Of a stretch of DNA of 64,000 nt, positions 1-64,000 are shown piece by piece. The stretch lies in assembly GCA_030018495.1 (NCBI GenBank), contig JASEFS010000018.1, positions 7,591 to 71,590 of the forward strand. Reading direction: 5' to 3'. The notes under the pieces are model-generated. The model made no database searches, had not been told where the DNA came from, and was given only the letters and a program-made list of their open reading frames with translations. The position numbers were made by a program, and so were the translations under genes. Position 1 is the stretch's first letter. Every line of letters begins with the position of its first letter. This stretch comes from Deltaproteobacteria bacterium. Lineage in GTDB: Bacteria; Desulfobacterota; Desulfobaccia; Desulfobaccales; 0-14-0-80-60-11.

Positions 1-71
1 CGGAAATCACATTGCCGCCTATAAATATGAGAAAGCGAAGCCGATTATAGCACTGCTACTTTTGAACTTTA

Positions 72-106
72 AATCACGAAAAGGCCCGGTGATGTTCGGG
101 CCCCTT
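72..106 (-). terminator. Rho-independent terminator candidate (end of antiporter/USP transcription unit)
   Basis: Minus strand reads GGGGCCCG-AACATCAC-CGGGCC followed by TTTTCGTGATTT, about 130 nt past the stop of the 234..671 ORF. Confidence 0.5.
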
Positions 107-233
107 CATAGTCATATCGCTGAAGAGACTGACCACGCCCGCAAGGATGATGAATTTTCAGGCCGCGGCTTGGGTTGAGGCTGTTGGCTTCCGGCTGTTT
201 TTGTTCATAAGGAGATTGGGGAAGGCTTCAGCC

Positions 234-671
234 TTAAGGGCCGGGGGTCAGCAATTCTTTGATATGGTCTAAATACCGGAGTATTTGATGGGCCCTGGGG
301 TCCAGGTAATCGATCAGTTCCGGCGGCGGTTCGCCAAAACCTCGCAGGTACTTGCCGGTCATTTCCGTGACGTCCACCCAGAGCAGGTAGCAGTGCCCCA
401 GGATGGTTTTGGCAACGTCCAGAGGGCTGGCTTCCAGGTGCAGGGAATCCCTTAATTCCTGCACGATGTCGCGGATGGCGGCAATATCCGCCGATAACTG
501 CGGCCGCCTTTCGGGATCAAGATTATTGGCTTCGTGGTAAAGGACGGAGTGCACTTCCCGCCCTTGGGCCCACTCCTGGAATTTAACCAAAGCTTCATCC
601 AACAGGGTGAGGGTTATCCGGATCCGGCTTCTCTGCGCCTCGCCAAGATTGGGGATGGGTCCCCTCTGCAT
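234..671 (-). CDS. hypothetical protein (145 aa)
   Basis: Uninterrupted ORF with a 42-nt gap to the upstream USP gene on the same strand; no family recognised. Confidence 0.6.
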   Translation of the reverse strand: MQRGPIPNLGEAQRSRIRITLTLLDEALVKFQEWAQGREVHSVLYHEANNLDPERRPQLSADIAAIRDIVQELRDSLHLEASPLDVAKTILGHCYLLWVDVTEMTGKYLRGFGEPPPELIDYLDPRAHQILRYLDHIKELLTPGP

Positions 672-713
672 GCCGCACTTTTCCTGTCAGGTTGTGGCGT
701 TTAACGAGGCTTG

Positions 714-1136
714 CTAACGCACGATGAGGACGCTACAAGGCGCGTGCCGGCTGACTTTTTCAGCAGTGGTGCCCAAGAAGGCGGCCCAGACCCCGGAGAG
801 CCCGGTATGGCCCACCAGCACTAAGTCGAACTTCCCTTCTCTGGCCACCTCCACAATAGTCTTGGCGGGATGTCCGGGCCGCATGATGGTTTTCAGCTCT
901 ATGCCGGCCTCTTGCGCCTGGGTGCGGGCTGATCTCAAAAGCTCGCCGTACTGCTGATCAGCAAACGCTTTTTCCTCCTGGACTTCATCAATGGTGCCGG
1001 CAAACTTGGGCAAGCCTTCCTGCACCGACAAGGCAACAAGCTCAGCCCCGTGAATTTTTGCCAGATTAATTCCCGCGTTCAGGGCTTTATTGGCCCCCTC
1101 CGAGCCGTCGTAGGCCAGCAAGATTTTTTTGTACAT
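714..1136 (-). CDS. universal stress protein (UspA family)
   Basis: 140 aa. N-terminal KKILLAYDGSE and C-terminal VGHTGLSG...VSRHAPCSVLIVR are typical Usp ATP-binding signatures. Confidence 0.85.
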   Translation of the reverse strand: MYKKILLAYDGSEGANKALNAGINLAKIHGAELVALSVQEGLPKFAGTIDEVQEEKAFADQQYGELLRSARTQAQEAGIELKTIMRPGHPAKTIVEVAREGKFDLVLVGHTGLSGVWAAFLGTTAEKVSRHAPCSVLIVR

Positions 1137-1322
1137 GTCGCCCCTCCAGAGCCGCTTTTTTAACCAGGGTCAGGCTGTTTTTAAGAAGGTAATTTCCCCC
1201 GGGCCGACAACCACGATCCGGTATGGCACCGGCCCGGGGGGGGTCCCCTAAAAGGGAGCGCTCATGGCCGCGCCCCTTTGTAGGCCAGGCAGTGAAGAAA
1301 CCTAAGAACATCGCGGGAGTGG

Positions 1323-2528
1323 TTACTCATCCGGCATATGCAGGAAGTGCTCGGTGGAGCCGATAAATTCCAGCTCGTATTCCCGGCCCAAGTTTACTTC
1401 CCGGGGCTGGAACCACACCTGTGCGATAATGGTTGGAACCACCGCCGAGGCGATGACGCCCGTCACCAAAATGGAGTACTGGTCTTGGTCAACATAGCCG
1501 TGGGTAAGGCCGAAGAGAGCGGAGATGCTGCCGAAAGTCAGGCCGGTTGCCATGAGCAGGGTGGTATAATTGCTCTCCCGCAGAGGCAGGCCGAAGAGCC
1601 GGCAGAGAGGCCAGATGCCCACAATTTTAGTAATCATCTTGGCCCAAAAAAGTGCCACGAGAATCCCAAAGCCGGCCACCAGGGCGGGCAAAGACACAAG
1701 GGTGCCGGCCTTGATGAAAAAGAAGGGGGTGAGCAAGGCGAAGGTGATGGCCCGCATGCGGTGGAGCATCACCTTGTCCTGAACGAACAGTCCGGCGATG
1801 ACCATGCCGAACAAGTAGGCTGGCAAGACCGCTTCACTGCGGGCCGTGACCGCCAGGGCCCCCAAGATGCAAAGCACCAGGAATATGAATTTAATTTCCG
1901 GCTCAATGACCCGGCCGCTCCAACGGGCAAAGGCCCAGCGGCAGATGGAGGGCAGCCGCCACAAGGCCACCACGGTCACCACCACAAAGACTATCAGCCA
2001 ACGATCATACTCGGCAAAAATCAACCCCAGGGCCAACACGGTCCCCAAATCGGTAACAAAGCAGGCCGTCAGGATGAGCTTTCCCAATTCGGTGTTGTTC
2101 AGCCCGGTCTCCACCATCACCGCGTAGACCACGGCCATGGAAGTGGTGGACAGGGCAATGCCCGCGATCTGGGCGGATTGCGGCTGCCACCCGCCGATGT
2201 AATAAGCATAGGCCATGCAGCCCAGGAAGGGGAACAGGAACGACATGGCGCCGATGGCCAGGCTGGGTCTCCACAGGCGTCGAAAGGCCTCGGGCTCGAT
2301 CTCGGCCCCGGCCAGGAAGGTCAGGACCACCGAAGCAAAGCCGGCCAAAAAATTGATCCAGGGGGTGGGCTTGAAAATGCCCCAGCCGAAGTAGGCGCCC
2401 AGGTTGCCCGCCACAAATCCCAGAAAAATCTCCACCAGCGCCACAGAAATGCCCAAGCGTATGGAGATGAGGCTGGCTAAAAGGGCTACACCGATCCAGG
2501 CCGCGGCGGTATACCAAACTTGTTCCAC
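1323..2528 (-). CDS. cation:proton antiporter (Na+/H+ exchanger family, CPA2-like)
   Basis: 401 aa, about 11-12 hydrophobic helices, sequence style of Na_H_Exchanger/Kef-type membrane domains; no C-terminal KTN domain. Confidence 0.8.
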   Translation of the reverse strand: MEQVWYTAAAWIGVALLASLISIRLGISVALVEIFLGFVAGNLGAYFGWGIFKPTPWINFLAGFASVVLTFLAGAEIEPEAFRRLWRPSLAIGAMSFLFPFLGCMAYAYYIGGWQPQSAQIAGIALSTTSMAVVYAVMVETGLNNTELGKLILTACFVTDLGTVLALGLIFAEYDRWLIVFVVVTVVALWRLPSICRWAFARWSGRVIEPEIKFIFLVLCILGALAVTARSEAVLPAYLFGMVIAGLFVQDKVMLHRMRAITFALLTPFFFIKAGTLVSLPALVAGFGILVALFWAKMITKIVGIWPLCRLFGLPLRESNYTTLLMATGLTFGSISALFGLTHGYVDQDQYSILVTGVIASAVVPTIIAQVWFQPREVNLGREYELEFIGSTEHFLHMPDE

Positions 2529-2574
2529 GTGAACCCTCCGCTTCTTCTTTTTTCCGGTCTCTCAAGAATGAATT

Positions 2575-2868
2575 TTACGATGAGTCTTTGGCATCATCAT
2601 CGACGATGGTTTCCCATTCCTCTCGAAAAGAATCCTTGTCAGTGAATGTCAAAGCAACAGTTTCCTCTGACTCGGGAGGCATATAATCCGATTCTTTCTG
2701 CAATACCAGCTTGACTGCCGGGATGTGCTCGGACTTGTCCTCTTGTCTCATTTCCTCAGCGCGCACATCTTCGGTGCCGGTTGAGTCCCAGGGAATCCTG
2801 CGGCCTCTGAGCTTCTGGATAAGGGCATAGGCCAGCAAGCCCACATAAATGATTACGACCAGGTCCAT
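2575..2868 (-). CDS. small membrane-anchored acidic protein (97 aa), first gene after fluoride riboswitch 1
   Basis: The ORF track starts at 2925, but that extension overlaps the riboswitch terminator. ATG at 2868 (MDLVVIIYVGLL...) is preceded by a GGGAGG SD. One N-terminal TM helix, then an acidic tail. Confidence 0.55.
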   Translation of the reverse strand: MDLVVIIYVGLLAYALIQKLRGRRIPWDSTGTEDVRAEEMRQEDKSEHIPAVKLVLQKESDYMPPESEETVALTFTDKDSFREEWETIVDDDAKDSS

Positions 2869-2902
2869 CCTGCCTCCCTTTGGGAGTATCCCAGGAAAGG
2901 CC

Positions 2903-3001
2903 AATAAAAAAACCCCTGTCCCCACCGGTAGTGAGAACAGGAGTCATCAGCTCGAGGCGCAGTTCGGCCGGTACGTTACCCGCCGGGCGGACTCCATCAC
3001 C
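2903..3001 (-). promoter_or_regulatory. fluoride riboswitch 1 (crcB motif, variant with enlarged internal region) plus competing terminator
   Basis: Minus strand: GGUGAUGGAGUCCGCC ... GAAC ... GCUGAUGACUCCUG. The P1 loop GGAGUC is complementary to downstream GACUCC (pseudoknot). CUCCUGUUCUCAC-UACCG-GUGGGGACAGGGG-UUUUUUU forms a terminator whose 5' arm reuses the pseudoknot strand. Confidence 0.7.
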
Positions 3002-3009
3002 TGGTTGAT

Positions 3010-3037
3010 TTTATAAACCCAGGCACCGGAATGTCAA
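3010..3037 (-). promoter_or_regulatory. sigma70-like promoter for riboswitch 1 operon
   Basis: Minus strand TTGACA (3037-3032), 16 nt, TATAAA (3015-3010), 8 nt before the first aptamer G at 3001. Confidence 0.6.
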
Positions 3038-3071
3038 TAAAGTGATATTGTGAACTTTATTTATTCTAAAA

Positions 3072-3100
3072 TTGACAAAAATAGGAGGCACTCTTAAATT
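3072..3100 (+). promoter_or_regulatory. sigma70-like promoter for riboswitch 2 operon
   Basis: TTGACA (3072-3077), 17 nt, TAAATT (3095-3100), 10 nt before the aptamer start at 3111. Confidence 0.6.
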
Positions 3101-3110
3101 AAAATTAATC

Positions 3111-3196
3111 GGCAATGAGGTCTGCCGCAAACCGCCCCGCTTGCTCAGGGCGGGGATGATGACTTCTGTCCAACGGGCAGAAGTCATTTTTTTTCT
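3111..3196 (+). promoter_or_regulatory. fluoride riboswitch 2 (crcB motif) plus competing terminator
   Basis: GGCAAUGAGGUCUGCC-GCAAAC-CGCCCCGC(UUGCUCA)GGGCGGGG-AUGAUGACUUCUG. Loop GAGGUC pairs with GACUUC. Terminator AUGACUUCUG-UCCAACGGG-CAGAAGUCAU followed by U8 overlaps the pseudoknot strand. Confidence 0.85.
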
Positions 3197-3225
3197 GCCG
3201 CTCACTTTAAAAAGGAGGGACCGCC

Positions 3226-3510
3226 ATGAAGGAGTTTGATGAAATCATTCGGGAAAAGGGGCTGCCCCGCGTGGGGCAGACGGTGCGCAGCAAGAAGTAC
3301 GGCACTCTTTGGCGAGTCATGGAAAAAAGAGAAATATGGCAGTCCATCGCCGATGACCCCCAAACCGGGGAACCGCGTATGATACCGGCTATTTTTTTAT
3401 CTTACTGGAAAATGCAGGAGGGCGGCCAGCCCGGTACCGGAAAAGTCATGGGATTTACCTATACCCTCTATGACAACACCTTTGCGACGCACTGGGAGGT
3501 TGTGCCCTGA
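3226..3510 (+). CDS. conserved small protein of unknown function (94 aa), paralog A, directly behind fluoride riboswitch 2
   Basis: AAGGAGGG SD 6 nt upstream of the ATG. About 72 of 94 residues are identical to the 9770..10057 product by manual alignment. Confidence 0.8.
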   Translation: MKEFDEIIREKGLPRVGQTVRSKKYGTLWRVMEKREIWQSIADDPQTGEPRMIPAIFLSYWKMQEGGQPGTGKVMGFTYTLYDNTFATHWEVVP

Positions 3511-3645
3511 CCTCCAAAGGATGGGTTAAAGGACATCGAAATGCTGGCATTGGAGTGTTGTTGATGACCGATATTGAATCATCCGATCCCCGAAAAATCT
3601 TCAATGGCCCCCCCTCTATCAGGAGAACCGGAAGGAGGTCCGACG

Positions 3646-3864
3646 ATGGGGAAGATTATCGAGCTCCGCCTGACCAAGAAGGCTGTTTACCGGGCCGCGG
3701 TAAAGGAAATGAATAAAATGTATCAGCTCTCTGCGGGCGGCACGGACCCGATCATCGATGAGGCGTCCAGATGGGCGTTTGAAAGAGGCGAAATAGACGA
3801 AGTGATATGGAAGGATTGGGGGTCTTACTGCGTAATGATGTTAAACAGAATAGGAAAAATCTAA
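3646..3864 (+). CDS. hypothetical small protein (72 aa)
   Basis: ATG at 3646 preceded by GGAAGGAGG; the longer track ORF from 3574 lacks an SD. No family recognised. Confidence 0.5.
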   Translation: MGKIIELRLTKKAVYRAAVKEMNKMYQLSAGGTDPIIDEASRWAFERGEIDEVIWKDWGSYCVMMLNRIGKI

Positions 3865-3958
3865 CTAGATAAGTTACTTAAAGAATCCTAAAAAGGCGAG
3901 ACTCTTTAATGTTCAGCAATGTGAAATAAATCTCAAACTATTAAGGAGGAACAGGATT

Positions 3959-5740
3959 ATGGCTAAGTATGACCCCACTAAAATGGAAGACTGGCAAATC
4001 GGTGAGCTCGCCGAAGAGGAGCTGGATTTCAACCGGCAATGTGACAAAATCGGCATCCTGCCCGAAGAGCGCATCCCCATGGGTCGGAAAATCGGCAAAG
4101 TTGACTACATGGCCATCCTGGAGCGCCTCAAGGACAGACCGGACGGCTATTATATCGATATCACCGCCATCACCCCTACTCCCCTGGGAGAGGGTAAGAC
4201 CGTGACCACCATGGGGTTGATTGAAGGCCTGGGCAAGCGGGGCGTGAACGTGGGCGGTGCCATCCGCCAGCCCTCGGGCGGCCCCACCATGAACATCAAG
4301 GGCACCGCGGCGGGCAGCGGCATAGCGCTCTTGATCCCGATGACCGACTTCTCCCTGGGACTCACCGGCGACATCAACGCCATCATGATCGCCAACAATT
4401 TAGCCATGGTGGCCCTGACCTCCCGGCTGCAGCACGAGTTCAATTACGATGATGAGCAACTGGCCAAAATCCCTCTCAAACGCTTGAACATCGATCCCAG
4501 AAGGGTGGAGATGAAATGGTGCTTTGACCTGTGCGCCCAGTCGCTGCGCAACATCACCATCGGCCGGGGCAGCAAGATGGACGGCTACATGATGGACTCC
4601 GGCTTCGTCATCGCGGTGGCCTCGGAAGTGATGGCCATCCTCTCCATGTTCAAAGACCTGCCGGACCTGCGCAAGAGGTTGGGCGAAATCACCGTGGCCT
4701 ATGACAAGAAGGGCAACCCGATTACCACCGAGGACCTGGAGTGCGCCGGGGCCATGACCGCCTGGATGTTTAAGACCATCAACCCCACTCTGTGCGCCAC
4801 CGTGGAATTGCAGCCGGTCTTCGTGCATGCCGGGCCCTTCGGCAACATCGCGGTGGCCCAGTCTTCCATCGTCGCCTGCCGGACCGGTCTGAAGCTCTTT
4901 GACTACCATTGCACTGAGTCCGGCTTCGGCTGCGACCTGGGCTTCGAGAAATTCTGGAACATCAAATGCCGGGAAAGCGGGCTCAAACCCAACGTAGCGG
5001 TGCTTACCAGCTCCATCCGGGCCCTCAAGCACCACGGGGTCAACGCCGGGGCTCTGCCCGTCCGGCCGGGAAAGCCCATTCCCCAGGAGTATTACACCTC
5101 CACCCCCGAGACTTTGGCCTGGCTGGAGGACGGCCTCAAGAACCTGGTCCACAACATCAATATCGTCAAGCAGTCCGGCATCAAGCCGGTGATCTCCATC
5201 AACCGCTTCCCCACCGATACCGATGAGGAGGTCAAGATGGTCAAACGGTGCGCCGAGGCCGAAGGGGTCCGGGCCGCGGAGGGCAACTACTGGCGCTATG
5301 GGGGTGAGGGAGCCCTGGAATTGGCTGACGCGGTCATCGACGCCTGCAAAGAGAAGGTGGACTTCCGGTTCCTTTATCCTACGGAGATGCCGCTGCGCCA
5401 AAAGATTGAAACCATCGCCACCAAAGTGTATGGAGCCAGCGGAGTAGTTTATACGCCCGAAGCTGAGGCCAAGGCGAAGGCTTTTGAAGCCGATCCCAAG
5501 TTCAAAGATTATCACGTAATGATGGTGAAGACGCATCTGTCGTTGACCCACGATCCCACCCGGAAGGGCGTCCCCAAGGGCTGGGACCTGGCGGTCCGGG
5601 ACTTTCTGCTGTACAGCGGCGCCAAGTACATCTGTCCATGTACCGGCACCATCTCACTTATGCCCGGCACCAGCTCCAACCCGGCCTTCCGGAGGGTGGA
5701 CGTGAATCTCGAGACCGGCAAACCTTACGGCCTGTTCTAA
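3959..5740 (+). CDS. fhs: formate--tetrahydrofolate ligase (divergent FTHFS family member)
   Basis: 593 aa. Contains [10 protein letters not shown](V)TT P-loop, [37 protein letters not shown] and a C-terminal GLF, collinear with canonical FTHFS. The glycine-rich loop is altered ([18 protein letters not shown]). Confidence 0.85.
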
Positions 5741-5784
5741 ATGAGGCTTTTTACCACAGGAACCCAGAGTCTAAGGTGTTTTCT

Positions 5785-5813
5785 CGGCTCCCGGGGGCAA
5801 TCTCCGGGAGCCG
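5785..5813. terminator. GC-rich hairpin between convergent fhs and chrB-like genes (possible terminator, no clear U-run)
   Basis: CGGCTCCCGG-GGGCAATCT-CCGGGAGCCG, a perfect 10-bp stem. Confidence 0.3.
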
Positions 5814-5906
5814 GGTGGGCCTATCATACCTAATCCGGCAAGAAAACTTTGGAGGCCTGCCCGGGGTAACTCACTTCTAATTACAAGCACTTGGCCGCCT
5901 GCATAA

Positions 5907-6437
5907 CTAAATTTTGGCTTGGGTGCGCTCATAAACTTTTCTTGCAAAATCATCAAGCATCTTTTCACAAATTTTTATCTTCTCCAAAGCGGTTTTCCTA
6001 AGAGGAGCCTTAATTACATCCCGTTTTTCCACTTTTCTGAACCACTGCTTTAATTTTTCCAGTTCTTCCTCGTTTTCCTCGACTTCCGCGAAGATGAAGT
6101 TCTGTCTTTGAATTTCATATTCCATCTCTTTAAAATAAGCTTCACACTTGTCTATAATTTCCTTATACTCTTCATTTCTGGACTCGGTAAAAGCTTCGAC
6201 GATGAGTTCTTCTTGCTCTTTACTGAGAATTTTTCCCACAATTAACAAGCCCATTCCTTTGAATCCTTTAATATTTTCGATAAGCTTATTGAATTCATTG
6301 ACTCGTTCTGAAGAATACGGGGCCACCCATACCGTCTGGTAGTTGACGGCTCCAATTTTTCTCAACTGCCGCCAAACAAAGACCCTGGCTTTGGAAGGGG
6401 TTGTCGGCAAACTATACGAAAAGAACAGCCATTTCAT
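5907..6437 (-). CDS. ChrB N-terminal-domain-like protein (176 aa)
   Basis: N-terminus MKWLFFSYSLPTTPSKARVFVWRQLRKIGAV resembles the ChrB_N signature (SLPt..s..R...WR.L...GA). The gene is markedly AT-richer than its neighbours. Confidence 0.55.
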   Translation of the reverse strand: MKWLFFSYSLPTTPSKARVFVWRQLRKIGAVNYQTVWVAPYSSERVNEFNKLIENIKGFKGMGLLIVGKILSKEQEELIVEAFTESRNEEYKEIIDKCEAYFKEMEYEIQRQNFIFAEVEENEEELEKLKQWFRKVEKRDVIKAPLRKTALEKIKICEKMLDDFARKVYERTQAKI

Positions 6438-6563
6438 GGAAATACGCCGCCTACCCCCCAGAATGCGAAGTCCCGTCTCCGGGTGGCGTCGGTCGGAAGG
6501 AAATCCGGCAGGGAGCCACCCGACTACTCACTGAGTCCATGCGATTGCGGCATTATATCATCT

Positions 6564-7529
6564 TCAAATCTTCAGGCCCAACATGACTGTTCCGACCACG
6601 AACAGAACATAAAGGGCCATGAGGGTAATGCCCACCCAGCGAGGCGTATGGCCCCGCCAAACGATTATCAGCAAAATGAGCCAACTCAAGGCCACGGCGG
6701 GGAAAAAATAATCCAAAGCCACCGCTTCCACCGTCAGGGGGCGGATCAGGGCGCAAATTCCCAAGGTAAACAGCAGTTGAAAAAAAGAACTGCCCGCGAC
6801 GTTTCCGATAACCACTTCCGGGTGTCCCTTTTGGGCCGGGATGATGGCTTCCACCAATTCCACGGAATTGGCGGCGATGGCCAGCAGGGTCAAACCGAGA
6901 ATGGTCTCCGCGATGCCGGTCCAGATTAGGACCGCTTTCACCCCCTTGATCACCAGGAGAGCGCCCACCACCAAGCCGATGAGCCCGCCCACCAACATGA
7001 GGGGGAAGTGCCAGGCCGGCTCCCGGATGATCTTCTCCACCTCTTCTTCCGCTTCCTCAATCTCCTCCTTGGCAGCCCTGGTTCGCCGCAAGTCGGTGAT
7101 CAGGTAAGCCATGAAAGCCCCGTAAACTCCCAGGACAATAAAGCCATCGGGACGGCTGATCTCCCCGTCAAAGGCCAAAAGGAAAACCAGCAGGAGGACG
7201 CCGCCCAGCATCCAAATGTATTTCAGGGGGAAATCAGGGTGTCTGATGGGAAAAAGGGCCGCCGCCGAGCCCAGGGCGAGAAATATTAAAAAGATAACCG
7301 TGCCCAGGATACTGCCGAAGGCCAGGGCCGTCAGGTGCTGGTAAGCGCCGATGACTGCCGGGGCAAATTCCTCCAGGTCGATGCTGATGATCAGCATGGC
7401 CAGAACAAACGGCGTTACTGCCAAACGGGCGGCCAGGCCGACCAACCCCTCTACCAGGTACTTGGCCGCGAAGATGAGGATCAACACACCGACCAGCAAT
7501 GAGCCGATATTTATATAAAGATTTTCCAC
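6564..7529 (-). CDS. Ca2+/cation antiporter family protein (CaCA, YrbG-like)
   Basis: 321 aa, two hydrophobic halves separated by an acidic loop (EEIEEAEEEVE). Alpha-repeat-like GSILGTVIF and GNVAGSSFF motifs. GTG start with a GGAGG SD. Confidence 0.75.
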   Translation of the reverse strand: MENLYINIGSLLVGVLILIFAAKYLVEGLVGLAARLAVTPFVLAMLIISIDLEEFAPAVIGAYQHLTALAFGSILGTVIFLIFLALGSAAALFPIRHPDFPLKYIWMLGGVLLLVFLLAFDGEISRPDGFIVLGVYGAFMAYLITDLRRTRAAKEEIEEAEEEVEKIIREPAWHFPLMLVGGLIGLVVGALLVIKGVKAVLIWTGIAETILGLTLLAIAANSVELVEAIIPAQKGHPEVVIGNVAGSSFFQLLFTLGICALIRPLTVEAVALDYFFPAVALSWLILLIIVWRGHTPRWVGITLMALYVLFVVGTVMLGLKI

Positions 7530-7564
7530 AGTTGCCTCCAGAAAGACAGTTGCCTCCAGAAAGA
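7529..7564. repeat. perfect 18-bp tandem duplication (2 copies) covering the SD of the CaCA gene
   Basis: cagttgcctccagaaaga occurs at 7529-7546 and again at 7547-7564. Confidence 0.95.
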
Positions 7565-7626
7565 AAAAGTCTTAGAGATAATTGAAATAAATGATACATA
7601 TATAGAATAAGAAAATCAAATAATAT

Positions 7627-7644
7627 ATGTAATAATTATTACAT
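7627..7644. promoter_or_regulatory. perfect 18-bp palindrome, candidate operator in the CaCA/chrB-like upstream region
   Basis: ATGTAATAA|TTATTACAT is exactly self-complementary and sits in an AT-rich intergenic region. Confidence 0.3.
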
Positions 7645-7751
7645 TTTTAATGGAAAGGCTTACCTTGAAGCCCTTTAAAGTTTGCCCGATGAAAAGACTT
7701 AACGTAATAATTTTCTTAAAAAATGTTTATTTTAGACAAAATTTCTTCTAA

Positions 7752-7780
7752 TTGACAATTGGGCAGGAATATTTTAATTT
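7752..7780 (+). promoter_or_regulatory. sigma70-like promoter for riboswitch 3 operon
   Basis: TTGACA (7752-7757), 17 nt, TAATTT (7775-7780), 10 nt before the aptamer. Shares AATTGACAA with the riboswitch 2 promoter. Confidence 0.6.
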
Positions 7781-7790
7781 CATCTACAAA

Positions 7791-7873
7791 GGTGATGAAG
7801 TCCGCCATAACCGCCCTGCCTTCCCAGGCGGGGATGATGACTTCTGTCCAGTAGCCGGGCAGAAGTTTTTTTT
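7791..7873 (+). promoter_or_regulatory. fluoride riboswitch 3 (crcB motif) plus competing terminator
   Basis: GGUGAUGAAGUCCGCC-AUAAC-CGCCCUGCC(UUCCC)AGGCGGGG-AUGAUGACUUCUG. Loop GAAGUC is perfectly complementary to GACUUC. Terminator ACUUCUGUCC-AGUAGCC-GGGCAGAAGU followed by U8. Confidence 0.85.
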
Positions 7874-7895
7874 CGCCCGGTCCCAGGAGGACCAT

Positions 7896-9650
7896 ATGGG
7901 AACCTTTCAACAACTCCAGGAGGCCCTGGAGAGGCAGCTTACCCAATTGGCGCGCCTGCCGGAATTTCAGGGTCCCGGCTTGCCCCGGATTTTGGAGAAA
8001 CTGCGACAGAACCGCTTTCATCTGGTGGTGCTGGGGGCTTTCAAGCGGGGCAAAAGCACCCTGATCAACGCCCTGCTGGGCGACCCCATCCTGCCCACCG
8101 CCATCATCCCCCTGACTTCGGTGGTCACCATCCTCACCTATGGGGAGAGTCTGACCATCGAGGTGCGCTTCCATAACGGCCAGCGCCGGCAGATTTCCCA
8201 AGCCGAACTGGTGGATTACATAACCGAGAAGGGCAATCCCGGCAACCGCAAGGGAGTTCAGGAAGTCGAGATTACCTACCCTTCCGACTACCTCAAAGAA
8301 GGAGTGCGGATCATCGACACTCCCGGGGTGGGCTCGGTTTACAGCCATAACACCGACGTGGCTTATAATTACCTGCCCCAAGTGGACGCCGCCATCTTCG
8401 TGGTTACCGTGGACCCGCCCCTGTCCGCGGCGGAGCAGGAGTTTTTGCAGGATATCAGGGAGTTTGTCCACAAGATCTTTTTTGTCCTCAACAAGATTGA
8501 TTACGTGGAGGCCGCGGAGCGGCAGGAAGCCCTGGATTTCACCTCCCAGGTCCTGGCGGCCAACCTGGCAGCCTGCCCGGTGGCAATCTTTCCCCTGTCC
8601 GCCAAGATGGCCCTGGACGGCAAGACCAATGGCCACCCGGAACTCCTGGAGGCGAGCCTCCTGCCCCAATTCGAGGAGCACTTGCGCCAGTTCCTCTACC
8701 GGGAAAAGGGGCGGGTGCTGCTGATTTCCTGCGTCAGCGGGGCCTTGAAGGCCATCACCGACTCCACCCTGGCCCTCAAGGTGGAACGCCAGGCCAGCGG
8801 CCTGCCCTTGAAGGAACTGGAAGAAAAAATCGCCCGCTTTGATCTGGAATTGCAAGGACTGGAAAAAGAGCGGGAGATGTCCCTGCTCCTGCTGGACGGC
8901 CGGGTCAAAGGCGTGGTGGCGCAAGTGGACGCCGACCTGGAGGCTTTTAGAAAAGAAACCACCGCCCGTCTGCGCCGGGAGGTGGAGGCGACCTTCCAGC
9001 AAAAAAGCCGGGCCGCTCTGGACCTGCGGAAAGAGATGGAAGAATTCCTCTTCGCGGCGCTCAGAGATGTCTTCACCACTTGGCGGCGCCAGGAGATCGA
9101 GAAGCTTTCCCAGATATTGGCCGAGACCCACCAGGACTTCGCCGGCCGTATCAACGCCATCCTGGAGCGGCTGACCCAGTTGACCGCCCGCATCTTCGAT
9201 TTTTCCTTGCGGGGCTTTGCGGTGGAGGAAGCCTTCACGGATTTGCGGCAATTCTGGTTCAGGTTTAAGGAAGACCCGGTGGGGCTGGAAATACTGCAGA
9301 TGACCGTTACTTCCCTCTTGCCCAGGGCCCTGACCAAGGGGTTGCTCCTGAAAAAGCTGTTGGAAAATGTCACGGAGTTGGTGGACAAGCACTGCGGGCG
9401 GCTGCGCTATGACTTTCACCAGCGCCTCCAGGAGATTGCCCGGGACTTCCGCCAGACCTGGCTCGCCAGAATTGACGACACCACCCGGAGCATCCGCCAG
9501 GCCCTGGAGCGGGCCCGGGCTCAAAAGCAGACCAGCGCCCAGGCCGTCGCGGCCCGGGCGGGACAACTGGACCAGAGCCTGGCTGAAATCCTGAAGGCCG
9601 AAGCGCAATTGTTAGCCTTGAAGGAGCGCATTGAAGCGACCGTGCATTAA
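7896..9650 (+). CDS. dynamin-family GTPase (bacterial dynamin-like protein, 584 aa)
   Basis: GAFKRGKST (G1), IIDTPG (G3), LNKID (G4), then a long helical/coiled-coil C-terminal half. ATG at 7896 follows an AGGAGG SD; the track extension from 7752 overlaps the riboswitch. Confidence 0.8.
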   Translation: MGTFQQLQEALERQLTQLARLPEFQGPGLPRILEKLRQNRFHLVVLGAFKRGKSTLINALLGDPILPTAIIPLTSVVTILTYGESLTIEVRFHNGQRRQISQAELVDYITEKGNPGNRKGVQEVEITYPSDYLKEGVRIIDTPGVGSVYSHNTDVAYNYLPQVDAAIFVVTVDPPLSAAEQEFLQDIREFVHKIFFVLNKIDYVEAAERQEALDFTSQVLAANLAACPVAIFPLSAKMALDGKTNGHPELLEASLLPQFEEHLRQFLYREKGRVLLISCVSGALKAITDSTLALKVERQASGLPLKELEEKIARFDLELQGLEKEREMSLLLLDGRVKGVVAQVDADLEAFRKETTARLRREVEATFQQKSRAALDLRKEMEEFLFAALRDVFTTWRRQEIEKLSQILAETHQDFAGRINAILERLTQLTARIFDFSLRGFAVEEAFTDLRQFWFRFKEDPVGLEILQMTVTSLLPRALTKGLLLKKLLENVTELVDKHCGRLRYDFHQRLQEIARDFRQTWLARIDDTTRSIRQALERARAQKQTSAQAVAARAGQLDQSLAEILKAEAQLLALKERIEATVH

Positions 9651-9769
9651 CAGCCGCTGGTCCATCCGAATTAACTTGCATCGGTTGAATATGGACTTAA
9701 CATAATTGAGGCGGGGGACGCTGAATATGCTTTTGTCAAAAGATCAATCTTGCTCAAGAGGAGGCGGCA

Positions 9770-10057
9770 ATGAAGGAGTATGACGAGATCATCCGGCAAA
9801 AGGGTCTGCCCCGCGTGGGACAGACGGTGCGCAGCAAAAAGTACGGTACTTTGTGGCGCGTCATGGAGAAAAAGGAGATTTGGCGCAACATCGATCCCGA
9901 CCCCCAAACCGGCGAACCCCGCATGGTCCCGGCCATCTACCTCCTTTACTGGAAGGTTCAGGAAGGAACCCCGCCCGGGGTAGGTAAAATGATGGGCTAC
10001 GAATACACCCTGTACGACAACACCTTTGCCTTAAACTGGGATATCGTCCAAGATTAG
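9770..10057 (+). CDS. conserved small protein of unknown function (95 aa), paralog B
   Basis: GAGGAGG SD; about three quarters identical to the 3226..3510 product. Confidence 0.8.
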   Translation: MKEYDEIIRQKGLPRVGQTVRSKKYGTLWRVMEKKEIWRNIDPDPQTGEPRMVPAIYLLYWKVQEGTPPGVGKMMGYEYTLYDNTFALNWDIVQD

Positions 10058-10068
10058 GCACCTGCCAC

Positions 10069-10106
10069 ACCCGGATTGGGGAGTATTCCGATCCGGGTTT
10101 TCTTTA
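10069..10106 (+). terminator. Rho-independent terminator after paralog B
   Basis: ACCCGGAT-(14 nt)-ATCCGGGT followed by TTTTCTTTAAATTT. Confidence 0.65.
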
Positions 10107-10150
10107 AATTTGGTCAACCACTTTTGCAAAAACAGCGGGGGGCATACGAA

Positions 10151-10786
10151 ATGACCCAAATTATCCTGGTGCGCCACGGCCAAACGCCCTGGAACAAGGA
10201 CAAGATTTTTCGAGGCTCCAAAGACATCCCCTTGAACGACCAGGGGCAAGAGGAAGCCCGCCTGGCCGGGGAATGGCTCAAAGGTGAGACCATTCATGCG
10301 GTTTATACTTCGCCTCTTTCCCGCTCCCGGGATACAGCCCTGGCCATTGCCCGACACCACGGCCTTCAAGTCACGGATTTGCCGGGTCTGAGCGATCTCT
10401 GCTATGGTGATTGGGAAGGTCTGCCCTTAACCGAGGTCAAAGTGAAATATGCTGACCTTTACCGCCAATGGGAGACAGCTCCCCACACAGTGCGCTTCCC
10501 TGGGGGTGAAACTCTGGAGGAGTTGCGCAGCCGCGCCATGGCTGCGGTAAATGAAGTAGTTCAACGACACCCCGGCCAGGTTGTCCTGCTTTCGGCTCAT
10601 CGCGCCGTCAACAAAGTCTTGATCGCCGCTCTCATCGGCCTGGACAATTCCCACTTCTGGCGCATCGGCCAGGATACTACTGCAGTCAACCGTTTTCACC
10701 TGGTCGGCGATGTCTGGCACATCATGTCGATAAACGATGCCTGCCACCTGCGCGGGATGCAACGCGGCGAGTACGTGGATTTTTGA
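10151..10786 (+). CDS. histidine phosphatase family protein (phosphoglycerate mutase-like)
   Basis: N-terminal ILVRHGQTPWN (RHG catalytic motif), later LSAHRAV. ATG at 10151. Confidence 0.8.
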   Translation: MTQIILVRHGQTPWNKDKIFRGSKDIPLNDQGQEEARLAGEWLKGETIHAVYTSPLSRSRDTALAIARHHGLQVTDLPGLSDLCYGDWEGLPLTEVKVKYADLYRQWETAPHTVRFPGGETLEELRSRAMAAVNEVVQRHPGQVVLLSAHRAVNKVLIAALIGLDNSHFWRIGQDTTAVNRFHLVGDVWHIMSINDACHLRGMQRGEYVDF

Positions 10787-10873
10787 TTCCTATCAGGGAG
10801 CTTCACCCTGTTCGCAGGCCAGCGCGCGATTTTAGCCGGTTATTGCCGGTTATTAATACATGGCCGCGGAGTC

Positions 10874-11290
10874 ATGAGATTTTATTGTCCCCGATGCTGG
10901 CAGGATTTTGACAAGGACTTGTCTCGCTGCCCTTACTGCGGCCTTGATATTCACGGATTCTGGAAGTCAAAAGATTACGTGGAAAAATTGATCGTCGCCT
11001 TAAACCATCCGGAACCGGAAACTCCCATCCGGGCGGCGTGGCTTTTGGGAGAACTCAAGGACCCCCGGGCAGTTGAGCCGTTAATCAGGTTGATAAAATA
11101 TACTGAAGATGTGTACATTGCCCAGGCCGCAGTTGAGGCTTTGGGGAAATTTGAAACACCCGAGTCCCTGCATTTCCTGGACACTTTGGTTCATCACCCG
11201 GTCAAAATGGTCAGAGACACGGTGCTGCAAATCCTGGCCTCGCGAAATCGACACCGCCCCTCAACTGAGAAAGGAAAGGAAAATGTATGA
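10874..11290 (+). CDS. zinc-ribbon plus HEAT-repeat protein (138 aa)
   Basis: CPRC...CPYC at the N-terminus, followed by PBS-lyase/HEAT-like repeats ([29 protein letters not shown]). Confidence 0.65.
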
Positions 11291-12558
11291 GTAATAAAAT
11301 CACTTCCGTCCAGGCCATGGAAATCCTTGATTCCCGCGGCAACCCGACGCTTCGTGCTTATGTAACTCTGGACAACGGCATTTCTGCCTCTGCCTCCGTG
11401 CCTTCCGGCGCTTCCACCGGCGAGAACGAAGCCGTGGAATTGCGGGATGGAGATAAAAAGCGCTATGGCGGCAAAGGCGTGTTGAGAGCCGTAGAAAACG
11501 TCAACACGGTTATCGCCTCCCGCCTCATTGGCCATGACCCCAGTCGCCAGGCCGAAATCGACCGCCTCCTGATCGAACTGGATGGCACCTCCAATAAAAG
11601 CAACTTGGGCGCCAACGCTATTCTGGGGGTGTCCATGGCGGTGGCCCGGGCCGCGGCGCAGTCCGCGCAGATCCCTCTTTACCAATATCTCGGTGGGGCT
11701 GGGGCAAGAAGATTGCCGGTCCCCTGCATGAACATCGTCAACGGCGGCCAACATGCCGACAACAGTGTGGACATCCAGGAATTCATGGCTGTTCCCATCG
11801 GCGCGCCTTCTTTCCGGGAGGGACTGCGTTACGTGGCGGAAACCTTCCATACCCTTAAGGGAATTTTGAAGGCTCGGGGCCTGGCGACCAGCGTTGGTGA
11901 CGAGGGCGGCTTCGCGCCGAATTTTTCCAGCAACGAGGATGCCATAGAAACGATCCTGCAGGCGATTGACAAGGCAGGCTACAAGCCCGGGGAGCAGATT
12001 GCCATTGCCTTGGACAGCGCCGCGAGTTCCTTTGCGCTGGATCGGGTCGGGGAGTACGACCTGAAGCGCTCCCGAGCCGGAAGAAAGACCAGCAGTGAGC
12101 TTATTGCTATGGCCGGCGAATGGCTCGAGAAATACCCCATCGTTCTCTGGGAAGACCCGTTGGCGGAAGGGGATTGGGAGGGATTTAAGCAGTTTACGGC
12201 TAAATATGGCGGGAAAATCGAAGTTGTCGGCGACGACATCTTTGTCACCAATACAAAATACATAGCCAGGGGGATCAAAGAAGGCACCGCGAATTCGGCG
12301 CTGATCAAGCTGAACCAGATCGGCACCGTAACTGAAACGATCGAAGCAGTGCGCATGTGCCGTGAGGCGGGTTGGCGCTATTTCCTCTCGCATCGGTCCG
12401 GAGAGACGGAAGACACCTTTCTGGCGGATTTTGCCGTCGCCATGGATGGGGGGCACCTCAAGACCGGCTCGGCAAGCCGCAGCGAGCGGATCGCCAAATA
12501 CAACCGCTTGTTGGAAATCGAGCAGGAGATTGGGAAAGAAGCTTTGTTTTACTGGTGA
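11287..12558 (+). CDS. eno: enolase (phosphopyruvate hydratase)
   Basis: 423 aa. [30 protein letters not shown] and [20 protein letters not shown] motifs. The ATG overlaps the upstream stop (ATGA). Confidence 0.95.
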
Positions 12559-12793
12559 TCGCTTTCTTTAGAATACAAACAAAGCGCTGCATCGGACGGC
12601 CGGGCAAAATCCTGAATGATGCTTCGGGGCCATTGGAGGCTTCATAAAACCTTGCCAGCCTCCCGCAGATATGGGAAAATGGACGCAAGGCGGGATATGA
12701 TCGAGGAGGAACCTTCTATACCGGCCCTCCGTAAACCGTCTGTGGCTGATAATGAATAAATGAATACATCTGCTAAAACAAGGAGTTAATCAG

Positions 12794-12835
12794 GGAGAAT
12801 GCGGGTTGGATTCCCGCGCCTCCACCATTTTTCTT
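12794..12835 (+). terminator. hairpin plus T-run (terminator candidate, tRNA-minihelix-like)
   Basis: GGAG-AAT-GCGGG-TTGGATT-CCCGC-G-CCTCC-ACCA-TTTTTCTT. Confidence 0.4.
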
Positions 12836-13014
12836 CCAAATCCTTCCAACAGAAAATTTGCTTCTCATAATCTACTGGCGGCTCGGGATTTATTGCAGCT
12901 TTTCACCATCTGGCCTTTATTTCAAACAGCAGTCGGAAGGAATCTATTTTTATCCAAATATGATATTATACGGTTCGAATCAGGATCCTTCCCAGAGGAC
13001 CGGAGGCGCGCTGG

Positions 13015-13719
13015 ATGCGAATAATTTCGGAAGCAAGAAAGATGCGCCGGGCGGACAAAACCAAGGAATCTTTGAAGGTGGCGCGGGCTGCTCTCGAAGC
13101 AGAGACCCAGGAAGTTGTCCGGACATCTAAAAACCTGAATGAAAATTTAGGCAAAGCCGTAAAGAGTATTTGGCGGCAGCTGCTTTTTCTTTGGGCCATA
13201 GTGGCCATCCTGGCGATCTCCTATTTATGGGTCCTGAAAAGTACTCCCAAGGCCATAAACCTGGTAGAGGCGCCACAGGCCCAAAGCATGCAGGGTAAGC
13301 TGCTGCCGCCCGCCACACCTGCTCCCCAGACTCCTGATCCTGCCTCAATCCCCGCCGGAGAGGATTTGATCAAACTGCTCAACCAAATTCGGGAGGCTCA
13401 GCTAAAAAAAGATATTCAATTGTTTTTAAAGGCTTATTCTTCTGATTTCGTCAACTTGAAGCAAAAAAAGGACCTGACCCTGAATATATGGAGAAGGTAT
13501 GATTACATAGATTTGCAATATCAATTAAGCAACGTTATCCAAGAAGATGATTCCACCATACTGGCGCTGGTGACCTGGGATATCAAAGCTCGGGATCACA
13601 AAACCGATGACGTCAAACTACTCACAAAATCTTATAAAGTCCAATTTTTCAGAGAATCCTCAGGTAACTGGCTGGTCCAAAAACTGGAACCCGTCGATGA
13701 AAATGAATTGGAGACTTAA
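13015..13719 (+). CDS. membrane-anchored hypothetical protein (234 aa)
   Basis: One TM helix (LLFLWAIVAILAISYLWVL), a Pro-rich linker and a C-terminal ~110-aa domain that looks NTF2/SnoaL-like (weak guess). Start uncertain (13015 or 13042). Confidence 0.55.
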   Translation: MRIISEARKMRRADKTKESLKVARAALEAETQEVVRTSKNLNENLGKAVKSIWRQLLFLWAIVAILAISYLWVLKSTPKAINLVEAPQAQSMQGKLLPPATPAPQTPDPASIPAGEDLIKLLNQIREAQLKKDIQLFLKAYSSDFVNLKQKKDLTLNIWRRYDYIDLQYQLSNVIQEDDSTILALVTWDIKARDHKTDDVKLLTKSYKVQFFRESSGNWLVQKLEPVDENELET

Positions 13720-13756
13720 CTTGGGCTTTTCTGCTGTTCTTTCCACTCAATCAAGA

Positions 13757-14626
13757 ATGTTGCAGACGCTATTATTAATTTTATTATTAGTTTTTATCAA
13801 CGCCTGTGCAGCCCCTGTTAAACAAAATGTTCTTTACAGTATCCCCACGGTTACTTATTTGCGCGAGTGCCCTGATTATGACTGCCAGGTGGTAGGCGAG
13901 ATATTTAACGGCGATCAGGTGCTGGTTTTGAATAAAACCGACACAGGCTGGTGGCGGGTGCAATCCGAGCGCGACCAGAAGATTGGTTGGACTCAGCGAG
14001 ATTTGCTCAGTGAGTCCCAGATCAGCGTAAAAGAGTACATTATTGCGAAGGACGGCACTCCTTTGCGGGATTCTCCCAGCCAGGACATGGTTTCCCGGAC
14101 CAATTTGGCCTTGGGAGACCGCATTCAGAAACTGGTCGAACGTAACGGCTGGTGGCGAGTCCTGGTAGAAAAAGACAAATCCATAGGGTGGATTCCAGCC
14201 GGGGTGGCTTCTGAATTGCCGCCCAAGCCCACCACCACGGCAACTATGATTAAGACAGTGTCTGAAGAGCCCGGCCAAGCTGCTTCCCCTGCCAAGCCTG
14301 ACTCAGAAGCCGGTCAACTCTTTGTCGCCGCCGAGAACGTCACTCTGCACCTCATTCCCTTTAAGGAATCCAAGGTAATAAGGGAATTAACCATAAACGA
14401 CAAAGTAGTAAAAATTTCCCAGTCAGGCTCTGAGTGGATCAAGGTGAGATACCTGGAAACAGGTGCGGAAGGATGGGCCCTGGCCCACTACTTTAAGGAA
14501 ACACCGGTAAAGGCCAGAGCTCAGATTGTCACGGAAAAGGGCAAAGCTCAGAAAAAATCTCCTGAGAAAAAACCGCTTACTCCGGATCCGTTCAAATCGG
14601 AAACGCTGGAGCCCGAAGGCATGTGA
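13757..14626 (+). CDS. lipoprotein with three bacterial SH3-like repeats
   Basis: Signal peptide with lipobox LLLVFINAC. Three repeats of the GWWRV...IGW / WIKVRY...GW type. Start chosen at the ATG just after the upstream stop. Confidence 0.65.
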   Translation: MLQTLLLILLLVFINACAAPVKQNVLYSIPTVTYLRECPDYDCQVVGEIFNGDQVLVLNKTDTGWWRVQSERDQKIGWTQRDLLSESQISVKEYIIAKDGTPLRDSPSQDMVSRTNLALGDRIQKLVERNGWWRVLVEKDKSIGWIPAGVASELPPKPTTTATMIKTVSEEPGQAASPAKPDSEAGQLFVAAENVTLHLIPFKESKVIRELTINDKVVKISQSGSEWIKVRYLETGAEGWALAHYFKETPVKARAQIVTEKGKAQKKSPEKKPLTPDPFKSETLEPEGM

Positions 14627-14801
14627 AGCCGGGCTTTCTTGAGCAAAGTTTCAGATATCGCAGTTCTCCGCAGATGTGTGAGTGGAATCTTCCCGCCCCA
14701 GACTTCATCCTGTGTTTGGCATCAACCTTAGGTTATGGCCGAGTTGCCTCAGGGAAGCAGCTGTCTTTCTTTGGCGCGTGTCACTTTAGGCGTTGACCCT
14801 A

Positions 14802-16079
14802 ATGGAAAACCTTCTTCTCATTGCCAATGCTGTCATTATCCTGATTTTGCTTGCCATGACCTGGTGGTATGCTCATTCTACCAGCAGTCTTCTGCATCGC
14901 TCTCAAGATCAGGTGGCGGGGATTCAGCGTCAAGCGGTGGCCAAAATTGAAGAACTGCATGCTTCTTATACCCGGATCCTCAGGGAAATCGAAGAACGTC
15001 AGCAGGCCGAAGAAAGACTGGAAGAGAGCGAAGCACGTTTCGCCGCGTTCATGCGGCATTTGCCTGGCATGGCTGAGATGCGGGATACCAATGGCCGCTA
15101 TTTGTTTGTTAACGAGACCTGGGAAAAAATCTTCGCCCGCAATCCGGATGATTGCCGGGGTAAAACCCTGGAAGAAGTCTGGCCCCCGGATTTTGCCAGC
15201 CGTTTCATGGAACTGGACCGGCGAATCATAGAAGACGGCCATCCCCTGGAAAATATCGAAAATTTAGACCAGAACGGGCGAACCTATTCATGGCTGATTA
15301 CCCGATTCCCCATACTTAATCAAGAGAACCAGGCAGTCATGGTGGGCGCCATCGGTATAGACATAACCGCCCGCCGGCAGGCCGAGGAGGCCCTGAAGGC
15401 CTCTGAGCAAAAACTCCGCTCTCTTACCGCGCAGCTCCTCAGCGCTCAGGAAATTGAACGCAAACGGTTGGCTGCGGAATTGCACGACGAACTGGGTCAT
15501 TCGCTGCTGACTTTGAAACTGCGCCTGGAGTCTCTGGAAGAGCAGTTGCAGCCGCAGCAGGTATCTCTGAAAAAAGAAGTTCAGAAGATTCTGCGCTTCA
15601 TCAGTCAAACTATAGGAGAAGTGCGCCGCCTGTATCTGGATTTGATTCCGGGGGATCTGGAAGATCTGGGACTGACGGCCGCGCTGCACTCCCTGATCGA
15701 AGATTTTATCGATTTGCAGAAGCAGATTTCCTGGGAAGTGGAAGTGGACAACCTGGACGGACTGTTCCCCTTGCCGATCCAGACCGCCATCTATCGGGTG
15801 GTGCAAGAGGCCTTGACCAATATCGGCAAGCACGCCAAGCCTACCCAGGTAGCTCTGTCAATAAGCAAGGACCAGGATAAGGTCCTCTTCACAATCAAAG
15901 ATAACGGCGGAGGTTTTGACGCCAACAAAGTCTTTGCCCAGAAAAAAACCTTGGGCTTGCTGTCCATGGAAGAACGGGTGAAGATTCTCGGGGGAACCTT
16001 CAACCTCTGGAGCCAAAAAAACCAGGGGACCAAAATCTCCTTCAGCATCCCGCTGTCCAAGGAAGGATACCTGCTATGA
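14802..16079 (+). CDS. sensor histidine kinase (TM, PAS, HisKA_3, HATPase_c)
   Basis: N-terminal TM helix, PAS-like segment, H-box AAELHDELGHSL (NarX/DegS type), N-box QEALTNIGKHA and a G-box-like KDNGGGF. Confidence 0.85.
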   Translation: MENLLLIANAVIILILLAMTWWYAHSTSSLLHRSQDQVAGIQRQAVAKIEELHASYTRILREIEERQQAEERLEESEARFAAFMRHLPGMAEMRDTNGRYLFVNETWEKIFARNPDDCRGKTLEEVWPPDFASRFMELDRRIIEDGHPLENIENLDQNGRTYSWLITRFPILNQENQAVMVGAIGIDITARRQAEEALKASEQKLRSLTAQLLSAQEIERKRLAAELHDELGHSLLTLKLRLESLEEQLQPQQVSLKKEVQKILRFISQTIGEVRRLYLDLIPGDLEDLGLTAALHSLIEDFIDLQKQISWEVEVDNLDGLFPLPIQTAIYRVVQEALTNIGKHAKPTQVALSISKDQDKVLFTIKDNGGGFDANKVFAQKKTLGLLSMEERVKILGGTFNLWSQKNQGTKISFSIPLSKEGYLL

Positions 16080-16717
16080 GCCCTTATTCTGTCGTGCTGG
16101 CGGATGACCACGTCATGTTCAGGGAAGGCATACGCAAAATCATTGAAAAAATCGACGACGTCCAGATCAGCGGCGAAGCCAATGACGGCCTGGAGCTGCT
16201 GGAATTCCTGAAAACCTCCACCCCTGACTTGGTTATTCTGGACATTTCCATGCCCAATCTGCGAGGCTTGGAAGCCATCAGAGAGATCAAGAAGTTGTAC
16301 CCGCCGGTAAGCATCCTGGTGTTAACCATGCACCGGAAAAAAGAATTTATCCGCCAGGCGCTGGCGGACGGAGCAGACGGATTTTTACTGAAAGAAGACC
16401 CGGCCGGCGAGTTGGTGCGGGCTGTACAGGTTGTCAGAAGCGGGGAAAAATATCTCTCCCCCCTGCTTACCAGCGCCCTGATGACTTTGAACCTGCCTGA
16501 CGAGCAGCAGGATCGCCTGACCATGCGGGAAAGAGAAGTTTTAAAACTCCTGGCGGAGGGCAAGAAGGCCCAGGATATTGCTGAAGCCTTGTTTATCAGC
16601 GTAAATACAGTGCGCCGCCACCGTTACAATATTATGGAAAAGCTAAACATTGACAACATGGCCGACCTGGTAAAGTATGCAATTTCGCAGAGTTACATTC
16701 AAGATGAGGACTCCTGA
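16076..16717 (+). CDS. response regulator, NarL/FixJ family (REC plus LuxR-type HTH)
   Basis: VVLADDH, DLVILDISMP, C-terminal LTMREREVLKLLAEGKKAQDIAEALFISVNTVRRHRYNIMEKL. 4-nt overlap with the kinase gene. Confidence 0.9.
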   Translation: MSPYSVVLADDHVMFREGIRKIIEKIDDVQISGEANDGLELLEFLKTSTPDLVILDISMPNLRGLEAIREIKKLYPPVSILVLTMHRKKEFIRQALADGADGFLLKEDPAGELVRAVQVVRSGEKYLSPLLTSALMTLNLPDEQQDRLTMREREVLKLLAEGKKAQDIAEALFISVNTVRRHRYNIMEKLNIDNMADLVKYAISQSYIQDEDS

Positions 16718-16923
16718 ACACCCCTATGATTAAAATGATCACTAAAAATTGAGCATTTCAACCATAGACTTTCCTTACTTCACCCCCCATTCTGAAATTA
16801 CCTAAGCACAATTGTTCAGGTAAACCCTGAGCGAGATGGCATACTTTAGCTTATGGCAGTTTGTTCCGGGGGAGAGGGCCGGGAGTCTGCGGCCCCTCGG
16901 CTCTTTCAAAGTTAAGCTGATTC

Positions 16924-17616
16924 ATGCTTCGGGAAAGAAAGATGGGAATCAGGGAGATCCTGCTGGTTGATCAACAGACTCCTATTACCTCGGCGGTGGG
17001 GTTTGCCTTGCAGTGCCGGGGCTACATGATCATGCTGGCGCCGGACGCCGCGACCGCTTTCGAAGACATCAAGAATTATTGTTTTGATCTTATTTTGGTC
17101 GGGTTGAACGGCTACGAAGCGGAAAAGATTGACTTCCTGCGGCAGGCCAAAAAAAGGTCTCCGGAATCAAAACTCATGGTCCTGGGCAACCCGCAAACCA
17201 TGGTTTTTCCCATCGAGACTTTCAGGATTGAGGTGGACGATTATCTGGTCACCCCGTTCACTGTCCCCCAATTATGCCTGCGGGTGGAAAAATGCCTGAG
17301 GAACGGTGAAGCCGAAAATATAGCTGGTATTGAAAGCAAACCAAGAAAAATCAATAAGCGTGTCCTGGATTCATTGAAACTGAAAATTCGCAATATGCAC
17401 AATACGATTTATTCTTTAGTAGCTCATATGAACATATTGATAGAAAAAAATAATAATCTCCTGAGCGATTATAATGTTAGAAAAATAAACGATATTTCAG
17501 ATGATTTGATAACAATGATGAATATAACCGAAGATATTTTGGTCAATTTTCTTGTCTCCGGAGTAGATGCAGAGCCGATAATTGATCAATATTGTTTAAA
17601 CAAAATGCCAAACTGA
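16924..17616 (+). CDS. receiver-domain protein with atypical active site and AT-rich helical C-terminal domain
   Basis: REC-like fold (ILLVDQQ, FDLILVGL). The conserved Lys position reads DYLVTPF (Thr) and the acidic pair is DQ. The C-terminal 90 aa are helical and contain His. Confidence 0.6.
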   Translation: MLRERKMGIREILLVDQQTPITSAVGFALQCRGYMIMLAPDAATAFEDIKNYCFDLILVGLNGYEAEKIDFLRQAKKRSPESKLMVLGNPQTMVFPIETFRIEVDDYLVTPFTVPQLCLRVEKCLRNGEAENIAGIESKPRKINKRVLDSLKLKIRNMHNTIYSLVAHMNILIEKNNNLLSDYNVRKINDISDDLITMMNITEDILVNFLVSGVDAEPIIDQYCLNKMPN

Positions 17617-17875
17617 GAGTGAGCTATGGACGGCGCAATTTGTCTTTTCTGGAGCGGGGCGCTATTAACTGTAATTTCCTTCTCGCTGCTGATTCTTACC
17701 TGCTTAAAAGCCAGGATAAAATGCCAGACCGACGGGGCGAAAGAGTAAAAACCGAGCTCTGAGTGCGGCCAAGCCGCAACAGGTATCCTCTTGTCAAAGC
17801 AATCGCTAGGTGAGACCGGTGAAGCATCCCCGGCCTTTACTGTCAAGACGGTAGGACAGAGAGCAGGATAACGGG

Positions 17876-18337
17876 CTAGGAGGAATTTTGTGAAGGCGGG
17901 ATGATGTCGTTTATCTGAGTTTTCCCGGCCTGGGCGTTTTTCGCCAAATCCGCCAGGGTTATGCACTTAAGCCGTTCAAACATCGCCTCAGATGCTTCTT
18001 TCCAGATCAGACGGGTCGGACAGATGTCGGATCGATTGCAAATTTCAGCATTCTCGGTGCATTCCACCAAGCTTGAGACCTCCTCCAACAGGGCGACGAT
18101 TTCGGCCAGGGTGATCTCTTCCGGCGGCTTGGCCAGAATATGGCCCCCCTTGGGACCTCGCACGCTTTTCACATAGTGGGCTTTTTTCAGAGGGATAATG
18201 ATCTGCTCCAGGTATTTCACCGAAATATCCTGGCGTTTGGCGATCTCCCCCAACTGGACGGGGCCCTGATTGTATCGTTGGGCCATATCTACCAACATGC
18301 GGGTACCATAGCGGCTTTTAGTGGAAAGTTTGATCAT
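17876..18337 (-). CDS. Rrf2 family transcriptional regulator (IscR/NsrR-like, Cys-ligand motif present)
   Basis: MIKLSTKSRYGTRMLVDMA..., HTH, and VECTENAEICNRSDICPTR with three spaced Cys. Confidence 0.85.
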   Translation of the reverse strand: MIKLSTKSRYGTRMLVDMAQRYNQGPVQLGEIAKRQDISVKYLEQIIIPLKKAHYVKSVRGPKGGHILAKPPEEITLAEIVALLEEVSSLVECTENAEICNRSDICPTRLIWKEASEAMFERLKCITLADLAKNAQAGKTQINDIIPPSQNSS

Positions 18338-18637
18338 TACCCTTCTCCTGAAAAATTTTTCTTCTGCTGAATCCGGTCTCTAAGGCGCAATCATGTGCCT
18401 GTTTCTCCACCGAAATAAATAATATATTTTGGTGATATATACAATAGCAATATTGCCCTACATTTTTTACTTTATAATCCCGATGGTTTTTCCTTTTTAA
18501 AAATTGGGAAAATCGGAGGGCGTCAACCGGGACACGGCGCGCCGCGTGACCCGTGAAAAGCGCCTTTCAGCAGCCTTCCAGCGAATATTTCACGGGTGCA
18601 AATGAGTTGCTTGAAGGCGGCGCAAATCTTTGGCGCC

Positions 18638-19159
18638 CTAACTTGTTTTTGGACCGGCTTCCGGTGAAGAAATCCCCAAAAAGTTAAGGATAAATGCTCC
18701 GATGGCTTCTGTATCCTCCGGAAGAAAAACAGGGAGCGAGGAGTTTGCGGGCTCCGGACTCAGCCAGGCGACCACCCGGGAGGCATTCAGCCGGATTTGG
18801 TCCTGGCCCGGAGCGGCAAACGCGATCTTGGGAAGAGGGCTCTGCTTGTAACCCTCCACGATGACCACATCGGCTTTGGAGGCCAAATCCGCCAGAACTT
18901 CAGGCAAATTCGGCTCTTTTTCTTGAAAACGGGAGATTTGCAGGATATTGGGACCAACCGCGGCCGCGGCCTGGGCTCCGGCCTCGCGGTAAGCGCGGGC
19001 CGAGTCGGCCTCCGCCAGCCTGGTTTTATGGCTGTGTTTGAGCACGGCCACGGTGCGGCCCCAGGCCTTCAGGCAGGCCACCAGGCGGCAGATAAGGTCG
19101 GTTTTGCCCGAACCGGAGGGTCCCACCAAGGAGATGACGTTAGCCGGGTAAAGAGTCAT
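18638..19159 (-). CDS. mobB: molybdopterin-guanine dinucleotide biosynthesis adaptor MobB
   Basis: VISLVGPSGSGKTDLICRLV Walker A followed by VAVLKHSHK; size typical of MobB. Confidence 0.75.
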   Translation of the reverse strand: MTLYPANVISLVGPSGSGKTDLICRLVACLKAWGRTVAVLKHSHKTRLAEADSARAYREAGAQAAAAVGPNILQISRFQEKEPNLPEVLADLASKADVVIVEGYKQSPLPKIAFAAPGQDQIRLNASRVVAWLSPEPANSSLPVFLPEDTEAIGAFILNFLGISSPEAGPKTS

Positions 19160-19230
19160 TATGAGCAAGTTTGAGCGCAAAGATATGGAAAAATAATATC
19201 AGGCTGTCTCGCTGACTACAAGAATGCGCC

Positions 19231-20109
19231 TTACCCGTGTCCCAGGTTTTCCATCACTTTTGCGATGGCTGCGAAGTCGGCGTCGCCCAGACCCTGGCTG
19301 ACGCCCAGGCGGAAAAGGTGCAGGAGCAGGTGGCCCAAAGGAGCGGGGGCGCCGGTGTCATAGGCGGTATCCACGATGAACTTGGCATCCTTGGTCATGT
19401 GCTTGAGGGGAAACTGGGCCGGATAGTCGTCATCTTTCAGCATCTCTGATTTCACCTGGTAGAGACCGCAGGACAGGGGCCCGGAGAGGATCACCTCCAG
19501 AATGTCCTCGAGCCGCAGGCCTCCTTTCAAGCCATACTGCACGGTTTCACCGAGGCCGGCCATCATAAGCCCCAGGAGCAGGTTGATGGTCATTTTCATC
19601 ATGGAGCCCAAGCCTGTTTCGCCGCAATAAACCACCTTCTTGCCCATAGTTTTCAAGATCGGGGTGACCTCATCAATCCGGGCCTTGTCGCCGCCGGCCA
19701 AAATGATAAGTGTGCCTTCCTCAGCGGGTTTTTTGGTGCCCGAGACAGGCGCGTCAATGAAGGCGCAGCCGGTGGGGGCGAGCCTTTGGGCCAGATCCCG
19801 GGTATAAGCCGGGGATACGGAGCTCATGTTGATCAGGGTCTTTTTTTTATTTAACGATTGGGCTGCGCCCTCCGGGCCGAACAAGAGGCCGTCGACGGCC
19901 TCGGGTCCGGTGACCATGAGAATGACGATATCAGTGGCATGAGCCAGGGATTTGGGGCTGGATGCCACTCCCACTCCCATCTCGGCAAATTTCTCGGATT
20001 TGTCGGCGCTGCGGTTGTAAACCATCAAAGGGAACCCGGCCCGGTGGATGTTGGCCGCCATGGCCGCGCCCATGATCCCCAATCCCATAAAACCGACTTT
20101 CGGTCCCAT
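19231..20109 (-). CDS. NAD(P)-dependent beta-hydroxyacid dehydrogenase (3-hydroxyisobutyrate dehydrogenase family)
   Basis: KVGFMGLGIMGAAMAANI Rossmann motif, DAPVSG, catalytic-Lys region KHMTKD. ATG at 20109 with a GGAGG SD. Confidence 0.8.
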   Translation of the reverse strand: MGPKVGFMGLGIMGAAMAANIHRAGFPLMVYNRSADKSEKFAEMGVGVASSPKSLAHATDIVILMVTGPEAVDGLLFGPEGAAQSLNKKKTLINMSSVSPAYTRDLAQRLAPTGCAFIDAPVSGTKKPAEEGTLIILAGGDKARIDEVTPILKTMGKKVVYCGETGLGSMMKMTINLLLGLMMAGLGETVQYGLKGGLRLEDILEVILSGPLSCGLYQVKSEMLKDDDYPAQFPLKHMTKDAKFIVDTAYDTGAPAPLGHLLLHLFRLGVSQGLGDADFAAIAKVMENLGHG

Positions 20110-20423
20110 GCTGCCCTCCGATTTTTGCAATTAAAAAGTGAGCTGCGTTTTGGTGGCAAGGGGAGCTGACGGACCAGTCCCCTTTTCAGACCCGCCGACC
20201 CTTAGTTCGGGAGCCCAGGCTCCCCCGTGCTCCCGAAAGAATATTTCAGGATAATGGAAGGGTTCCTCCCGCCCTTGCTTGAGTCAAGGCCCGCCATGCT
20301 CCGGTTAAGAAAAAAATCTCCGACAATATCTTCATATCAGCAAGGTGAATACTTAAAAGATTAACAAAGGGATGATGGCGAGTCAAAAGTCCTGAAGATA
20401 AATACTGCCAAGCGAGGTGCAAT

Positions 20424-20888
20424 ATGCCCAGGTTAAACCCCGGTGAGCCGGCGCCGGACTTCGAACTGGAAAATCAGGAAGGCAAAAAGGTCAGACTGTC
20501 GGACTACGCCGGCAGGAAGCTCCTGCTCTATTTCTACCCCAAAGCCGATACGCCGGGGTGCACCAAGCAGGCTTGCTCCATCCGGGACGCCAGGGATGAA
20601 CTCGCGGATGCAGGCGTGGCTGCTTTGGGCATAAGCCCCGATAAGCCGGGAACGCAACAGAAGTTTGACGGCAAATACGGCTTGGGCTTTCCGCTGCTCT
20701 CAGACCCCGAGCACAAGGTGGCCGAGGCCTACGGCGCCTGGGGGGAAAAGTCCATGTATGGCAAGACCACGCAAGGGATCATAAGATCTTCGTTCCTAAT
20801 CAATGAAGAGGGGAAAATCATTCAGGCCTGGTACAAAGTGAAGCCGGAAGACACTGTTCCCAAGGCCAAAGCGGCCTTGGGCAAGTAA
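20424..20888 (+). CDS. bcp: thioredoxin-dependent peroxiredoxin Bcp
   Basis: 154 aa with the YFYPKADTPGCTKQAC active-site motif. Confidence 0.9.
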   Translation: MPRLNPGEPAPDFELENQEGKKVRLSDYAGRKLLLYFYPKADTPGCTKQACSIRDARDELADAGVAALGISPDKPGTQQKFDGKYGLGFPLLSDPEHKVAEAYGAWGEKSMYGKTTQGIIRSSFLINEEGKIIQAWYKVKPEDTVPKAKAALGK

Positions 20889-21013
20889 CCAAACCCTAAC
20901 GGCTCCCCAAATTTCTTATGGAATTGCCGCTATAGAGGCATTCTTAAGGCAGAGCCACGGCTTAGACGCCATTTTAAAGGGCGCGCCGCCAAAGCGTTAA
21001 TTTCCTTCATTCG

Positions 21014-21055
21014 CAGAAAAGGCCTGGACAGGAGAGGTTCCATCCTATCCAGGCC
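21014..21055 (-). terminator. Rho-independent terminator of the formate dehydrogenase operon
   Basis: Minus strand GGCCTGGA-(19 nt)-TCCAGGCC followed by TTTTCTGCG, about 60 nt past the NrfD-like stop. Confidence 0.6.
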
Positions 21056-21117
21056 CGATGGGAGAGGAGGGGTTGAGGAGGGCTGGAGGCTGGGCGGCTC
21101 GCAGCCCCCCCTCGCGG

Positions 21118-22269
21118 TTATTCAGCCAGCTCCGATTTATATACCGGCAGGTTCTTGGTCAGAAAATCAAAAATAAGAATGCCTCCGGCGATCAGAGAAA
21201 GCGTGATGATGATTTCCACCAACGAAGGAAAGTATGAGAAAGTGCGGTAACCGCCGTAGCTGGTGAGGCTCACGTTAAAGCGGTTGAAAACCACGCCGAA
21301 GGCGGCAATCCCAGCGGCCCAGAGAAGCCCCTTTTGGGAATTTCTAACCTCATGGAAATAAAGCAGCAAAGCCGGGAACGCCACACAGCCGAAAAGCTCG
21401 AAATAGAAGGCCAGGTGTGGGGCGTCCAAGCTCCACACGGTGGCGCCCCGGGCATAAAGGTCGGTCACCTTCATGGCGAAGTAGACCAGGAGAACCAACC
21501 CCAGGCCCTTGGCAAAGCTGGGCAGAATGTCCATTTCCGGCTTGCGCTTATAAGCCCAGGCGCTGATTATGCTCTCCAGGATGATCATGCTCATGCCGCC
21601 GATAACGGCGCTGGTAAAGAACAAGGGGCCGATGGCTCGGCTGGCCCAGAGGTCGGACATCTTCTCGGGGAGCAGCAGGTACAGCGCCCCCAGGGAAGAC
21701 TGATGCAAAGTGGAGAGTATGACGCCCGCCACCACCAGGACCAAATAAATATCCCGGAAGAATTTCACCCAGTCGTGCTTCTGCCAGCGCTCCAGAGCCA
21801 TTATGAAGATGTCTATCCCCAGGACCGTGGTATACAGCATGACGCACCAGGCCACCTCAAAGAGCACGGAATTAGGATTCCACATGATCATGGGGTGCCA
21901 GATGCGCCAAGGCTGGCCCAGATCGAAGAACAAGCCGATGACGAACATCAGGTAGCCCAGGAATGCGGAGATTTTGGCCGGTCTGAGCAGGGGCTCAAAC
22001 TTCTTCAGATTAAAGATGTAAATGGTGGCGGCCATGGTGAAGCCACCGCCGGCAAGGGCCACCCCGGCCAGGACGTCGAAACTGATCCACAGACCCCAGG
22101 GGTAGGCGTCATTCAGGTTGGTAGTGGCGCCCAGGCCGAAAAACAAGCGGATTGCCCCGGAAATCAGGCCCAGCATCACTAAAGCGTAGAGAGCAAGCCG
22201 GAAAGGAGTTACCTTGCCCTCGCCAGGATACCACCTCTTCAATTCAGGAGTCGTTCCGGATTGGGTCAT
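21118..22269 (-). CDS. NrfD/PsrC-family integral membrane subunit (quinone-interacting) of the formate dehydrogenase complex
   Basis: 383 aa, about 9-10 TM helices, polysulfide-reductase NrfD style; immediately downstream of the Fe-S subunit. Confidence 0.7.
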   Translation of the reverse strand: MTQSGTTPELKRWYPGEGKVTPFRLALYALVMLGLISGAIRLFFGLGATTNLNDAYPWGLWISFDVLAGVALAGGGFTMAATIYIFNLKKFEPLLRPAKISAFLGYLMFVIGLFFDLGQPWRIWHPMIMWNPNSVLFEVAWCVMLYTTVLGIDIFIMALERWQKHDWVKFFRDIYLVLVVAGVILSTLHQSSLGALYLLLPEKMSDLWASRAIGPLFFTSAVIGGMSMIILESIISAWAYKRKPEMDILPSFAKGLGLVLLVYFAMKVTDLYARGATVWSLDAPHLAFYFELFGCVAFPALLLYFHEVRNSQKGLLWAAGIAAFGVVFNRFNVSLTSYGGYRTFSYFPSLVEIIITLSLIAGGILIFDFLTKNLPVYKSELAE

Positions 22270-22272
22270 GGT

Positions 22273-23076
22273 TTACTCCTCCTTGTGTTCCTGGGACTGG
22301 ACTTGGGCCCGGCGCTTATTGAGATAATGCAGGCCTACGGCCAGGCTTCCAACTGTTAAAGCCACCCATGGAACCTTGGACATCCACTCCCGGCCATAGA
22401 GACCGTGAGGGTAATCGCCCAAGTCGGTGCGGAATCCCAGGTGGTTGATCCCTATATTATCGAAAGACGCGGTGGTGAGATAAAGCATGGAGGCACCACC
22501 ACCGGTACGCTCGCCGTACACCTCAGGGTAATACTTGCCGGGATGGGCTCCGATGCGGCGATGCGCCTCCTTGAGCAGCTTGTCCCGTTCCCCGAAAAGC
22601 AAGGCGTCTGTCGGGCAGGAGGACGTGCAGGCGGGTTCCTGTCCCATAGCCTGTCGGTCCGCGCAGAAAGTGCACTTGCGAATCAGGGGAACTGCTGATT
22701 CCCATTCGAATTTGGGAATCTGGAAGGGACAGGCCATCATGCAGTAGCGGCAGCCGATGCATTTATCATCATTATAAACCACCGGACCTTCGGGCAGCCT
22801 GATCAAGGCGCCCACGGGGCAGGCGCTGGCGCAGGCCGGCGTCAGGCAATGCATGCACTGGCGTTTGATAAATTGCCATTTCAGGTCTCCTCCCGGTTGG
22901 GAAATTTCCCGGAAGAGGACCCGGGTGTAGTTGTGACTATCAAGGAATTTGGGGTTTTCCCAGGTGTCAGAAAACGTGGTGCTCTTACCCGGAAGGTCGT
23001 TCCAGCTCTTGCACGCCACCTGGCAGGCCCGACAACCGATACATTTGCTGGTATCGATGAGAACGGCTTTGCTCAT
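22273..23076 (-). CDS. 4Fe-4S ferredoxin-type iron-sulfur subunit (FdnH/HybA-like)
   Basis: CIGCRACQVAC, CMHCLTPACASACP, CIGCRYCMMACP and CTFCADR cluster motifs; C-terminal TM anchor. Confidence 0.85.
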   Translation of the reverse strand: MSKAVLIDTSKCIGCRACQVACKSWNDLPGKSTTFSDTWENPKFLDSHNYTRVLFREISQPGGDLKWQFIKRQCMHCLTPACASACPVGALIRLPEGPVVYNDDKCIGCRYCMMACPFQIPKFEWESAVPLIRKCTFCADRQAMGQEPACTSSCPTDALLFGERDKLLKEAHRRIGAHPGKYYPEVYGERTGGGASMLYLTTASFDNIGINHLGFRTDLGDYPHGLYGREWMSKVPWVALTVGSLAVGLHYLNKRRAQVQSQEHKEE

Positions 23077-23102
23077 GGTTCTCCTCCTTTAGGCCTTCAG
23101 GC

Positions 23103-26100
23103 TCAGGCTTTCTGAACGTCCACCAGGAATACCTTGTATTCCGGGATCATGGTGTTGGCGTCCCCCACCATGGGGGCGAGCTGGTTGGCGGCATAATTGC
23201 ACTTCGGGTCGGAGCCGCCGGTGGACAGGCCGGCAAAGCCGAAATGCCAGGGCAAGGCCACCATTTCCACGTTGTTTTCCAGCCCGGGTCGGCCGCAGCG
23301 GAAAGGCGCCACTCGGCTGGTGACGTTGGCCCTGGCTTTGACTTCGCCCCGGACGCTCCTCACAATGACCCAGTCGCCGGGCTTTATCCCCTTGGCTTTG
23401 GCCAGGGTCGGACTCATTTCCACGAACATCTCCGGCATCAGTTCCGTTTGCCAGGAGAGGTTGCGGGTCATGGCGCCGGCCTGCCAGTGCTCTGTCAGTC
23501 GGAAGGTGGTGGCCAGGATCGGAAAGCGCGGATCGCAAATTTCGGCCACCTTGTCCAAGGCGGAGGCCCAAAGTTTGATGGCCGGGTTGGTTTGCTGGGG
23601 CGACACCGGGTTGGCAAAAGCGCACTCCAGAGGTTCATAGTGCTCGGGGAAAGGACCGTCTTTGCAAGCCCCTTTGGGCACAAAGAGACGGCTTTTTCCT
23701 TCCGGCAGCATGATGAAGGGAGTTTTGGCAGAAACCTCTGGAGGCACGTGAGTTTTGGTTTCCGGGTCCAGCCATTTGAAATCCGGCACGTCGAATTTCG
23801 TCCAAGTTTTGGTGCCGGGATCCCAACCCACCAGGACCTTGTTCTTGTTCCAGGGCTGACCCTGGGGATCGGCGGAACAACGGTTGTAGATGATGCGGCG
23901 ATTCACCGGCCAGGCGAAGGCCCAGCCCGGATAAAGACCCAGACCGCTGGGGTCTTTTTTGTCTCGAGCCGCGGCCTTGTTATCCTTCTTGTCCGGGCCG
24001 GGGTAGAAGCCCGAATAGATCCAACAGCCACAGGCGGTAGAACCGTCTTCCTTCAAGGCCAAAAAGTTGGCCACCTGTTTTTTGTCGGCCACGGTGTAGC
24101 CGTTGATCTCCTTGGCTACCAAGTGAACATCCGGGTCTTTGCCATAGTCCCAATTCAATTTGACGATAGGATCGGGGAACACCGCCTTGGCATCTTCCTG
24201 ATAAAGTTGCTTTAACTCCAAGGCCAGGCGATTAGCGTACCACAGGTCGCTGCGAGCGTCTCCATGCGGCTTTACCGCCTGGTAGCGCCACTGGATCCAA
24301 CGGCCGCTGTTGCTGGCGCTGCCTTCCTTCTCCATGGAATCGGCCGCCGGGAAGAGGAAGACCTCGGTTTTAATGTCCTTGGGATTAGCGCCGGGACGCT
24401 TCCAAAAAACTGAAGTGTCCGTTTCCCAGAGATCGAACGCGGCCAGCCATTCCAGCTTGTCCAACCCAGCATAGGTCTGATTGAGATTGGACGAACTCAC
24501 CGCTGGATTCATGCCCCAGATCATCAAACCTTTGATGCCCCCTTCCGCCATATTTTCGAAAAGGGGAATCCAGGAGTAGCCGGCACCCTGGTAGCCTTTC
24601 CCCACCTTGGGCAGATAATGGTAGGCGAAGTCGTTGTCCGGTTTGGCCGCATCACCCCAGAAAGCTTTGAGCAGACTGACGAAATATTTGGGTTTATTGG
24701 ACCACCAGCCGGCCTTAGGGGTTTCCTTTTCCAAATAATCCTTCAAGGAAGGATGATTGGCTTCATTGGGGATTCCCATATAACCCGGCACCAGGTGGAA
24801 GAGCATGGCCATATCGGTGGCGCCCTGGACGTTGTTCTCGCCCCGCAGGGCATTGATGCCTCCACCGGGTACGCCCATGTTGCCCAACAGCATTTGCAGA
24901 ATGGAATAGCTGCGAATGATCTGCACTCCGATGGTATGCTGGGTGCCGCCCATGGCGTACATGATAGTGGCGGCTTTGTCCGGCTGACCGGTGGCGGAGA
25001 TGAGTTCGGCGACTTTCAAAAAGGTTTCCCGGGGAATGCCGGTGGTGGCGGTGACCAAAGCCGGGGTGTAGCGGGCGAAGTGCTGCTTTAGGAGCTGAAA
25101 AACACAGCGGGGATGCTGCAGGGTCGGATCGGTGACGGGCTTGCCCTCTTTATCCGTCTCGTAGTCCCAGGATTGGGGGTCGTAAGCTTTTTTCCCTTTG
25201 TCATATCCGCAAAACAAGCCGTCCTGGAAGGAGAATTCAGGGCGGATGACAAAGGCTGCGTTGGTATAATTAACTATATAGTCCTTATGGTAAAGCTCGT
25301 TCTGTAACACATAGCTGATCAACCCCCCCATCAGCGCAATGTCCGTCCCCGGTCTCAGACGCGCATAGAGGTCTGCTTTGGCCGCGGACCGGGTGAAGCG
25401 CGGGTCCACTACGATAAGCTTGGCCCCTTTCTCCTGAGCCTGGGTGATCCACTTAAAACTGATGGGATGATTTTCCGCCGGGTTACAGCCGATGATCACA
25501 ATGCAATCACTGTTGACCAAGTCATTCCAGTGATTAGTCATGGCTCCACGGCCAAAGGTGGGCCCCAACGAGGCCACCGTGGAGGAGTGTCAAAGGCGGG
25601 CTTGAGTTTCAATATAGACAAGGCCGAGAGCCCGGCTTAGCTTGGTGATCAGATAACATTCTTCGTTGTTAAGGGTGGAGCCGCCTATGGCCGCGAGGGC
25701 TTCGGTGCGGTTCACCGGCACGTTGTTTGCCGATGTGGCAATGAAATTGGCGTCTCGGGTGGCCTTAATACGCTGGGCCAGAGTTTTAATGCCCCATTCC
25801 AGATCCTTTTCTTCCCAGCGATCGCTGCCCGGGGCTCGATAGCGGAGTTTCTTTAAGCGGCGGGGGCTTGTAACTACTTCAAAGACAGCCTGTCCCTTGC
25901 TGCATAAGGAGCCTTGGTTGATGGGATGGTCCGGGTCACCCTGGACACTTACTAGCTTGCCCTTCACGGTGTAGGCTACCAGACCGCAGCCTACGCCACA
26001 AAAAGGGCAGATGGAAGTGGTTTTCTCGGCGTCCTTGGTCTTGGCAGGGTGAACAAACCCTGCCCACCCTCGTCGTGGGAGCAGAACGTCCGAGAGCCCT

Positions 26101-26156
26101 AAGGCGGTGAGACCACCACCCAAACCTTTGAGAAAGGTTCTGCGGGAAATGCCCAT
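23103..26156 (-). CDS. fdnG: formate dehydrogenase alpha subunit, selenocysteine-containing, Tat-exported (one gene split into two ORFs by in-frame UGA at 25592..25590)
   Basis: Twin-arginine signal MGISRRTFLKG. CPFCGVGC Fe-S motif. ...ETQARL-UGA-HSSTVASLGPTFGRGAMTNHWND matches the FdnG/FdhA Sec active-site context. Both ORFs are in the same frame. Confidence 0.9.
25544..25584 (-). promoter_or_regulatory. SECIS-like hairpin downstream of the UGA codon
   Basis: Minus strand CUCCACGG-UGGCCUCGUUGGGGCCCACCUUUGG-CCGUGGAG starts 5 nt after the UGA, with an inner GGCC/GGCC helix. Confidence 0.55.
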
Positions 26157-26248
26157 TTTCCCTCCCATTTAAATTTGGAATTCTGCGGTCTAATAGAAAG
26201 GATAAATCATTGTTTGCCGGACTATCACCTCCTTTTTCCATATACAAA

Positions 26249-26282
26249 TTTGTGTAACACACCGTAATAACTTTTACACAAA
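26249..26282. promoter_or_regulatory. inverted repeat TTTGTGTAA-N16-TTACACAAA upstream of the FDH operon (candidate operator)
   Basis: Perfect 9-bp arms at 26249-26257 and 26274-26282, about 90 nt upstream of the fdnG start. Confidence 0.3.
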
Positions 26283-26602
26283 AAGTCAACAGGATAACCG
26301 CCTGCGGATAAGATTAGTCACCTTCTATAGAGGGCGGTGTCAGAGGGGATAATTATTTGTAATTATTCAACAAAGCAATGTGCTCCATATATCATTTTTT
26401 TACGGGGTTTAGCGGCTCTCGGGCGAGTTTAAGGGAGTTTTGCAGGAAATACCGTGTGGCTTTGTGAACAAAAGTTAATAACTGGTCTGTATTTGACGAT
26501 CTTGGGTGCAAAAGATGAAAGCAGGCTTTACTTGAATAAGGAATTGCTCATGATTAGTGCGGAGAGGACCAGGCTGTCTTCAGAATGAGCCGATAGCTTT
26601 CT

Positions 26603-27265
26603 TTATCTGCCCTTGCCCCGCAAAACGGTCGGAACGGTTTTCAGCAGAATCTGCAAATCCAGACATAGGGATTGATGGCTGAGGTAAAACAGGTCGTACT
26701 GCAACATCCTGATGTGATCTTCCATGGTGTTGGCGTGGCCTATATGCACTTGGGCCCACCCGGTGATGCCGGGCTTGGCCATAAGGCGAGCGCGGTAGAG
26801 AGGCAGTTCCTGGGCCATCAAGTCGACAAAATGCCGGCGGATCGGGCGAGGTCCGATAATACTCATGTCGTTTTTCAACACATTCCATAATTGAGGGAGT
26901 TCATCCAGGCGCAGCTTGCGAAGGATTTTCCCCACCCTGGTGATGCGGGGGTCGCTGTCCTTACACCATTGCGGGCCGCTGCTTTCAGCATTTTCAATCA
27001 TCGTGCGCAATTTTATTAGGTTAAAAGGGGCTCCTGCCAACCCCAGGCGTTCCTGGATAAAGAAAACCGGCCCGCGGCTATCCAGTTTGATGGCTAAGGC
27101 GCAGATCAGGATAAGGGGCAGGGCCAAGGGCAGCAGCAGCAAGGTGATAAGGATATCACCGGTTCTTTTTAGTATGCGGCGCTCCCGGGGAGAAGAAAAA
27201 TCCTTTCGACCGGGAAGCAGCAGCAATTGTTTGTCCATGCACTGAGCCGATATCGAATCTATCAT
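26603..27265 (-). CDS. undecaprenyl-phosphate sugar phosphotransferase (bacterial sugar transferase family)
   Basis: KRTGDILITLLLLPLALP..., DSRGPVFFIQERLG, KLRTM, DELPQLWNVLKNDMSIIGPRP. Confidence 0.85.
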   Translation of the reverse strand: MIDSISAQCMDKQLLLLPGRKDFSSPRERRILKRTGDILITLLLLPLALPLILICALAIKLDSRGPVFFIQERLGLAGAPFNLIKLRTMIENAESSGPQWCKDSDPRITRVGKILRKLRLDELPQLWNVLKNDMSIIGPRPIRRHFVDLMAQELPLYRARLMAKPGITGWAQVHIGHANTMEDHIRMLQYDLFYLSHQSLCLDLQILLKTVPTVLRGKGR

Positions 27266-27362
27266 TACGCGAAACCCTTCTGAAATTTCCGGCGAAATAA
27301 TCCGCTTCTTAAGACAAACAAACAGCCACTTAAAATCCCTGCGGTAAAATGAGTCTCAGGGC

Positions 27363-28571
27363 TTACCGGGCCTTCAGGTTCGGACTGGCGCAATTTTTCA
27401 AAAGGGGCTGATAGAGTTCAAAAGTCCGCCCCACCATCCGGGACAGGCTGAATCGCTCTTCCATCTGCCTAAGCTGGAGGGCGCTCAGGAGTCGGCGGTC
27501 TCTCGCGCCGCGCCGGCCGAGCAGTTCCTGTCGTGTTACTGAGATAAGTTCATCCAGGCGACCGGGAGGGACCAGGCGGGCGCAGATGCCGGGAATTTCC
27601 CGCAAGCCATAGCAATCAAAACCCACCACCGGCACCCCGGCGGCCACCGCCTCTATTACGGATCCGGGCACCCCTTCAAACGGCATGGAGGTCAGAAGGT
27701 ACAGGTCAAACAGAGCATAATAAGCAGCCGTCTCCCGTTGCCAACCGGTGAAGACCACGTGTTTCTGCAGACCCAGGGAAAACGCGGTTTTCAGCAATTT
27801 TTCTTTGTAGTCCTGTTCAGCCGGGGTCCTGGCATCCCCTACGATGATCAATTTGAGATGGGGGAACTGCTGCCTCAAGACATGCACCACCTGCAAGGCG
27901 AGATGATGTCCCTTCCAGGGGACCAACCGGGAGACATTGCCCAATATGAGGTCATCCGGAGCAAAGCCCGCGGCCTGCCGGCGCGCCAGCCGCTCCTGAT
28001 CGGAAAGGGCTGCCGCTTTGAAGAAGGGAGCAAGTTCTTTGCCGTAATAAACTACGCTGCCCCTGCCGTTGCAGACGCCTGCCCGCTGATAGGCCGCATG
28101 AAGTTCCCGGCCCACAAAGGCAAAACGGTCTGTGGCTTGTCCCGCTAATTTCTCTAAATTTTTATAAAGGGCATATTTGATTGCCGGCTGGGTAGGAGCA
28201 AAGCTGGCTCCATAGACGGAGTGGACGATGTTTTTCAGCCCCGCGGCTTTGGCCGCCAGCCGCCCCAGGACGCCGGCCTTGGCCAGATGCGTGTGCACCA
28301 GGTCGAAGCGGCGGCGCCGGAAAAACCGATAGAGCTCCCAGAAGGCCGCGGCGTCATGGAATGGATGCACATATTTGCGCAAGCTGTGGATTCGGGTGAC
28401 CCTAAACCCCTGGCGGCGCTTTTGAGCCAGCAGGTCCGGAGAGGAGTTCCGGCCCACGATCAGTTTCACCTGCCAGCCGCACCCTTGCTGATGATCGGCC
28501 AGCGCGGATATCCAGGCGGAGGTATTGGAGTCAAGAAATGTCGTGATTACATGGGCGATTTTTGGGGCCAT
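27363..28571 (-). CDS. glycosyltransferase, GT4 (group 1) family
   Basis: 402 aa. N-terminal sugar-binding-like half and C-terminal E-x7-E region (FEGVPGSVIEAVAAGVPVV). Confidence 0.8.
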   Translation of the reverse strand: MAPKIAHVITTFLDSNTSAWISALADHQQGCGWQVKLIVGRNSSPDLLAQKRRQGFRVTRIHSLRKYVHPFHDAAAFWELYRFFRRRRFDLVHTHLAKAGVLGRLAAKAAGLKNIVHSVYGASFAPTQPAIKYALYKNLEKLAGQATDRFAFVGRELHAAYQRAGVCNGRGSVVYYGKELAPFFKAAALSDQERLARRQAAGFAPDDLILGNVSRLVPWKGHHLALQVVHVLRQQFPHLKLIIVGDARTPAEQDYKEKLLKTAFSLGLQKHVVFTGWQRETAAYYALFDLYLLTSMPFEGVPGSVIEAVAAGVPVVGFDCYGLREIPGICARLVPPGRLDELISVTRQELLGRRGARDRRLLSALQLRQMEERFSLSRMVGRTFELYQPLLKNCASPNLKAR

Positions 28572-28586
28572 GAAGCCGTTACACCT

Positions 28587-30290
28587 TTATTCTGGATTAA
28601 CCAACGAACGCCATATGCCGCGGAGGAACCCCTCAGCTTCGGGGAGCTTGGCCGAGTCAGGGGCAGCCTTTGTCTTGGGACTTGGCGATTTTCCCGCGGC
28701 CCGGTGCAGAAGTTGACCGACCTGTAAGCGCAAGTTTTCCAATTCCTGCATGGGCACCTGAAATGAGCTGCTCTGAAAGTTATTGGTAATCGCCTCCAGT
28801 TTCTGTTCGATTTGCTCGGCCCTTTTTAGAGGCACCAAACCCTTCTCCTGGGCCTCCTTCAAGAGTCGGAAATATTGGTAATCCTGGAGCCCCCGCCGGA
28901 AGGAGGCCAATCGCAAAGTAGGCACGGGGAGACCGTTTAGGGGGTGGGGATAGTAGAATGTCCCTCGCCGCCAAAAATCCGCGTCCCCGGGCTCAGCGGT
29001 CCAGGGGTCGTGCGGCCAATAGTTGACGCCCCAAAGGAGATATCCGTTAAATTTATGGCGATATAGGATCCAGCCGATGAGGCGCTGGTGCACCGCAGGG
29101 TGATCGATGGCGTGGAGACGATTGGCGTACAGCCATTGTTCCTGCCCCCGGGACCGGGCAGACTGCGCCTGGGGCTCTTTATAATAAGAAGCCGGCGTAG
29201 CCCAGATATCGATTACCTCGACGAAAGCCGGATCGGGGTTCCAGCCGGCGCAAAGCGTCCTGATATCGGGGGCCAGCTGCTTGGCGGCGGCAAAAGCCTG
29301 CCGGGCCGCCGGGTAAAGGTCCGGGGAGGGTTCATCAATAAGATAATTGAGCGCCCGGTGCTGCCAGCCATAGCGTTTAAGATAATCCTGATATAGCGGG
29401 TAAAAAACCTGGGCCCGTTTGATGAAGCTGTCGCCGGGCTGGTTGATGGTCCGCCAGCCCCGCATTTTGGGGATCATAAAGAAGCGGTAGTTGAGATGGG
29501 CAAGGGCATACTGCAATAGGCTATGATAGGCGGTGAATTCCTCAATCTTCTGTCCCGGCTTGATTTCTTCGAAGGGAAAGGAATAAAAGCCCCCCAAGGT
29601 GTTTATCTTATATTGCCTCATGCTGCGGTAAAAACTCTTGATTACCTCCAGATAATTTTCAAAAGAATTGACGCCGTACTTAGCGTAAAAATCGGGAGGA
29701 TAATCCCAAAAACCTCCGAAAATGGCGATAGGCAGGTCATCCGGCAGGCTGAAGTTATAGACTTGGACTTTCACGGGCTGCCGGTAGCTATGAATTTGGT
29801 CGGAGGCATTCAGTTCGAAGGGAAAGGATCCCGCGGGAAAGTCAGGAGGAATATAAAGGGTCACCAAAATGTCAACGGCATCGCCGACCGCCAGCAGGCC
29901 CTGGTCCAGCGGCAGCAGGGCGTCGGCAGGAAATTTTCCCCGGCACGCGGGAGGAGCCCAATAAACCTGGGAAAAAGTGCAGGTGATTTTTGGGGACGCA
30001 GGCTTGGGTCTTTTCTCCGCCAAGCAGATTTTAAAAGTGGCCGGGTCCGCCGCTGGAAAGCGGCAATGCAGCAAGAGGTGTTCGTTTTTGGCCCCCGCCA
30101 ACGTCAGCCCCCGGTGGCGTTTAACTAAAAAGCCGTCCGGCTGCACATCAATTACGGGGTATTGCATGGACGCACCGATGGGATCGGCGCCGGATGCGGA
30201 GCCCGCCAGGGCAAAGGCAAAGACTGCCAGAAAAGCGGCCCTTTTTGCTGCATAGTGCCAACCGGGCCGGAAAATGGTGATAGGGCTCAT
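28587..30290 (-). CDS. secreted hypothetical protein, possibly glycoside-hydrolase-like (DUF4091-type; weak)
   Basis: Signal-peptide-like N-terminus (AAFLAVFAFALAGSASG) and a Trp/Tyr-rich C-terminal half (GYLLWGVNYWPHDPW). Family call is a recollection, not verified. Confidence 0.45.
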   Translation of the reverse strand: MSPITIFRPGWHYAAKRAAFLAVFAFALAGSASGADPIGASMQYPVIDVQPDGFLVKRHRGLTLAGAKNEHLLLHCRFPAADPATFKICLAEKRPKPASPKITCTFSQVYWAPPACRGKFPADALLPLDQGLLAVGDAVDILVTLYIPPDFPAGSFPFELNASDQIHSYRQPVKVQVYNFSLPDDLPIAIFGGFWDYPPDFYAKYGVNSFENYLEVIKSFYRSMRQYKINTLGGFYSFPFEEIKPGQKIEEFTAYHSLLQYALAHLNYRFFMIPKMRGWRTINQPGDSFIKRAQVFYPLYQDYLKRYGWQHRALNYLIDEPSPDLYPAARQAFAAAKQLAPDIRTLCAGWNPDPAFVEVIDIWATPASYYKEPQAQSARSRGQEQWLYANRLHAIDHPAVHQRLIGWILYRHKFNGYLLWGVNYWPHDPWTAEPGDADFWRRGTFYYPHPLNGLPVPTLRLASFRRGLQDYQYFRLLKEAQEKGLVPLKRAEQIEQKLEAITNNFQSSSFQVPMQELENLRLQVGQLLHRAAGKSPSPKTKAAPDSAKLPEAEGFLRGIWRSLVNPE

Positions 30291-30297
30291 TAGGCTC

Positions 30298-31599
30298 CTA
30301 CTTTCCTCCCTGAGGTTCCTGGCAGGGAACCGGGGCGGCAGATTGAGCTGCGGCCAGGCGCCTGGAAGGGTTCAGAAAAGCGTGCGCCGCGGCCGGCACC
30401 ATCAGGATGAAAAACATGGTGCGGTGGCGCATTGCCGCGCCGACGTTGCATTGGAGTAAACTGCTGGAGCCAAACCCCAGGACGACAAAGATGAGCAGCA
30501 GCAGGGCCAATTTGCGCCTGCGGCGGTACAGCTCCGGCATGCCTTTCAAGAAATAAAATGTCAGGAGAAGCAGCAGGGCGGAATCGATAAGACCCAGAGC
30601 CTGCTTGGGCGAGCGCACCTGCCAGGGGAGAGGGGAATACATGAAGTAGCAAGTGGCCAGAGGCAAAGTGAGAATAAGATCTTTAACTGAGCCATAGCGC
30701 AGTCCCGGCAGATAAGCGGAGTCGGCGTCCTCGGAGGATTCCAGGCGCAGATTGAGATTGTCGATGCTGGTGAACTGCAAGGCCCGGCGCGTCAGCTCAA
30801 ACCCGTTCAAACGGTCTTTATTCCAAACAATGGTAGAAAATGTCGCCAGGATGAGCACCGCCAGCAATATTGCTTTAAGCGGCTTAAAGACATTGAGAGA
30901 CCGAAAGAGCCCCCGGTTTTTTATGAGCAGGGAAACGCCCAGCGTCAGGCCGCAGAGCACCAACAACGGGGGGCGCAGGAGCGTGAGATAGACAACGCCA
31001 GCAATTCCTTTGATATAGGCGGCCTTTCCGCATTTGTGATCGGGACAATCGCTGAGGGCTTCCGCCAAGAGGCGAAAGAGGAGAGTAATGAAAAACGCGA
31101 TGGGCATATCCCGGTTCAGAGTGGTAGCGATGACCCAGCCATATGGATAGAGCGCCACCCACAGAACAGCCAGATTGGCCGCCTGACGGTGGTAACAGGC
31201 CAGGGTCAGGCGATGTACGTTATAAAGGACGCCCAGACCCAGTACCGTGCTGAAGAGTTGGCCTAATGGTTCGGAAGGGCCGAAAATGAAGTAGAGAAAT
31301 CCCAGGGGCACGGTATATGCCGAATAGGCATAAAAAATCCGGGGAAGATTGCCTGGAAAATCATGGCTCAGCTGCAAACTTATGGCCGTGGCCAGCGATT
31401 GGTAAAGCTTGGCATCGTAAGTGCCCAAATCCGTAGGCAGACACAGTTTGAGAATTATGAAAGTGAGGCAAAAGGAAAAATACAACAGTAAAATTTTGGC
31501 CAAAAGACTGCGGTTCTTCAGCAAATACCACAACAGGAAGGCCAGGATAACCGAAGCCCAGGCGATCAGCGGCAAAATCGAAGGCAGGTATGAACTCAT
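30298..31599 (-). CDS. polytopic membrane protein, polysaccharide polymerase/ligase-like
   Basis: 433 aa, at least 10 TM helices, embedded between glycosyltransferase genes. Confidence 0.5.
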   Translation of the reverse strand: MSSYLPSILPLIAWASVILAFLLWYLLKNRSLLAKILLLYFSFCLTFIILKLCLPTDLGTYDAKLYQSLATAISLQLSHDFPGNLPRIFYAYSAYTVPLGFLYFIFGPSEPLGQLFSTVLGLGVLYNVHRLTLACYHRQAANLAVLWVALYPYGWVIATTLNRDMPIAFFITLLFRLLAEALSDCPDHKCGKAAYIKGIAGVVYLTLLRPPLLVLCGLTLGVSLLIKNRGLFRSLNVFKPLKAILLAVLILATFSTIVWNKDRLNGFELTRRALQFTSIDNLNLRLESSEDADSAYLPGLRYGSVKDLILTLPLATCYFMYSPLPWQVRSPKQALGLIDSALLLLLTFYFLKGMPELYRRRRKLALLLLIFVVLGFGSSSLLQCNVGAAMRHRTMFFILMVPAAAHAFLNPSRRLAAAQSAAPVPCQEPQGGK

Positions 31600-31650
31600 G
31601 ACAATCCGTATGGTTTAATCAGCCAATTCAGGGCAAAGCCGCCGGGGTTC

Positions 31651-32811
31651 TCACAGTGCTTCAACGTACAGAGATTCATAGCGCCTGATGGTCTTCGTCA
31701 AACTGAATTCTTGCAGCAGACGCTGCCTGGCCGCGGCGCTCAAGGAGCGATACGCTTCCGGCTTCAAGTGCAGCAACTGCAGCATCCCCCGGGCCAACCG
31801 CTCGGGGCGACGGGGCGGCACAACTATGCCGGTTTGACCTAGAATGAAAGCCGCATCGCCCACGTCGGTAGCCACGCAGGGCACCCCACAGGCCATGGCC
31901 TCGCCGATGACGTTGGAGAATCCTTCTCCGAAAGCCGAAGAGGATACGAAAACATCCAGAGAGGCCATCACCCGGTGCATATCCGACCTCTCCCCCAAAA
32001 GAAAAACCTTGCCTGGATCAAGACCTGCTCCCTGCACCAGCTCTATAACCGGGGGATTATTCCGGTCCACACCAGGGCCCGCCGCCAGAAAATGAACCTC
32101 GGGAGCGCTCCGGTTGACCAATGCGGCGGCCCGGAAAAAAGTGCCGTAATCCTTCTGGGGATCGAAACGGGCCGCCATGCCCACCAAGCGCGTGTGTTCG
32201 GGAAGCCGCAGTTCCTTCCTGACGTCGGCATAAGCGGCCGGATCGGGCCGGAAAAGATCCCCGGCAAAGCCGTTGGGGATGGCCACCATTTTGCTCCGGT
32301 CGTAGCCCAGGCCGGCATGATGTTCGATGCCGGCATGGGAGTTCACCACTATTTTGTCTACAAAGCGCGAGACGCGGGCGCACAACCTTACGGTCAGGCC
32401 GGTGGTGCGGCGATAACAGGAGAAATCCATGCGGGATTGGCGAATATTCCAAAAAATGCGCGGCACGCGGGCGCATTTGCCGGCCAGAAAGCCCAACAGG
32501 TCCGCGTGATAAAGGTGGGTCTGAAGGAGGCGAGGCTTGAGCTGCCGCAAAAGGGCCGCCAGCTTCCCCAAACCAGCCGGATTGGGTTTGCCTTTGGCCA
32601 TTCCCAAAGTGAGCACCGGCACGCCCCTGGCCGTCAGCATATCTCCCACTACCCCCGGCTTGACCAGGGAAATAACCGTGGATTGGAAGCGCTTGGGGTT
32701 CAGCAGGCAAAGCAGCCTGTACAACTGCATCTGGGCCCCGCCCATATGGAGGCTGGTGATAAGGTGAACCACGGGTATCGGTGACTGAACTGGCACAAAA
32801 TATCCCGACAT
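31651..32811 (-). CDS. glycosyltransferase, GT4 (group 1) family
   Basis: 386 aa. HLITSLHMGGAQ N-terminus and the FGEGFSNVIGEAMACGVPCVATDVGD motif. Confidence 0.8.
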   Translation of the reverse strand: MSGYFVPVQSPIPVVHLITSLHMGGAQMQLYRLLCLLNPKRFQSTVISLVKPGVVGDMLTARGVPVLTLGMAKGKPNPAGLGKLAALLRQLKPRLLQTHLYHADLLGFLAGKCARVPRIFWNIRQSRMDFSCYRRTTGLTVRLCARVSRFVDKIVVNSHAGIEHHAGLGYDRSKMVAIPNGFAGDLFRPDPAAYADVRKELRLPEHTRLVGMAARFDPQKDYGTFFRAAALVNRSAPEVHFLAAGPGVDRNNPPVIELVQGAGLDPGKVFLLGERSDMHRVMASLDVFVSSSAFGEGFSNVIGEAMACGVPCVATDVGDAAFILGQTGIVVPPRRPERLARGMLQLLHLKPEAYRSLSAAARQRLLQEFSLTKTIRRYESLYVEAL

Positions 32812-33074
32812 ATTTTCTTCGGGGAAGGATTTGCCGTTCCTTGGCGGCTGAAGTCTCCCGAGATGTTGTGAAACAAATCGAAAAATTTTCTCAACAACTT
32901 TAGAAAAAAATTAAGAAGGTGCGAAACTCTTTGAAATTGATTACTTGCTCAAAAAGGGCAGGGGTTCTGAGGGCAGGGGACGCCTGCGCCGCCTGGCTTT
33001 TGCCGGCATTCCCAGCGGGAGCTGGGGGATGATAAGGAACTTTCGGAGCAGGCTGCCGGAGTGGAACGGCGAGG

Positions 33075-33110
33075 GCAAAAACAGGGCCCGGGAGCGGCTG
33101 CCGGGCCCTG
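33075..33110 (-). terminator. Rho-independent terminator after ftsZ (end of dcw cluster)
   Basis: Minus strand CAGGGCCCGG-CAGCCGCTC-CCGGGCCCTG followed by TTTTTG. Confidence 0.75.
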
Positions 33111-33127
33111 CTTGGCAATGACGCAGA

Positions 33128-34330
33128 CTAATCGGCTTTTCTTAAAAACGGCGGGGTGTCCAGTTCGCTCTCCTCGTATTGCAGGTCAGGATGCACCACA
33201 TATTTTTTGCCGCTTACCACTCCCAGGGCCGGAGACCGTTTTTCCGCGGCCTGGCTTTCCCCGGCTCTGGGCAGTTCTCCTTTTCTGAGTATGGTGGGTA
33301 TATCCAAATCCTCCATTTCAGGCGTTTCAGCGGCTGAAGGCTGCCAGGCGGCCATATCCCGTTCCATATCACCTTTCTTGCCTATGCCGGTGGCGATCAC
33401 CGTGACCCGAATCTCCTCGTTCAGGCTGTCGTCGTAGACCAGGCCCCATTTGATGAGGGCGTCGTCATGAGCCTCATCCTGGATGATACTGCAAATTTCC
33501 CGCAGTTCTTCCATGGAAAAATCCTGGGAGGAAGTGATGTTGATGAGGATGCCCCGGGCCCCCCGGATGGAGATGTCTTCCAGCAGGGGATGGGAGATGG
33601 CTTTCTGGGCCGCGTCCTGAGCTCTGGCATTGCCGCTGGCGATGCCGGTGCCCATGAGGGCCATGCCGCCTTCCCGCATGATGGTGCGCACGTCGGCGAA
33701 GTCCACTTTGACATAGCCGGGAACCATAATGAGGTCGGAAATGCCTCGCACGGCCGCGCCCAGCACTTCATTGGCCATGGAAAAGATATCGGTGGTGCGG
33801 GAGTTTTTGGCCCCCAGGCTGAACAGGCGGTCATTCGGTATGGTGATGATGGTGTCGGCCACCCGGCGCAGTTCCTCGATGCCCTTCTCCGCCAACCGGG
33901 TTTTCATTTTGCCCTCAAATTCAAAGGGCTTGCTGACCACCGCCACGGTCAAAGCCCCCACTTCCCGGCTGATTTCCGCCACAATGGGAGCGCCGCCGGT
34001 GCCGGTGCCGCCGCCCATGCCCGCGGCGATAAACACCATGTCGGCTCCCTGGAGGACCTGTTTGATCCGTTCCGCTTCCTCTTTGGTGGCTTCCCGGCCG
34101 ATTTCGGGATTGCCGCCGGCTCCCAAGCCCCGGGTGACCGTGGTGCCCAATTGAATTTTTACGGAGGCCAGGCTGCGCTCCAGGGACATGGCATCGGAAT
34201 TGGCGGCGATGAAGTCCACCCCCACCATGTTTGATTTGATCATGTCATTGATGGCGTTGCCGCCGGCGCCGCCGACGCCCAAGACTTTAATCTTGGCTGA
34301 CAATTCACTGGGGACCAATTGAATTTTCAT
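33128..34330 (-). CDS. ftsZ: cell division protein FtsZ
   Basis: GVGGAGGNAINDM, GMGGGTGTGGAPIVA tubulin signature; ATG at 34330 with a purine-rich SD. Confidence 0.95.
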   Translation of the reverse strand: MKIQLVPSELSAKIKVLGVGGAGGNAINDMIKSNMVGVDFIAANSDAMSLERSLASVKIQLGTTVTRGLGAGGNPEIGREATKEEAERIKQVLQGADMVFIAAGMGGGTGTGGAPIVAEISREVGALTVAVVSKPFEFEGKMKTRLAEKGIEELRRVADTIITIPNDRLFSLGAKNSRTTDIFSMANEVLGAAVRGISDLIMVPGYVKVDFADVRTIMREGGMALMGTGIASGNARAQDAAQKAISHPLLEDISIRGARGILINITSSQDFSMEELREICSIIQDEAHDDALIKWGLVYDDSLNEEIRVTVIATGIGKKGDMERDMAAWQPSAAETPEMEDLDIPTILRKGELPRAGESQAAEKRSPALGVVSGKKYVVHPDLQYEESELDTPPFLRKAD

Positions 34331-34353
34331 GGACAAACCCCCCTTAAGTGGAA

Positions 34354-35592
34354 TTACACCACTTCCTGAAACCAATTTTTCAAACGGCCCCAAAGGCCGA
34401 CCCTGGAGCCGCGCGTTTTCCTGCTTCGGGGTCGGCCGGGACCAGCTTCCTGCTGCATCCGGTAGCCATAAAGCACCAGACCCACTCCGGTGGCGTAAGC
34501 CGGATCATGGATCACATCCGTCAGGCCGCCGCTTACCTTGGGATACCCCAGGCGAGTGGGAAGATATAAAGTCTCATCCACAAGTTCGGCCAAACCGGCA
34601 ATTTGCGCCGAGCCGCCGGAGATCACCGCCCCGGCCAGCACCGGGTTGGCCGCCCCGGCTTTTTGAATCTCTTTGGAGATGAGGCCCAGCAGCTCGCTCA
34701 GGCGCAGGTGGATGATCTCCGCCAGTTCCCGGCGGGACATATTACGGGCTTTGCGTCCGCCCAGGCCGGGGATTTCGATGCTTTCCTCCAGCCCCAGCAG
34801 GGCGTTAAGACAGCAGCCGTAATCCTTCTTCAATTGTTCGGCATTCTGGAGGGAAGTTTGCAGGCCCACGGCGATATCATTGGTCAGGTTATTGCCGCCT
34901 ACCGGAATTACCGAACTGTAACGCAGCGAATTGCCGGCAAAAACAGCCAGGTCCGTGGTGCCGCCGCCCAAATCCACCAGGGCCACCCCCAGGGCTTTCT
35001 CTTCGTCGGTAAGCACCGCTTCGCCCGTGGCCAAACTCTGCAGAGCGATGCCGTTGACCTCAAGCCCGGCCCGGTTGGCGCATTTAACAATATTGTTCAG
35101 GGCATTCACCGCGGCCGTGACGATGTGGACCCGGCATTCCAGGCGGACGCCGTGAATGCCCACCGGGTCCCGAATGCCGTCCTGACCGTCTATCAAGAAA
35201 TCCTGCACCAGGGTATGAATGACTGAGCGGTCAGAGGGGATGGACACCATGAGCCTGGCGGAGTCGATGACCCGATCCACTTCAGCCGGGGTGACCTCCC
35301 GTTCCTTGATCACAATGACCCCATGGCTGTTTTGCCCCTGGATGTGGGCCCCGGCCACGCCGGTATAAACTGAGCGGATTTCACAACCCGCCATGGTTTC
35401 GGCTTCTTCCACCGCCTTCCTGATGGCTTTGACGGTGCTGTCGATGTTGACCACAACGCTTTTCCGCAAGCCTCCGCCGGTGGGCGCGGTGCCGACGCCG
35501 ACGACTTCCACCTGGTTGTCCCTAACTTCGCCCACCACGGCACACACCTTGGTGGTGCCGATATCAAGTCCGACAATCAATTCCTGGTTCAC
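34354..35592 (-). CDS. ftsA: cell division protein FtsA
   Basis: Actin-like ATPase motifs (VGLDIGTTKVCAVV, DLGGGTTDLAV); positioned between ftsQ and ftsZ. Confidence 0.95.
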   Translation of the reverse strand: MNQELIVGLDIGTTKVCAVVGEVRDNQVEVVGVGTAPTGGGLRKSVVVNIDSTVKAIRKAVEEAETMAGCEIRSVYTGVAGAHIQGQNSHGVIVIKEREVTPAEVDRVIDSARLMVSIPSDRSVIHTLVQDFLIDGQDGIRDPVGIHGVRLECRVHIVTAAVNALNNIVKCANRAGLEVNGIALQSLATGEAVLTDEEKALGVALVDLGGGTTDLAVFAGNSLRYSSVIPVGGNNLTNDIAVGLQTSLQNAEQLKKDYGCCLNALLGLEESIEIPGLGGRKARNMSRRELAEIIHLRLSELLGLISKEIQKAGAANPVLAGAVISGGSAQIAGLAELVDETLYLPTRLGYPKVSGGLTDVIHDPAYATGVGLVLYGYRMQQEAGPGRPRSRKTRGSRVGLWGRLKNWFQEVV

Positions 35593-36491
35593 TGAGCCCT
35601 TCCTACCGGTTCTCCGTGCAACTCCTTCATACTGAGGAGCACCCGCTGCGGATAATCCAAATTGATAAATTCCACCTGGGGCCCCTGCTGCCTCAAAGTC
35701 GGCCAGACCAAGGCAAACTTTTGCAGTTTTTCAGGCAGATCGTTAAGGCCCAAGTGAACCGCACTTTTCATGCCATTGGCATACAAGGTGAAGCCGCGTT
35801 CCTGATCCACATGAATTTCAGAAATATTGGATAAATTAAGGGGCGCCGGAGTATCCTTGAGAAGATCGATCAAGGCCATGGCTTTTTCGAATATCACCGG
35901 TGGAAATCCCTGTCCCTCTACAAACAGTTCCCGCTTCAATCCTGTGATAATCGGGAAATCATGGGGGTCTCCGGGGGACAAAGGCTTAAAAAGGCTACCC
36001 TTGCGGTCGGCATAATAGATTTCCCCCACCTGCACCAGGGCAACCGGTTTCCGCTCCTGAATCGCGAGATGCACCCGGTTGGGCCAGCGCCTGGTCAACT
36101 CCGCCTCGGCAATCCATGGATGGGCTCTCAGAGCCTGTTCCACACGGGCAGGCCGAAGGGCCAAAAGACTTACGCCGGGTCCCAAACCGGTCATTTGGAG
36201 CAATAGGGCGGGGTCGAGGCGGTCGGTCCCGGTTATTTCAATGTCCCCGATATTTTTAATGGAAAAGAAGTCGCTGGTCAAGAGTTGATAATACAGCGCC
36301 ACCAGACCCAGGCAGAGTCCTGTCAAGCTGATAAGGGCGATTTTGACCAGGAGGAGCTTCCCCCAGAAATTTTTCCTGTTTTTGCCGGAAACCTTTCTCT
36401 GACGGTAAGTGTTGCGGGTTTTCTTCCGACCGAAGAAAGTCTTCTTTTTTTTGACGGACCGCTGGGAGGCTAGGGGCGGGCTCCACGACAT
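35589..36491 (-). CDS. ftsQ: cell division protein FtsQ
   Basis: Basic N-terminus, single TM helix, POTRA-like segment; synteny. Confidence 0.8.
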   Translation of the reverse strand: MSWSPPLASQRSVKKKKTFFGRKKTRNTYRQRKVSGKNRKNFWGKLLLVKIALISLTGLCLGLVALYYQLLTSDFFSIKNIGDIEITGTDRLDPALLLQMTGLGPGVSLLALRPARVEQALRAHPWIAEAELTRRWPNRVHLAIQERKPVALVQVGEIYYADRKGSLFKPLSPGDPHDFPIITGLKRELFVEGQGFPPVIFEKAMALIDLLKDTPAPLNLSNISEIHVDQERGFTLYANGMKSAVHLGLNDLPEKLQKFALVWPTLRQQGPQVEFINLDYPQRVLLSMKELHGEPVGRAQ

Positions 36492-37915
36492 GACGGTGCT
36501 CCTGGTAAGGCATGGGTCAAAGGGGGATTGGCCTGTCCCGACAGGTGGGCCAGCAGGTCTTCTCCCAATCGCCAGATATCCCCGGCTCCCAAGGTGAGGA
36601 CCAAATCCCCGGGTTCCACTATGTCCAGCAGTGTTTTGAGAAGAGATTCCCGGTCCGGCGTAAAATGCGCGGCCTGATGGCCGGCCTGACGGACGCCTTC
36701 CAAGACGTCGCGTCCGGACAGGCCGGGCACCGCGTCTTCGCCGGCGCTGTAAATTTCAGTAATGCACACCAAGTGGGCCTGATGAAAAACCGGGAAGAAT
36801 TCCGGCAACAGGGCCTGAGTGCGGGTGTACCGGTGCGGCTGGAAGGCCACTATCAGGCGGCGCTCCGGGAAGGCCTGGGCCAAGGCGGCCAGAGTGGCCT
36901 CAATTTCAGCGGGGTGATGGCCGTAGTCGTCCATCACCATGATGTGGCGCACCTGGCCTTTCACCTGACAGCGCCGGTGAATTTGACCCAGATCGGCCAG
37001 CCCCTGCTGCCAGGCCGGGAAAGGCACCCCCAGGCTAAAGGCCGCGGCGCACGCGGCCAGGGAATTTAAAACGTAATGACGGCCGGCCAGAGGCAGCCGG
37101 ATTTCGCCCAGTTCTTTTCCCTGATGCTGCAGACGGTAGCGGCAGCCCAGCCCTTGCAGGCGGATGTCTGCGGCCCCGAAATCAGCGCCGGGCTTAAGAC
37201 TATAAGTGAGCAGGCGGTGAGGGAATGATTTCAGAAGTTGGGCCAAGTGCGGGTCGTCCCGCCAGGCCACCACCAGCGAGTGGGCGGGCAGCTTGGCCAG
37301 GTACGCCGCGAAAATCTCCTTGATGTGGTCCAAATCCCGGTAAAAATCCAGGTGTTCCCGGTCCAGATTGGTGATTACCGTGATTTCCGGGGTGAGGCAG
37401 GCAAAGGAGGCGTCGCTTTCGTCGGCTTCGGCCACGAAATATTCGCCCCGCCCCAACGCGGCATTGGACTCCAGGTTGGCCATCACCGCGCCCACCAGGA
37501 CGGTGGGGTCCAGACCGCCGGCCCGGAGGATGGCGGCTGCCATGGCCGTGGTGGAGGTCTTGCCGTGCGCCCCGGTGACTGCTATCTGGCGGTGACCGGC
37601 CATCAGGCGGGCCAGCATCTCCCCCCGGCGGAGCACCTCCCGGCCCTGGGCCCGGGCCGCGGCCAGCTCCGGATTGGTTTCCCTGACCGCGGTGGAATGC
37701 ACCACAACCTCGGCTTCGCCTATCTGCTCGGCCCGGTGCCCCTGGTAAACTGTAACGCCCAAGGTCTCCAGCCGCGCCGTGATGGCGTTGGCCGCCAGGT
37801 CGGAGCCGGAGACGCGATGCCCCTGGCGCACCAGCAATTCCGCCAAGCCGCTCATGCCGATGCCGCCGACGCCGATGAAGTGGTAAGATGGTTTTTTGGC
37901 CGAAGGATTATTCAT
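36470..37915 (-). CDS. murC: UDP-N-acetylmuramate--L-alanine ligase
   Basis: HFIGVGGIGMSGLAE, TGAHGKTSTTAM. Confidence 0.95.
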   Translation of the reverse strand: MNNPSAKKPSYHFIGVGGIGMSGLAELLVRQGHRVSGSDLAANAITARLETLGVTVYQGHRAEQIGEAEVVVHSTAVRETNPELAAARAQGREVLRRGEMLARLMAGHRQIAVTGAHGKTSTTAMAAAILRAGGLDPTVLVGAVMANLESNAALGRGEYFVAEADESDASFACLTPEITVITNLDREHLDFYRDLDHIKEIFAAYLAKLPAHSLVVAWRDDPHLAQLLKSFPHRLLTYSLKPGADFGAADIRLQGLGCRYRLQHQGKELGEIRLPLAGRHYVLNSLAACAAAFSLGVPFPAWQQGLADLGQIHRRCQVKGQVRHIMVMDDYGHHPAEIEATLAALAQAFPERRLIVAFQPHRYTRTQALLPEFFPVFHQAHLVCITEIYSAGEDAVPGLSGRDVLEGVRQAGHQAAHFTPDRESLLKTLLDIVEPGDLVLTLGAGDIWRLGEDLLAHLSGQANPPLTHALPGAPSCRGARP

Positions 37916-37982
37916 TAATAATAGGAAGCGCTTTTAAAACTTAAATAATTAGGCATGTTGTTTTAATTATTCGCTATTTATC

Positions 37983-38006
37983 GGCGGGCAATGCCCGCCC
38001 TACATA
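37983..38006. repeat. REP-like palindromic element copy 1
   Basis: GGCGGGCAATGCCCGCCCTACATA (hairpin GGCGGGCA/TGCCCGCC). Confidence 0.8.
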
Positions 38007-38084
38007 TGCCCGTCCCCAATATGCGCTGAGGGTGGCCTAGTGGTTCCTCCTCATAGGAAAATTCCTGAAGCTCCTTTTAAAGGC

Positions 38085-38108
38085 GGCGGGCAGTGCCCGC
38101 CCTACATA
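38085..38108. repeat. REP-like palindromic element copy 2
   Basis: GGCGGGCAGTGCCCGCCCTACATA, a direct repeat of copy 1 102 bp away. Confidence 0.8.
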
Positions 38109-38115
38109 AAAATGG

Positions 38116-39198
38116 TTAATGAAGGAGCTTTAAACACCCCTCCACAATCTCCCGGGCTGCGTGGGGCTTGGCCAAACTCCGGGCGGCGGCCTCCATGCGG
38201 GCCAGGGCCTCGGGGTCTGCCATTAACTGCCGTATCTTACCAGCCAAAAGCTCACCTGTAAAATTTTTATTCAGAATTACCTCGGCGGCCCCGGAAGCCT
38301 CGAAGAAGCGGGCATTATGCTCCTGGTGGTTGTTGGCTGCGAAAGGGTAGGGGACCAGGAGCGCGGCCCGACCCACTGCGGCCAGTTCGGCCAGCGACGA
38401 AGCCCCGGCCCGGCAGACCAGCAAATGGGCTTGAGCCAGCCAGCGGGCCACTTCCGGAGTAAAAGCCGCCACCTGCGCAGCAAAGCCGGCCTCCCGGTAG
38501 CCGCTTGCCACTGCTTCATAATCGGCTTCCCCGGTGAGGTGGAGGAAGCGGAGGTTTTCTTTGACCTCAGCGAGCCGCGGCAAGGACGCCAATGTTTCGA
38601 AATTCAAATGGCGGGCCCCCTGGCTGCCGCCCATCAGCATCACTGAAAACGGATTGTCGGGACGGTTTGCCGCAGCTTCGAAAAATTCCCCCCGGATAGG
38701 GTTGCCGGTCCAGAGAGTTTTGGCCTCCGGAAAGTTGCCGGCGGTATCGGGAAACGACAGAAACACCCTGGAAGCGAAGCGGGAGAGCCAGCGATTGGTA
38801 GTGCCCGGAATCGCGTTCTGCTCATGAATTGCCAAAGGAATCCCCAGGGAGCAGGCCGCCAGGCCCACCGGCCCGGCGGCGTAGCCTCCCATGCCCAGGA
38901 CCAGATGGGGCTTTAGGGTTTTGAGGCGCGCCCGCGCCTCAAGAACGTATCCCGGCAAACTGAAAACAGTGCGCAGCCGGCTGAACAGTCCTTCGCCCTT
39001 CAAGGCGCGGCTGGCGATGGGCTCCCATTTAAGCTGATAGCGCTCCAGGATTTGTCCGGTAACCGGTTTGGGGGTAGTGAGAAAAGTCACCCGGATTCCC
39101 GGACGGGACAGAAATTCTTGGGCTACGGCAATGCCGGGGAAGAGGTGGCCGCCGGTGCCGCCGGCGACGATGACGATATGCAATTCCATGGCAAACAC
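38116..39198 (-). CDS. murG: undecaprenyldiphospho-muramoylpentapeptide beta-N-acetylglucosaminyltransferase
   Basis: VAGGTGGHLFPGIAVA motif; synteny. Start is either GTG at 39198 or ATG at 39189. Confidence 0.95.
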   Translation of the reverse strand: MFAMELHIVIVAGGTGGHLFPGIAVAQEFLSRPGIRVTFLTTPKPVTGQILERYQLKWEPIASRALKGEGLFSRLRTVFSLPGYVLEARARLKTLKPHLVLGMGGYAAGPVGLAACSLGIPLAIHEQNAIPGTTNRWLSRFASRVFLSFPDTAGNFPEAKTLWTGNPIRGEFFEAAANRPDNPFSVMLMGGSQGARHLNFETLASLPRLAEVKENLRFLHLTGEADYEAVASGYREAGFAAQVAAFTPEVARWLAQAHLLVCRAGASSLAELAAVGRAALLVPYPFAANNHQEHNARFFEASGAAEVILNKNFTGELLAGKIRQLMADPEALARMEAAARSLAKPHAAREIVEGCLKLLH

Positions 39199-39310
39199 CG
39201 CAAACGCTCTTCACTTCGCCGAGGCAAAGCGGTTGAAGGGGAGAGCAGACGCAAAAGATCTTATGAAGAAAAAAACAATGGCAAAATCGTCAACGCGCCG
39301 GAAAGGATGC

Positions 39311-39622
39311 TTATCTTTTGCTCGCAGTTCTCAACGATGCGAAGGGACTCTCCCCCATTCGGGTCCTGTCGCCTAATCGGCAAAATTCATCCGCCTCCTC
39401 GTCTTCATCTTCCTCAGCGTCAGCCGTCAGGCGCTCGGCGAGAAGGCCGCAAAAGTAAGCGACTTCCCGCGATTTATAACGGTCATAAAAGCACAACAAA
39501 CCGTTGTCTTTCAGACACTCATTTTCAAGAAAACTGTACCAATGTTCCCGGCTTTCCCCCCTCAATCCCGAGAAACAAAAGGCGGTGGGTTTTGCCATCC
39601 ATGGTTGGCCATTGTCTATCAT
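39311..39622 (-). CDS. hypothetical Cys-containing acidic protein (103 aa) inserted between ftsW and murG
   Basis: GGGGGAGG SD 8 nt upstream of the ATG. Five Cys and a DAEEDEDEEADE tract. No family recognised. Confidence 0.5.
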   Translation of the reverse strand: MIDNGQPWMAKPTAFCFSGLRGESREHWYSFLENECLKDNGLLCFYDRYKSREVAYFCGLLAERLTADAEEDEDEEADEFCRLGDRTRMGESPFASLRTASKR

Positions 39623-39757
39623 GATCAGAACCTCCCCCGAATCTGATCCGTCTCATCTCAAATCCCCGGAAGCCAACGGAATTAACCCCGTTTTTTGCAA
39701 TCCCTGTTCGCCCGCCCGTTCGAAGGGTCTTATGTTCCCGCGCTGCACCTCTTGAAT

Positions 39758-40918
39758 TTATTTGGCTGCGGCTATTCCCGGCCGTTGGACCGGGGCAATT
39801 TTGGGCCGTTTTATCTGGCTGCTGATATTCAACAGAATTCCCACCGCGGCCAGGGTGGCCATCAAGGAAGAGCCGCCGTAGCTCAAGAAGGGCAAGGACA
39901 GGCCCTTGGTGGGAAACAGGCCGGTGACCACTCCCATGTTAATGCCGGCCTGCAAGCTGATAAGCAGGGTCAGGCCCAAAGCCAGATAGGAGCCGAAAGC
40001 GTCCGGCGCCCGCAAGCTCAACAAAATGCCGCGATAGACCAGAATAATGAACAGCGCCAGGATCAGCAGGACGCCTATGAACCCCAATTCTTCGCTGAAA
40101 ATGGCCAGAATGAAATCGGTGTGCGCGTCCGGCAGGTAAAAGAGCTTGGCCCGGCTTTGGCCCGGACCCAGCCCGAACAATCCCCCCGAACCGATGGCCA
40201 GCAGTGATTGCTTCAGTTGGTAGCCCACGTCCTGGCCGTACTTCCAAGGATCCAGAAAGGAGAGGATGCGGTTAAACTTTTTTGGATCTCTAAGGACCAT
40301 CATGGTGGCCAAGCCGGCGACGCTGAAAAAAGCCCCCATAATATATGCCAGGCGCACGCCGCCCACCAGCAGCATGACAAACACCAGGGCCGCCAGAGTC
40401 ATGGCGGTGCCGAAGTCCGGCTCCTTGGCGATCAGGGCGATGAATATCCCGGTCACGACCATGTGAGGCATAAAGCCGATGGAGAAATATTTCATCTTGT
40501 CCTGTTTGCGCGCCAGGGAGTAAGCCATGAAAAGCACTACGGCAAGTTTGGCAAATTCCGAAGGCTGGAGAGTAATCGGCCCCAGTCTGAGCCAGCGAGC
40601 CGCGCCCCGCACTTTAGTGCCGATGCCCGGGACGAATACCAGGAGCAAGGTGACGAGCGACAAGAACAGGACCGGGTACACTATGGCCTGGTAGCGCCGG
40701 TAGTCAATGAGCCGCGTGGCGAACATGGCCGCCAGGCCTGCCAGGGCATATAAGGCTTGGCGCTTGGTAAAGAAATAGGGATCGTGGTATTGGGACTGCG
40801 CCATCACGTGGCTGGAGATAAAGACCATGGTCAGGCCCAGGGACATCAGGGCCAGAGCGCTCACCAGGAGAACATTGTCCTGGAAGGAAGCCGCATCCGG
40901 ATCACTACGCGGCGGCAT
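39758..40918 (-). CDS. ftsW: lipid II flippase / SEDS glycosyltransferase FtsW
   Basis: FtsW/RodA/SpoVE family features (10 TM helices, SLQPSEFAKL-like, LPDAHTDFI, GGSS). Confidence 0.9.
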   Translation of the reverse strand: MPPRSDPDAASFQDNVLLVSALALMSLGLTMVFISSHVMAQSQYHDPYFFTKRQALYALAGLAAMFATRLIDYRRYQAIVYPVLFLSLVTLLLVFVPGIGTKVRGAARWLRLGPITLQPSEFAKLAVVLFMAYSLARKQDKMKYFSIGFMPHMVVTGIFIALIAKEPDFGTAMTLAALVFVMLLVGGVRLAYIMGAFFSVAGLATMMVLRDPKKFNRILSFLDPWKYGQDVGYQLKQSLLAIGSGGLFGLGPGQSRAKLFYLPDAHTDFILAIFSEELGFIGVLLILALFIILVYRGILLSLRAPDAFGSYLALGLTLLISLQAGINMGVVTGLFPTKGLSLPFLSYGGSSLMATLAAVGILLNISSQIKRPKIAPVQRPGIAAAK

Positions 40919-42263
40919 GGCGCACCTCCCGCACCAGTCTTTGAAAGGTTTCGCCCCGGTGGGCGTAATCCCGGAACATGTCGAAGCTGGCGCAGGCCGG
41001 GGACAACAGGACCACGTCTCCCGGACAGGCCAGTTTCCAGGCCCGGGCCACCGCGTCCGGGAAATCGGCCGCCAGATAAATGGGGGCCAGGCCGTCCCAG
41101 ACCCGGGCCAGGTGTTTCCTGGTTTCCCCCACCAGGACCAGAGCTTTGACTTTTTCCCGGATCAATGGAGATAGAAGGGAAAAGTCGCTGTCTTTGTCCC
41201 GGCCGCCGGCAATGAGAATTACCGGCTGGTTGAAAAAAGACAGGGATCGGGCCACCGCACCCACGTTGGTGCCCTTGGAGTCATCGTAAAAATCCACCCC
41301 GTTGATGCGGGTCACCCATTCCAGGCGATGGGGCGGCAGCTGAAAACGCGCCAGCACTTCCCGGCAGGCCTCAGGAAAAGCCCCGGCGTTTAAGGCCAGG
41401 AGCAGGGCGGCCATGACGTTTTCCAGGTTGTGGTTACCCGGCATAAAGATGTGATGCAAGGGGAAATGCTCTTCCTGTCCGGAGTCGAGTCTTACCCGGA
41501 TATCGCCGTTTTCCAGCCAGGCGCCCAGAGAAAGCTTCTCCCGGCTGGAAAACCGGTACACCCGCTGGGGCCCGTGGTTCAGATTCCGCACCAGGGGATC
41601 ATCATTATTGAGAACTTTCAGATCCTCAGCGGTCTGGCCTTGGAACACCGCGGCCTTGGAGGCCGCATAGGCTTCATAATCGGCATAACGGTCCAGATGA
41701 TCGGGGGTGATGTTGAGCAGGGCCGCGGCCCAGGCGTGGAAATGGGGCGCGGTGTCCAACTGAAAACTGCTCACCTCCAGGACCAGAAAATCGGCTTCGT
41801 GCTGCCGGGACAGCAAGGAAACCAGGGGCGTGCCGATGTTGCCCCCCACCAGGGGCCGCAGGCCGCTGCCTTCCAGGAGTTTCCCCACCAGCATGGTGGT
41901 GGTGGTCTTGCCGTTGGTGCCGGTCACCGCGATGGTGGGAATTGAGATGAAATGACTGGCCAGCTCCAATTCCCCCCAAATCGGCACGCCGGCTTGGCGG
42001 GCCTCCGCCAGCCAGGGCGCCTCAGGGGGCACGCCGGGGCTCAACAGGATGAGATCGTACTCCGCCGGGTTTGACGGCTGCGGCACCCCCAATTCTTCGT
42101 TGATGCCGAAACCCTGTATATCCCAGCGCGGTTCAGTCAGTTCAGCCGCGGGGGCCTGATCCGTGACCGTAACCAGGGCTCCCTTGACAGCCAAGAACCG
42201 GGCCATGGCCACGCCCGTGCGGGCCAGGCCGACTACCAGCGTTTTTTTTCCTTTAAGGTCCAT
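40905..42263 (-). CDS. murD: UDP-N-acetylmuramoylalanine--D-glutamate ligase
   Basis: VVGLARTGVA, TGTNGKTTTT. Confidence 0.95.
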   Translation of the reverse strand: MDLKGKKTLVVGLARTGVAMARFLAVKGALVTVTDQAPAAELTEPRWDIQGFGINEELGVPQPSNPAEYDLILLSPGVPPEAPWLAEARQAGVPIWGELELASHFISIPTIAVTGTNGKTTTTMLVGKLLEGSGLRPLVGGNIGTPLVSLLSRQHEADFLVLEVSSFQLDTAPHFHAWAAALLNITPDHLDRYADYEAYAASKAAVFQGQTAEDLKVLNNDDPLVRNLNHGPQRVYRFSSREKLSLGAWLENGDIRVRLDSGQEEHFPLHHIFMPGNHNLENVMAALLLALNAGAFPEACREVLARFQLPPHRLEWVTRINGVDFYDDSKGTNVGAVARSLSFFNQPVILIAGGRDKDSDFSLLSPLIREKVKALVLVGETRKHLARVWDGLAPIYLAADFPDAVARAWKLACPGDVVLLSPACASFDMFRDYAHRGETFQRLVREVRHAAA

Positions 42264-42269
42264 ATCGCT

Positions 42270-43349
42270 TTACCGCAGTTTCAAAGCGCTCAGGGACAAC
42301 AGTCCCAACACGATGGCAATAATCCAGAAGCGCACGATGACCTTGGGTTCAGGCCAGCCCTTCAGTTCGAAATGGTGATGAATTGGGGCCATGCGAAAGA
42401 TGCGCCTGCCGTTGGTCATCTTGAAAAAACTCACCTGCATGATGACGGACAGGGCCTCGACCACAAAGAGGCCGCCTACCAGGATCAGGAGAATTTCCTG
42501 TTTGGTGGCGATGGCCACGCTCCCCAAAACGCCCCCCAGGGCCAGGGCGCCCACGTCGCCCATAAAGACCTGCGCCGGATAGGCATTAAACCAGAGAAAG
42601 CCGATGCCGGCCCCTACCAGGGCGCCCAGGAAAACGGAGAGCTCACCCGCGCCCCGGACAAAAGGAATCTGAAGATAAGCGGCAATGCGGGCGTTGCCCG
42701 CCAGGTAGGCAAAGATCAAGTAAAATGCCGCGGCAATGGTCATGGGGCCGATGGCCAAACCGTCCAGACCGTCGGTCAGGTTCACGGCATTGGCCGCACC
42801 GACTATGATAAAAACCGCGAGCGGGATAAAGCCCCAGGACAGGTCCGGCTGCATTTCCTTAAAGAACGGGATGGTCAGGGTGGTGTCAAAGCCGGGATAA
42901 AAATAAAACCAAAATGCCATGATAGAGGCTATGCCTGTCTGCCACAGCAGTTTGGCCCGCCCTGAGAGACCCCGGTTCTGCTTTTTGACCACCTTTAAAT
43001 AATCATCCAAAAAGCCGATAAAGCCGAAGCCCAGGGTTACAAAAATCATCATCCAGACATAGGAGTTGCTGAGATCGGCCCAGAGCAGCGTGGCGGACAA
43101 CATGGCGAAAAGAATCATCAGGCCGCCCATGGTAGGGGTGCCCGCTTTGGAAAGGTGCGATTGGGGGCCGTCCTCCCGAATATACTGGCCGATTTGCAGT
43201 TGCTTAAGCTTCTTGATGCACCAGGGGCCGATAATGAGGGAGATCATCAGCGCGGTGAGAATCGCGAAAATCGATCGGAAGGTTATGTAGCGGAAGACGT
43301 TGAACCCTCCGAAAATCGATTTTAAAGGATATAAGAGATGAAAGAGCAC
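42270..43349 (-). CDS. mraY: phospho-N-acetylmuramoyl-pentapeptide transferase
   Basis: [24 protein letters not shown] motifs. Confidence 0.95.
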
Positions 43350-43449
43350 TTGGCGGCTTCCCCATTCAATGCATCAACTGTTTAAACTTGCCGAAAATGT
43401 TGTCCTCGGCTTTGGTTCTGGTGACTTTCAACCGGCGACCGCCGACGAA

Positions 43450-44883
43450 CTATCCCCCCAGGGCCTCGACAATGCATTCCATGTGCATGCTGCGGGAGCC
43501 TTTGACCAGGAGCCAGTCGCCGGGCCGCAAAAAGTCCTTTAAAACCCTTACGCCTTCCTCTCGATCCTGGACCGGGATGACACGGTTTTTGGACAGGCCG
43601 CCTTCTGCGGCTCCGGCGGCCACGTGCTCCTTGAAATTGCCGTAGGCCACCAGGAGATCGAGATCCAGGGCAGCCGCAAGTTTGCCTAATTCACGATGCT
43701 GGGCGACGGCATGCGCGCCCAATTCCAACATGTCCCCCAAGGCCGCGGCAGCCCGGCCGCCGTCTTTGAGTTCCTTCAAGGTCCTCAGGGCCATGGCCAT
43801 GGAGCCGGGGTTGGCGTTGTAACAGTCGTTCATCAGGTGGACCCCGGAGGGCAGAGTCACGATTTGGGAACGCCGCTGAACAGGCTGAAATTCAGCCAGG
43901 GCCTGCGCGGTTTCCTCCGGCGCCACCCCTAACAGCAGCCCCACCGCGGTAGCCGCCAAGGCGTTCAGGAGCTGGTGCAGGCCCGGAGCCTTGAGCTTGA
44001 GAGGCCAGCTTTTTTCCTGCCAGGTCAAAAGCGCGGTCTGGCCGCCCCGCCCCAAAGACTGCCGGCTGCGGGCCCGTAGCGCCGCCCCGGAGCCCAAGCC
44101 GAAGCTCAGAGTGCGGCCGGGGAAAAAGCCCGCCCGGCAAGCCACGCGGGGGTCATCCGCATTATACACCAACACGGACGTGGAAGGCAGGCCGGCGATA
44201 AGCTCCCCCTTGGCGCAGGCCACGCCTTCCACGCATCCCACCCCCTCGGTATGAGCCGGATAAACATTCAACAGCACCCCCACCGCGGGCTGCGATATTG
44301 CCGTCAGGCGCTGGATCTCCCCGAACCGGTTCATGCCCATCTCCACCACCGCGGCGGTGTAACCGGCGTCAAGCTTCAGCAAAGTCTGGGGCAGACCGAT
44401 CAGATTGTTCAAATTAAGCTCATTCTTGAGCACCCGGTAGGCCCCGGACAACACCCGGGCGGTCATCTCCTTGGCCGTGGTCTTACCGCAACTGCCGGTG
44501 AGGGCAACTACCGGAATGGAAAACCGGGAACGCCAGGCGCGGGCCAGATCACCCAAAGCCGCCAGGGTGTCAGGGACGGCGATGAGTGTTACCTCTTTGG
44601 GCGTGTGGGGGAGGGGGCCAGAGACCGGCGGCTGCGTTCCTCCGGTCCTTCCCTCAAAGAGCCATTTTTCCTCCACCACGACCCCCCGCACGCCGCGATC
44701 CAGAGCCTTGGGGACATACTCATGGCCGTCGTGGCGCTCGCCTTTCAGGGGGATGAAGAGGTCTCCGGCCTGGCAGGTGCGGGAGTCGGTGGACACGCCC
44801 GCAAAAGCCGCGTCCGCATGCCCCTGGACCAGGTTTCCCCGGGTGGCGCTCAGGATGTCGGCGGTGGTGAAAAATGGTGGCAT
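43450..44883 (-). CDS. murF: UDP-N-acetylmuramoyl-tripeptide--D-alanyl-D-alanine ligase
   Basis: TGSCGKTTAKEM motif. ATG at 44883 gives a typical N-terminus; the track start (TTG at 44925) would overlap murE. Confidence 0.9.
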   Translation of the reverse strand: MPPFFTTADILSATRGNLVQGHADAAFAGVSTDSRTCQAGDLFIPLKGERHDGHEYVPKALDRGVRGVVVEEKWLFEGRTGGTQPPVSGPLPHTPKEVTLIAVPDTLAALGDLARAWRSRFSIPVVALTGSCGKTTAKEMTARVLSGAYRVLKNELNLNNLIGLPQTLLKLDAGYTAAVVEMGMNRFGEIQRLTAISQPAVGVLLNVYPAHTEGVGCVEGVACAKGELIAGLPSTSVLVYNADDPRVACRAGFFPGRTLSFGLGSGAALRARSRQSLGRGGQTALLTWQEKSWPLKLKAPGLHQLLNALAATAVGLLLGVAPEETAQALAEFQPVQRRSQIVTLPSGVHLMNDCYNANPGSMAMALRTLKELKDGGRAAAALGDMLELGAHAVAQHRELGKLAAALDLDLLVAYGNFKEHVAAGAAEGGLSKNRVIPVQDREEGVRVLKDFLRPGDWLLVKGSRSMHMECIVEALGG

Positions 44884-44914
44884 CTTTGCTTCCAGCAGCC
44901 GGGCAAGGCGGTTG

Positions 44915-46501
44915 CTACCTTTCAATCAAGCCGGGATGTGCGCCCGCCTCGATATCTTCAGAATAACCAATTTTGCCGCGCAATGCCTCCTGCACTTCCT
45001 CCCGGTCGTCAAAATGGCGGCGCTCCTGGCCGACAATCTGATAGTCTTCGTGGCCTTTGCCGGCCACCAGCACACCGTCGTCAGTTTGGGCAAAGCGGAC
45101 GGCCAGACGGATGGCCTCCCGCCGCTCGGGCACCACGAGATAGCCTTTGTCGCCGCGTTTGGCGGCCGCCAGGCTCAACGGGGGAAAGCCCATATCCTGC
45201 AGGCCTGCTTCGATTTCGCCGATGATGGCCACCGGGTCTTCGCTGCGGGGGTTGTCGCTGGTGACGATGACCAGGTCGCTGCCTTCCGCCGCGGCCTGCC
45301 CCATCAGGGGCCGCTTGGTGCGGTCGCGGTCGCCGCCGCAGCCGAACACGGTGATGAGCCGGGCGAACTGCAAGCTCTTTAAGGCTGTGAGCACCGACAC
45401 CAGGGCGTCCGGGGTGTGGGCGTAATCCACGAACACGTGGGGGCCGCCGGCCGGGCCGAAGCGCTCCAGCCGTCCCGGCACGCCGGCCAGGGAGGCCACG
45501 CCGCGGGTGACGGCGTCGGGGGTTATGCCCAGCCCCAGGGCGGCCGCCACCGCGGCCAGGATATTGGACAGGTTATAGGGGCCCACCAGGCGGCAGGCAA
45601 TGGCCAATTCTCCCTGGGGAGTGGCGAGACGGGCCTCCAGGCCTTCCCGGTGAAAGCGGGCCGACAGAGGCCGCACCAAGCTTTCCGGGTGATTGCCGAA
45701 GGTCAGGGTCGGGACTTGCAGCCGCTGGCTGAGTTGCCGCCCCCGGGGGTCGTCCAGATTAATGACCGCCAAGCCTGCGGGTGAGCCGCCGTTGGACAGG
45801 ATTTCCAGGAACAAACGGGACTTGGCGGCAAAATAAAGGTCCAGGTTCTTGTGGTAGTCCAGATGGTCCTGCGAGAGGTTGGTGAAGATGCCCGCGGCAA
45901 AGGCCACCCGGTCCACTCTCTTTAAATCCAGGGCGTGGGACGAGACTTCCAAAAGCGCGTGGGTGGCCCCGTTGGCGACCATCTCCCGGAGAAAGCGGTT
46001 CAAGTCCAGGGATTCCGGCGTGGTCACCGGCGCGGGCCAGCAGCGGCCGCCCAGCCGGTAATTGACCGTGCCTAAAACCCCCACCCGGTGGCCGGCCGCG
46101 CTGAAAATGGCTTCCAAAAGATACGAGGTAGTAGTCTTGCCGTTGGTGCCGGTAATGCCTATGAGGGACAGCTCCCGGCTGGGATGGTCATAAAAGGCGC
46201 CGCTCAAGTGCGCCAGGGCCAGCCGCGCCTCCGGGACTTGTACCGCGGTCACGCCTGGAGGCGGCAGATAGTCGTGCTCGGAGACAATCACCCGGGCGCC
46301 TTGGGCCAGAGCAGAGGCGATAAACCGGCGGCCGTCGGTCTTATGGCCGGGAATGGCCACAAACAGGCCGCCGGGAGTGACGTCCTGGGAATGATAGGCC
46401 AGGGAGGAAATCAGGACGCGGTCATCTCCCGTCACCCGGCAGCCATGCAGGCCTTCCAGGAGATATTTCAAGGATTTGGGGGATGAGGGGTTGCTCTGCA
46501 C
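44915..46501 (-). CDS. murE: UDP-N-acetylmuramoyl-L-alanyl-D-glutamate--2,6-diaminopimelate ligase
   Basis: ITGTNGKTTTSYL and the DNPR motif (TSDNPRSEDP). Confidence 0.95.
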   Translation of the reverse strand: MQSNPSSPKSLKYLLEGLHGCRVTGDDRVLISSLAYHSQDVTPGGLFVAIPGHKTDGRRFIASALAQGARVIVSEHDYLPPPGVTAVQVPEARLALAHLSGAFYDHPSRELSLIGITGTNGKTTTSYLLEAIFSAAGHRVGVLGTVNYRLGGRCWPAPVTTPESLDLNRFLREMVANGATHALLEVSSHALDLKRVDRVAFAAGIFTNLSQDHLDYHKNLDLYFAAKSRLFLEILSNGGSPAGLAVINLDDPRGRQLSQRLQVPTLTFGNHPESLVRPLSARFHREGLEARLATPQGELAIACRLVGPYNLSNILAAVAAALGLGITPDAVTRGVASLAGVPGRLERFGPAGGPHVFVDYAHTPDALVSVLTALKSLQFARLITVFGCGGDRDRTKRPLMGQAAAEGSDLVIVTSDNPRSEDPVAIIGEIEAGLQDMGFPPLSLAAAKRGDKGYLVVPERREAIRLAVRFAQTDDGVLVAGKGHEDYQIVGQERRHFDDREEVQEALRGKIGYSEDIEAGAHPGLIER

Positions 46502-46607
46502 CTGGATTCCGCCGCCTGATGATAAAATTTTTGGAATTCTTTTTAATTTTATTAAATGCTATAAAAACGTCCCATTTTTGACAACCACCAAATCTAGTAA
46601 CCAGGGA

Positions 46608-48635
46608 TTACAGCCTGGATTGGAATTTTACTGAGCAGATATCGCCTGGGTTGATGGGAGTGCCCGGAGCCGGTTCCTGGGAGACGGCCAACCCGCTGCC
46701 CTCCAGGCGGCAGCGGATGCCGGCGCGGTGGAGCACATCCAGGACCTGGCGGATGGTCTTGCCCTGAAGGTCGGGCATGATCGTAAGCGGCCCTTCAGCG
46801 GCAGCAAGAGACGGCGTCTCCTTGATCTCGGGCTTGGATTGGGCATGGGCCGCGGCGGGCAGGAGACTGGCCAGCACCGGGACATTGGGGGTAGGGGGAT
46901 AATATCCCATCACGCGCAAAGCCTGGGCGGCAACTTCCTTGAAAATGGGAGCTGCCACCACCCCCCCGTAAATCGCCCCTTTAGGTTCATCCACAATGAC
47001 GCTGATAGCCAGAACGGGATTGTCAGCCGGCACCATGCCGATGAAGACGGCGTTGAATTTGCTGTGGGAATAGGCCCGCCCCACCAGTTTTTGAGCGGTC
47101 CCGGTCTTGCCCGCGGCGGTGAACCCCGGCGGCGCGGCTCCCACGGCGGTGCCTCCCTGCTGGGTCACCGTCTCCATAATGGCCAGCATCTGCCGGGCGG
47201 TTGACACGCTGAGGACCCGCCTCAGCGGGCGAGGTCTGAACTCCTCTACGGTTTCCCCTTTGGCGTTTTCAATCCGTTTTACCAGCCGGGGCTCCATGAG
47301 CACGCCTTCATTGCCCATGGCCGCCAACGCCATGGTCAATTGCAAGGGGGTGACCGAAACCCCCTGCCCAAAGGCGCAAGTGGCCCGATCCAGAGGTGAG
47401 CGGGCCAGGCGGAGATTTTTCAGGAGGCCGGCGTTCTCGCCGGGAAACTGGATGCCGGTGCGGCTGCCGAAGCCGAAGGCTTTGAGATAATCATGCAGAC
47501 GGGCCGAGCCGACCTTGTTGGCTAGTTTGGCGGCGCCGATATTGCTTGATTTCTGGATAATGCCCTGGACCGTGAGACTGCCGTAGGAATGCACGTCATG
47601 AATGACTTCCTTGGCGGTCAGGTGCCAGACGCCGTTCTCACAATGAAATTGGTCGGTGGGCCTCACGGCTTGCGCGTCCAAAGCCGCGGCGGCCACAAAA
47701 ATTTTAAAGGAGGAGCCGGGCTCCATGGCATGCGTGAGGAGGCGGTTGCGCCGGACTTCCTCCGGATAGAAGGCGAACCTGTTGGGGTCCATGGTGGGGA
47801 CCTGAGCCATAGCCAGGATTTCCCCGGTTTGCGGCCTGACCGCCATGACGAGTCCGCCGGCGGCTTTCCATTTTTCCACGCCGCGCATGAGCTCTTTTTC
47901 GGCAATATATTGAATGGTCCGGTCCAGGGTGAGCACCACGTTATGGCCCATGACCTCCGGGTCCCAGGCTTTCTCCTCGGTGACTACGCACCGGCCGCGG
48001 GCATCCACCATCATTTGGACTTTTTTGGGTTTCCCGTAAAGCTCATCCTCAAACTGAAATTCCAGCCCCTCCAATCCTTTCCCGTCGATGTTGCAAAATC
48101 CCAACACATGGCCGGCCAGAGCCTGCTGGGGATAATAACGCTTGGCCTCCGGCAGGAGATAAATCCAATCCTCATCGCGGCGGCCGTCGCCGTCGGCGGC
48201 TCGCGTCTGTTTGTCTTTGCTTTCCTGCCAGGTGCGGAAGGCTTCCTCTTTTTCCGGAGTCAGGTGGCGCTTCACCCAGACAAAAGTCTCTCCCGAACCC
48301 AACAGAGACTTCAGTTCGCCGGGGTTAATCCCCAGAATCGGGGCCAACTCCTGGCTCAAGCGGGCTGGATCGGTGATTTTCCTGGGGTGGGCCACCACTG
48401 AGTATACCCGGGTGCTGATGGCCAACTCGGTGCCCCGGCGGTCCAGGATGTGACCGCGCACCGGCAGGACGGGACAGAGTTTTTGGACTTCCCGGTTGGC
48501 CTGCTCCCTGAGCTCGGGGCCCAGGATCACCTGTAACTGAAAGAACCTGCCGCCCACCATCAGGAGGAGCAGGCCCAAACCCAGGCCCACCAGGATTATC
48601 CGCAGCCGCACCCACTTGTTGATGATGTAGCTCAT
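46608..48635 (-). CDS. ftsI: peptidoglycan D,D-transpeptidase FtsI (class B PBP)
   Basis: TM anchor, SSFK (SxxK), SSN and KTGT motifs. ATG at 48635 overlaps the ftsL stop (ATGA); the 5' extension in the track overlaps ftsL. Confidence 0.9.
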   Translation of the reverse strand: MSYIINKWVRLRIILVGLGLGLLLLMVGGRFFQLQVILGPELREQANREVQKLCPVLPVRGHILDRRGTELAISTRVYSVVAHPRKITDPARLSQELAPILGINPGELKSLLGSGETFVWVKRHLTPEKEEAFRTWQESKDKQTRAADGDGRRDEDWIYLLPEAKRYYPQQALAGHVLGFCNIDGKGLEGLEFQFEDELYGKPKKVQMMVDARGRCVVTEEKAWDPEVMGHNVVLTLDRTIQYIAEKELMRGVEKWKAAGGLVMAVRPQTGEILAMAQVPTMDPNRFAFYPEEVRRNRLLTHAMEPGSSFKIFVAAAALDAQAVRPTDQFHCENGVWHLTAKEVIHDVHSYGSLTVQGIIQKSSNIGAAKLANKVGSARLHDYLKAFGFGSRTGIQFPGENAGLLKNLRLARSPLDRATCAFGQGVSVTPLQLTMALAAMGNEGVLMEPRLVKRIENAKGETVEEFRPRPLRRVLSVSTARQMLAIMETVTQQGGTAVGAAPPGFTAAGKTGTAQKLVGRAYSHSKFNAVFIGMVPADNPVLAISVIVDEPKGAIYGGVVAAPIFKEVAAQALRVMGYYPPTPNVPVLASLLPAAAHAQSKPEIKETPSLAAAEGPLTIMPDLQGKTIRQVLDVLHRAGIRCRLEGSGLAVSQEPAPGTPINPGDICSVKFQSRL

Positions 48636-48988
48636 GGAAGATGCAAGACCTGATGGGGTTGCGGGGGCCCCATCGCGTAAGTTTCCACCGCCAGTTTTTC
48701 CAACCGGGAAATGGCCATGAGGCTGGAAAGCTCCACTCGCAGTTTCCGGTTGAGTTCCAGATGTTGCTTCATATTTTCCTGAGCCTGGGAAATCTGATAA
48801 TTCAAGGTAACCACCTGCAGATTCAACCAAGCCCAGATCAAGGAGGTAAGCATGACCCCGGCCGTAGCCAGCACCAAGGCCGCCACCACAGCTCTCCCCC
48901 AAGTGCTGTGGCGGCGGCTCACTTTCCGGTTGCGGGCCAAAAGCGAATGACTCACGGCAGTCAAGCGCAATATTAGGTTGGCGGACAT
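48632..48988 (-). CDS. ftsL: cell division protein FtsL
   Basis: Small bitopic protein with TM plus coiled coil, positioned between rsmH and ftsI. Confidence 0.75.
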   Translation of the reverse strand: MSANLILRLTAVSHSLLARNRKVSRRHSTWGRAVVAALVLATAGVMLTSLIWAWLNLQVVTLNYQISQAQENMKQHLELNRKLRVELSSLMAISRLEKLAVETYAMGPPQPHQVLHLP

Positions 48989-49007
48989 TGCTTACCTCCT
49001 GTGATCG

Positions 49008-49877
49008 TCAGGTTTTTTCTGCGATGCGCAGTTTGGCGGCGCGTGCCCTGGGATTGCGTTTCACTTCAGCATCGCTGGGCGTCAAGGGCTTTTTGGTAAG
49101 CCGGCGCATCACGCCGGCCCGGTCCCATTCCAGGAAGCGTTGCTTTACGAGCCGGTCCTCCAAAGAGTGGTAAGAAAGCACCACGAGTCTCCCCTGGGAT
49201 TCCAACCAAGCAGGAGCATGGGATAAGAATTTCTCCAGCTCATCCAGTTCCCGGTTCACCGCGATGCGGAGAGCCTGAAAAATCCTGGTAGCCGGATGAA
49301 TGCGGCTCTTTGCCCGGCGCGGTCCCAGGGCTTGGTGAATTACCTCCACCAAATCCTGGGTGGTGTGGAAGGGCCGACGTCGGCGGGTCTCCACTACCAG
49401 CCGGGCAAGGCGCCGGGCCCGGGGCTCCTCCCCAAAGTCCCGGAAGATGGTTTCCAGATCGAACTGTGATAAGGTATTCAGCAGGTCAGCGGCCGTGGGT
49501 CCGGGCTCGTCAGGATTGAACCGCATGTCCAACGGTTCATCCAGTTGAAAAGAAAAGCCCCGGCCGGACTGTTCCAAGAGGTAGAGCGACAATCCCAGGT
49601 CCAGGAGGATGCCTGCCACCTCCTGAACCTGGATTGCCCCAAGGACCTCCCCCATCTGTGAAAAAGAACAATGAAACAAACGAAACCTGGAGGTGTAGGG
49701 GGCCAACCGGTCGGCGGCCTTAGGCAGGACGGCCGGATTGCGATCCAGCCCGATAAGCTCCCCCCCCTGCATAAGCCGGTCCAGGATGGCCACTGCATGA
49801 CCCCCCTCTCCCACGGTGCCATCCACATAAAGACGTCCAGGCCGGATATTCAGGCCCGCCAACACCTCCACTACCAT
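49008..49877 (-). CDS. rsmH: 16S rRNA (cytosine1402-N4)-methyltransferase RsmH
   Basis: VDGTVGEGGHA, DLGLS, SYHSLEDR motifs. The conserved H.PV motif (HEPV) lies just upstream of the first ATG with no canonical start codon, so the true start is unresolved. Confidence 0.85.
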   Translation of the reverse strand: MVVEVLAGLNIRPGRLYVDGTVGEGGHAVAILDRLMQGGELIGLDRNPAVLPKAADRLAPYTSRFRLFHCSFSQMGEVLGAIQVQEVAGILLDLGLSLYLLEQSGRGFSFQLDEPLDMRFNPDEPGPTAADLLNTLSQFDLETIFRDFGEEPRARRLARLVVETRRRRPFHTTQDLVEVIHQALGPRRAKSRIHPATRIFQALRIAVNRELDELEKFLSHAPAWLESQGRLVVLSYHSLEDRLVKQRFLEWDRAGVMRRLTKKPLTPSDAEVKRNPRARAAKLRIAEKT

Positions 49878-49909
49878 AACCGGTTCATGAACCGGATGAT
49901 GGTCCTCAA

Positions 49910-50350
49910 TTAAACTGGTAATTTCTGATAAACCTCGTCTCCGATGGACTCCTCTAACTGCTTATCATGAACTTCGTATGCCTGGGGATTCCAAATTTCA
50001 AAGGTTCGTCCGGTACCTACCAGGCAGACATCACGCTCCAGCTTGGCGTACTCCCTCAGATTGGGTGGAATGAGGATGCGGCCCATGCGGTCCAGGGTGC
50101 ACTCCTCGGCCCGGGCGTTCAAGAACCTGATGAAGCGGCGAATCTCTTTGTCAAAGGTGGGTTGTTTGTTCAATTCCTCGGTGACCCGGAGCCATTCCGA
50201 TTGGGGAAAGGCCATGATGTAGCCCTCGAAATTCGTCAAAATCAGACTCCGGTCGCCGCGTTGGTGCAGTACATCCCGGTAGCGGGCGGGGATGCTGAGC
50301 CGCCCCTTCTTGTCCATGGTGTGCAAAAAGCTACCGGTGAAGACAGGCAC
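49910..50350 (-). CDS. mraZ: transcriptional regulator MraZ
   Basis: F.G.....DKKGR.S.P tandem SpoVT-AbrB halves (DKKGRLSIPARYR and DRMGRILIPPNLR); GTG start. Confidence 0.9.
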   Translation of the reverse strand: MPVFTGSFLHTMDKKGRLSIPARYRDVLHQRGDRSLILTNFEGYIMAFPQSEWLRVTEELNKQPTFDKEIRRFIRFLNARAEECTLDRMGRILIPPNLREYAKLERDVCLVGTGRTFEIWNPQAYEVHDKQLEESIGDEVYQKLPV

Positions 50351-50365
50351 TGCTGTTTTCCCCCA

Positions 50366-50395
50366 AAATTTGCCATATCATGCCATTTCAGCCCA
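50366..50395 (-). promoter_or_regulatory. MraZ-box-like direct repeats with 10-bp period
   Basis: Minus strand TGGGCTGAAA|TGGCATGATA|TGGCAAATTT, followed by the TGGGGGAAAA SD, just upstream of mraZ. Confidence 0.4.
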
Positions 50396-50405
50396 CCGTG
50401 AAATC

Positions 50406-50434
50406 AATTTCGACATTTCTGCAGAAAAAGTCAA
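50406..50434 (-). promoter_or_regulatory. candidate dcw (Pmra-like) promoter
   Basis: Minus strand TTGACT, 17 nt, GAAATT, immediately upstream of the TGG repeats; weak -10. Confidence 0.3.
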
Positions 50435-50668
50435 GGAAAAAAACGACCTAAGGAAAATATTCTCAAATAGGGGGATATTAAGGAATTTAAGGATGTTAGG
50501 CCAAAAGGCCTTTAAAGCTAATATCACAAATGCTTATTTCTTTGCCTTAAACAGGCAGTCGTCTTCACAGCTTAACCGAATAAACGGGGAGTTTTTCCTG
50601 AAGCGGTGGTTTGGAAAAAATTAAGCTTTGAGAAAGACGGCTTGAATGGGTACCGCTGTTGTGCAAGT

Positions 50669-51118
50669 TCAAAGCTGCTTAGAGGCATCCAAATAGGCCT
50701 GCAAAATCAGCACCGCGGCCAGTTTGTCCACCACTTGGCGGCGGCGCCGCCGGCTCATGTCCGCGGCGATGAGGACCCGCTCCGCCTCCTTGGTGGAAAG
50801 GCGCTCATCCCAGGTGGCGACCGGCGCCCCCAGGGCCTCTCCCAGGGCGCGGGCCAGATCAAGGATCTCCTCCGCCTGGGCGCCCAAACGCCCGTCCATG
50901 TGGCGGGGCAGGCCCACCAGGATTTCCTGCACCTCATACTCCCGGGCTACTTCCAGGAGATAAGCCAGGTCGGCTTCCCGTCCCTTTCTTTCCAGGACGC
51001 CTAGCCCCTGGGCCGTAAGCCCCAGAGGGTCGCTCACCGCCAGGCCGATGCGCTTCCGGCCTATGTCCAGGGCTAAAATTCGACCTTCTTTTTTTCTCTC
51101 AGTTCTTATTTCGTCCAA
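50669..51118 (-). CDS. ruvX: Holliday junction resolvase-like nuclease RuvX/YqgF
   Basis: RILALDIGRKRIGLAVSD N-terminus, 149 aa; TTG start at 51118 after an AAAGAGG SD. The 419-aa track ORF is an artefactual upstream extension. Confidence 0.8.
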   Translation of the reverse strand: MDEIRTERKKEGRILALDIGRKRIGLAVSDPLGLTAQGLGVLERKGREADLAYLLEVAREYEVQEILVGLPRHMDGRLGAQAEEILDLARALGEALGAPVATWDERLSTKEAERVLIAADMSRRRRRQVVDKLAAVLILQAYLDASKQL

Positions 51119-51273
51119 ATCAACCTCTTTAACCTCAGCCAAGCAGGGGAAAAGGCGAAAAGCAAAGGCAAGAGTTTTGTTTTCCTGCAAAACTACAGGG
51201 GAATATCCCGGTATAGAAAAATTTTTCCGCTGCCTGATGCCCTTTTTCTCGTTTCGCCTTTTTCTTTTTTCCC

Positions 51274-51684
51274 CTATTCTGATAACAGCCAGACCGCGGC
51301 CAAGGCTGCGGCGATGCCCGCCAGATGCCGCATGGTAATGGGCTCCTTCAGCAGAAAATAGCTGAGGACCACGGTGACCAACGGATAGAGGGCGGTCACC
51401 GGCACCACTTTGGCGGCCTGGCCGCCGGCCAAAGCCCGGTAGTAGCACAGCAGGCCCAGGGCCGCACATATCCCCGCCGCCAGGGAGGCGCTCCAGCCCG
51501 CGGCCTGCCAGGGCACCCGGAAGCCGCTGCCTATCAGGAGGATGCCGATTATGGGCAGATACCCCAGGGTGCTGACCAGGTACGCGGCAAAGGGCGGCAG
51601 ATGCAGGGTGGCCACCTTCGTCAACAAGCCCCACACCCCCCAGAACGTCAACGCCATCAAAGAAAAAGTCAACCACGTCGGCAT
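51274..51684 (-). CDS. small EamA/DMT-family membrane transporter (single EamA domain)
   Basis: Four to five TM helices, ALYPLVTVVLSYFLLKE-type EamA motif. Confidence 0.65.
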   Translation of the reverse strand: MPTWLTFSLMALTFWGVWGLLTKVATLHLPPFAAYLVSTLGYLPIIGILLIGSGFRVPWQAAGWSASLAAGICAALGLLCYYRALAGGQAAKVVPVTALYPLVTVVLSYFLLKEPITMRHLAGIAAALAAVWLLSE

Positions 51685-51809
51685 CTGCCCTCCACAACTT
51701 GCGTGTTGCCGGTTTTTCATTTAAATATGTTAATTTAGCCTGCGGCGCAAGGGCAAGCGCGATTGCCCCGCGGCGATTCGGACTCACAGGCGAGGGAGGA
51801 GAGTTCCGC

Positions 51810-52556
51810 ATGCACATCATGGGCCATCGGGGAGCCCCGGTTGAGGAACCGGAAAATACGCGGCGCTCCATCCGCCGGGCCCTGGAGATCGGCGTCGATG
51901 CCGTGGAGGTGGATGTCCACCTGTCCAAAGACGGCCGCCTGGTGGTGATTCACGACGACAAGGTGGACCGCACCACCAACGGCAAGGGCCGGGTGAAGGA
52001 TTTGACCTTCGCCGAACTCCGGCGGCTGGACGCCGGCAAGGGCGAGCGGTTGCCGTCCCTGGAGGAGGTGATGGACCTGGTCATTGGCCGGGCCCACCTG
52101 ATAGTGGAGGTCAAGGCTCCGGAAGCCGGCCCGGCGCTGGTGCGCCTCTTTCAGGAGCGGGATATCTTTCAGCACGCCCACGTCATTTCCTTCTGGCACC
52201 CCCTGGTAAAGACATTGAAAGAGCAGGAACCCCGGCTGCGCACCGGCGTCCTTATGGTGGGCTGCCCGGCTGACCCGGCGGGATTGGCCCGGGCGGCGCT
52301 GGCCGAAGCCCTGGTCCTCAACTATGCCTACGTCAATCCGGAACTGGTGACCCAGGCTCACGCTCACGACCTCCTGGTGTATGTCTGGAACATCGACGAC
52401 ATCGAAACCCTGAAGCCCTATCTCACCATGAACCTGGACGGCATCGGCACCAACCGCCCGGACGTGGTGGTGGAGTATGTAAAGAAATTGGGGGGAGGGC
52501 TGGGGGAGCACAACTCCCCCGACCTCCCCTCAAACTCCCTTCCCAAGCCCCGTTAA
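51810..52556 (+). CDS. glycerophosphodiester phosphodiesterase family protein
   Basis: GHRGAPVEEPENT and VEVDVHLSKDGRLVVIHD motifs. GAGGGAGGAG SD. The last ~25 codons read into a repeat-like G/C-rich element. Confidence 0.85.
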   Translation: MHIMGHRGAPVEEPENTRRSIRRALEIGVDAVEVDVHLSKDGRLVVIHDDKVDRTTNGKGRVKDLTFAELRRLDAGKGERLPSLEEVMDLVIGRAHLIVEVKAPEAGPALVRLFQERDIFQHAHVISFWHPLVKTLKEQEPRLRTGVLMVGCPADPAGLARAALAEALVLNYAYVNPELVTQAHAHDLLVYVWNIDDIETLKPYLTMNLDGIGTNRPDVVVEYVKKLGGGLGEHNSPDLPSNSLPKPR

Positions 52557-52566
52557 TATTATTTTA

Positions 52567-52618
52567 GGGAGCGCGGGCATCTTGCCCGTGCCTGCACAGG
52601 CTGGAAGCCTGTGCTCCC
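52567..52618. repeat. composite REP-like palindromic element
   Basis: Outer arms GGGAGC...GCTCCC enclose hairpins GCGGGCA-TCT-TGCCCG and GCACAGGCT-GGA-AGCCTGTGC. Confidence 0.7.
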
Positions 52619-52702
52619 GATATAAGGGGTTGGGGGTGGGGTGCGGGGCGCAGGGGCCGTCGGCCCATGGCCCCCTCCCCAAATCAAACAAAAGGAAAAA
52701 GC

Positions 52703-54670
52703 ATGGCCAAGACCATAACCGAGCAAATCATGCAGGCTCATCTGGTTGCCGGGAGGTTGGAGCCCGGCGCCGAGGTGGCGTTTAAGATCGACCATACGTT
52801 GACCCAGGATGCCACCGGCACGCTGGCTTATCTGGAATTTGAGGCCATGGGGGTGGACCGGGCCAAACCCGAGGTGGCGGTGAGCTATGTGGACCACAAT
52901 CTTCTGCAAACCGATTTCCGCAATGCCGACGACCACCGCTTCCTGCGGACCATAGCGGCCCGCTACGGCCTGTGGTTTTCGCCGCCGGGCAACGGCATCT
53001 CCCACCAGGTGCACCTGGAGCGCTTCGGCGCGCCGGGCAAAACCCTCATCGGGTCGGACAGCCACACCCCCACCGCGGGCGGCGGCGGCATGCTGGCCTT
53101 CGGCGCGGGCGGCCTGGATGTGGCCCTGGCCCTGGCCGGCCAGCCTTTTTACCTGGTCATGCCCGAAATCCTGGGGGTGCGCCTGACGGGCAAGTTGCCG
53201 TCCTGGGTGTCAGCCAAAGACGTCATCCTGGAACTCCTCAGAAGGCTCACAGTGAAGGGAGGCCGGGGCAAGATTTTGGAATACTTCGGCCCGGCCCTGA
53301 AGTTTCTCAGCGTGCCGGAGCGGGCCGGCATCGCCAACATGGGCGCGGAGCTGGGGGCCACCACCTCCGTCTTTCCTGCGGATGAGCAAACCGGAAAATT
53401 TTTGAGACTTCAGGGACGGGAGGCCGATTTCCGGATTTTGGAAAATAAGGGCCAGGGCGATTACGCCCAAGTAATAGAAGTCGATCTGGCGGCCCTGGAG
53501 CCGCTGGTCGCCTGCCCCGGTTCGCCGGACAATGTCGTGCCGGTCCGGGAAGCCGCGGGGACTGAGGTGGAGCAGGTGCTCATCGGCTCCTGCGCCAACT
53601 CCTCCTTCCGGGACCTGATGGTGGTGGCCAAGGCCCTGACAGGGCGTCAAGTGCACCCGCGGGTGAGCCTGGAGATCAACCCCGGCTCCCGCCAGGTGCT
53701 GGAGAACCTGGCCCTGGCCGGGGCCCTGGTGCCGCTTCTCGAAGCCGGGGCCAAGATCATGCCCCCGGGCTGCTGGGGCTGCATCGGCATGGGCCAGGCT
53801 CCAGGCACCGGCGCGGTCTCGGTGCGCACTTTTACCCGCAATTTTCCGGGCCGGAGCGGCACCAAGGGCGATCTGGTCTATCTGGCCAGCCCCGAAACCG
53901 CCGCGGCCGCAGCCGTGTTCGGGGAGCTCACCGACCCCCGCAGGCTGGGAGATTATCCCAAGGTGGCGGCGCCCCGGCGTTTTCTGGTCAACGGCCGCCA
54001 TATTATCCCTCCTTTGCCGGAGAAAGAGGCCCGCGGGGTCGAAGTGCTGCGGGGCCCCAACATCGTCCCGTTTCCGGAGTTAACCCCGCTGCCGGACACC
54101 TGGCGGGGCAAGGTCTGGCTCAAGGCCGGAGACAACGTCACCACCGACGACATCCTGCCCGCGGGCAGCCATATCCTGCCGCTCAGGAGCAATCTGCCGG
54201 CCATCAGCCAATACACCTTCTCCCGGCTTGATCCCGGCTTCGTCCAACGGGTCGGCGACCTGGTTTCCGGGGAAGAGCAAGTGCTCCGGGAAGGGGCTAT
54301 AATCGGCGGGGAAAACTACGGCCAGGGCTCCTCCCGGGAGCACGCGGCGCTGGCCCCCAGGTACCTGGGCGTGCGCCTCAAGCTGGTGAAAAGCTTTGCC
54401 CGCATCCACTTGGCCAATCTGATTAATTTCGGCATCCTGCCCCTCACCTTTGAGGACCCGGAAGACTATCATCACCTGCATGAGGATCAGGTGGTGGAAC
54501 TTCCCCATATAAGGGAGCGCCTGCTCAACGGCGAGGACCGCCTGCCCTTCAACATCCTGGGGCCGGACGGCCTCAAGGAGCGGGAAATCAGGGTTAAGGT
54601 TGATTTATCCGACCGCCAGCGCCGCATGATCGCTCTGGGCGGTGCTCTGAATCTGGTCCGGGGAGGATGA
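52703..54670 (+). CDS. aconitase-family hydratase (fused large plus swivel domains, ~655 aa type)
   Basis: GNGISHQV, GSDSHT, CANSSFRD, GCWGCIGMG Fe-S ligand regions and a C-terminal GENYGQGSSREHAA swivel motif. Confidence 0.85.
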   Translation: MAKTITEQIMQAHLVAGRLEPGAEVAFKIDHTLTQDATGTLAYLEFEAMGVDRAKPEVAVSYVDHNLLQTDFRNADDHRFLRTIAARYGLWFSPPGNGISHQVHLERFGAPGKTLIGSDSHTPTAGGGGMLAFGAGGLDVALALAGQPFYLVMPEILGVRLTGKLPSWVSAKDVILELLRRLTVKGGRGKILEYFGPALKFLSVPERAGIANMGAELGATTSVFPADEQTGKFLRLQGREADFRILENKGQGDYAQVIEVDLAALEPLVACPGSPDNVVPVREAAGTEVEQVLIGSCANSSFRDLMVVAKALTGRQVHPRVSLEINPGSRQVLENLALAGALVPLLEAGAKIMPPGCWGCIGMGQAPGTGAVSVRTFTRNFPGRSGTKGDLVYLASPETAAAAAVFGELTDPRRLGDYPKVAAPRRFLVNGRHIIPPLPEKEARGVEVLRGPNIVPFPELTPLPDTWRGKVWLKAGDNVTTDDILPAGSHILPLRSNLPAISQYTFSRLDPGFVQRVGDLVSGEEQVLREGAIIGGENYGQGSSREHAALAPRYLGVRLKLVKSFARIHLANLINFGILPLTFEDPEDYHHLHEDQVVELPHIRERLLNGEDRLPFNILGPDGLKEREIRVKVDLSDRQRRMIALGGALNLVRGG

Positions 54671-54780
54671 GGTAAAAGCGTTTGCGGGGGAAGGGGCCAG
54701 GACTTCCAAGCCCCTGCCCCTTCCCCCACACCCCCCTCCCCAACCCGCATAAAACTGTAAGTGAAGGGTTGGTATTTTCT

Positions 54781-54806
54781 CGTTCCCAAGCTCCCGCCTG
54801 GGAACG
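54781..54806. repeat. REP-like hairpin CGTTCCCA-N10-TGGGAACG
   Basis: Perfect 8-bp arms in the aconitase/DUF502 intergenic region, adjacent to a C-rich tract at 54700-54760. Confidence 0.6.
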
Positions 54807-54883
54807 CCAAAGTAAAGTAAAGTGGCAGCCGCCGTTTACGAAGATGCCTCGGGGAGGGCATGTAAAAAGAATAGGAAGAAGCT

Positions 54884-55588
54884 ATGACCGAGAAAAGCCA
54901 GGAGCCCATCGTCGGGCCGAAAAAGGCGTATATCTTTGCAGGGGTGCTCACCATCATCCCCATCCTGATAACCTGGTGGGTGGTCAGGTTTATCATTTCG
55001 CTGCTGCGGGATTTCGGGGGGCCGGTGGTGAGCTGGCTGGTGTTCATACTGCGCCCCGTGTTGCCGGACGCGGCTGAAGTGCTCCTGACCCCGTGGTTCG
55101 AGTCTATCCTGGCCGTGATTTTGGCTCTTTTCGGTTTTTACTTGCTGGGCTGGATCGCCAGCCGGATGGTGGGGCGGCGGCTGTTGTCCGCCATGGACGC
55201 CCTGGTCCACCGCATCCCCTTTGTGAGCACCATTTACAGCTCGGTGCAAAAGTTCCTCGCGGTCCTGGAGCAGAAGCCGGACGGCGTCCAACGCATCGTG
55301 CTCATCGATTTCCCGTCCCCGGAGATGAAAACCGTGGGCTTTGTGACCCGGACCCTGGTGGATTCCGCCAGCGGCAAGCTGTTGGCTGCGGTGTACGTGC
55401 CCACCACCCCCAACCCCACTTCCGGCTATTTGGAGATCGTGCCCCTGGAAAATGTCATCTCCACGGACTGGACCATGGACGAGGCCATGACCTTTATCAT
55501 CTCCGGCGGCGCGGTGGCCCCGCCCAAGATGAATTATTACAAAAGAGCCGGAATGGAAGCCGCACCGGAAAGCTGCCCCAAGGAATAA
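54884..55588 (+). CDS. DUF502-family membrane protein
   Basis: Two to three N-terminal TM helices, then the RIPFVSTIYSSVQKF and GFVT...PTTPNPTSGY pattern typical of DUF502. Confidence 0.65.
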   Translation: MTEKSQEPIVGPKKAYIFAGVLTIIPILITWWVVRFIISLLRDFGGPVVSWLVFILRPVLPDAAEVLLTPWFESILAVILALFGFYLLGWIASRMVGRRLLSAMDALVHRIPFVSTIYSSVQKFLAVLEQKPDGVQRIVLIDFPSPEMKTVGFVTRTLVDSASGKLLAAVYVPTTPNPTSGYLEIVPLENVISTDWTMDEAMTFIISGGAVAPPKMNYYKRAGMEAAPESCPKE

Positions 55589-55626
55589 GATAAGGCGGGA
55601 AACCCCAGCGGGAATTTCCTGCATAT

Positions 55627-57066
55627 TTGAAAGATAAGATGATGGCCAAGGCAAAAGGTTGCTTCATCAACAACCGCTGGGCGGAAACCGGCAGCCTGCT
55701 TTCTGTCCTCTCCCCCTGGTCCGGCGATGTGGTGGGCGAGGTCTGCCTGGCCGGGGAGGCGGAGTGGGGGCAGGCCATAGCCGCGGCCCAGGCCGCGGCC
55801 GAAGTTTTCCGGAAATTTTCCGGCTACGAGCGCCGGGAAATTCTGGAGGCGCTGCTGGCCGGGGTAAGAGAACGCCAGGAAGAGTTTGCCCAAACCATCA
55901 TGGCCGAAGGCGGCAAGCCCATCACCTATGCCCGGGCCGAAATGGCCCGGGGGGTGATGACGCTCAGATTGGCTGCTGAGGAAGCGGTCCGGCTGGGCGG
56001 CGAGGTCATCCCCCTGGACGCGGGCAAATTCGCCGCGGGGCGCTGGGGGCTTACCCGGCGCTTTCCCCTGGGGCCGGTCCTGGGCATCACGCCCTTCAAC
56101 TTCCCCTTCAACCTCATGGCCCATAAGGTGGGGCCGGCTCTGGCCGCGGGCAACCCCATCATCATCAAGCCTGCGTCCAAGACGCCCCTGACCGCCTTGA
56201 AACTGGCCGAAATTTATCATGAGGCGGGGCTGCCGCCCGGAGGCTTCCAGGTGCTTCCCAGCCCCGTGGAGTTGGCGGAGCGGGCCGCGGCGGACGACCG
56301 CTTGAAAGCTCTTTCCTTCACCGGCAGCGCCGCGGTGGGCTGGCATTTGAAGAACGTGGCCGGCAGGAAGCGGGTGCTCCTGGAGTTGGGAGGCAATGCC
56401 GCGCTTATCGTGGATGCGGGCGCGGACCTGAAGGCCGCGGCGCACCGGGCCGCGATCGGCGGCTTTGCCCACGCCGGGCAGATTTGCATCGCGGTGCAGC
56501 GGCTTCTGGTATTGGAAGAAATATATGAAGAGTTTAAAGAGATTTTATTGGAAACCGTAGCCCGGGAGGTCATCACCGGCGACCCCGGCCGGGAGGAGAC
56601 CGTGGCCGGCCCGATGATTGACGAAACCGCGGCTCGGAAGGTGCGGACCTGGGTCAGGGAGGCCGTGGACGGCGGCGCGGTCATGCTCACCGGCGGGCTG
56701 GGGGAGGGCAGCCTCATCCCGCCCATTGTCCTGGAAAACGTCAGCCGGGACATGAAGGTCTGGCGGGAGGAAGTCTTCGGGCCGGTGGTGACCCTGACTC
56801 CGTGCCGAAGCTTCGCCGAAGCCCTCGCCTTGGCCAACGACTCCGTCTACGGCCTCCAGGCCGGGGTGTTCACCAACAACCTGGCCCACGCCTGGCAGGC
56901 TTTCGAGACCCTGGAAGTGGGCGGGGTCATCATCAACGACGCGCCCATCTTCCGGGCGGACCACATGCCCTATGGCGGGGCCAAGGCTTCGGGCCTGGGC
57001 CGCGAAGGCGTGCGCTACGCCATGGAGGAATTGACGGAACTGCGCCTGCTGGCCTTAAAAGTTTAA
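55627..57066 (+). CDS. NAD(P)-dependent aldehyde dehydrogenase
   Basis: FTGS, ELGGNA, catalytic Cys context GQICIA, EEVFGPV. Confidence 0.9.
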   Translation: MKDKMMAKAKGCFINNRWAETGSLLSVLSPWSGDVVGEVCLAGEAEWGQAIAAAQAAAEVFRKFSGYERREILEALLAGVRERQEEFAQTIMAEGGKPITYARAEMARGVMTLRLAAEEAVRLGGEVIPLDAGKFAAGRWGLTRRFPLGPVLGITPFNFPFNLMAHKVGPALAAGNPIIIKPASKTPLTALKLAEIYHEAGLPPGGFQVLPSPVELAERAAADDRLKALSFTGSAAVGWHLKNVAGRKRVLLELGGNAALIVDAGADLKAAAHRAAIGGFAHAGQICIAVQRLLVLEEIYEEFKEILLETVAREVITGDPGREETVAGPMIDETAARKVRTWVREAVDGGAVMLTGGLGEGSLIPPIVLENVSRDMKVWREEVFGPVVTLTPCRSFAEALALANDSVYGLQAGVFTNNLAHAWQAFETLEVGGVIINDAPIFRADHMPYGGAKASGLGREGVRYAMEELTELRLLALKV

Positions 57067-57335
57067 AGTCAATGGTAAGCCCAGGTCGCTAAACGAAGAT
57101 TCAACCTGCCGAAGCGACGTACTGCTTATTCGGCTTCAACTCGGGACGCTCTCTGCTCATCCCTTCCATATGCAAACAGCAGTCCTAGTCTGAAATTAAA
57201 CAGATTTTAGACGATGTAAACTTTTTTAAATTCATCAAGCCCGGCGATATTTCGGGCCGCGGATTAACATTCTGTAGTCGCTCAGAGTCTATTCAAGGCA
57301 AGCTTTAGGTTTGCAGCAGTGGAGGCGTGCTTCGC

Positions 57336-58361
57336 CTAATCGGCCGGGTCCGATTCTCGCGCAGGGGGTTCAAGGCGGGAGTTGGGGCTTTTATACAGGC
57401 GGCGTTCCAGGAAAAAATGTCTGACGGTGAATTCCCCGTCGCCGGCATCGACTTCAAGATGCCGCCTGGCCATATGCAATTTGGCGTCGATTTCGTCCAG
57501 GTAATAGACCAGGAGAGCTTCGGGCGTCTTGGGGAGCACCGGGGAGCCGAACTCCTCGGCGCCGTGATGTGAAATAATGATGTGCTCCAGTTCCCGGAGC
57601 AGGTCTTCATCCGGAAAATCGACGGCTCTGGCCTCTTCCCGCACCATCTCCCAGCCCAGGACGATATGGCCGAGCAGGCCTCCCGGCACCGTGCGCTTGG
57701 GACATTCGGGGTTGGCCAGTTCCTTGATTTTCCCCAGGTCATGGAGGATGGCCCCGGCCAGAACCAGGTCTTTGTTCAGGCTGCGGTAGACCTCCAGGGA
57801 GCGCAGGGCGTGACGGGCCACCGACCAGGTGTGCTCCAAAAGGCCGCCCAAATAGGCATGGTGGACGGATTCGGCGCCGGGCCAGGTCATGAGTTGCGAC
57901 TCGTACCTTTTCAGGATGCCGAGGACCAGTTCTTGCAATGGGGAATGGATATGCGAACCGACCAGTTCACAGAGTTCCCGCCACAACTCCTCCCGATTAT
58001 ATGCGGTGCTCAGGACCAGGAGTTCGGGATCAAAGTTCTGGAGGTCTCCGCCTCTTTGCCGGATGTGGTCAACGGGTTCGATGTAAGTGACATTAATCTG
58101 AGGCTCGCCCTGGAAGGTTTCCACCAGGCCGGTGACTCCGACAAAATCGCAGGCGGCCGGCTCCTGGGGGCATTTCTTCAGGGTTTCCTCCCAAACCATG
58201 GCCTTGACCACGCCTGTCTTGTCGCCCAACATCAGCGCCAGGTAACGCTTACCGTCCTTGGTGCGGCGGCTTTCCACCCGGCGCACCAGGAAAAACTGCT
58301 TGAGCGTCAGGCCGGCGCGCAGATTAACAATATAGTGATGGGAGGCCGATGATTCAGGCAT
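57336..58361 (-). CDS. OB-fold plus HD-domain phosphohydrolase (YhaM-like 3'-5' exoribonuclease family)
   Basis: N-terminal OB-like segment, HHAYLGGLLEHT and ILHDLGK HD motifs, ISHHG. Confidence 0.7.
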   Translation of the reverse strand: MPESSASHHYIVNLRAGLTLKQFFLVRRVESRRTKDGKRYLALMLGDKTGVVKAMVWEETLKKCPQEPAACDFVGVTGLVETFQGEPQINVTYIEPVDHIRQRGGDLQNFDPELLVLSTAYNREELWRELCELVGSHIHSPLQELVLGILKRYESQLMTWPGAESVHHAYLGGLLEHTWSVARHALRSLEVYRSLNKDLVLAGAILHDLGKIKELANPECPKRTVPGGLLGHIVLGWEMVREEARAVDFPDEDLLRELEHIIISHHGAEEFGSPVLPKTPEALLVYYLDEIDAKLHMARRHLEVDAGDGEFTVRHFFLERRLYKSPNSRLEPPARESDPAD

Positions 58362-58486
58362 GGTTGTGTCATGATAACGCGAGTTCCAGGGCGGGTCAAG
58401 GAAAGGAGAGGCCCTATTGAAGAAATCCTTGACATAGGCAAATATGTAATTATTTTATTCATATGGGAAATTGACCAAAAAAATGG

Positions 58487-58514
58487 TTGACATCCACAGA
58501 TGAGGCGATAAAAT
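58487..58514 (+). promoter_or_regulatory. sigma70-like promoter upstream of rpoD
   Basis: TTGACA (58487-92), 16 nt, TAAAAT (58509-14). Confidence 0.5.
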
Positions 58515-58548
58515 AATTAATTTGATTTTTTCCTAAGAGGTTGGCCCT

Positions 58549-59865
58549 TTGGCTATAAATATAATGGAAAAAGAATATCTTAAGAAATTCCTTGATTTGG
58601 ACGGCGGCAACGAGGCCCGCGCGGCCTACGACCAGCTGCCTTTCCTCATTTCGGAGGATGAATCCGAAAATTATGCCTTTCGGAATAAATTCGACCTGTC
58701 CCCCGAGGAAGAGCTGGAGGTAACGGACCAGTTCACCGCCTCTCCTTACGATGGGGAGGAGGAGCTTCCCGAAGTCGACGTGGAAGAGGGGACGGACACG
58801 GATGAAATTCCGGAGCATGAGGGGCTGGTAGCCGCCTATTTTCGTGAAATGCTGCGCTATGCCATCCTTTCTCCGGAGGAAGAGCGGGAGTTGGGGCGCA
58901 TCATCAAACATGGACAGGAGGGAGTGCTTCAGCTTGTGCTGCAGTCTCAGTCCGACCTGGAGGAGATTGCCTACCTGAAAAAGAAGGTGGATGCCTGGTT
59001 TCAAGCGCCGGAAAAAAGCGCTCAGGCCAAAGAAAAGCTGTTTCGCCTGATTCACCAGGTCCTGCAGCGGCTTTTGCGGCAGCGCCCCGGTGATGAGGAA
59101 ATCAAGGGTCTGATGGAGCGCATCAAGGCCACGGAGGCCGAGGTCACCCAGGCCCGCGATAAAATGATCAAGGCCAACTTGCGCCTGGTGGTGAGCATCG
59201 CCAAAAAATACCTTCACCGGGGGCTGACGTTTTCCGACCTGATCCAGGAAGGCAACCTGGGGCTGATGAAGGCCGTGACCAGGTACGACTATACTACGGG
59301 CTACCGGCTGAGCACCTTTGCCTCCTGGTGGATCCGGCAGACCATAACCCGGGCTATCTATGACAAAACCCGGACGATCCGCATCCCGGTGCACCTTCAG
59401 GAAATCCGCAACCGGTGCTACCGCGCCTTTTACGACCTCTTGAAGGAGTTGGGGCGGGAGCCTAACTTAAAGGAGATTTCCGAACGTTCCGGGGTATCTG
59501 AAGAGAAGATCCTCATGGTCACCAATCTTTCGGATGAACTGATTTCCCTGGAGACCCCGGTAGGGGATGAAGGCGACCGGCTGGGCGATTTTATCCGCAA
59601 CGACAAGGCCGTATCGCCCTATGAAGGGATACTGGAATCCGAACTGATGGATAAGACGTCCATTATTCTCAACACGCTGACTCAGCGGGAAGAGAAGATT
59701 ATGAAGATGCGCTTCGGCATCGGCGACGAAGTGGAGCACACCCTGGAGGAAATCGGGCGCGCCTTCAACGTCTCCCGGGAGCGCATCCGCCAGATTGAAA
59801 AGAAGGCGCTGAAGCGCCTTAAACACCCTACCCGCAAGGCGGCGTTAGAGGATTTCTTGGAGTAA
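58549..59865 (+). CDS. rpoD: RNA polymerase sigma-70 family factor (RpoD-like, regions 1.2-4)
   Basis: [60 protein letters not shown] at 58549 has an AAGAGG SD; ATG at 58564 is the alternative. Confidence 0.85.
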
Positions 59866-59922
59866 TCCCGGCCCGAGCCCAGCCCTAAAGGCCTGGTGCA
59901 TGATTCCGGAGAAGGAGCAAAC

Positions 59923-60309
59923 ATGGCAGGACTGAGCCCGGAAAAGTTAGCGGTGGTTAGAGAGCGGCTCCTGGACCGTAAAAAACGCCTCTGGCTGGAG
60001 GTAAAGGAACAGCTCAAGAGCAGCATCGGTGATGGTTATCAGGAGATGTTGTCCACGGCCCGGGACGAAGAGGACCAGGCCTCGGTGAGTCTGCTCGCCG
60101 AAACCAATCTCACTCTCCTGGGCCCCAAACGCCAGGAATTGGAGGCCATCGAAGAGGCCCTGCAACGCCTGGACAACGGCAGTTACGGGGAATGCGAGGC
60201 TTGCGGTCAGCCCATCGAGGCCCGCCGCCTGGAAGTGATGCCGGAGACGCCCTACTGCCGGAATTGCATGTCCCAGAAGGAGAAGCTCGCCAAGGCCGCA
60301 GCGCGATAA
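59923..60309 (+). CDS. DksA/TraR-family C4 zinc-finger protein
   Basis: CEACGQPI...CRNC four-Cys motif preceded by a coiled-coil region; GAAGGAG SD. Confidence 0.8.
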   Translation: MAGLSPEKLAVVRERLLDRKKRLWLEVKEQLKSSIGDGYQEMLSTARDEEDQASVSLLAETNLTLLGPKRQELEAIEEALQRLDNGSYGECEACGQPIEARRLEVMPETPYCRNCMSQKEKLAKAAAR

Positions 60310-60332
60310 ACAAACCGATCCTTAAAACAAAA

Positions 60333-60362
60333 GGCGGGAGGGATAACCCTTCCGCCTTTTTT
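60333..60362 (+). terminator. Rho-independent terminator (between convergent genes)
   Basis: GGCGGGAGGG-ATAA-CCCTTCCGCC followed by TTTTTT. Confidence 0.8.
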
Positions 60363-60405
60363 ATCTGCCTTGGGCAGGGCGGAGGCAATCGGTCTCGATG
60401 AATCT

Positions 60406-61212
60406 TCAGCGCAAACGCCGGTGCATGAGCACGGGCATTTCCCGGCGCAGGCGGGTGAGGCGCTCGTGGTCCAGTTCAGCGTAAATGATGCCTTCTCCAT
60501 CAGGGGCCTGGGCCAGCACGGTGCCCCAGGGGTCCACGATGAGGGCCCGGCCGTAGCTTCGCCGGCCCTTGCTGTGAACCCCCCATTGAGCCGGCGCCAC
60601 CACATAGGCCTGATTTTCGATGGCCCGGGCCCGCAGCAGCACCTCCCAGTGGTCCCGGCCGGTGGCGAAAGTGAAGGCCGAAGGGATGAACATGAGGTCC
60701 GCGCCCCGGTCGGCCAGGGCGCGGTAGAGCTCCGGGAAGCGCAGGTCATAGCAAACGCTCAGGCCCGCGGTGAAGGGGGTGGGGGCCAGCGACGCGGCCA
60801 CCACTTCGCTGCCGGCCTGGACGCTGTTGGATTCGCGAAAAACCGGGCCGCCGGCAATGTCCACGTCGAAAAGGTGGATCTTGCGGTAGCGGGCCAAAAT
60901 CTGGCCGCCGATGCCGATGAGCACGCTGGTGTTGTAATAAGGGCGGTCCGGGTAAACGATTTCCGGAAAGGTGCCCATGAGCAGGATGATTCCCAGGCTG
61001 CGGGCCAAGTCCCGGAATTCCTTGACCAGGGGGCCGTCCAGGGGCTGGGCCGCGGGCGGCGCTTTCTCCTCCGGCCCCAGGTACGCGAAGTGCTCCGGCA
61101 GGGCCACCAGAGAGGCGCCGTGGTGCACGGCCTCCTGGACGAGGTCCCTGGCCCGGGCGATGTTGCGCTCCAGGTCGGCGGTAGAGTTGAGTTGAATGGC
61201 AGCTATCCACAT
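60406..61212 (-). CDS. carbon-nitrogen hydrolase (nitrilase superfamily, Nit/omega-amidase-like)
   Basis: IAAIQL start, EHF (Glu), KIHLFD (Lys) and CYDLRFPE (Cys) catalytic-triad contexts. Confidence 0.85.
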   Translation of the reverse strand: MWIAAIQLNSTADLERNIARARDLVQEAVHHGASLVALPEHFAYLGPEEKAPPAAQPLDGPLVKEFRDLARSLGIILLMGTFPEIVYPDRPYYNTSVLIGIGGQILARYRKIHLFDVDIAGGPVFRESNSVQAGSEVVAASLAPTPFTAGLSVCYDLRFPELYRALADRGADLMFIPSAFTFATGRDHWEVLLRARAIENQAYVVAPAQWGVHSKGRRSYGRALIVDPWGTVLAQAPDGEGIIYAELDHERLTRLRREMPVLMHRRLR

Positions 61213-61352
61213 TTTTAAGTGTACCTGAAGTTTATTTGTCGATATCCCAAGCCATGGCGGGATATCCGTTGCTGACTAGATTTGAAGGCTTAGGTAGCAG
61301 GGCCGAAAGTCGCCGAAGACACTTGCGGCCAAAAGCTTGGAGCAAGAAACCA

Positions 61353-61399
61353 TGGTCGGGACGGGCGGACTTGAACCGCCGACCTCCTGCTCCCAAGGC
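61353..61399 (-). pseudogene. 3' fragment of a tRNA-Pro(UGG)-like gene (anticodon loop to CCA), no 5' half
   Basis: Minus strand GCCTTGGGAGCAGGAGGTC-GGCGG-TTCAAGT-CCGCC-CGTCCCG-A-CCA has the T-arm, 3' acceptor strand and CCA. The complementary 5' acceptor strand CGGGACG is absent upstream. Confidence 0.6.
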
Positions 61400-61632
61400 A
61401 TAAGCCCCGAGCTTCACAACCTCCTCAATTTTAGGGCAATTCATTGAAATAGCAGGATTTTGTCTTATCACACCTTGGCAGGTATTAGCAAGCTTTGGTA
61501 TGAGCGAAGTTATAGACCTTTAGCACCCGGTCATGATCAGCGACAATCAAAACTCCCGGCTGACGACAATTAAAATTCCCGTTTCTCTGTAAACAAGATT
61601 AAACCATCCAAGCGGTGTTGGAGGAGGCTTGG

Positions 61633-63114
61633 ATGGTGACCGATCAACAGGTGAGGAAGCTGATGAAGCTGATCCAGAGTGAAGAAACCCTGGCCCTGGC
61701 CGCAGCGAAAGCGGGAATGGATGAGAAGACAGCCCGGAAATATCGGAGATTGGGGAAACTACCCAGTCAATGCCAGCAGGCCCATACCTGGAAGACCCGG
61801 GTGGACCCCTTTGCCGACCATTGGCCAGAGATTCAGCAACTGCTGCAGTTAAATCCAGGTTTGGAAGCCAAGACCATTTTCGAAGATTTACAAAGGAGAT
61901 ATCCCGGCCGTTTCCAGGATGGCCAACTACGGACCTTGCAGCGGAAGGTGAAGAGGTGGCGAGTCTTGGAAGGTCCGCCCAGGGAAGTCTTTTTCCCCCA
62001 AGACTATCGCCCGGGCCAGTTGTGCCAGTCTGATTTTACCCACCTGACCAAACTGCGGGTGACGATCCGGGGCGAAGCTTTTCCCCATCTGCTATACCAC
62101 TTTGTCCTCCCCTATTCGAACTGGGAGACAGGGACCATTTGTTTTTCAGAAAGTTATGAGAGTCTCAGTCAGGGCTTGCAGAATGCGCTCTGGGAGCTGG
62201 GCGGGGTGCCGGCGGAACATCAGTCGGATCGGCTGTCGGCGGCAGTGAACAATTATCTCAATCCCGAGGCTTTCACCCGCCGCTACCAGGCTCTGCTCCG
62301 TCACTACGGCTTGAAAGGCCGCAAGATTCAAGCCAGAGAGGCTCACGAGAACGGCGATGTGGAGCAACGGCATTATCGGTTTAAGCGGGCTTTAGAGCAG
62401 GCTTTGTTATTAAGAGGCCACCGGGACTTCGAGAGCCGGAGTGAGTATGAGGGTTTTTTACAGAAGCTCTTCAAACAACTGAATAGCGGCCGCCAGGACC
62501 GTTTGCGGGAAGAACTGCAGGTGCTCCGGCGACTGCCAGGGCGCCGAGTGGACGATTCCCAGAAGGAAAGAGTCAGGGTGGGGCCCAGCAGCACCATCCG
62601 CGTCAAGAAAAATACGTATAGCGTGGACAGCCGCCTCATCGGGGAACTGGTGGAGGTGCGGATTTATGCCGAGCGGATCGAGGTCTGGTATGGCCAACGT
62701 AACATTCACCGTCTCCCCCGGCTGTCCGGACATGGCAAGCATTACATCAATTACCGCTATATCATCGACTCTTTGGTCCGCAAACCCGGAGCTTTCGAGA
62801 ACTATCGCTATCGGGAGGAGCTCTTCCCCACCAGCTACTTTCGCATGGCTTACGACCTCCTGAGAAAGCAAGATCGACGGCGCGCTCACAAGGAATATCT
62901 GAAGATCCTTTATCTGGCCGCCAAGGAGAGCGAGAGCGAGGTCAATGCAGCCTTGCGGCGGTTAATAGAACTGGAACAGCCCATCACTGCCGTAGCCGTA
63001 AAAGACCGCCTCGGTGCCCTCTCGGCAACTGCTCCCATCAATGCGGTGTCCGTAGCGGAGGTTAATCTGGCCATGTATGATGTCCTGCTTAAGCAGGAGG
63101 CGGTGGCCAGATGA
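61633..63114 (+). CDS. istA: IS21-family transposase IstA
   Basis: N-terminal HTH, DDE-type integrase core (CQSDFT..., ...SDR..., ...ENG..E); GGAGGAGG SD before the ATG at 61633. Confidence 0.85.
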   Translation: MVTDQQVRKLMKLIQSEETLALAAAKAGMDEKTARKYRRLGKLPSQCQQAHTWKTRVDPFADHWPEIQQLLQLNPGLEAKTIFEDLQRRYPGRFQDGQLRTLQRKVKRWRVLEGPPREVFFPQDYRPGQLCQSDFTHLTKLRVTIRGEAFPHLLYHFVLPYSNWETGTICFSESYESLSQGLQNALWELGGVPAEHQSDRLSAAVNNYLNPEAFTRRYQALLRHYGLKGRKIQAREAHENGDVEQRHYRFKRALEQALLLRGHRDFESRSEYEGFLQKLFKQLNSGRQDRLREELQVLRRLPGRRVDDSQKERVRVGPSSTIRVKKNTYSVDSRLIGELVEVRIYAERIEVWYGQRNIHRLPRLSGHGKHYINYRYIIDSLVRKPGAFENYRYREELFPTSYFRMAYDLLRKQDRRRAHKEYLKILYLAAKESESEVNAALRRLIELEQPITAVAVKDRLGALSATAPINAVSVAEVNLAMYDVLLKQEAVAR

Positions 63115-63869
63115 TCCCCATGAGCGAACTGCGCGGGCAATTGGTGGGCTATCTGAAGGAACTTCATCTCCCCACGGTGCGGGAATGCTTTGAAGAGATG
63201 GCCCTCAAAGCTCAACAAGAATCGTTGGGTTACGAGCAGTATCTCCTGGAGGTGACGGCTCGGGAATGTGAAGTGCGCCGGCACAAGCGCATCCAAAAAT
63301 TGCTGCGGGAATCACAGTTGCCCTTGGAAAAGAGCCTGGAGGAGTTTGACCTGAACCGGTTGCCGCGCAAGGTGGTCAATCAGGTCCAAACCCTGCGCAC
63401 CGGCTCGTTTCTGGCCCGGCCGGAAAATGTGCTCGTCTTCGGGAACCCCGGCAGCGGTAAAACCCACTTGGTCTGCGCCCTGGGACAGGAGCTGGTCCGT
63501 CATGGGCACCGGGTTTATTTTGGCCACTGCAATCTTCTCGTCCAGGAACTCCTGCGGGCCAAACAGGAGTTGAAGTTGAGCCGCTGGTTGAAAAAGCTGA
63601 GCAAATGTGCGGCGGTGATCCTGGACGACATCGGTTACGTGCAGCAGTCCCGGGAAGAGATGGAAGTGCTGTTCACTTTGCTGGCGGAGCGCTATGAGCG
63701 GGGCAGCGTCATAATTACCAGCAATCTGCCGTTCTCCAAATGGGAGGCCATCTTTAAAGACCCTATGACCACGGCCGCGGCTATCGATCGCCTGGTGCAT
63801 CACTGCGTCATCATCGAACTGAATATCCCCAGCTACAGGATGGAACAGGCTAAACGGTCCCAAGAATAA
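63111..63869 (+). CDS. istB: IS21-family helper ATPase IstB
   Basis: Walker A GNPGSGKTH, Walker B VILDDIGY, DnaC-like AAA+. Confidence 0.9.
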   Translation: MIPMSELRGQLVGYLKELHLPTVRECFEEMALKAQQESLGYEQYLLEVTARECEVRRHKRIQKLLRESQLPLEKSLEEFDLNRLPRKVVNQVQTLRTGSFLARPENVLVFGNPGSGKTHLVCALGQELVRHGHRVYFGHCNLLVQELLRAKQELKLSRWLKKLSKCAAVILDDIGYVQQSREEMEVLFTLLAERYERGSVIITSNLPFSKWEAIFKDPMTTAAAIDRLVHHCVIIELNIPSYRMEQAKRSQE

Positions 63870-64000
63870 CCAATGTCGTTATCAGCAGAAATATTTGTCG
63901 TTATAAGACCTCCGGCGCCCAGCAAGCCTTGGCCGGAAGGGAGTCCATGATGTTTAAGCAGGGCGGCTGCGGCCTGCCCTGCATAATGTTGGTGCCGGCA

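Follow-up and report, generated by a model that had tools for sequence, protein, structure and literature searches.

The formate–tetrahydrofolate ligase (FTHFS) gene fhsA most likely belongs to a fluoride-riboswitch transcription unit, judging by its position behind a fluoride riboswitch and by the persistence of that arrangement among related loci. The gene was studied in a 64-kb stretch of DNA, analysed as a whole and referred to here as the window, from a Desulfobaccales-like Thermodesulfobacteriota genome. The 'fluoride island' in which it lies has three fluoride-riboswitch units (Table 1), and this one, the second, begins with riboswitch 2 and runs through two small open reading frames, orf94 and orf72, to fhsA. 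We consider it probable, though well short of certain, that this is a fluoride-responsive unit carrying a dedicated FTHFS paralog.

Riboswitch 2 and the genes downstream

Riboswitch 2 had been called in an earlier note on this DNA, and the call agrees with an Rfam scan in which RF01734 matched at 44.2 bits (gathering score 34; E 5.6e-9), upstream of fhsA and on the same strand. The aptamer scored 69 bits with our own covariance model (R1), which was used in place of a simple aptamer regular expression because the latter recovered fewer than half of the Rfam hits. The Rfam scan found no ZTP or THF riboswitch in the 64-kb window. The conserved 3' strand of the aptamer overlaps the expression platform, forming the 5' arm of the terminator, and riboswitch 2 is predicted to be an ON switch acting via anti-termination. 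Without fluoride, a transcript starting at about position 3107 would stop at this terminator; with fluoride bound, the aptamer would sequester the 5' arm and polymerase would read on, giving a single orf94–orf72–fhsA mRNA that would end near the hairpin 3' of fhsA.

Table 1. Features of the fluoride island discussed in the text (window coordinates).
Feature	Position	Strand	Basis or remark
Usp	714-1136	-	behind riboswitch 1
CPA2 Na+/H+ exchanger	1323-2528	-	behind riboswitch 1
orf116	2575-2925	-	driven by riboswitch 1
Fluoride riboswitch 1, divergent	2931-3010	-	Rfam
Promoter-like TTGACA-18-TAAAAT	3037-3008	-	scan; for riboswitch 1
Promoter-like TTGACA-17-TAAATT	3072-3100	+	for riboswitch-2 transcript; 10/12 consensus matches
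Fluoride riboswitch 2 aptamer	3102-3175	+	Rfam RF01734
Expression platform, 14-bp terminator hairpin and T8	stem 3158-3188, to 3196	+	sequence scan
orf94 (paralog A), conserved small alpha+beta protein, 94 aa	3226-3510	+	first operon gene
orf72, conserved three-helix protein, 72 aa	3646-3864	+	AGGAGG 7 nt upstream
CRP/FNR-like palindrome TGTGA-N6-TCTCA	3920-3935		23 nt upstream of fhs ATG
fhsA, formate-tetrahydrofolate ligase, 593 aa	3959-5740	+	clade A paralog; AGGAGG 8 nt upstream
14-bp G+C-rich hairpin 3' of fhs	5783-5815	+	z -2.3; without U tract
Fluoride riboswitch 3	7782-7853	+	Rfam
Riboswitch 3 unit: dynamin-like GTPase, orf94 paralog B, His_Phos_1 phosphatase/mutase, HEAT protein, enolase	7782-12558	+
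orf94 paralog B	9770-10048

Strong Shine–Dalgarno sites precede orf94, orf72 and fhsA. The list of open reading frames bears out the coordinates previously assigned to the 72-aa frame and to fhs. The three genes are separated by spacers of 135 and 94 nt, which could conceal a non-consensus promoter. The absence of a terminator between orf94, orf72 and fhs, noted earlier from inspection, held up in consensus scans and in folding of the spacers. The plus strand from 3189 to 5740 contained no terminator-like or sigma-70-like site except a weak 5-bp match within fhs, with neither a terminator nor a consensus promoter in 3189–3959; 15 of 17 related operon loci were likewise without either between riboswitch and fhs, and neither spacer folded more stably than its shuffled counterparts (z +0.9 and +0.3). 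The first strong hairpin downstream of the riboswitch-2 genes, originally placed at 5785–5813, was recovered with a 14-bp stem and slightly wider limits, and probably marks the 3' end of the transcript or stabilises it.

Neither orf94 nor orf72 matched any Pfam or NCBIfam family. No Pfam domain occurs in any of the more than 585 homologues of the former, several of which lie directly behind other fluoride riboswitches; the orf94 structure was modelled with high confidence (AF2 pLDDT 89.8) and a fold search gave no significant match in the PDB. The latter has 105 homologues at 65–97% identity, and a set of 1.84 billion representatives contains no more than 20 clusters of it at 50% identity, including a 214-aa fusion; its model (pLDDT 74) also had no significant PDB match in the fold search. 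The two are one fused open reading frame in loci L081 and L011. The pair forms a very narrow family, and both proteins would be tightly linked, uncharacterised members of the fluoride response. Selenocysteine insertion or read-through at the in-frame TGA between orf94 and orf72 was considered and dropped because three stops part the two frames in the window.

Conservation of the riboswitch–fhs order and the two fhs paralogs

The earlier proposal that fhs may be under fluoride control is favoured by comparison of related loci. The order riboswitch, orf94, (orf72), fhs was found in 16 of 22 clade-A loci, which come from Desulfobaccales-like MAGs with fhs at 81–94% identity; in these 16 a plus-strand fluoride riboswitch lies 0.8–0.9 kb upstream of fhs with orf94 between them, and orf72 also intervenes except in L010, L017 and L018, while the outer flanks are rearranged. 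As the loci are from related MAGs, the 16 do not represent independent events. By comparison, a riboswitch was present at none of 59 loci of other subfamily members (60–68% identity) and at none of four clade-B loci (L085–L088). In a neighbour-joining tree clades A and B are sisters, and the riboswitch link appears to be ancestral to clade A since it is present on the deepest branches of this clade. No riboswitch accompanies fhsA at six clade-A loci (L003, L004, L006, L007, L008 and L021), which means that the gene can function alone; at L092 a riboswitch and orf72 occur without fhsA.

The orf72–fhs spacer contains a CRP/FNR-like palindrome which is a possible second regulatory input on fhs. 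Ten of 14 operon loci keep it, 22–27 nt before the ATG; it is perfect (TTGTGA-N6-TCACAA) in L002, L005, L013 and L020, and is retained in L004, where orf94 and orf72 are absent. An RNA hairpin was rejected as an explanation for this element: its left half is invariant, changes in its right half are not compensated, and shuffled sequences fold as well as the spacer does. The conservation of the palindrome, together with the riboswitch-less clade-A loci and the phylogenetic closeness of the set, would fit a model in which fhs has its own promoter in the spacer under a CRP/FNR-family regulator and the proximity of the riboswitch is inherited gene order. We regard this as unlikely given that no sigma-70-like promoter was detected in the spacer, whereas the riboswitch promoters of the window are near-consensus; the palindrome is too near the start codon for a class II activator site and does not exceed chance expectation within the window alone. 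Furthermore, the link between riboswitch, orf94 and fhsA outlasts the loss of orf72 and differing outer flanks, and CRP/FNR-like and riboswitch inputs could coexist.

The probable membership of fhsA in a riboswitch unit raises the matter of a second, housekeeping copy, and here the search gave a divided answer: the 64-kb window holds one fhs and no other, but a close relative (L081) has a second, riboswitch-less copy by MTHFR. On the contig concerned (one 292-kb contig type recovered from four samples, L081–L084) the two paralogs are 8 kb apart and 71% identical; fhsA is in a fluoride island behind a riboswitch and an orf94–orf72 fusion, and fhsB is beside DUF5981 and MTHFR with no riboswitch and with a canonical terminator of its own. 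Since both paralogs are on one contig and only fhsA is riboswitch-linked, fhsA is a dedicated second copy in this relative. For the source genome, with a single copy within the window, we infer a second fhs from these relatives.

The two clades also differ in sequence. Clade A has seven substitutions at columns that are invariant in clade B and in 59 outgroups of the NF010032 (PRK13507) subfamily, by comparison with one for clade B. They include H146N, A295G, G300A, F557Y and D583N, and three of the seven fall within conserved motifs (AHNL to ANNL; PFANIAxG to PFGNIAxA).

Identity of the ligase and its glycine-rich loop

By family membership and motifs fhsA is a formate–tetrahydrofolate ligase, with catalysis predicted. 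It matched Pfam PF01268 at 662.9 bits against 27, residues 10–593 spanning profile positions 2–556 of 556 (full length), and narrowly passed the NCBIfam equivalog NF010032 (949.1 bits; cutoff 938); two other FTHFS equivalogs were not reached (551 versus 800 and 518 versus 652). Its earlier description as 'divergent' is therefore an overstatement. As with its own subfamily, fhsA is collinear over its full length with the Moorella thermoacetica enzyme (PDB 1EG7, 1FP7, 4IOJ), the P-loop GEGKT, the Arg of the R-x-PS motif and LTGD aligning with PAGEGKTT, LREPS and FTGD of Moorella; this match is worth 410 bits, yet there are clear differences.

One of these is the glycine-rich loop, which in the alignment with PDB 4IOJ/1FP7 reads LREPSLGPSFGIKGGAAGGG in Moorella; the fhsA loop is as the earlier note had quoted it and is indeed altered. 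Where Moorella has Glu98, reportedly a monovalent-cation ligand, fhsA has Gln (RQPS), a change shared by the whole NF010032-type subfamily. The altered loop adjoins Arg97, which presumably contacts formyl phosphate, and both its location and its genuine difference from Moorella-type enzymes could be taken to mean that it makes the fhsA product a fluoride-tolerant isozyme, as had been suggested. We find this highly improbable, as the loop RQPSGGPT[MF]N[IV]KG[ST]AAGGG is common to all 80 subfamily loci (spanning Dehalococcoidia, Bacillota, Planctomycetota and others), riboswitch-linked or not; it is also present in 113 of 120 database homologues, and riboswitch-less fhsB has it too. The only clade-specific change in the loop is AAGSG, the Ser of which is restricted to the clade at 89% identity or more; the riboswitch-linked copies at L010, L012, L013, L015 and L018 do not have it.

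Possible roles of fhsA in the response to fluoride

The genes behind fluoride riboswitches are the main guide to cellular fluoride damage (exporters, enolase, pyrophosphatase, pH homeostasis), and copies of the fluoride-sensitive enzymes enolase and inorganic pyrophosphatase are reportedly under such control. Along these lines fhsA would have originated by duplication inside the lineage, to which it is specific, as a dedicated paralog of the housekeeping Wood–Ljungdahl FTHFS (fhsB). It would add FTHFS activity, possibly more fluoride-tolerant, when fluoride hampers the Mg-ATP/acyl-phosphate step, with orf94 and orf72 as accessory proteins acting together; the logic would be that of the riboswitch-controlled enolase copy in the adjoining unit. 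The aptamer, the terminator, a conserved gene order and a pair of paralogs on one related contig were observed directly; we infer co-transcription of the unit, induction by fluoride and the physiological role of fhsA.

Enolase has long been known as a target of fluoride, and its gene as one that accompanies fluoride riboswitches; control of fluoride-sensitive enolase and inorganic pyrophosphatase copies by fluoride riboswitches has been reviewed (PMC11139923). The fhsA unit resembles these copies in having an RF01734 aptamer with overlapping terminator before a Mg/phosphoryl enzyme of central metabolism, in presumably being an extra gene copy beside a housekeeping one and in its island setting with a Na+/H+ antiporter, Usp and enolase. 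It differs in its enzyme, FTHFS, a name missing from the fluoride gene lists examined; in the two lineage-restricted small proteins that precede it; and in that annotation of positions 1–20130 gave no fluoride exporter gene (crcB or eriC-F). No description of a fluoride-riboswitch-linked FTHFS was found in the searchable literature, and the literature searched contained nothing relevant that joined a fluoride riboswitch with fhs, the Wood–Ljungdahl pathway or dynamin, and no published evidence for inhibition of FTHFS by fluoride.

The island also encodes a Ca2+/Na+ exchanger. Taken with the Na+/H+ exchanger and Usp, it suggests a response in pH and ion homeostasis, and this would suit a different role for fhsA, in which the enzyme is induced to handle formate or ATP in fluoride (HF) acid stress and not to replace an inhibited enzyme. 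The enzyme could consume formate, or could run from 10-formyl-THF towards formate with a gain of ATP; fluoride riboswitches are already known to be linked to formate hydrogen lyase, which would be a parallel. We doubt this role, which leaves unexplained why there is a separate paralog with clade-specific substitutions instead of a dual-controlled fhsB, and the annotated genes of positions 1–20130 include no formate transporter or dehydrogenase.

Returning to a dedicated FTHFS paralog, its conservation behind a fluoride switch suggests fluoride sensitivity at the ATP-dependent formate step of the Wood–Ljungdahl pathway in acetate-oxidising and acetogenic anaerobes. A stronger proposal is that FhsA is truly fluoride-resistant through the five named substitutions and/or binding of orf94–orf72, and that FTHFS is an important, unrecognised fluoride target in this pathway; we hold this to be speculative and rather improbable, although if it is true and the orf94–orf72 pair does bind, the pair would represent a novel type of accessory factor, one that protects an enzyme. 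The FhsA/FhsB pair, with its handful of substitutions at invariant sites, is a ready natural experiment, and organofluorine bioengineering counts fluoride-insensitive enzymes among its research needs (PMC11139923, Box 1).

Two further systems bear comparison. The pfl/ZTP riboswitch controls fhs (Weinberg et al., 2010; PMC2864571) and, as here, places it behind an ON-type transcriptional riboswitch; ZTP, however, signals a shortage of 10-formyl-THF for purine synthesis, whereas the putative sensor for fhsA responds to fluoride. Multiple fhs paralogs are known from Wood–Ljungdahl organisms, syntrophic acetate oxidisers among them (PMC3584212), which share with the L081-type relative the presence of two fhs genes in one genome, one of them adjoining other Wood–Ljungdahl genes; unlike in those organisms, the extra fhs of the island is tied to a fluoride sensor.

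Gene order and predicted control at riboswitch 2

An Rfam scan places three fluoride riboswitches in the window, the second of which precedes orf94 (the first small gene after it), orf72 (a 72-amino-acid ORF) and the formate–tetrahydrofolate ligase (FTHFS) gene, here called fhsA. The conserved 3' strand of the riboswitch 2 aptamer doubles as the 5' arm of its terminator hairpin, an arrangement typical of transcriptional ON switches. Site scans from this terminator to fhsA found no terminator-like or sigma-70-like site; the orf94–orf72 (135 nt) and orf72–fhsA (94 nt) spacers fold no better than shuffles; and the first strong structure after the gene is a 14-bp G+C hairpin (5783–5815, z -2.3) without a U tract. 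The layout reported in the earlier note, with these three ORFs, no terminator before fhs and a strong hairpin only past it, was therefore accurate.

Features of the three fluoride riboswitch units (window coordinates)
Feature	Position	Strand	Remarks
Riboswitch 1 unit	714–3010	-	116-amino-acid ORF, CPA2 Na+/H+ exchanger, universal stress protein (Usp)
Fluoride riboswitch 1	2931–3010	-	Rfam
Promoter-like site of riboswitch 2	3072–3100	+	TTGACA-17-TAAATT, near-consensus
Fluoride riboswitch 2	3102–3175	+	Rfam
Terminator of riboswitch 2	3158–3188	+	14-bp hairpin then T8
orf94	3226–3510	+	own AGGAGG ribosome-binding site
orf72	3646–3864	+	own AGGAGG ribosome-binding site
CRP/FNR-like palindrome	3920–3935		TGTGA-N6-TCTCA, orf72–fhsA spacer
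fhsA	3959–5740	+	593-amino-acid FTHFS; own AGGAGG ribosome-binding site
Riboswitch 3 unit	7782–12558	+	riboswitch then five genes
Fluoride riboswitch 3	7782–7853	+	Rfam
Dynamin-like GTPase	7899–9650		riboswitch 3 unit
orf94 paralog B	9770–10048		riboswitch 3 unit
His_Phos_1 protein	10076–10786		phosphatase/phosphoglycerate-mutase type; riboswitch 3 unit
HEAT-repeat protein	10874–11290		riboswitch 3 unit
Enolase	11287–12558		riboswitch 3 unit

Related loci (80 from genomes and 12 from metagenome contigs) were scanned for riboswitches with Rfam and with a covariance model based on 44 aptamers. Clade A, with fhs 81–94% identical to that of the window, comes from Desulfobacca, Desulfobaccales, Syntrophobacterales and unclassified Thermodesulfobacteriota MAGs. 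Of the 22 clade A loci with enough upstream sequence, 16 (the window, L001, L002, L005, L009–L013, L015, L017–L020, L081 and L089) have a fluoride riboswitch on the + strand 0.8–0.9 kb upstream of fhs, and six (L003, L004, L006, L007, L008 and L021) have none; at the 59 loci of remoter subfamily members (60–68% identity), no riboswitch lies within 10 kb. Because the loci are related to one another, these counts do not represent independent events. Two further clade A loci, cut off by contig ends, stand outside the count. Every linked locus has orf94 between riboswitch and fhs, usually together with orf72, and L010, L017 and L018 keep riboswitch–orf94–fhs without orf72; the outer flanks vary from locus to locus. 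Between orf94 and fhs, 15 of 17 operon-type loci have no terminator-like site, and promoter matches there are weak and non-conserved only. In a neighbour-joining tree the link extends across clade A to its deepest branches. The predicted fluoride control of fhs, which the earlier note had put forward as a possibility, is well supported by comparative genomics.

The main reason to keep alive the rival reading, that fhsA is regulated independently of the riboswitch, is the conserved palindrome, which lies 22–27 nt before the fhsA ATG in 10 of 14 operon loci, is perfect (TTGTGA-N6-TCACAA) in four loci (L002, L005, L013 and L020) and is also retained in L004, a locus without the operon. Its left half is invariant and its right half varies without compensation, as would be expected of DNA bound by a protein more than of an RNA hairpin. 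A second regulator may use it as an operator, giving fhsA a second input. The start codon is too near for it to serve as a class II activator site, and in the window taken by itself it does not exceed chance.

Genes with an established riboswitch association include those for Na+/H+ antiporters and enolase, and fluoride is tied to formate metabolism through formate hydrogen lyase (PMC2864571; PMC11139923). fhs is known under control of the pfl/ZTP riboswitch (PMC2864571), whereas the window's copy lies behind a fluoride riboswitch instead; no paper tying fhs to a fluoride riboswitch was found in the searchable literature, a scope outside which Baker et al. 2012 falls. The unit would be best described as a new fluoride-riboswitch regulon member of Desulfobaccales-like bacteria, comprising a dedicated FTHFS paralog and two orphan accessory proteins.

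The small proteins orf94 and orf72

With more than 585 homologues of orf94 and 105 of orf72, both showing many invariant residues, the two read as real genes under constraint. Neither matched Pfam or NCBIfam; the earlier note had called the 72-amino-acid protein unknown. AlphaFold2 predicts a small alpha+beta fold for orf94 (pLDDT 89.8), with no significant PDB fold match, and three helices for orf72 (pLDDT 74), with no PDB fold match. The orf72 family is very narrow: among 1.84 billion representatives it makes up 20 clusters at 50% identity, and one of these is the fusion with orf94. In the window (3226–3864) the two genes share a frame and are parted by three in-frame stops; in L081 (9246–9896) and L011 (9066–9725) they form a single ORF of 216–219 amino acids with a Ser-rich linker, and because of this fusion they most likely act together. 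Paralog B in the window is 77% identical to orf94, and several further orf94 paralogs outside it come right after other fluoride riboswitches. Metagenome contig L092 (7662–8590) carries a riboswitch, an orf94 remnant and orf72, with fhsA missing and the next riboswitch and a dynamin-like GTPase directly after; the modules are therefore separable.

The FTHFS subfamily and its second paralog

The window enzyme gives a full-length match to Pfam FTHFS (663 bits), clears the NCBIfam equivalog NF010032/PRK13507 (949 versus 938 bits) and fails the two other FTHFS equivalogs; it belongs to a known subfamily and is an ordinary representative of it. Alignment with the Moorella thermoacetica enzyme (PDB 4IOJ/1FP7) confirmed the canonical glycine-rich loop given in the earlier note, LREPSLGPSFGIKGGAAGGG, from which the window's loop differs. 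The further proposal, that the altered loop marks a fluoride-tolerant isozyme, leans on a feature not peculiar to this gene: RQPSGGP[TS]MN[IV]KG[ST]AAG[GS]G is present in 113 of the top 120 database homologues, and 76 of 80 genome loci have this sequence or one close to it (T[MF], one SSGP, one SAGP), including Dehalococcoidia, Bacillota and Planctomycetota copies, with no pattern match in the other four. The Ser of AAGSG is confined to the closest clade (at least 89% identity) and is missing from riboswitch-linked L010, L012, L013, L015 and L018. The loop marks the subfamily and is no adaptation to fluoride. Glu98 of the Moorella enzyme is reportedly (Radfar and colleagues, 2000) a monovalent-cation ligand and is described as conserved among the bacterial enzymes. 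The NF010032-type subfamily has Gln at this position throughout (Q104 of IRQPS in the window), which suggests that its cation dependence differs.

A second FTHFS group, clade B or fhsB, came up in the protein search at 68–72% identity and stems from similar organisms. One 292-kb contig type recovered from four samples (L081–L084) carries fhsB and fhsA 8 kb apart and 71% identical. Its fhsB (594 amino acids) is divergent from DUF5981+MTHFR (metVF-type Wood–Ljungdahl genes) and has no riboswitch; its fluoride island has Usp and a Na+/H+ exchanger on one side, followed by a riboswitch (9120–9193), the orf94–orf72 fusion and a 593-amino-acid fhsA 92% identical to the window enzyme. Other clade B loci (L085–L088) adjoin MTHFR genes, lack a riboswitch and end in a canonical terminator. 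As clades A and B are sisters in the neighbour-joining tree, the duplication took place within this lineage. On the earlier question of a second fhs, both paralogs occur on the related contig type and only one in the window, whose own genome would, judging from these relatives, hold the other. The element CATGTGAAAAAAAGTAT(A/G)AGC is conserved upstream of fhsB (L085, 9830–10000; L081, 2227–2400) and also precedes the deep-branching clade A copy in L016 (1–183); possibly the ancestral gene already had it as a promoter or regulatory element that both now share.

Mean identity to 59 outgroups is 62.8% for clade A and 64.8% for clade B. Clade A has seven fixed changes at columns invariant in B and the outgroups (M22L, H146N, A295G, G300A, I327L, F557Y and D583N), against one in clade B at the reciprocal column set; three of the seven lie in motifs whose conservation extends to Moorella (AHNL to ANNL, PFANIAxG to PFGNIAxA; H140, A276 and G281 there by alignment). 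Clade A thus looks only mildly shifted in function. Fluoride tolerance of FhsA is thus possible but gains no support from these changes, and the data are accounted for just as well by simple dosage compensation of the kind suggested for enolase behind a riboswitch (PMC11139923). The finding would gain interest should fluoride resistance of the FTHFS step prove to come from FhsA or from the small proteins.

Other features of the fluoride island

The 116-amino-acid ORF of the riboswitch 1 unit is probably a small membrane protein starting at an internal Met; in relatives an MFS transporter is often added to this unit. A dynamin-like GTPase lies directly behind a fluoride riboswitch in at least nine related loci, an arrangement for which no description was found in the literature searched. 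A weak partial match to the fluoride covariance model at 34205–34255 (17.7 bits, E 0.022, model positions 10–60), weaker than every match reported by Rfam, is probably chance. Two genes without their own riboswitch lie between the riboswitch units (5907–7529, - strand), one for a protein with a ChrB_N domain and one for a Na+/Ca2+ exchanger; the L010 and L012 islands also have ChrB_N homologues. These two islands are unusually dense, with five or six fluoride riboswitches within 6–10 kb (L010, 8406–9428; L012, 6313–12370), several of which each precede an orf94-family gene.

Follow-up and report, generated by a model that had tools for sequence, protein, structure and literature searches.

By covariance-model score, positions 7782–7853 on the forward strand of the window (the whole 64-kb stretch of DNA analysed here) hold a genuine member of the known fluoride riboswitch class (RF01734), which we call RS3. 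Judged from sequence, it is very probable that RS3 is a working ON switch, that it is an old and conserved ortholog of switches in related genomes, and that the GTPase encoded behind it belongs to a dynamin-like subfamily taking part in the fluoride response. As an RNA, RS3 is ordinary in kind, a previously unannotated instance of a well-characterised class. The presence of a dynamin-like subfamily in the fluoride riboswitch regulon of several phyla is a stronger lead than the recent duplication of a promoter-riboswitch module that the earlier note on this DNA had proposed.

The RS3 aptamer and its expression platform

A scan of the whole 64 kb with Rfam cmscan at the gathering threshold returned three matches, all of them to RF01734. 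RS3 scores 45.4 bits against a threshold of 34 (E = 2.2e-9 for the entire window), with model positions 1–64 of 64 matched, so that the third fluoride riboswitch read by the earlier note stands well above the threshold in the covariance-model check. The other two matches are RS1 (3010–2931, reverse strand, 37.9 bits), which belongs to another riboswitch type and has an additional hairpin separating P1 from P3, and RS2 (3102–3175, forward strand, 44.2 bits), whose terminator lies at 3158–3188. The three aptamers fall within 4.9 kb.

The sequence from 7791 to 7847 reads as it had been transcribed in that note. On the forward strand, RS3 comprises P1 (7791–7794/7803–7806), an extended P3 of eight pairs (7813–7820/7827–7834), and a perfect pseudoknot of six Watson-Crick pairs formed by GAAGUC (7797–7802) and GACUUC (7839–7844). 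The first pair of P3 is a G-A mismatch (G7813/A7834). The core GGYGAUGRRGYYCGCC ... GCUGAUGRCYYCU, taken for RS3 from the Rfam alignment, is presumably identical to that of the crystallised Thermotoga petrophila aptamer (PDB code 4ENC). When 24 orthologous leaders were aligned, 91% of the cells in the aptamer were paired and seven pairs had changed on both sides; the covariation score exceeded those of all 500 shuffles and of all slid controls, with P3 providing most of the signal. P1 is nearly invariant in the same leaders. The pseudoknot, 99% paired, is itself invariant, and covariation therefore lends it no support. In the 24 leaders, aptamer core, pseudoknot and terminator stem have hardly changed although the encoded proteins have diverged to 72% identity, which argues for purifying selection on RS3.

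Upstream of the aptamer, a −35 box (TTGACA, 7752–7757) can be read on the forward strand, followed after a 17-nt spacer by a candidate −10 box (TAATTT, 7775–7780). A sigma-70-type promoter of this kind would start transcription near position 7787. A TTGAC(A/T/G) box lies at the same distance in most of the 24 orthologous leaders. The candidate −10 box matches the consensus at three of six positions, and the orthologs carry TATAAT-like or TAAAT-like boxes at its place. A promoter scan of the forward strand did not call the RS3 promoter because the −10 box is weak.

The aptamer runs into an intrinsic terminator on the same strand, consisting of a hairpin at 7839–7867 and a U8 tract at 7866–7873. 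The hairpin has 11 pairs, a folding energy of −15.9 kcal/mol and a z-score of −4.0, and its 5′ arm holds the 3′ strand of the pseudoknot, so that positions 7839–7844 are common to both structures. The perfect pseudoknot, the overlapping terminator and the U8 tract are all present as the earlier note had described them. The terminator hairpin is kept in 24 of 24 orthologs with 98.9% of its positions paired, and since its stem is almost invariant, covariation cannot support it. RS1 and RS2 have equivalent terminators. An alternative “post-terminator” hairpin (7854–7881, forward strand, −16.2 kcal/mol) arises when CCGGGC at the top of the terminator 3′ arm pairs with GCCCGG just past the U tract, and this hairpin and the terminator are mutually exclusive. 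A GCCC element follows the U tract in nearly all orthologs. As variable T-run lengths shift the MAFFT columns at this hairpin, the column-based covariation count was replaced with an alignment-free test, in which the hairpin extension covaries (permutation p = 0.0004). The leader ends with a ribosome-binding site read from the sequence (AGGAGG, 7885–7890, forward strand), 5 nt before the ATG.

Experiments on the crcB switch of Bacillus cereus have shown that the pseudoknot becomes more stable with fluoride, that the terminator nucleates later and that its stem is kept from propagating (PMC10687018). RS3 shares with this switch the RF01734 class, P1, P3 and an H-type pseudoknot, as well as an arrangement in which the 3′ strand of the pseudoknot doubles as the 5′ arm of the terminator. 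Its ON-switch logic is inferred from this matching anatomy. RS3 differs from the B. cereus switch in that it gates a dynamin-like GTPase instead of a fluoride exporter, in its P3, which is extended to eight pairs with a G-A pair at the base, and in a conserved element past the U tract able to pair with the terminator 3′ arm.

RS3 is thus most likely a transcriptional ON switch for the GTPase gene and the 95-aa gene that follows it, with fluoride binding and control of termination predicted by analogy with the Bacillus RNA. With its −35 box at 7752, the sigma-70-type promoter would give a transcript beginning a few bases ahead of the aptamer. In the absence of fluoride, the pseudoknot 3′ strand GACUUC (7839–7844) would be captured by the terminator hairpin (7839–7867), and RNA polymerase would stop at the U8 tract. 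Fluoride, bound as an F−/Mg2+ cluster, would lock the pseudoknot with GAAGUC (7797–7802); the terminator would then be unable to nucleate, and transcription would proceed into the genes for the GTPase and the 95-aa protein, possibly continuing into the phosphoglycerate-mutase-like, HEAT and enolase genes beyond them.

Genes behind RS3 and related loci

The first gene behind RS3 (7896–9650, forward strand) encodes a GTPase of 584 amino acids with a Pfam Dynamin_N domain (103 bits against a cut-off of 27). Its sequence matches in the PDB are Nostoc BDLP (PDB code 2j68, E = 5e-22) and M. smegmatis IniA (PDB code 6j72, E = 7e-17, residues 38–414). An AlphaFold2 model made with 44 family members (pLDDT 82) contains a GTPase domain, long stalk helices at 256–581 and a low-confidence tip loop (439–474), and a Foldseek search with this model again returned BDLP and IniA as the best hits, at about 1e-22. 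The G1–G4 motifs (GxFKRGKS, DTPG, NKxD) are invariant in the 44 family members, and the tip loop carries a conserved aromatic motif, FWF, FYF or FYY, followed by LLP. No transmembrane segment was found in the 584-aa protein. By its domain, its G motifs and its predicted BDLP/IniA-like fold, the protein is a bacterial dynamin-like protein. IniA and BDLP are its closest solved structures both by sequence and by predicted fold, with full-length alignment, at identities of 18–20%; IniA is of similar size (606 aa) and has the GTPase domain, helical stalk and tip loop that the model predicts. The mycobacterial protein is a stress-induced membrane-fission protein, and iniBAC responds to cell-wall inhibitors through a protein regulator. 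Unlike iniBAC, the GTPase gene is regulated by a fluoride riboswitch, and the GTPase has no paired second dynamin gene, its partner being an unrelated protein of 95 amino acids.

This 95-aa protein, s95, is encoded by the second gene (9770–10057, forward strand). It belongs to no Pfam or NCBIfam family, and its AlphaFold2 model (pLDDT 88) has no fold match in the PDB. Members of the 95-aa family are found both as free-standing proteins encoded behind fluoride switches and as a C-terminal extension of a Na+/H+ antiporter that is itself under switch control. A search of the 119-nt gap that separates the GTPase gene from s95 (9651–9769) revealed neither a terminator nor a promoter. A remnant riboswitch was also sought in this gap, which gave no Rfam match and no similarity to the RS2 and RS3 leaders beyond 8-mers. 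The GTPase gene and s95 are secure members of the RS3 transcription unit. Its further extent is uncertain, since s95 is followed by a terminator-like hairpin of 13 pairs with a weak T tract (10069–10098, forward strand). The unit may end there, or transcription may possibly read through into three more forward-strand genes, encoding a histidine-phosphatase or phosphoglycerate-mutase-like protein (10151–10786; Pfam His_Phos_1, NCBIfam), a HEAT-repeat protein with an N-terminal zinc ribbon (10874–11290) and enolase (11287–12558; Pfam Enolase_N/C), the classical fluoride-inhibited enzyme. A HEAT_2 gene also follows the GTPase gene in the related locus L007 and in the distant locus L029.

RS2 gates the 94-aa gene s94 (3226–3510), followed by a 96-aa gene (p96) and the gene for formate-THF ligase (FTHFS), and RS1 gates genes for a small membrane protein, a Na+/H+ exchanger and a universal stress protein (Usp). 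The products of s94 and s95 are paralogs with 77% amino-acid identity (74% at the DNA level), and the RS2 and RS3 operons therefore share a gene family. The earlier note had RS3 gating a different first gene, which is correct in that the GTPase differs from the first gene behind RS2, but the second gene behind RS3 is a paralog of that first gene. Among genes that mitigate fluoride toxicity near such switches, the window contains those for enolase, the Na+/H+ exchanger and Usp; a tblastn search of the 64 kb with Desulfobaccales CrcB sequences found no Fluc/CrcB.

The GTPase sequence recurs identically on one metagenomic contig, and all of its close homologs (72–94% identity) carry the label Desulfobacca or Desulfobaccales; the ortholog of Desulfobacca acetoxidans is 80% identical. 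When one genome per species was scanned, 25 related loci were obtained, of which 24 include the upstream DNA. In 23 of these 24, Rfam scans placed a fluoride aptamer on the same strand, with its end 38–49 nt before the GTPase start, which answers in the affirmative the suggestion that related genomes be surveyed for the riboswitch upstream of dynamin-like genes. In the remaining locus, L007, only the 5′ half of the aptamer is left, joined to about codon 11 of the GTPase gene through either a deletion or a misassembly. The s95 gene lies downstream of the GTPase gene in most related loci, with His_Phos next in line in 12 of the 25; a nearby enolase gene is variable or absent. CrcB is found behind switches in two of the loci (L006 and L010). 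The operon in which a riboswitch precedes an s94-like gene, p96 and FTHFS is present in six other genomes, in one of them without FTHFS, and the two operon types co-occur in seven genomes. The related loci have two to five fluoride aptamers within ~6 kb. The three aptamers within 4.9 kb of the window, which had been taken for an unusually dense concentration of fluoride control, are indeed closely spaced, but this density is a trait of the lineage.

An exhaustive HMMER search of 1.84 billion cluster representatives returned 2353 clusters at E < 1e-30. The Desulfobaccales GTPases collapse into a single cluster at 50% identity, followed by full-length relatives of comparable length whose identity does not exceed 46%. 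The genomic loci of 13 cluster representatives with 33–46% identity were scanned with Rfam, and RF01734 was found upstream on the same strand in 11 of the 13, directly before the GTPase gene in nine. A hairpin and U tract overlap the 3′ end of the aptamer in all nine distant leaders examined. In L028 a 274-aa open reading frame separates switch and GTPase gene, and in a Moorellales locus (L037) the order is switch, Na+/H+ exchanger, Usp, GTPase. The remaining two clusters, without an upstream aptamer, lie amid enolase, pyrophosphatase, MutS, DUF190 or Usp genes: a Variovorax locus has the order DUF6062, enolase, GTPase, switch, pyrophosphatase, enolase, MutS-like, and the last distant locus has the GTPase gene, two DUF190 genes and Usp, with no switch in the DNA scanned.

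A scan of metagenomes with the family alignment gave 60 further distant loci (33–47% identity). An aptamer lies within 250 nt upstream of the inferred GTPase start in 36 of them and 252–1236 nt upstream in seven more (43 of 60 in total); in the other 17, none was found within the up to 1.5 kb of upstream DNA scanned, so that control by a fluoride switch is frequent in this group but not universal. As fluoride aptamers are otherwise absent from most of the DNA scanned, their frequency before the GTPase gene is far beyond chance. The source names of family members include, besides Desulfobaccales, Moorellales, Variovorax sp. Sphag1AA and “bacterium BMS3Abin01”. The GTPase of the Variovorax strain has the accession WP_184531466.1. 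Going by the aptamer matches, fluoride riboswitches control a dynamin-like subfamily of ~580 amino acids in three or more bacterial lineages, and this recurrence behind fluoride switches suggests that the GTPase is part of the fluoride response.

Origin of RS3 and alternative readings

RS2 and RS3 have several segments in common. The identical segment reported in the earlier note is confirmed as the 24-mer GGCGGGGATGATGACTTCTGTCCA, and both copies share the terminator core CTTCTGTCC/GGGCAGAAG and, upstream, the segment AATTGACAA. The latter, which had been regarded as a shared promoter segment, does lie upstream of both, but is little more than the −35 consensus. The 24-mer consists mostly of the aptamer 3′ half and the terminator 5′ arm, which hardly vary across the order in either type. 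The two types also have terminators of their own, each kept across genomes: GACUUCUGUCCA, a loop of ~3–9 nt, GGGCAGAAGU and a U tract in the RS3 type, and a longer stem in the RS2 type, with GAUGACUUCUGUCCA, a loop of 1–4 nt (mostly 3), GGGCAGAAGUCAU and a U tract.

Over 170 aligned nucleotides, RS2 and RS3 are 76% identical, which is about the divergence of s94 and s95 at the DNA level. For aptamer and terminator together, RS3 is 0.74–0.85 identical to most of the switches of orthologous GTPase genes and 0.74 identical to RS2, and RS2 in turn is 0.77–0.84 identical to RS2-type switches in other genomes and 0.74 identical to RS3. RS3 accordingly clusters with the switches of the orthologous GTPase loci and not with RS2. 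In the seven genomes that have both types, the identity between RS2-type and RS3-type switches is 0.743 within a genome and 0.740 between genomes; gene conversion or recent copying between the two was rejected on the grounds of this equality. The two types are mutually closest, with a mean identity of 0.72 as compared to ~0.5–0.6 with the antiporter-type switches, which have an extra hairpin and a GGAGUC pseudoknot, and this closeness points to a common origin by duplication. By sequence, RS2 and RS3 are old sister paralogs, which arose before the sampled genomes diverged, probably when a module of switch and small gene was duplicated. Duplication of a promoter-riboswitch module, as the earlier note had it, is therefore retained insofar as RS2 is the closest type and the origin is shared, and only its recent date is given up.

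The alternative in which RS3 is a recent copy, made within this genome from the RS2 promoter-riboswitch module and newly placed before a dynamin-like gene, would account for the identical 24-mer and terminator core, for the status of RS2 and RS3 as the closest types of the lineage when set against the Na+/H+-antiporter type, and for a GGGGAU variant at the P3 base in both copies of the window. It would leave unexplained why RS3 shares no more than 76% identity with RS2, a divergence matched by that of the linked 94/95-aa paralogs, when orthologs reach 85%, why identity within genomes is no higher than between them, and why the switch of the GTPase gene is found with its type-specific terminator features in 23 of 24 related genomes. 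Far more distant GTPase relatives likewise have fluoride switches, which makes the pairing of switch class and gene family far older than this genome. We consider a recent copy largely refuted and give it next to no chance; recognising RS3 as an old ortholog removes the story of a recent duplication.

Two further alternatives concern the role of RS3 and of the gene behind it. RS3 might be decaying or non-responsive, with the G7813/A7834 mismatch at the first P3 pair turning the terminator into a constitutive attenuator and leaving the GTPase independent of fluoride, and the weak −10 box could be seen in the same light. This seems very improbable given a score well above the curated threshold over the full model, the recurrence of the same P3-base variant in orthologs (L003 and L004) and, as GGGAC, in the RS2 class, and the near-invariance of core, pseudoknot and terminator over 24 genomes noted above. 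Alternatively, the switch could be real and the GTPase a passenger, the selected targets being the downstream phosphoglycerate-mutase-like gene and enolase. Enolase and phosphatases are established members of the fluoride regulon (PMC11139923), and His_Phos follows GTPase and s95 in those 12 of 25 related loci. The nearby enolase is not a constant neighbour, a terminator-like hairpin stands between s95 and His_Phos in the window, and in distant lineages the GTPase gene is often first behind the switch with quite other neighbours (L027, L030, L032, L035 and L036), as it is placed within 250 nt of an aptamer in the 36 of 60 distant metagenomic loci. A passenger role is thus also improbable, if slightly less so than a non-responsive switch.

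The dynamin-like GTPase in the fluoride response

Genes known to be associated with fluoride riboswitches encode exporters, Na+/H+ antiporters, pyrophosphatase, HAD phosphatases and enolase, together with formate hydrogen lyase, chorismate mutase and divalent-cation transporters (PMC11139923). The known fluoride super-regulon, as we compare it here, comprises Fluc/CrcB, CLC-F, Na+/H+ antiporters, pyrophosphatase, enolase, formate hydrogen lyase, HAD, Usp and MutS-like proteins. In the window and in related loci, the GTPase gene stands amid genes of this set, namely those for the Na+/H+ exchanger, Usp, enolase, pyrophosphatase, MutS_V and DUF190. It differs from the known members in that a 2024 review of fluoride resistance makes no mention of dynamin-like GTPases, its text containing neither “dynamin” nor “GTPase” (PMC11139923). 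Searches of the full-text literature found no published link between dynamins and fluoride riboswitches, although the supplementary tables of the original survey may hold one, and none between dynamin-like proteins and crcB; among the matches listed for bacterial dynamin and fluoride, none concerned fluoride resistance or riboswitches. The association between dynamins and fluoride riboswitches is thus apparently unreported.

What bacterial dynamin-like proteins do in the cell is still poorly defined. IniA and DynA are stress-induced dynamins that act on membranes, and by analogy with them the GTPase may repair or remodel the cytoplasmic membrane under HF/F− stress, a reading that we put forward tentatively on the strength of this homology. 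It fits the account in the review, according to which HF gets in across the membrane and fluoride elicits a response of membrane and envelope genes (PMC11139923). Taken to the level of the family, the large ~580-aa subfamily, with at least 150 clusters at 50% identity, could be an unrecognised, dedicated effector of fluoride stress, switched on by fluoride riboswitches, that acts on the membrane. In Thermodesulfobacteriota, Moorellales, Variovorax and others, this effector might carry out repair, fission or vesiculation when HF/F− accumulates, which we offer as an equally tentative proposal. However, dynamin-type GTPases are trapped by metal-fluoride complexes with GDP. Fluoride may therefore act directly on the GTPase, which complicates a simple reading as repair.

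Riboswitch regulons have repeatedly been used to assign functions to proteins, as for CrcB and EriC-F. The loci described here also point to the orphan 95-aa protein as a partner family of the GTPase in Desulfobaccales. If the subfamily is indeed a membrane-acting effector switched on by fluoride riboswitches, a bacterial dynamin would have a defined natural inducer, and membrane remodelling would join the known defences against fluoride.

Paired and clustered fluoride switches

RS1, the antiporter-type fluoride riboswitch of the window, and RS2, which controls the operon of the 94-residue protein s94, occupy positions 2931-3175 and are transcribed divergently from back-to-back promoters, whose -35 boxes lie at 3037 (-) and 3072 (+). 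Only 91 nt separate the two aptamers. This back-to-back arrangement is repeated in the related loci L002, L003, L011 and L022, and in many loci an antiporter-type switch is likewise divergent from the switch preceding the dynamin-like GTPase gene.

In L006 (MAG WY4.bin79), five fluoride aptamers lie within 4 kb. These include two same-strand pairs, at 2203-2274 and 2686-2757 (+) and at 5459-5528 and 5888-5958 (+), with the members of each pair 360-410 nt apart and no convincing ORF in the intervening sequence. According to a 2022 review (Table 3 of PMC9481103), fluoride is one of the riboswitch classes for which tandem arrangements have never been observed. In L007 (5227-5270), the 5' half of an aptamer (GGCGATGAAGTCCGCCTTTAACCGCCCC) joins directly to approximately codon 11 of the GTPase gene, which reflects either a deletion removing the switch's 3' half along with the gene start, or an assembly artefact.

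A predicted alternative to the terminator hairpin

A GCCC(GG) element that directly follows the U tract could pair with CCGGGC at the top of the 3' arm of the terminator. In the leader of RS3, the switch preceding the GTPase gene of the window, the resulting alternative hairpin spans 7854-7881 and folds at -16.2 kcal/mol; its counterparts are at ~3171-3203 in the RS2 leader and in the orthologous leaders of L002-L026. The alternative hairpin and the terminator hairpin are mutually exclusive. The element is kept in nearly all orthologs, of RS2 and RS3 type alike, and an alignment-free permutation test shows covariation in its extension (p = 0.0004). The post-terminator hairpin forms too late to influence termination. 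A similar alternative hairpin, involving the downstream terminator stem, has been reported for read-through transcripts of ZTP riboswitches (PMC10687018).

The 94/95-residue family

The paralogous proteins s94 and s95, encoded by the first gene behind RS2 (3226-3510) and the second behind RS3 (9770-10057), respectively, constitute an orphan family with no match in Pfam or NCBIfam, and the names of all 541 matches point to Desulfobaccales. The AF2 model is confident and of α+β type, and comparison with PDB folds returned no match. A domain sharing 41% identity with s95 is also present at the C-terminus of a 486-residue Na+/H+ antiporter in three related genomes (L011 1197-2657, L014 606-2066 and L025 4185-5645, all (-)), where it accounts for ~80 residues; this antiporter has its own fluoride riboswitch upstream. 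This fusion suggests that the family is functionally linked to cation/proton antiport.

Exporters, companion families and formate genes

Despite holding three fluoride switches, the window (1-64000) yielded no homolog of Fluc/CrcB. Related genomes do carry a CrcB gene (L006 1411-1914, L010 ~5137-5418 and L024 ~12532-12843, all (-)), and the L006 and L010 copies each lie behind their own fluoride switch. Enrichment of divalent-cation transporters near fluoride exporters has been reported. Genes for a ChrB_N-domain protein and a Na+/Ca2+-exchanger-family protein, with no riboswitch upstream, are divergent from the RS3 promoter region (5907-7529 (-)); the pair is also present in L016 (357-1882 (-)).

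In other phyla, companions of the GTPase subfamily are DUF6062 (in L032 with a fluoride switch of its own upstream), DUF190 pairs and a HEAT_2 protein (L032 298-1095, L038/L039 1-944, L040/L041 ~4415-5468 and L029 4246-4722). These uncharacterised families may be part of the same fluoride response as the GTPases.

The RS2 operon is closed in six genomes by formate-tetrahydrofolate ligase (3959-5740 in the window), and a HycD/NuoH-like membrane subunit stands behind other fluoride switches (L005 3482-4432 (-); L010 2352-3302 (-)). Together, these genes tie fluoride sensing to formate metabolism, in agreement with the known association of formate hydrogen lyase with fluoride riboswitches (PMC11139923).
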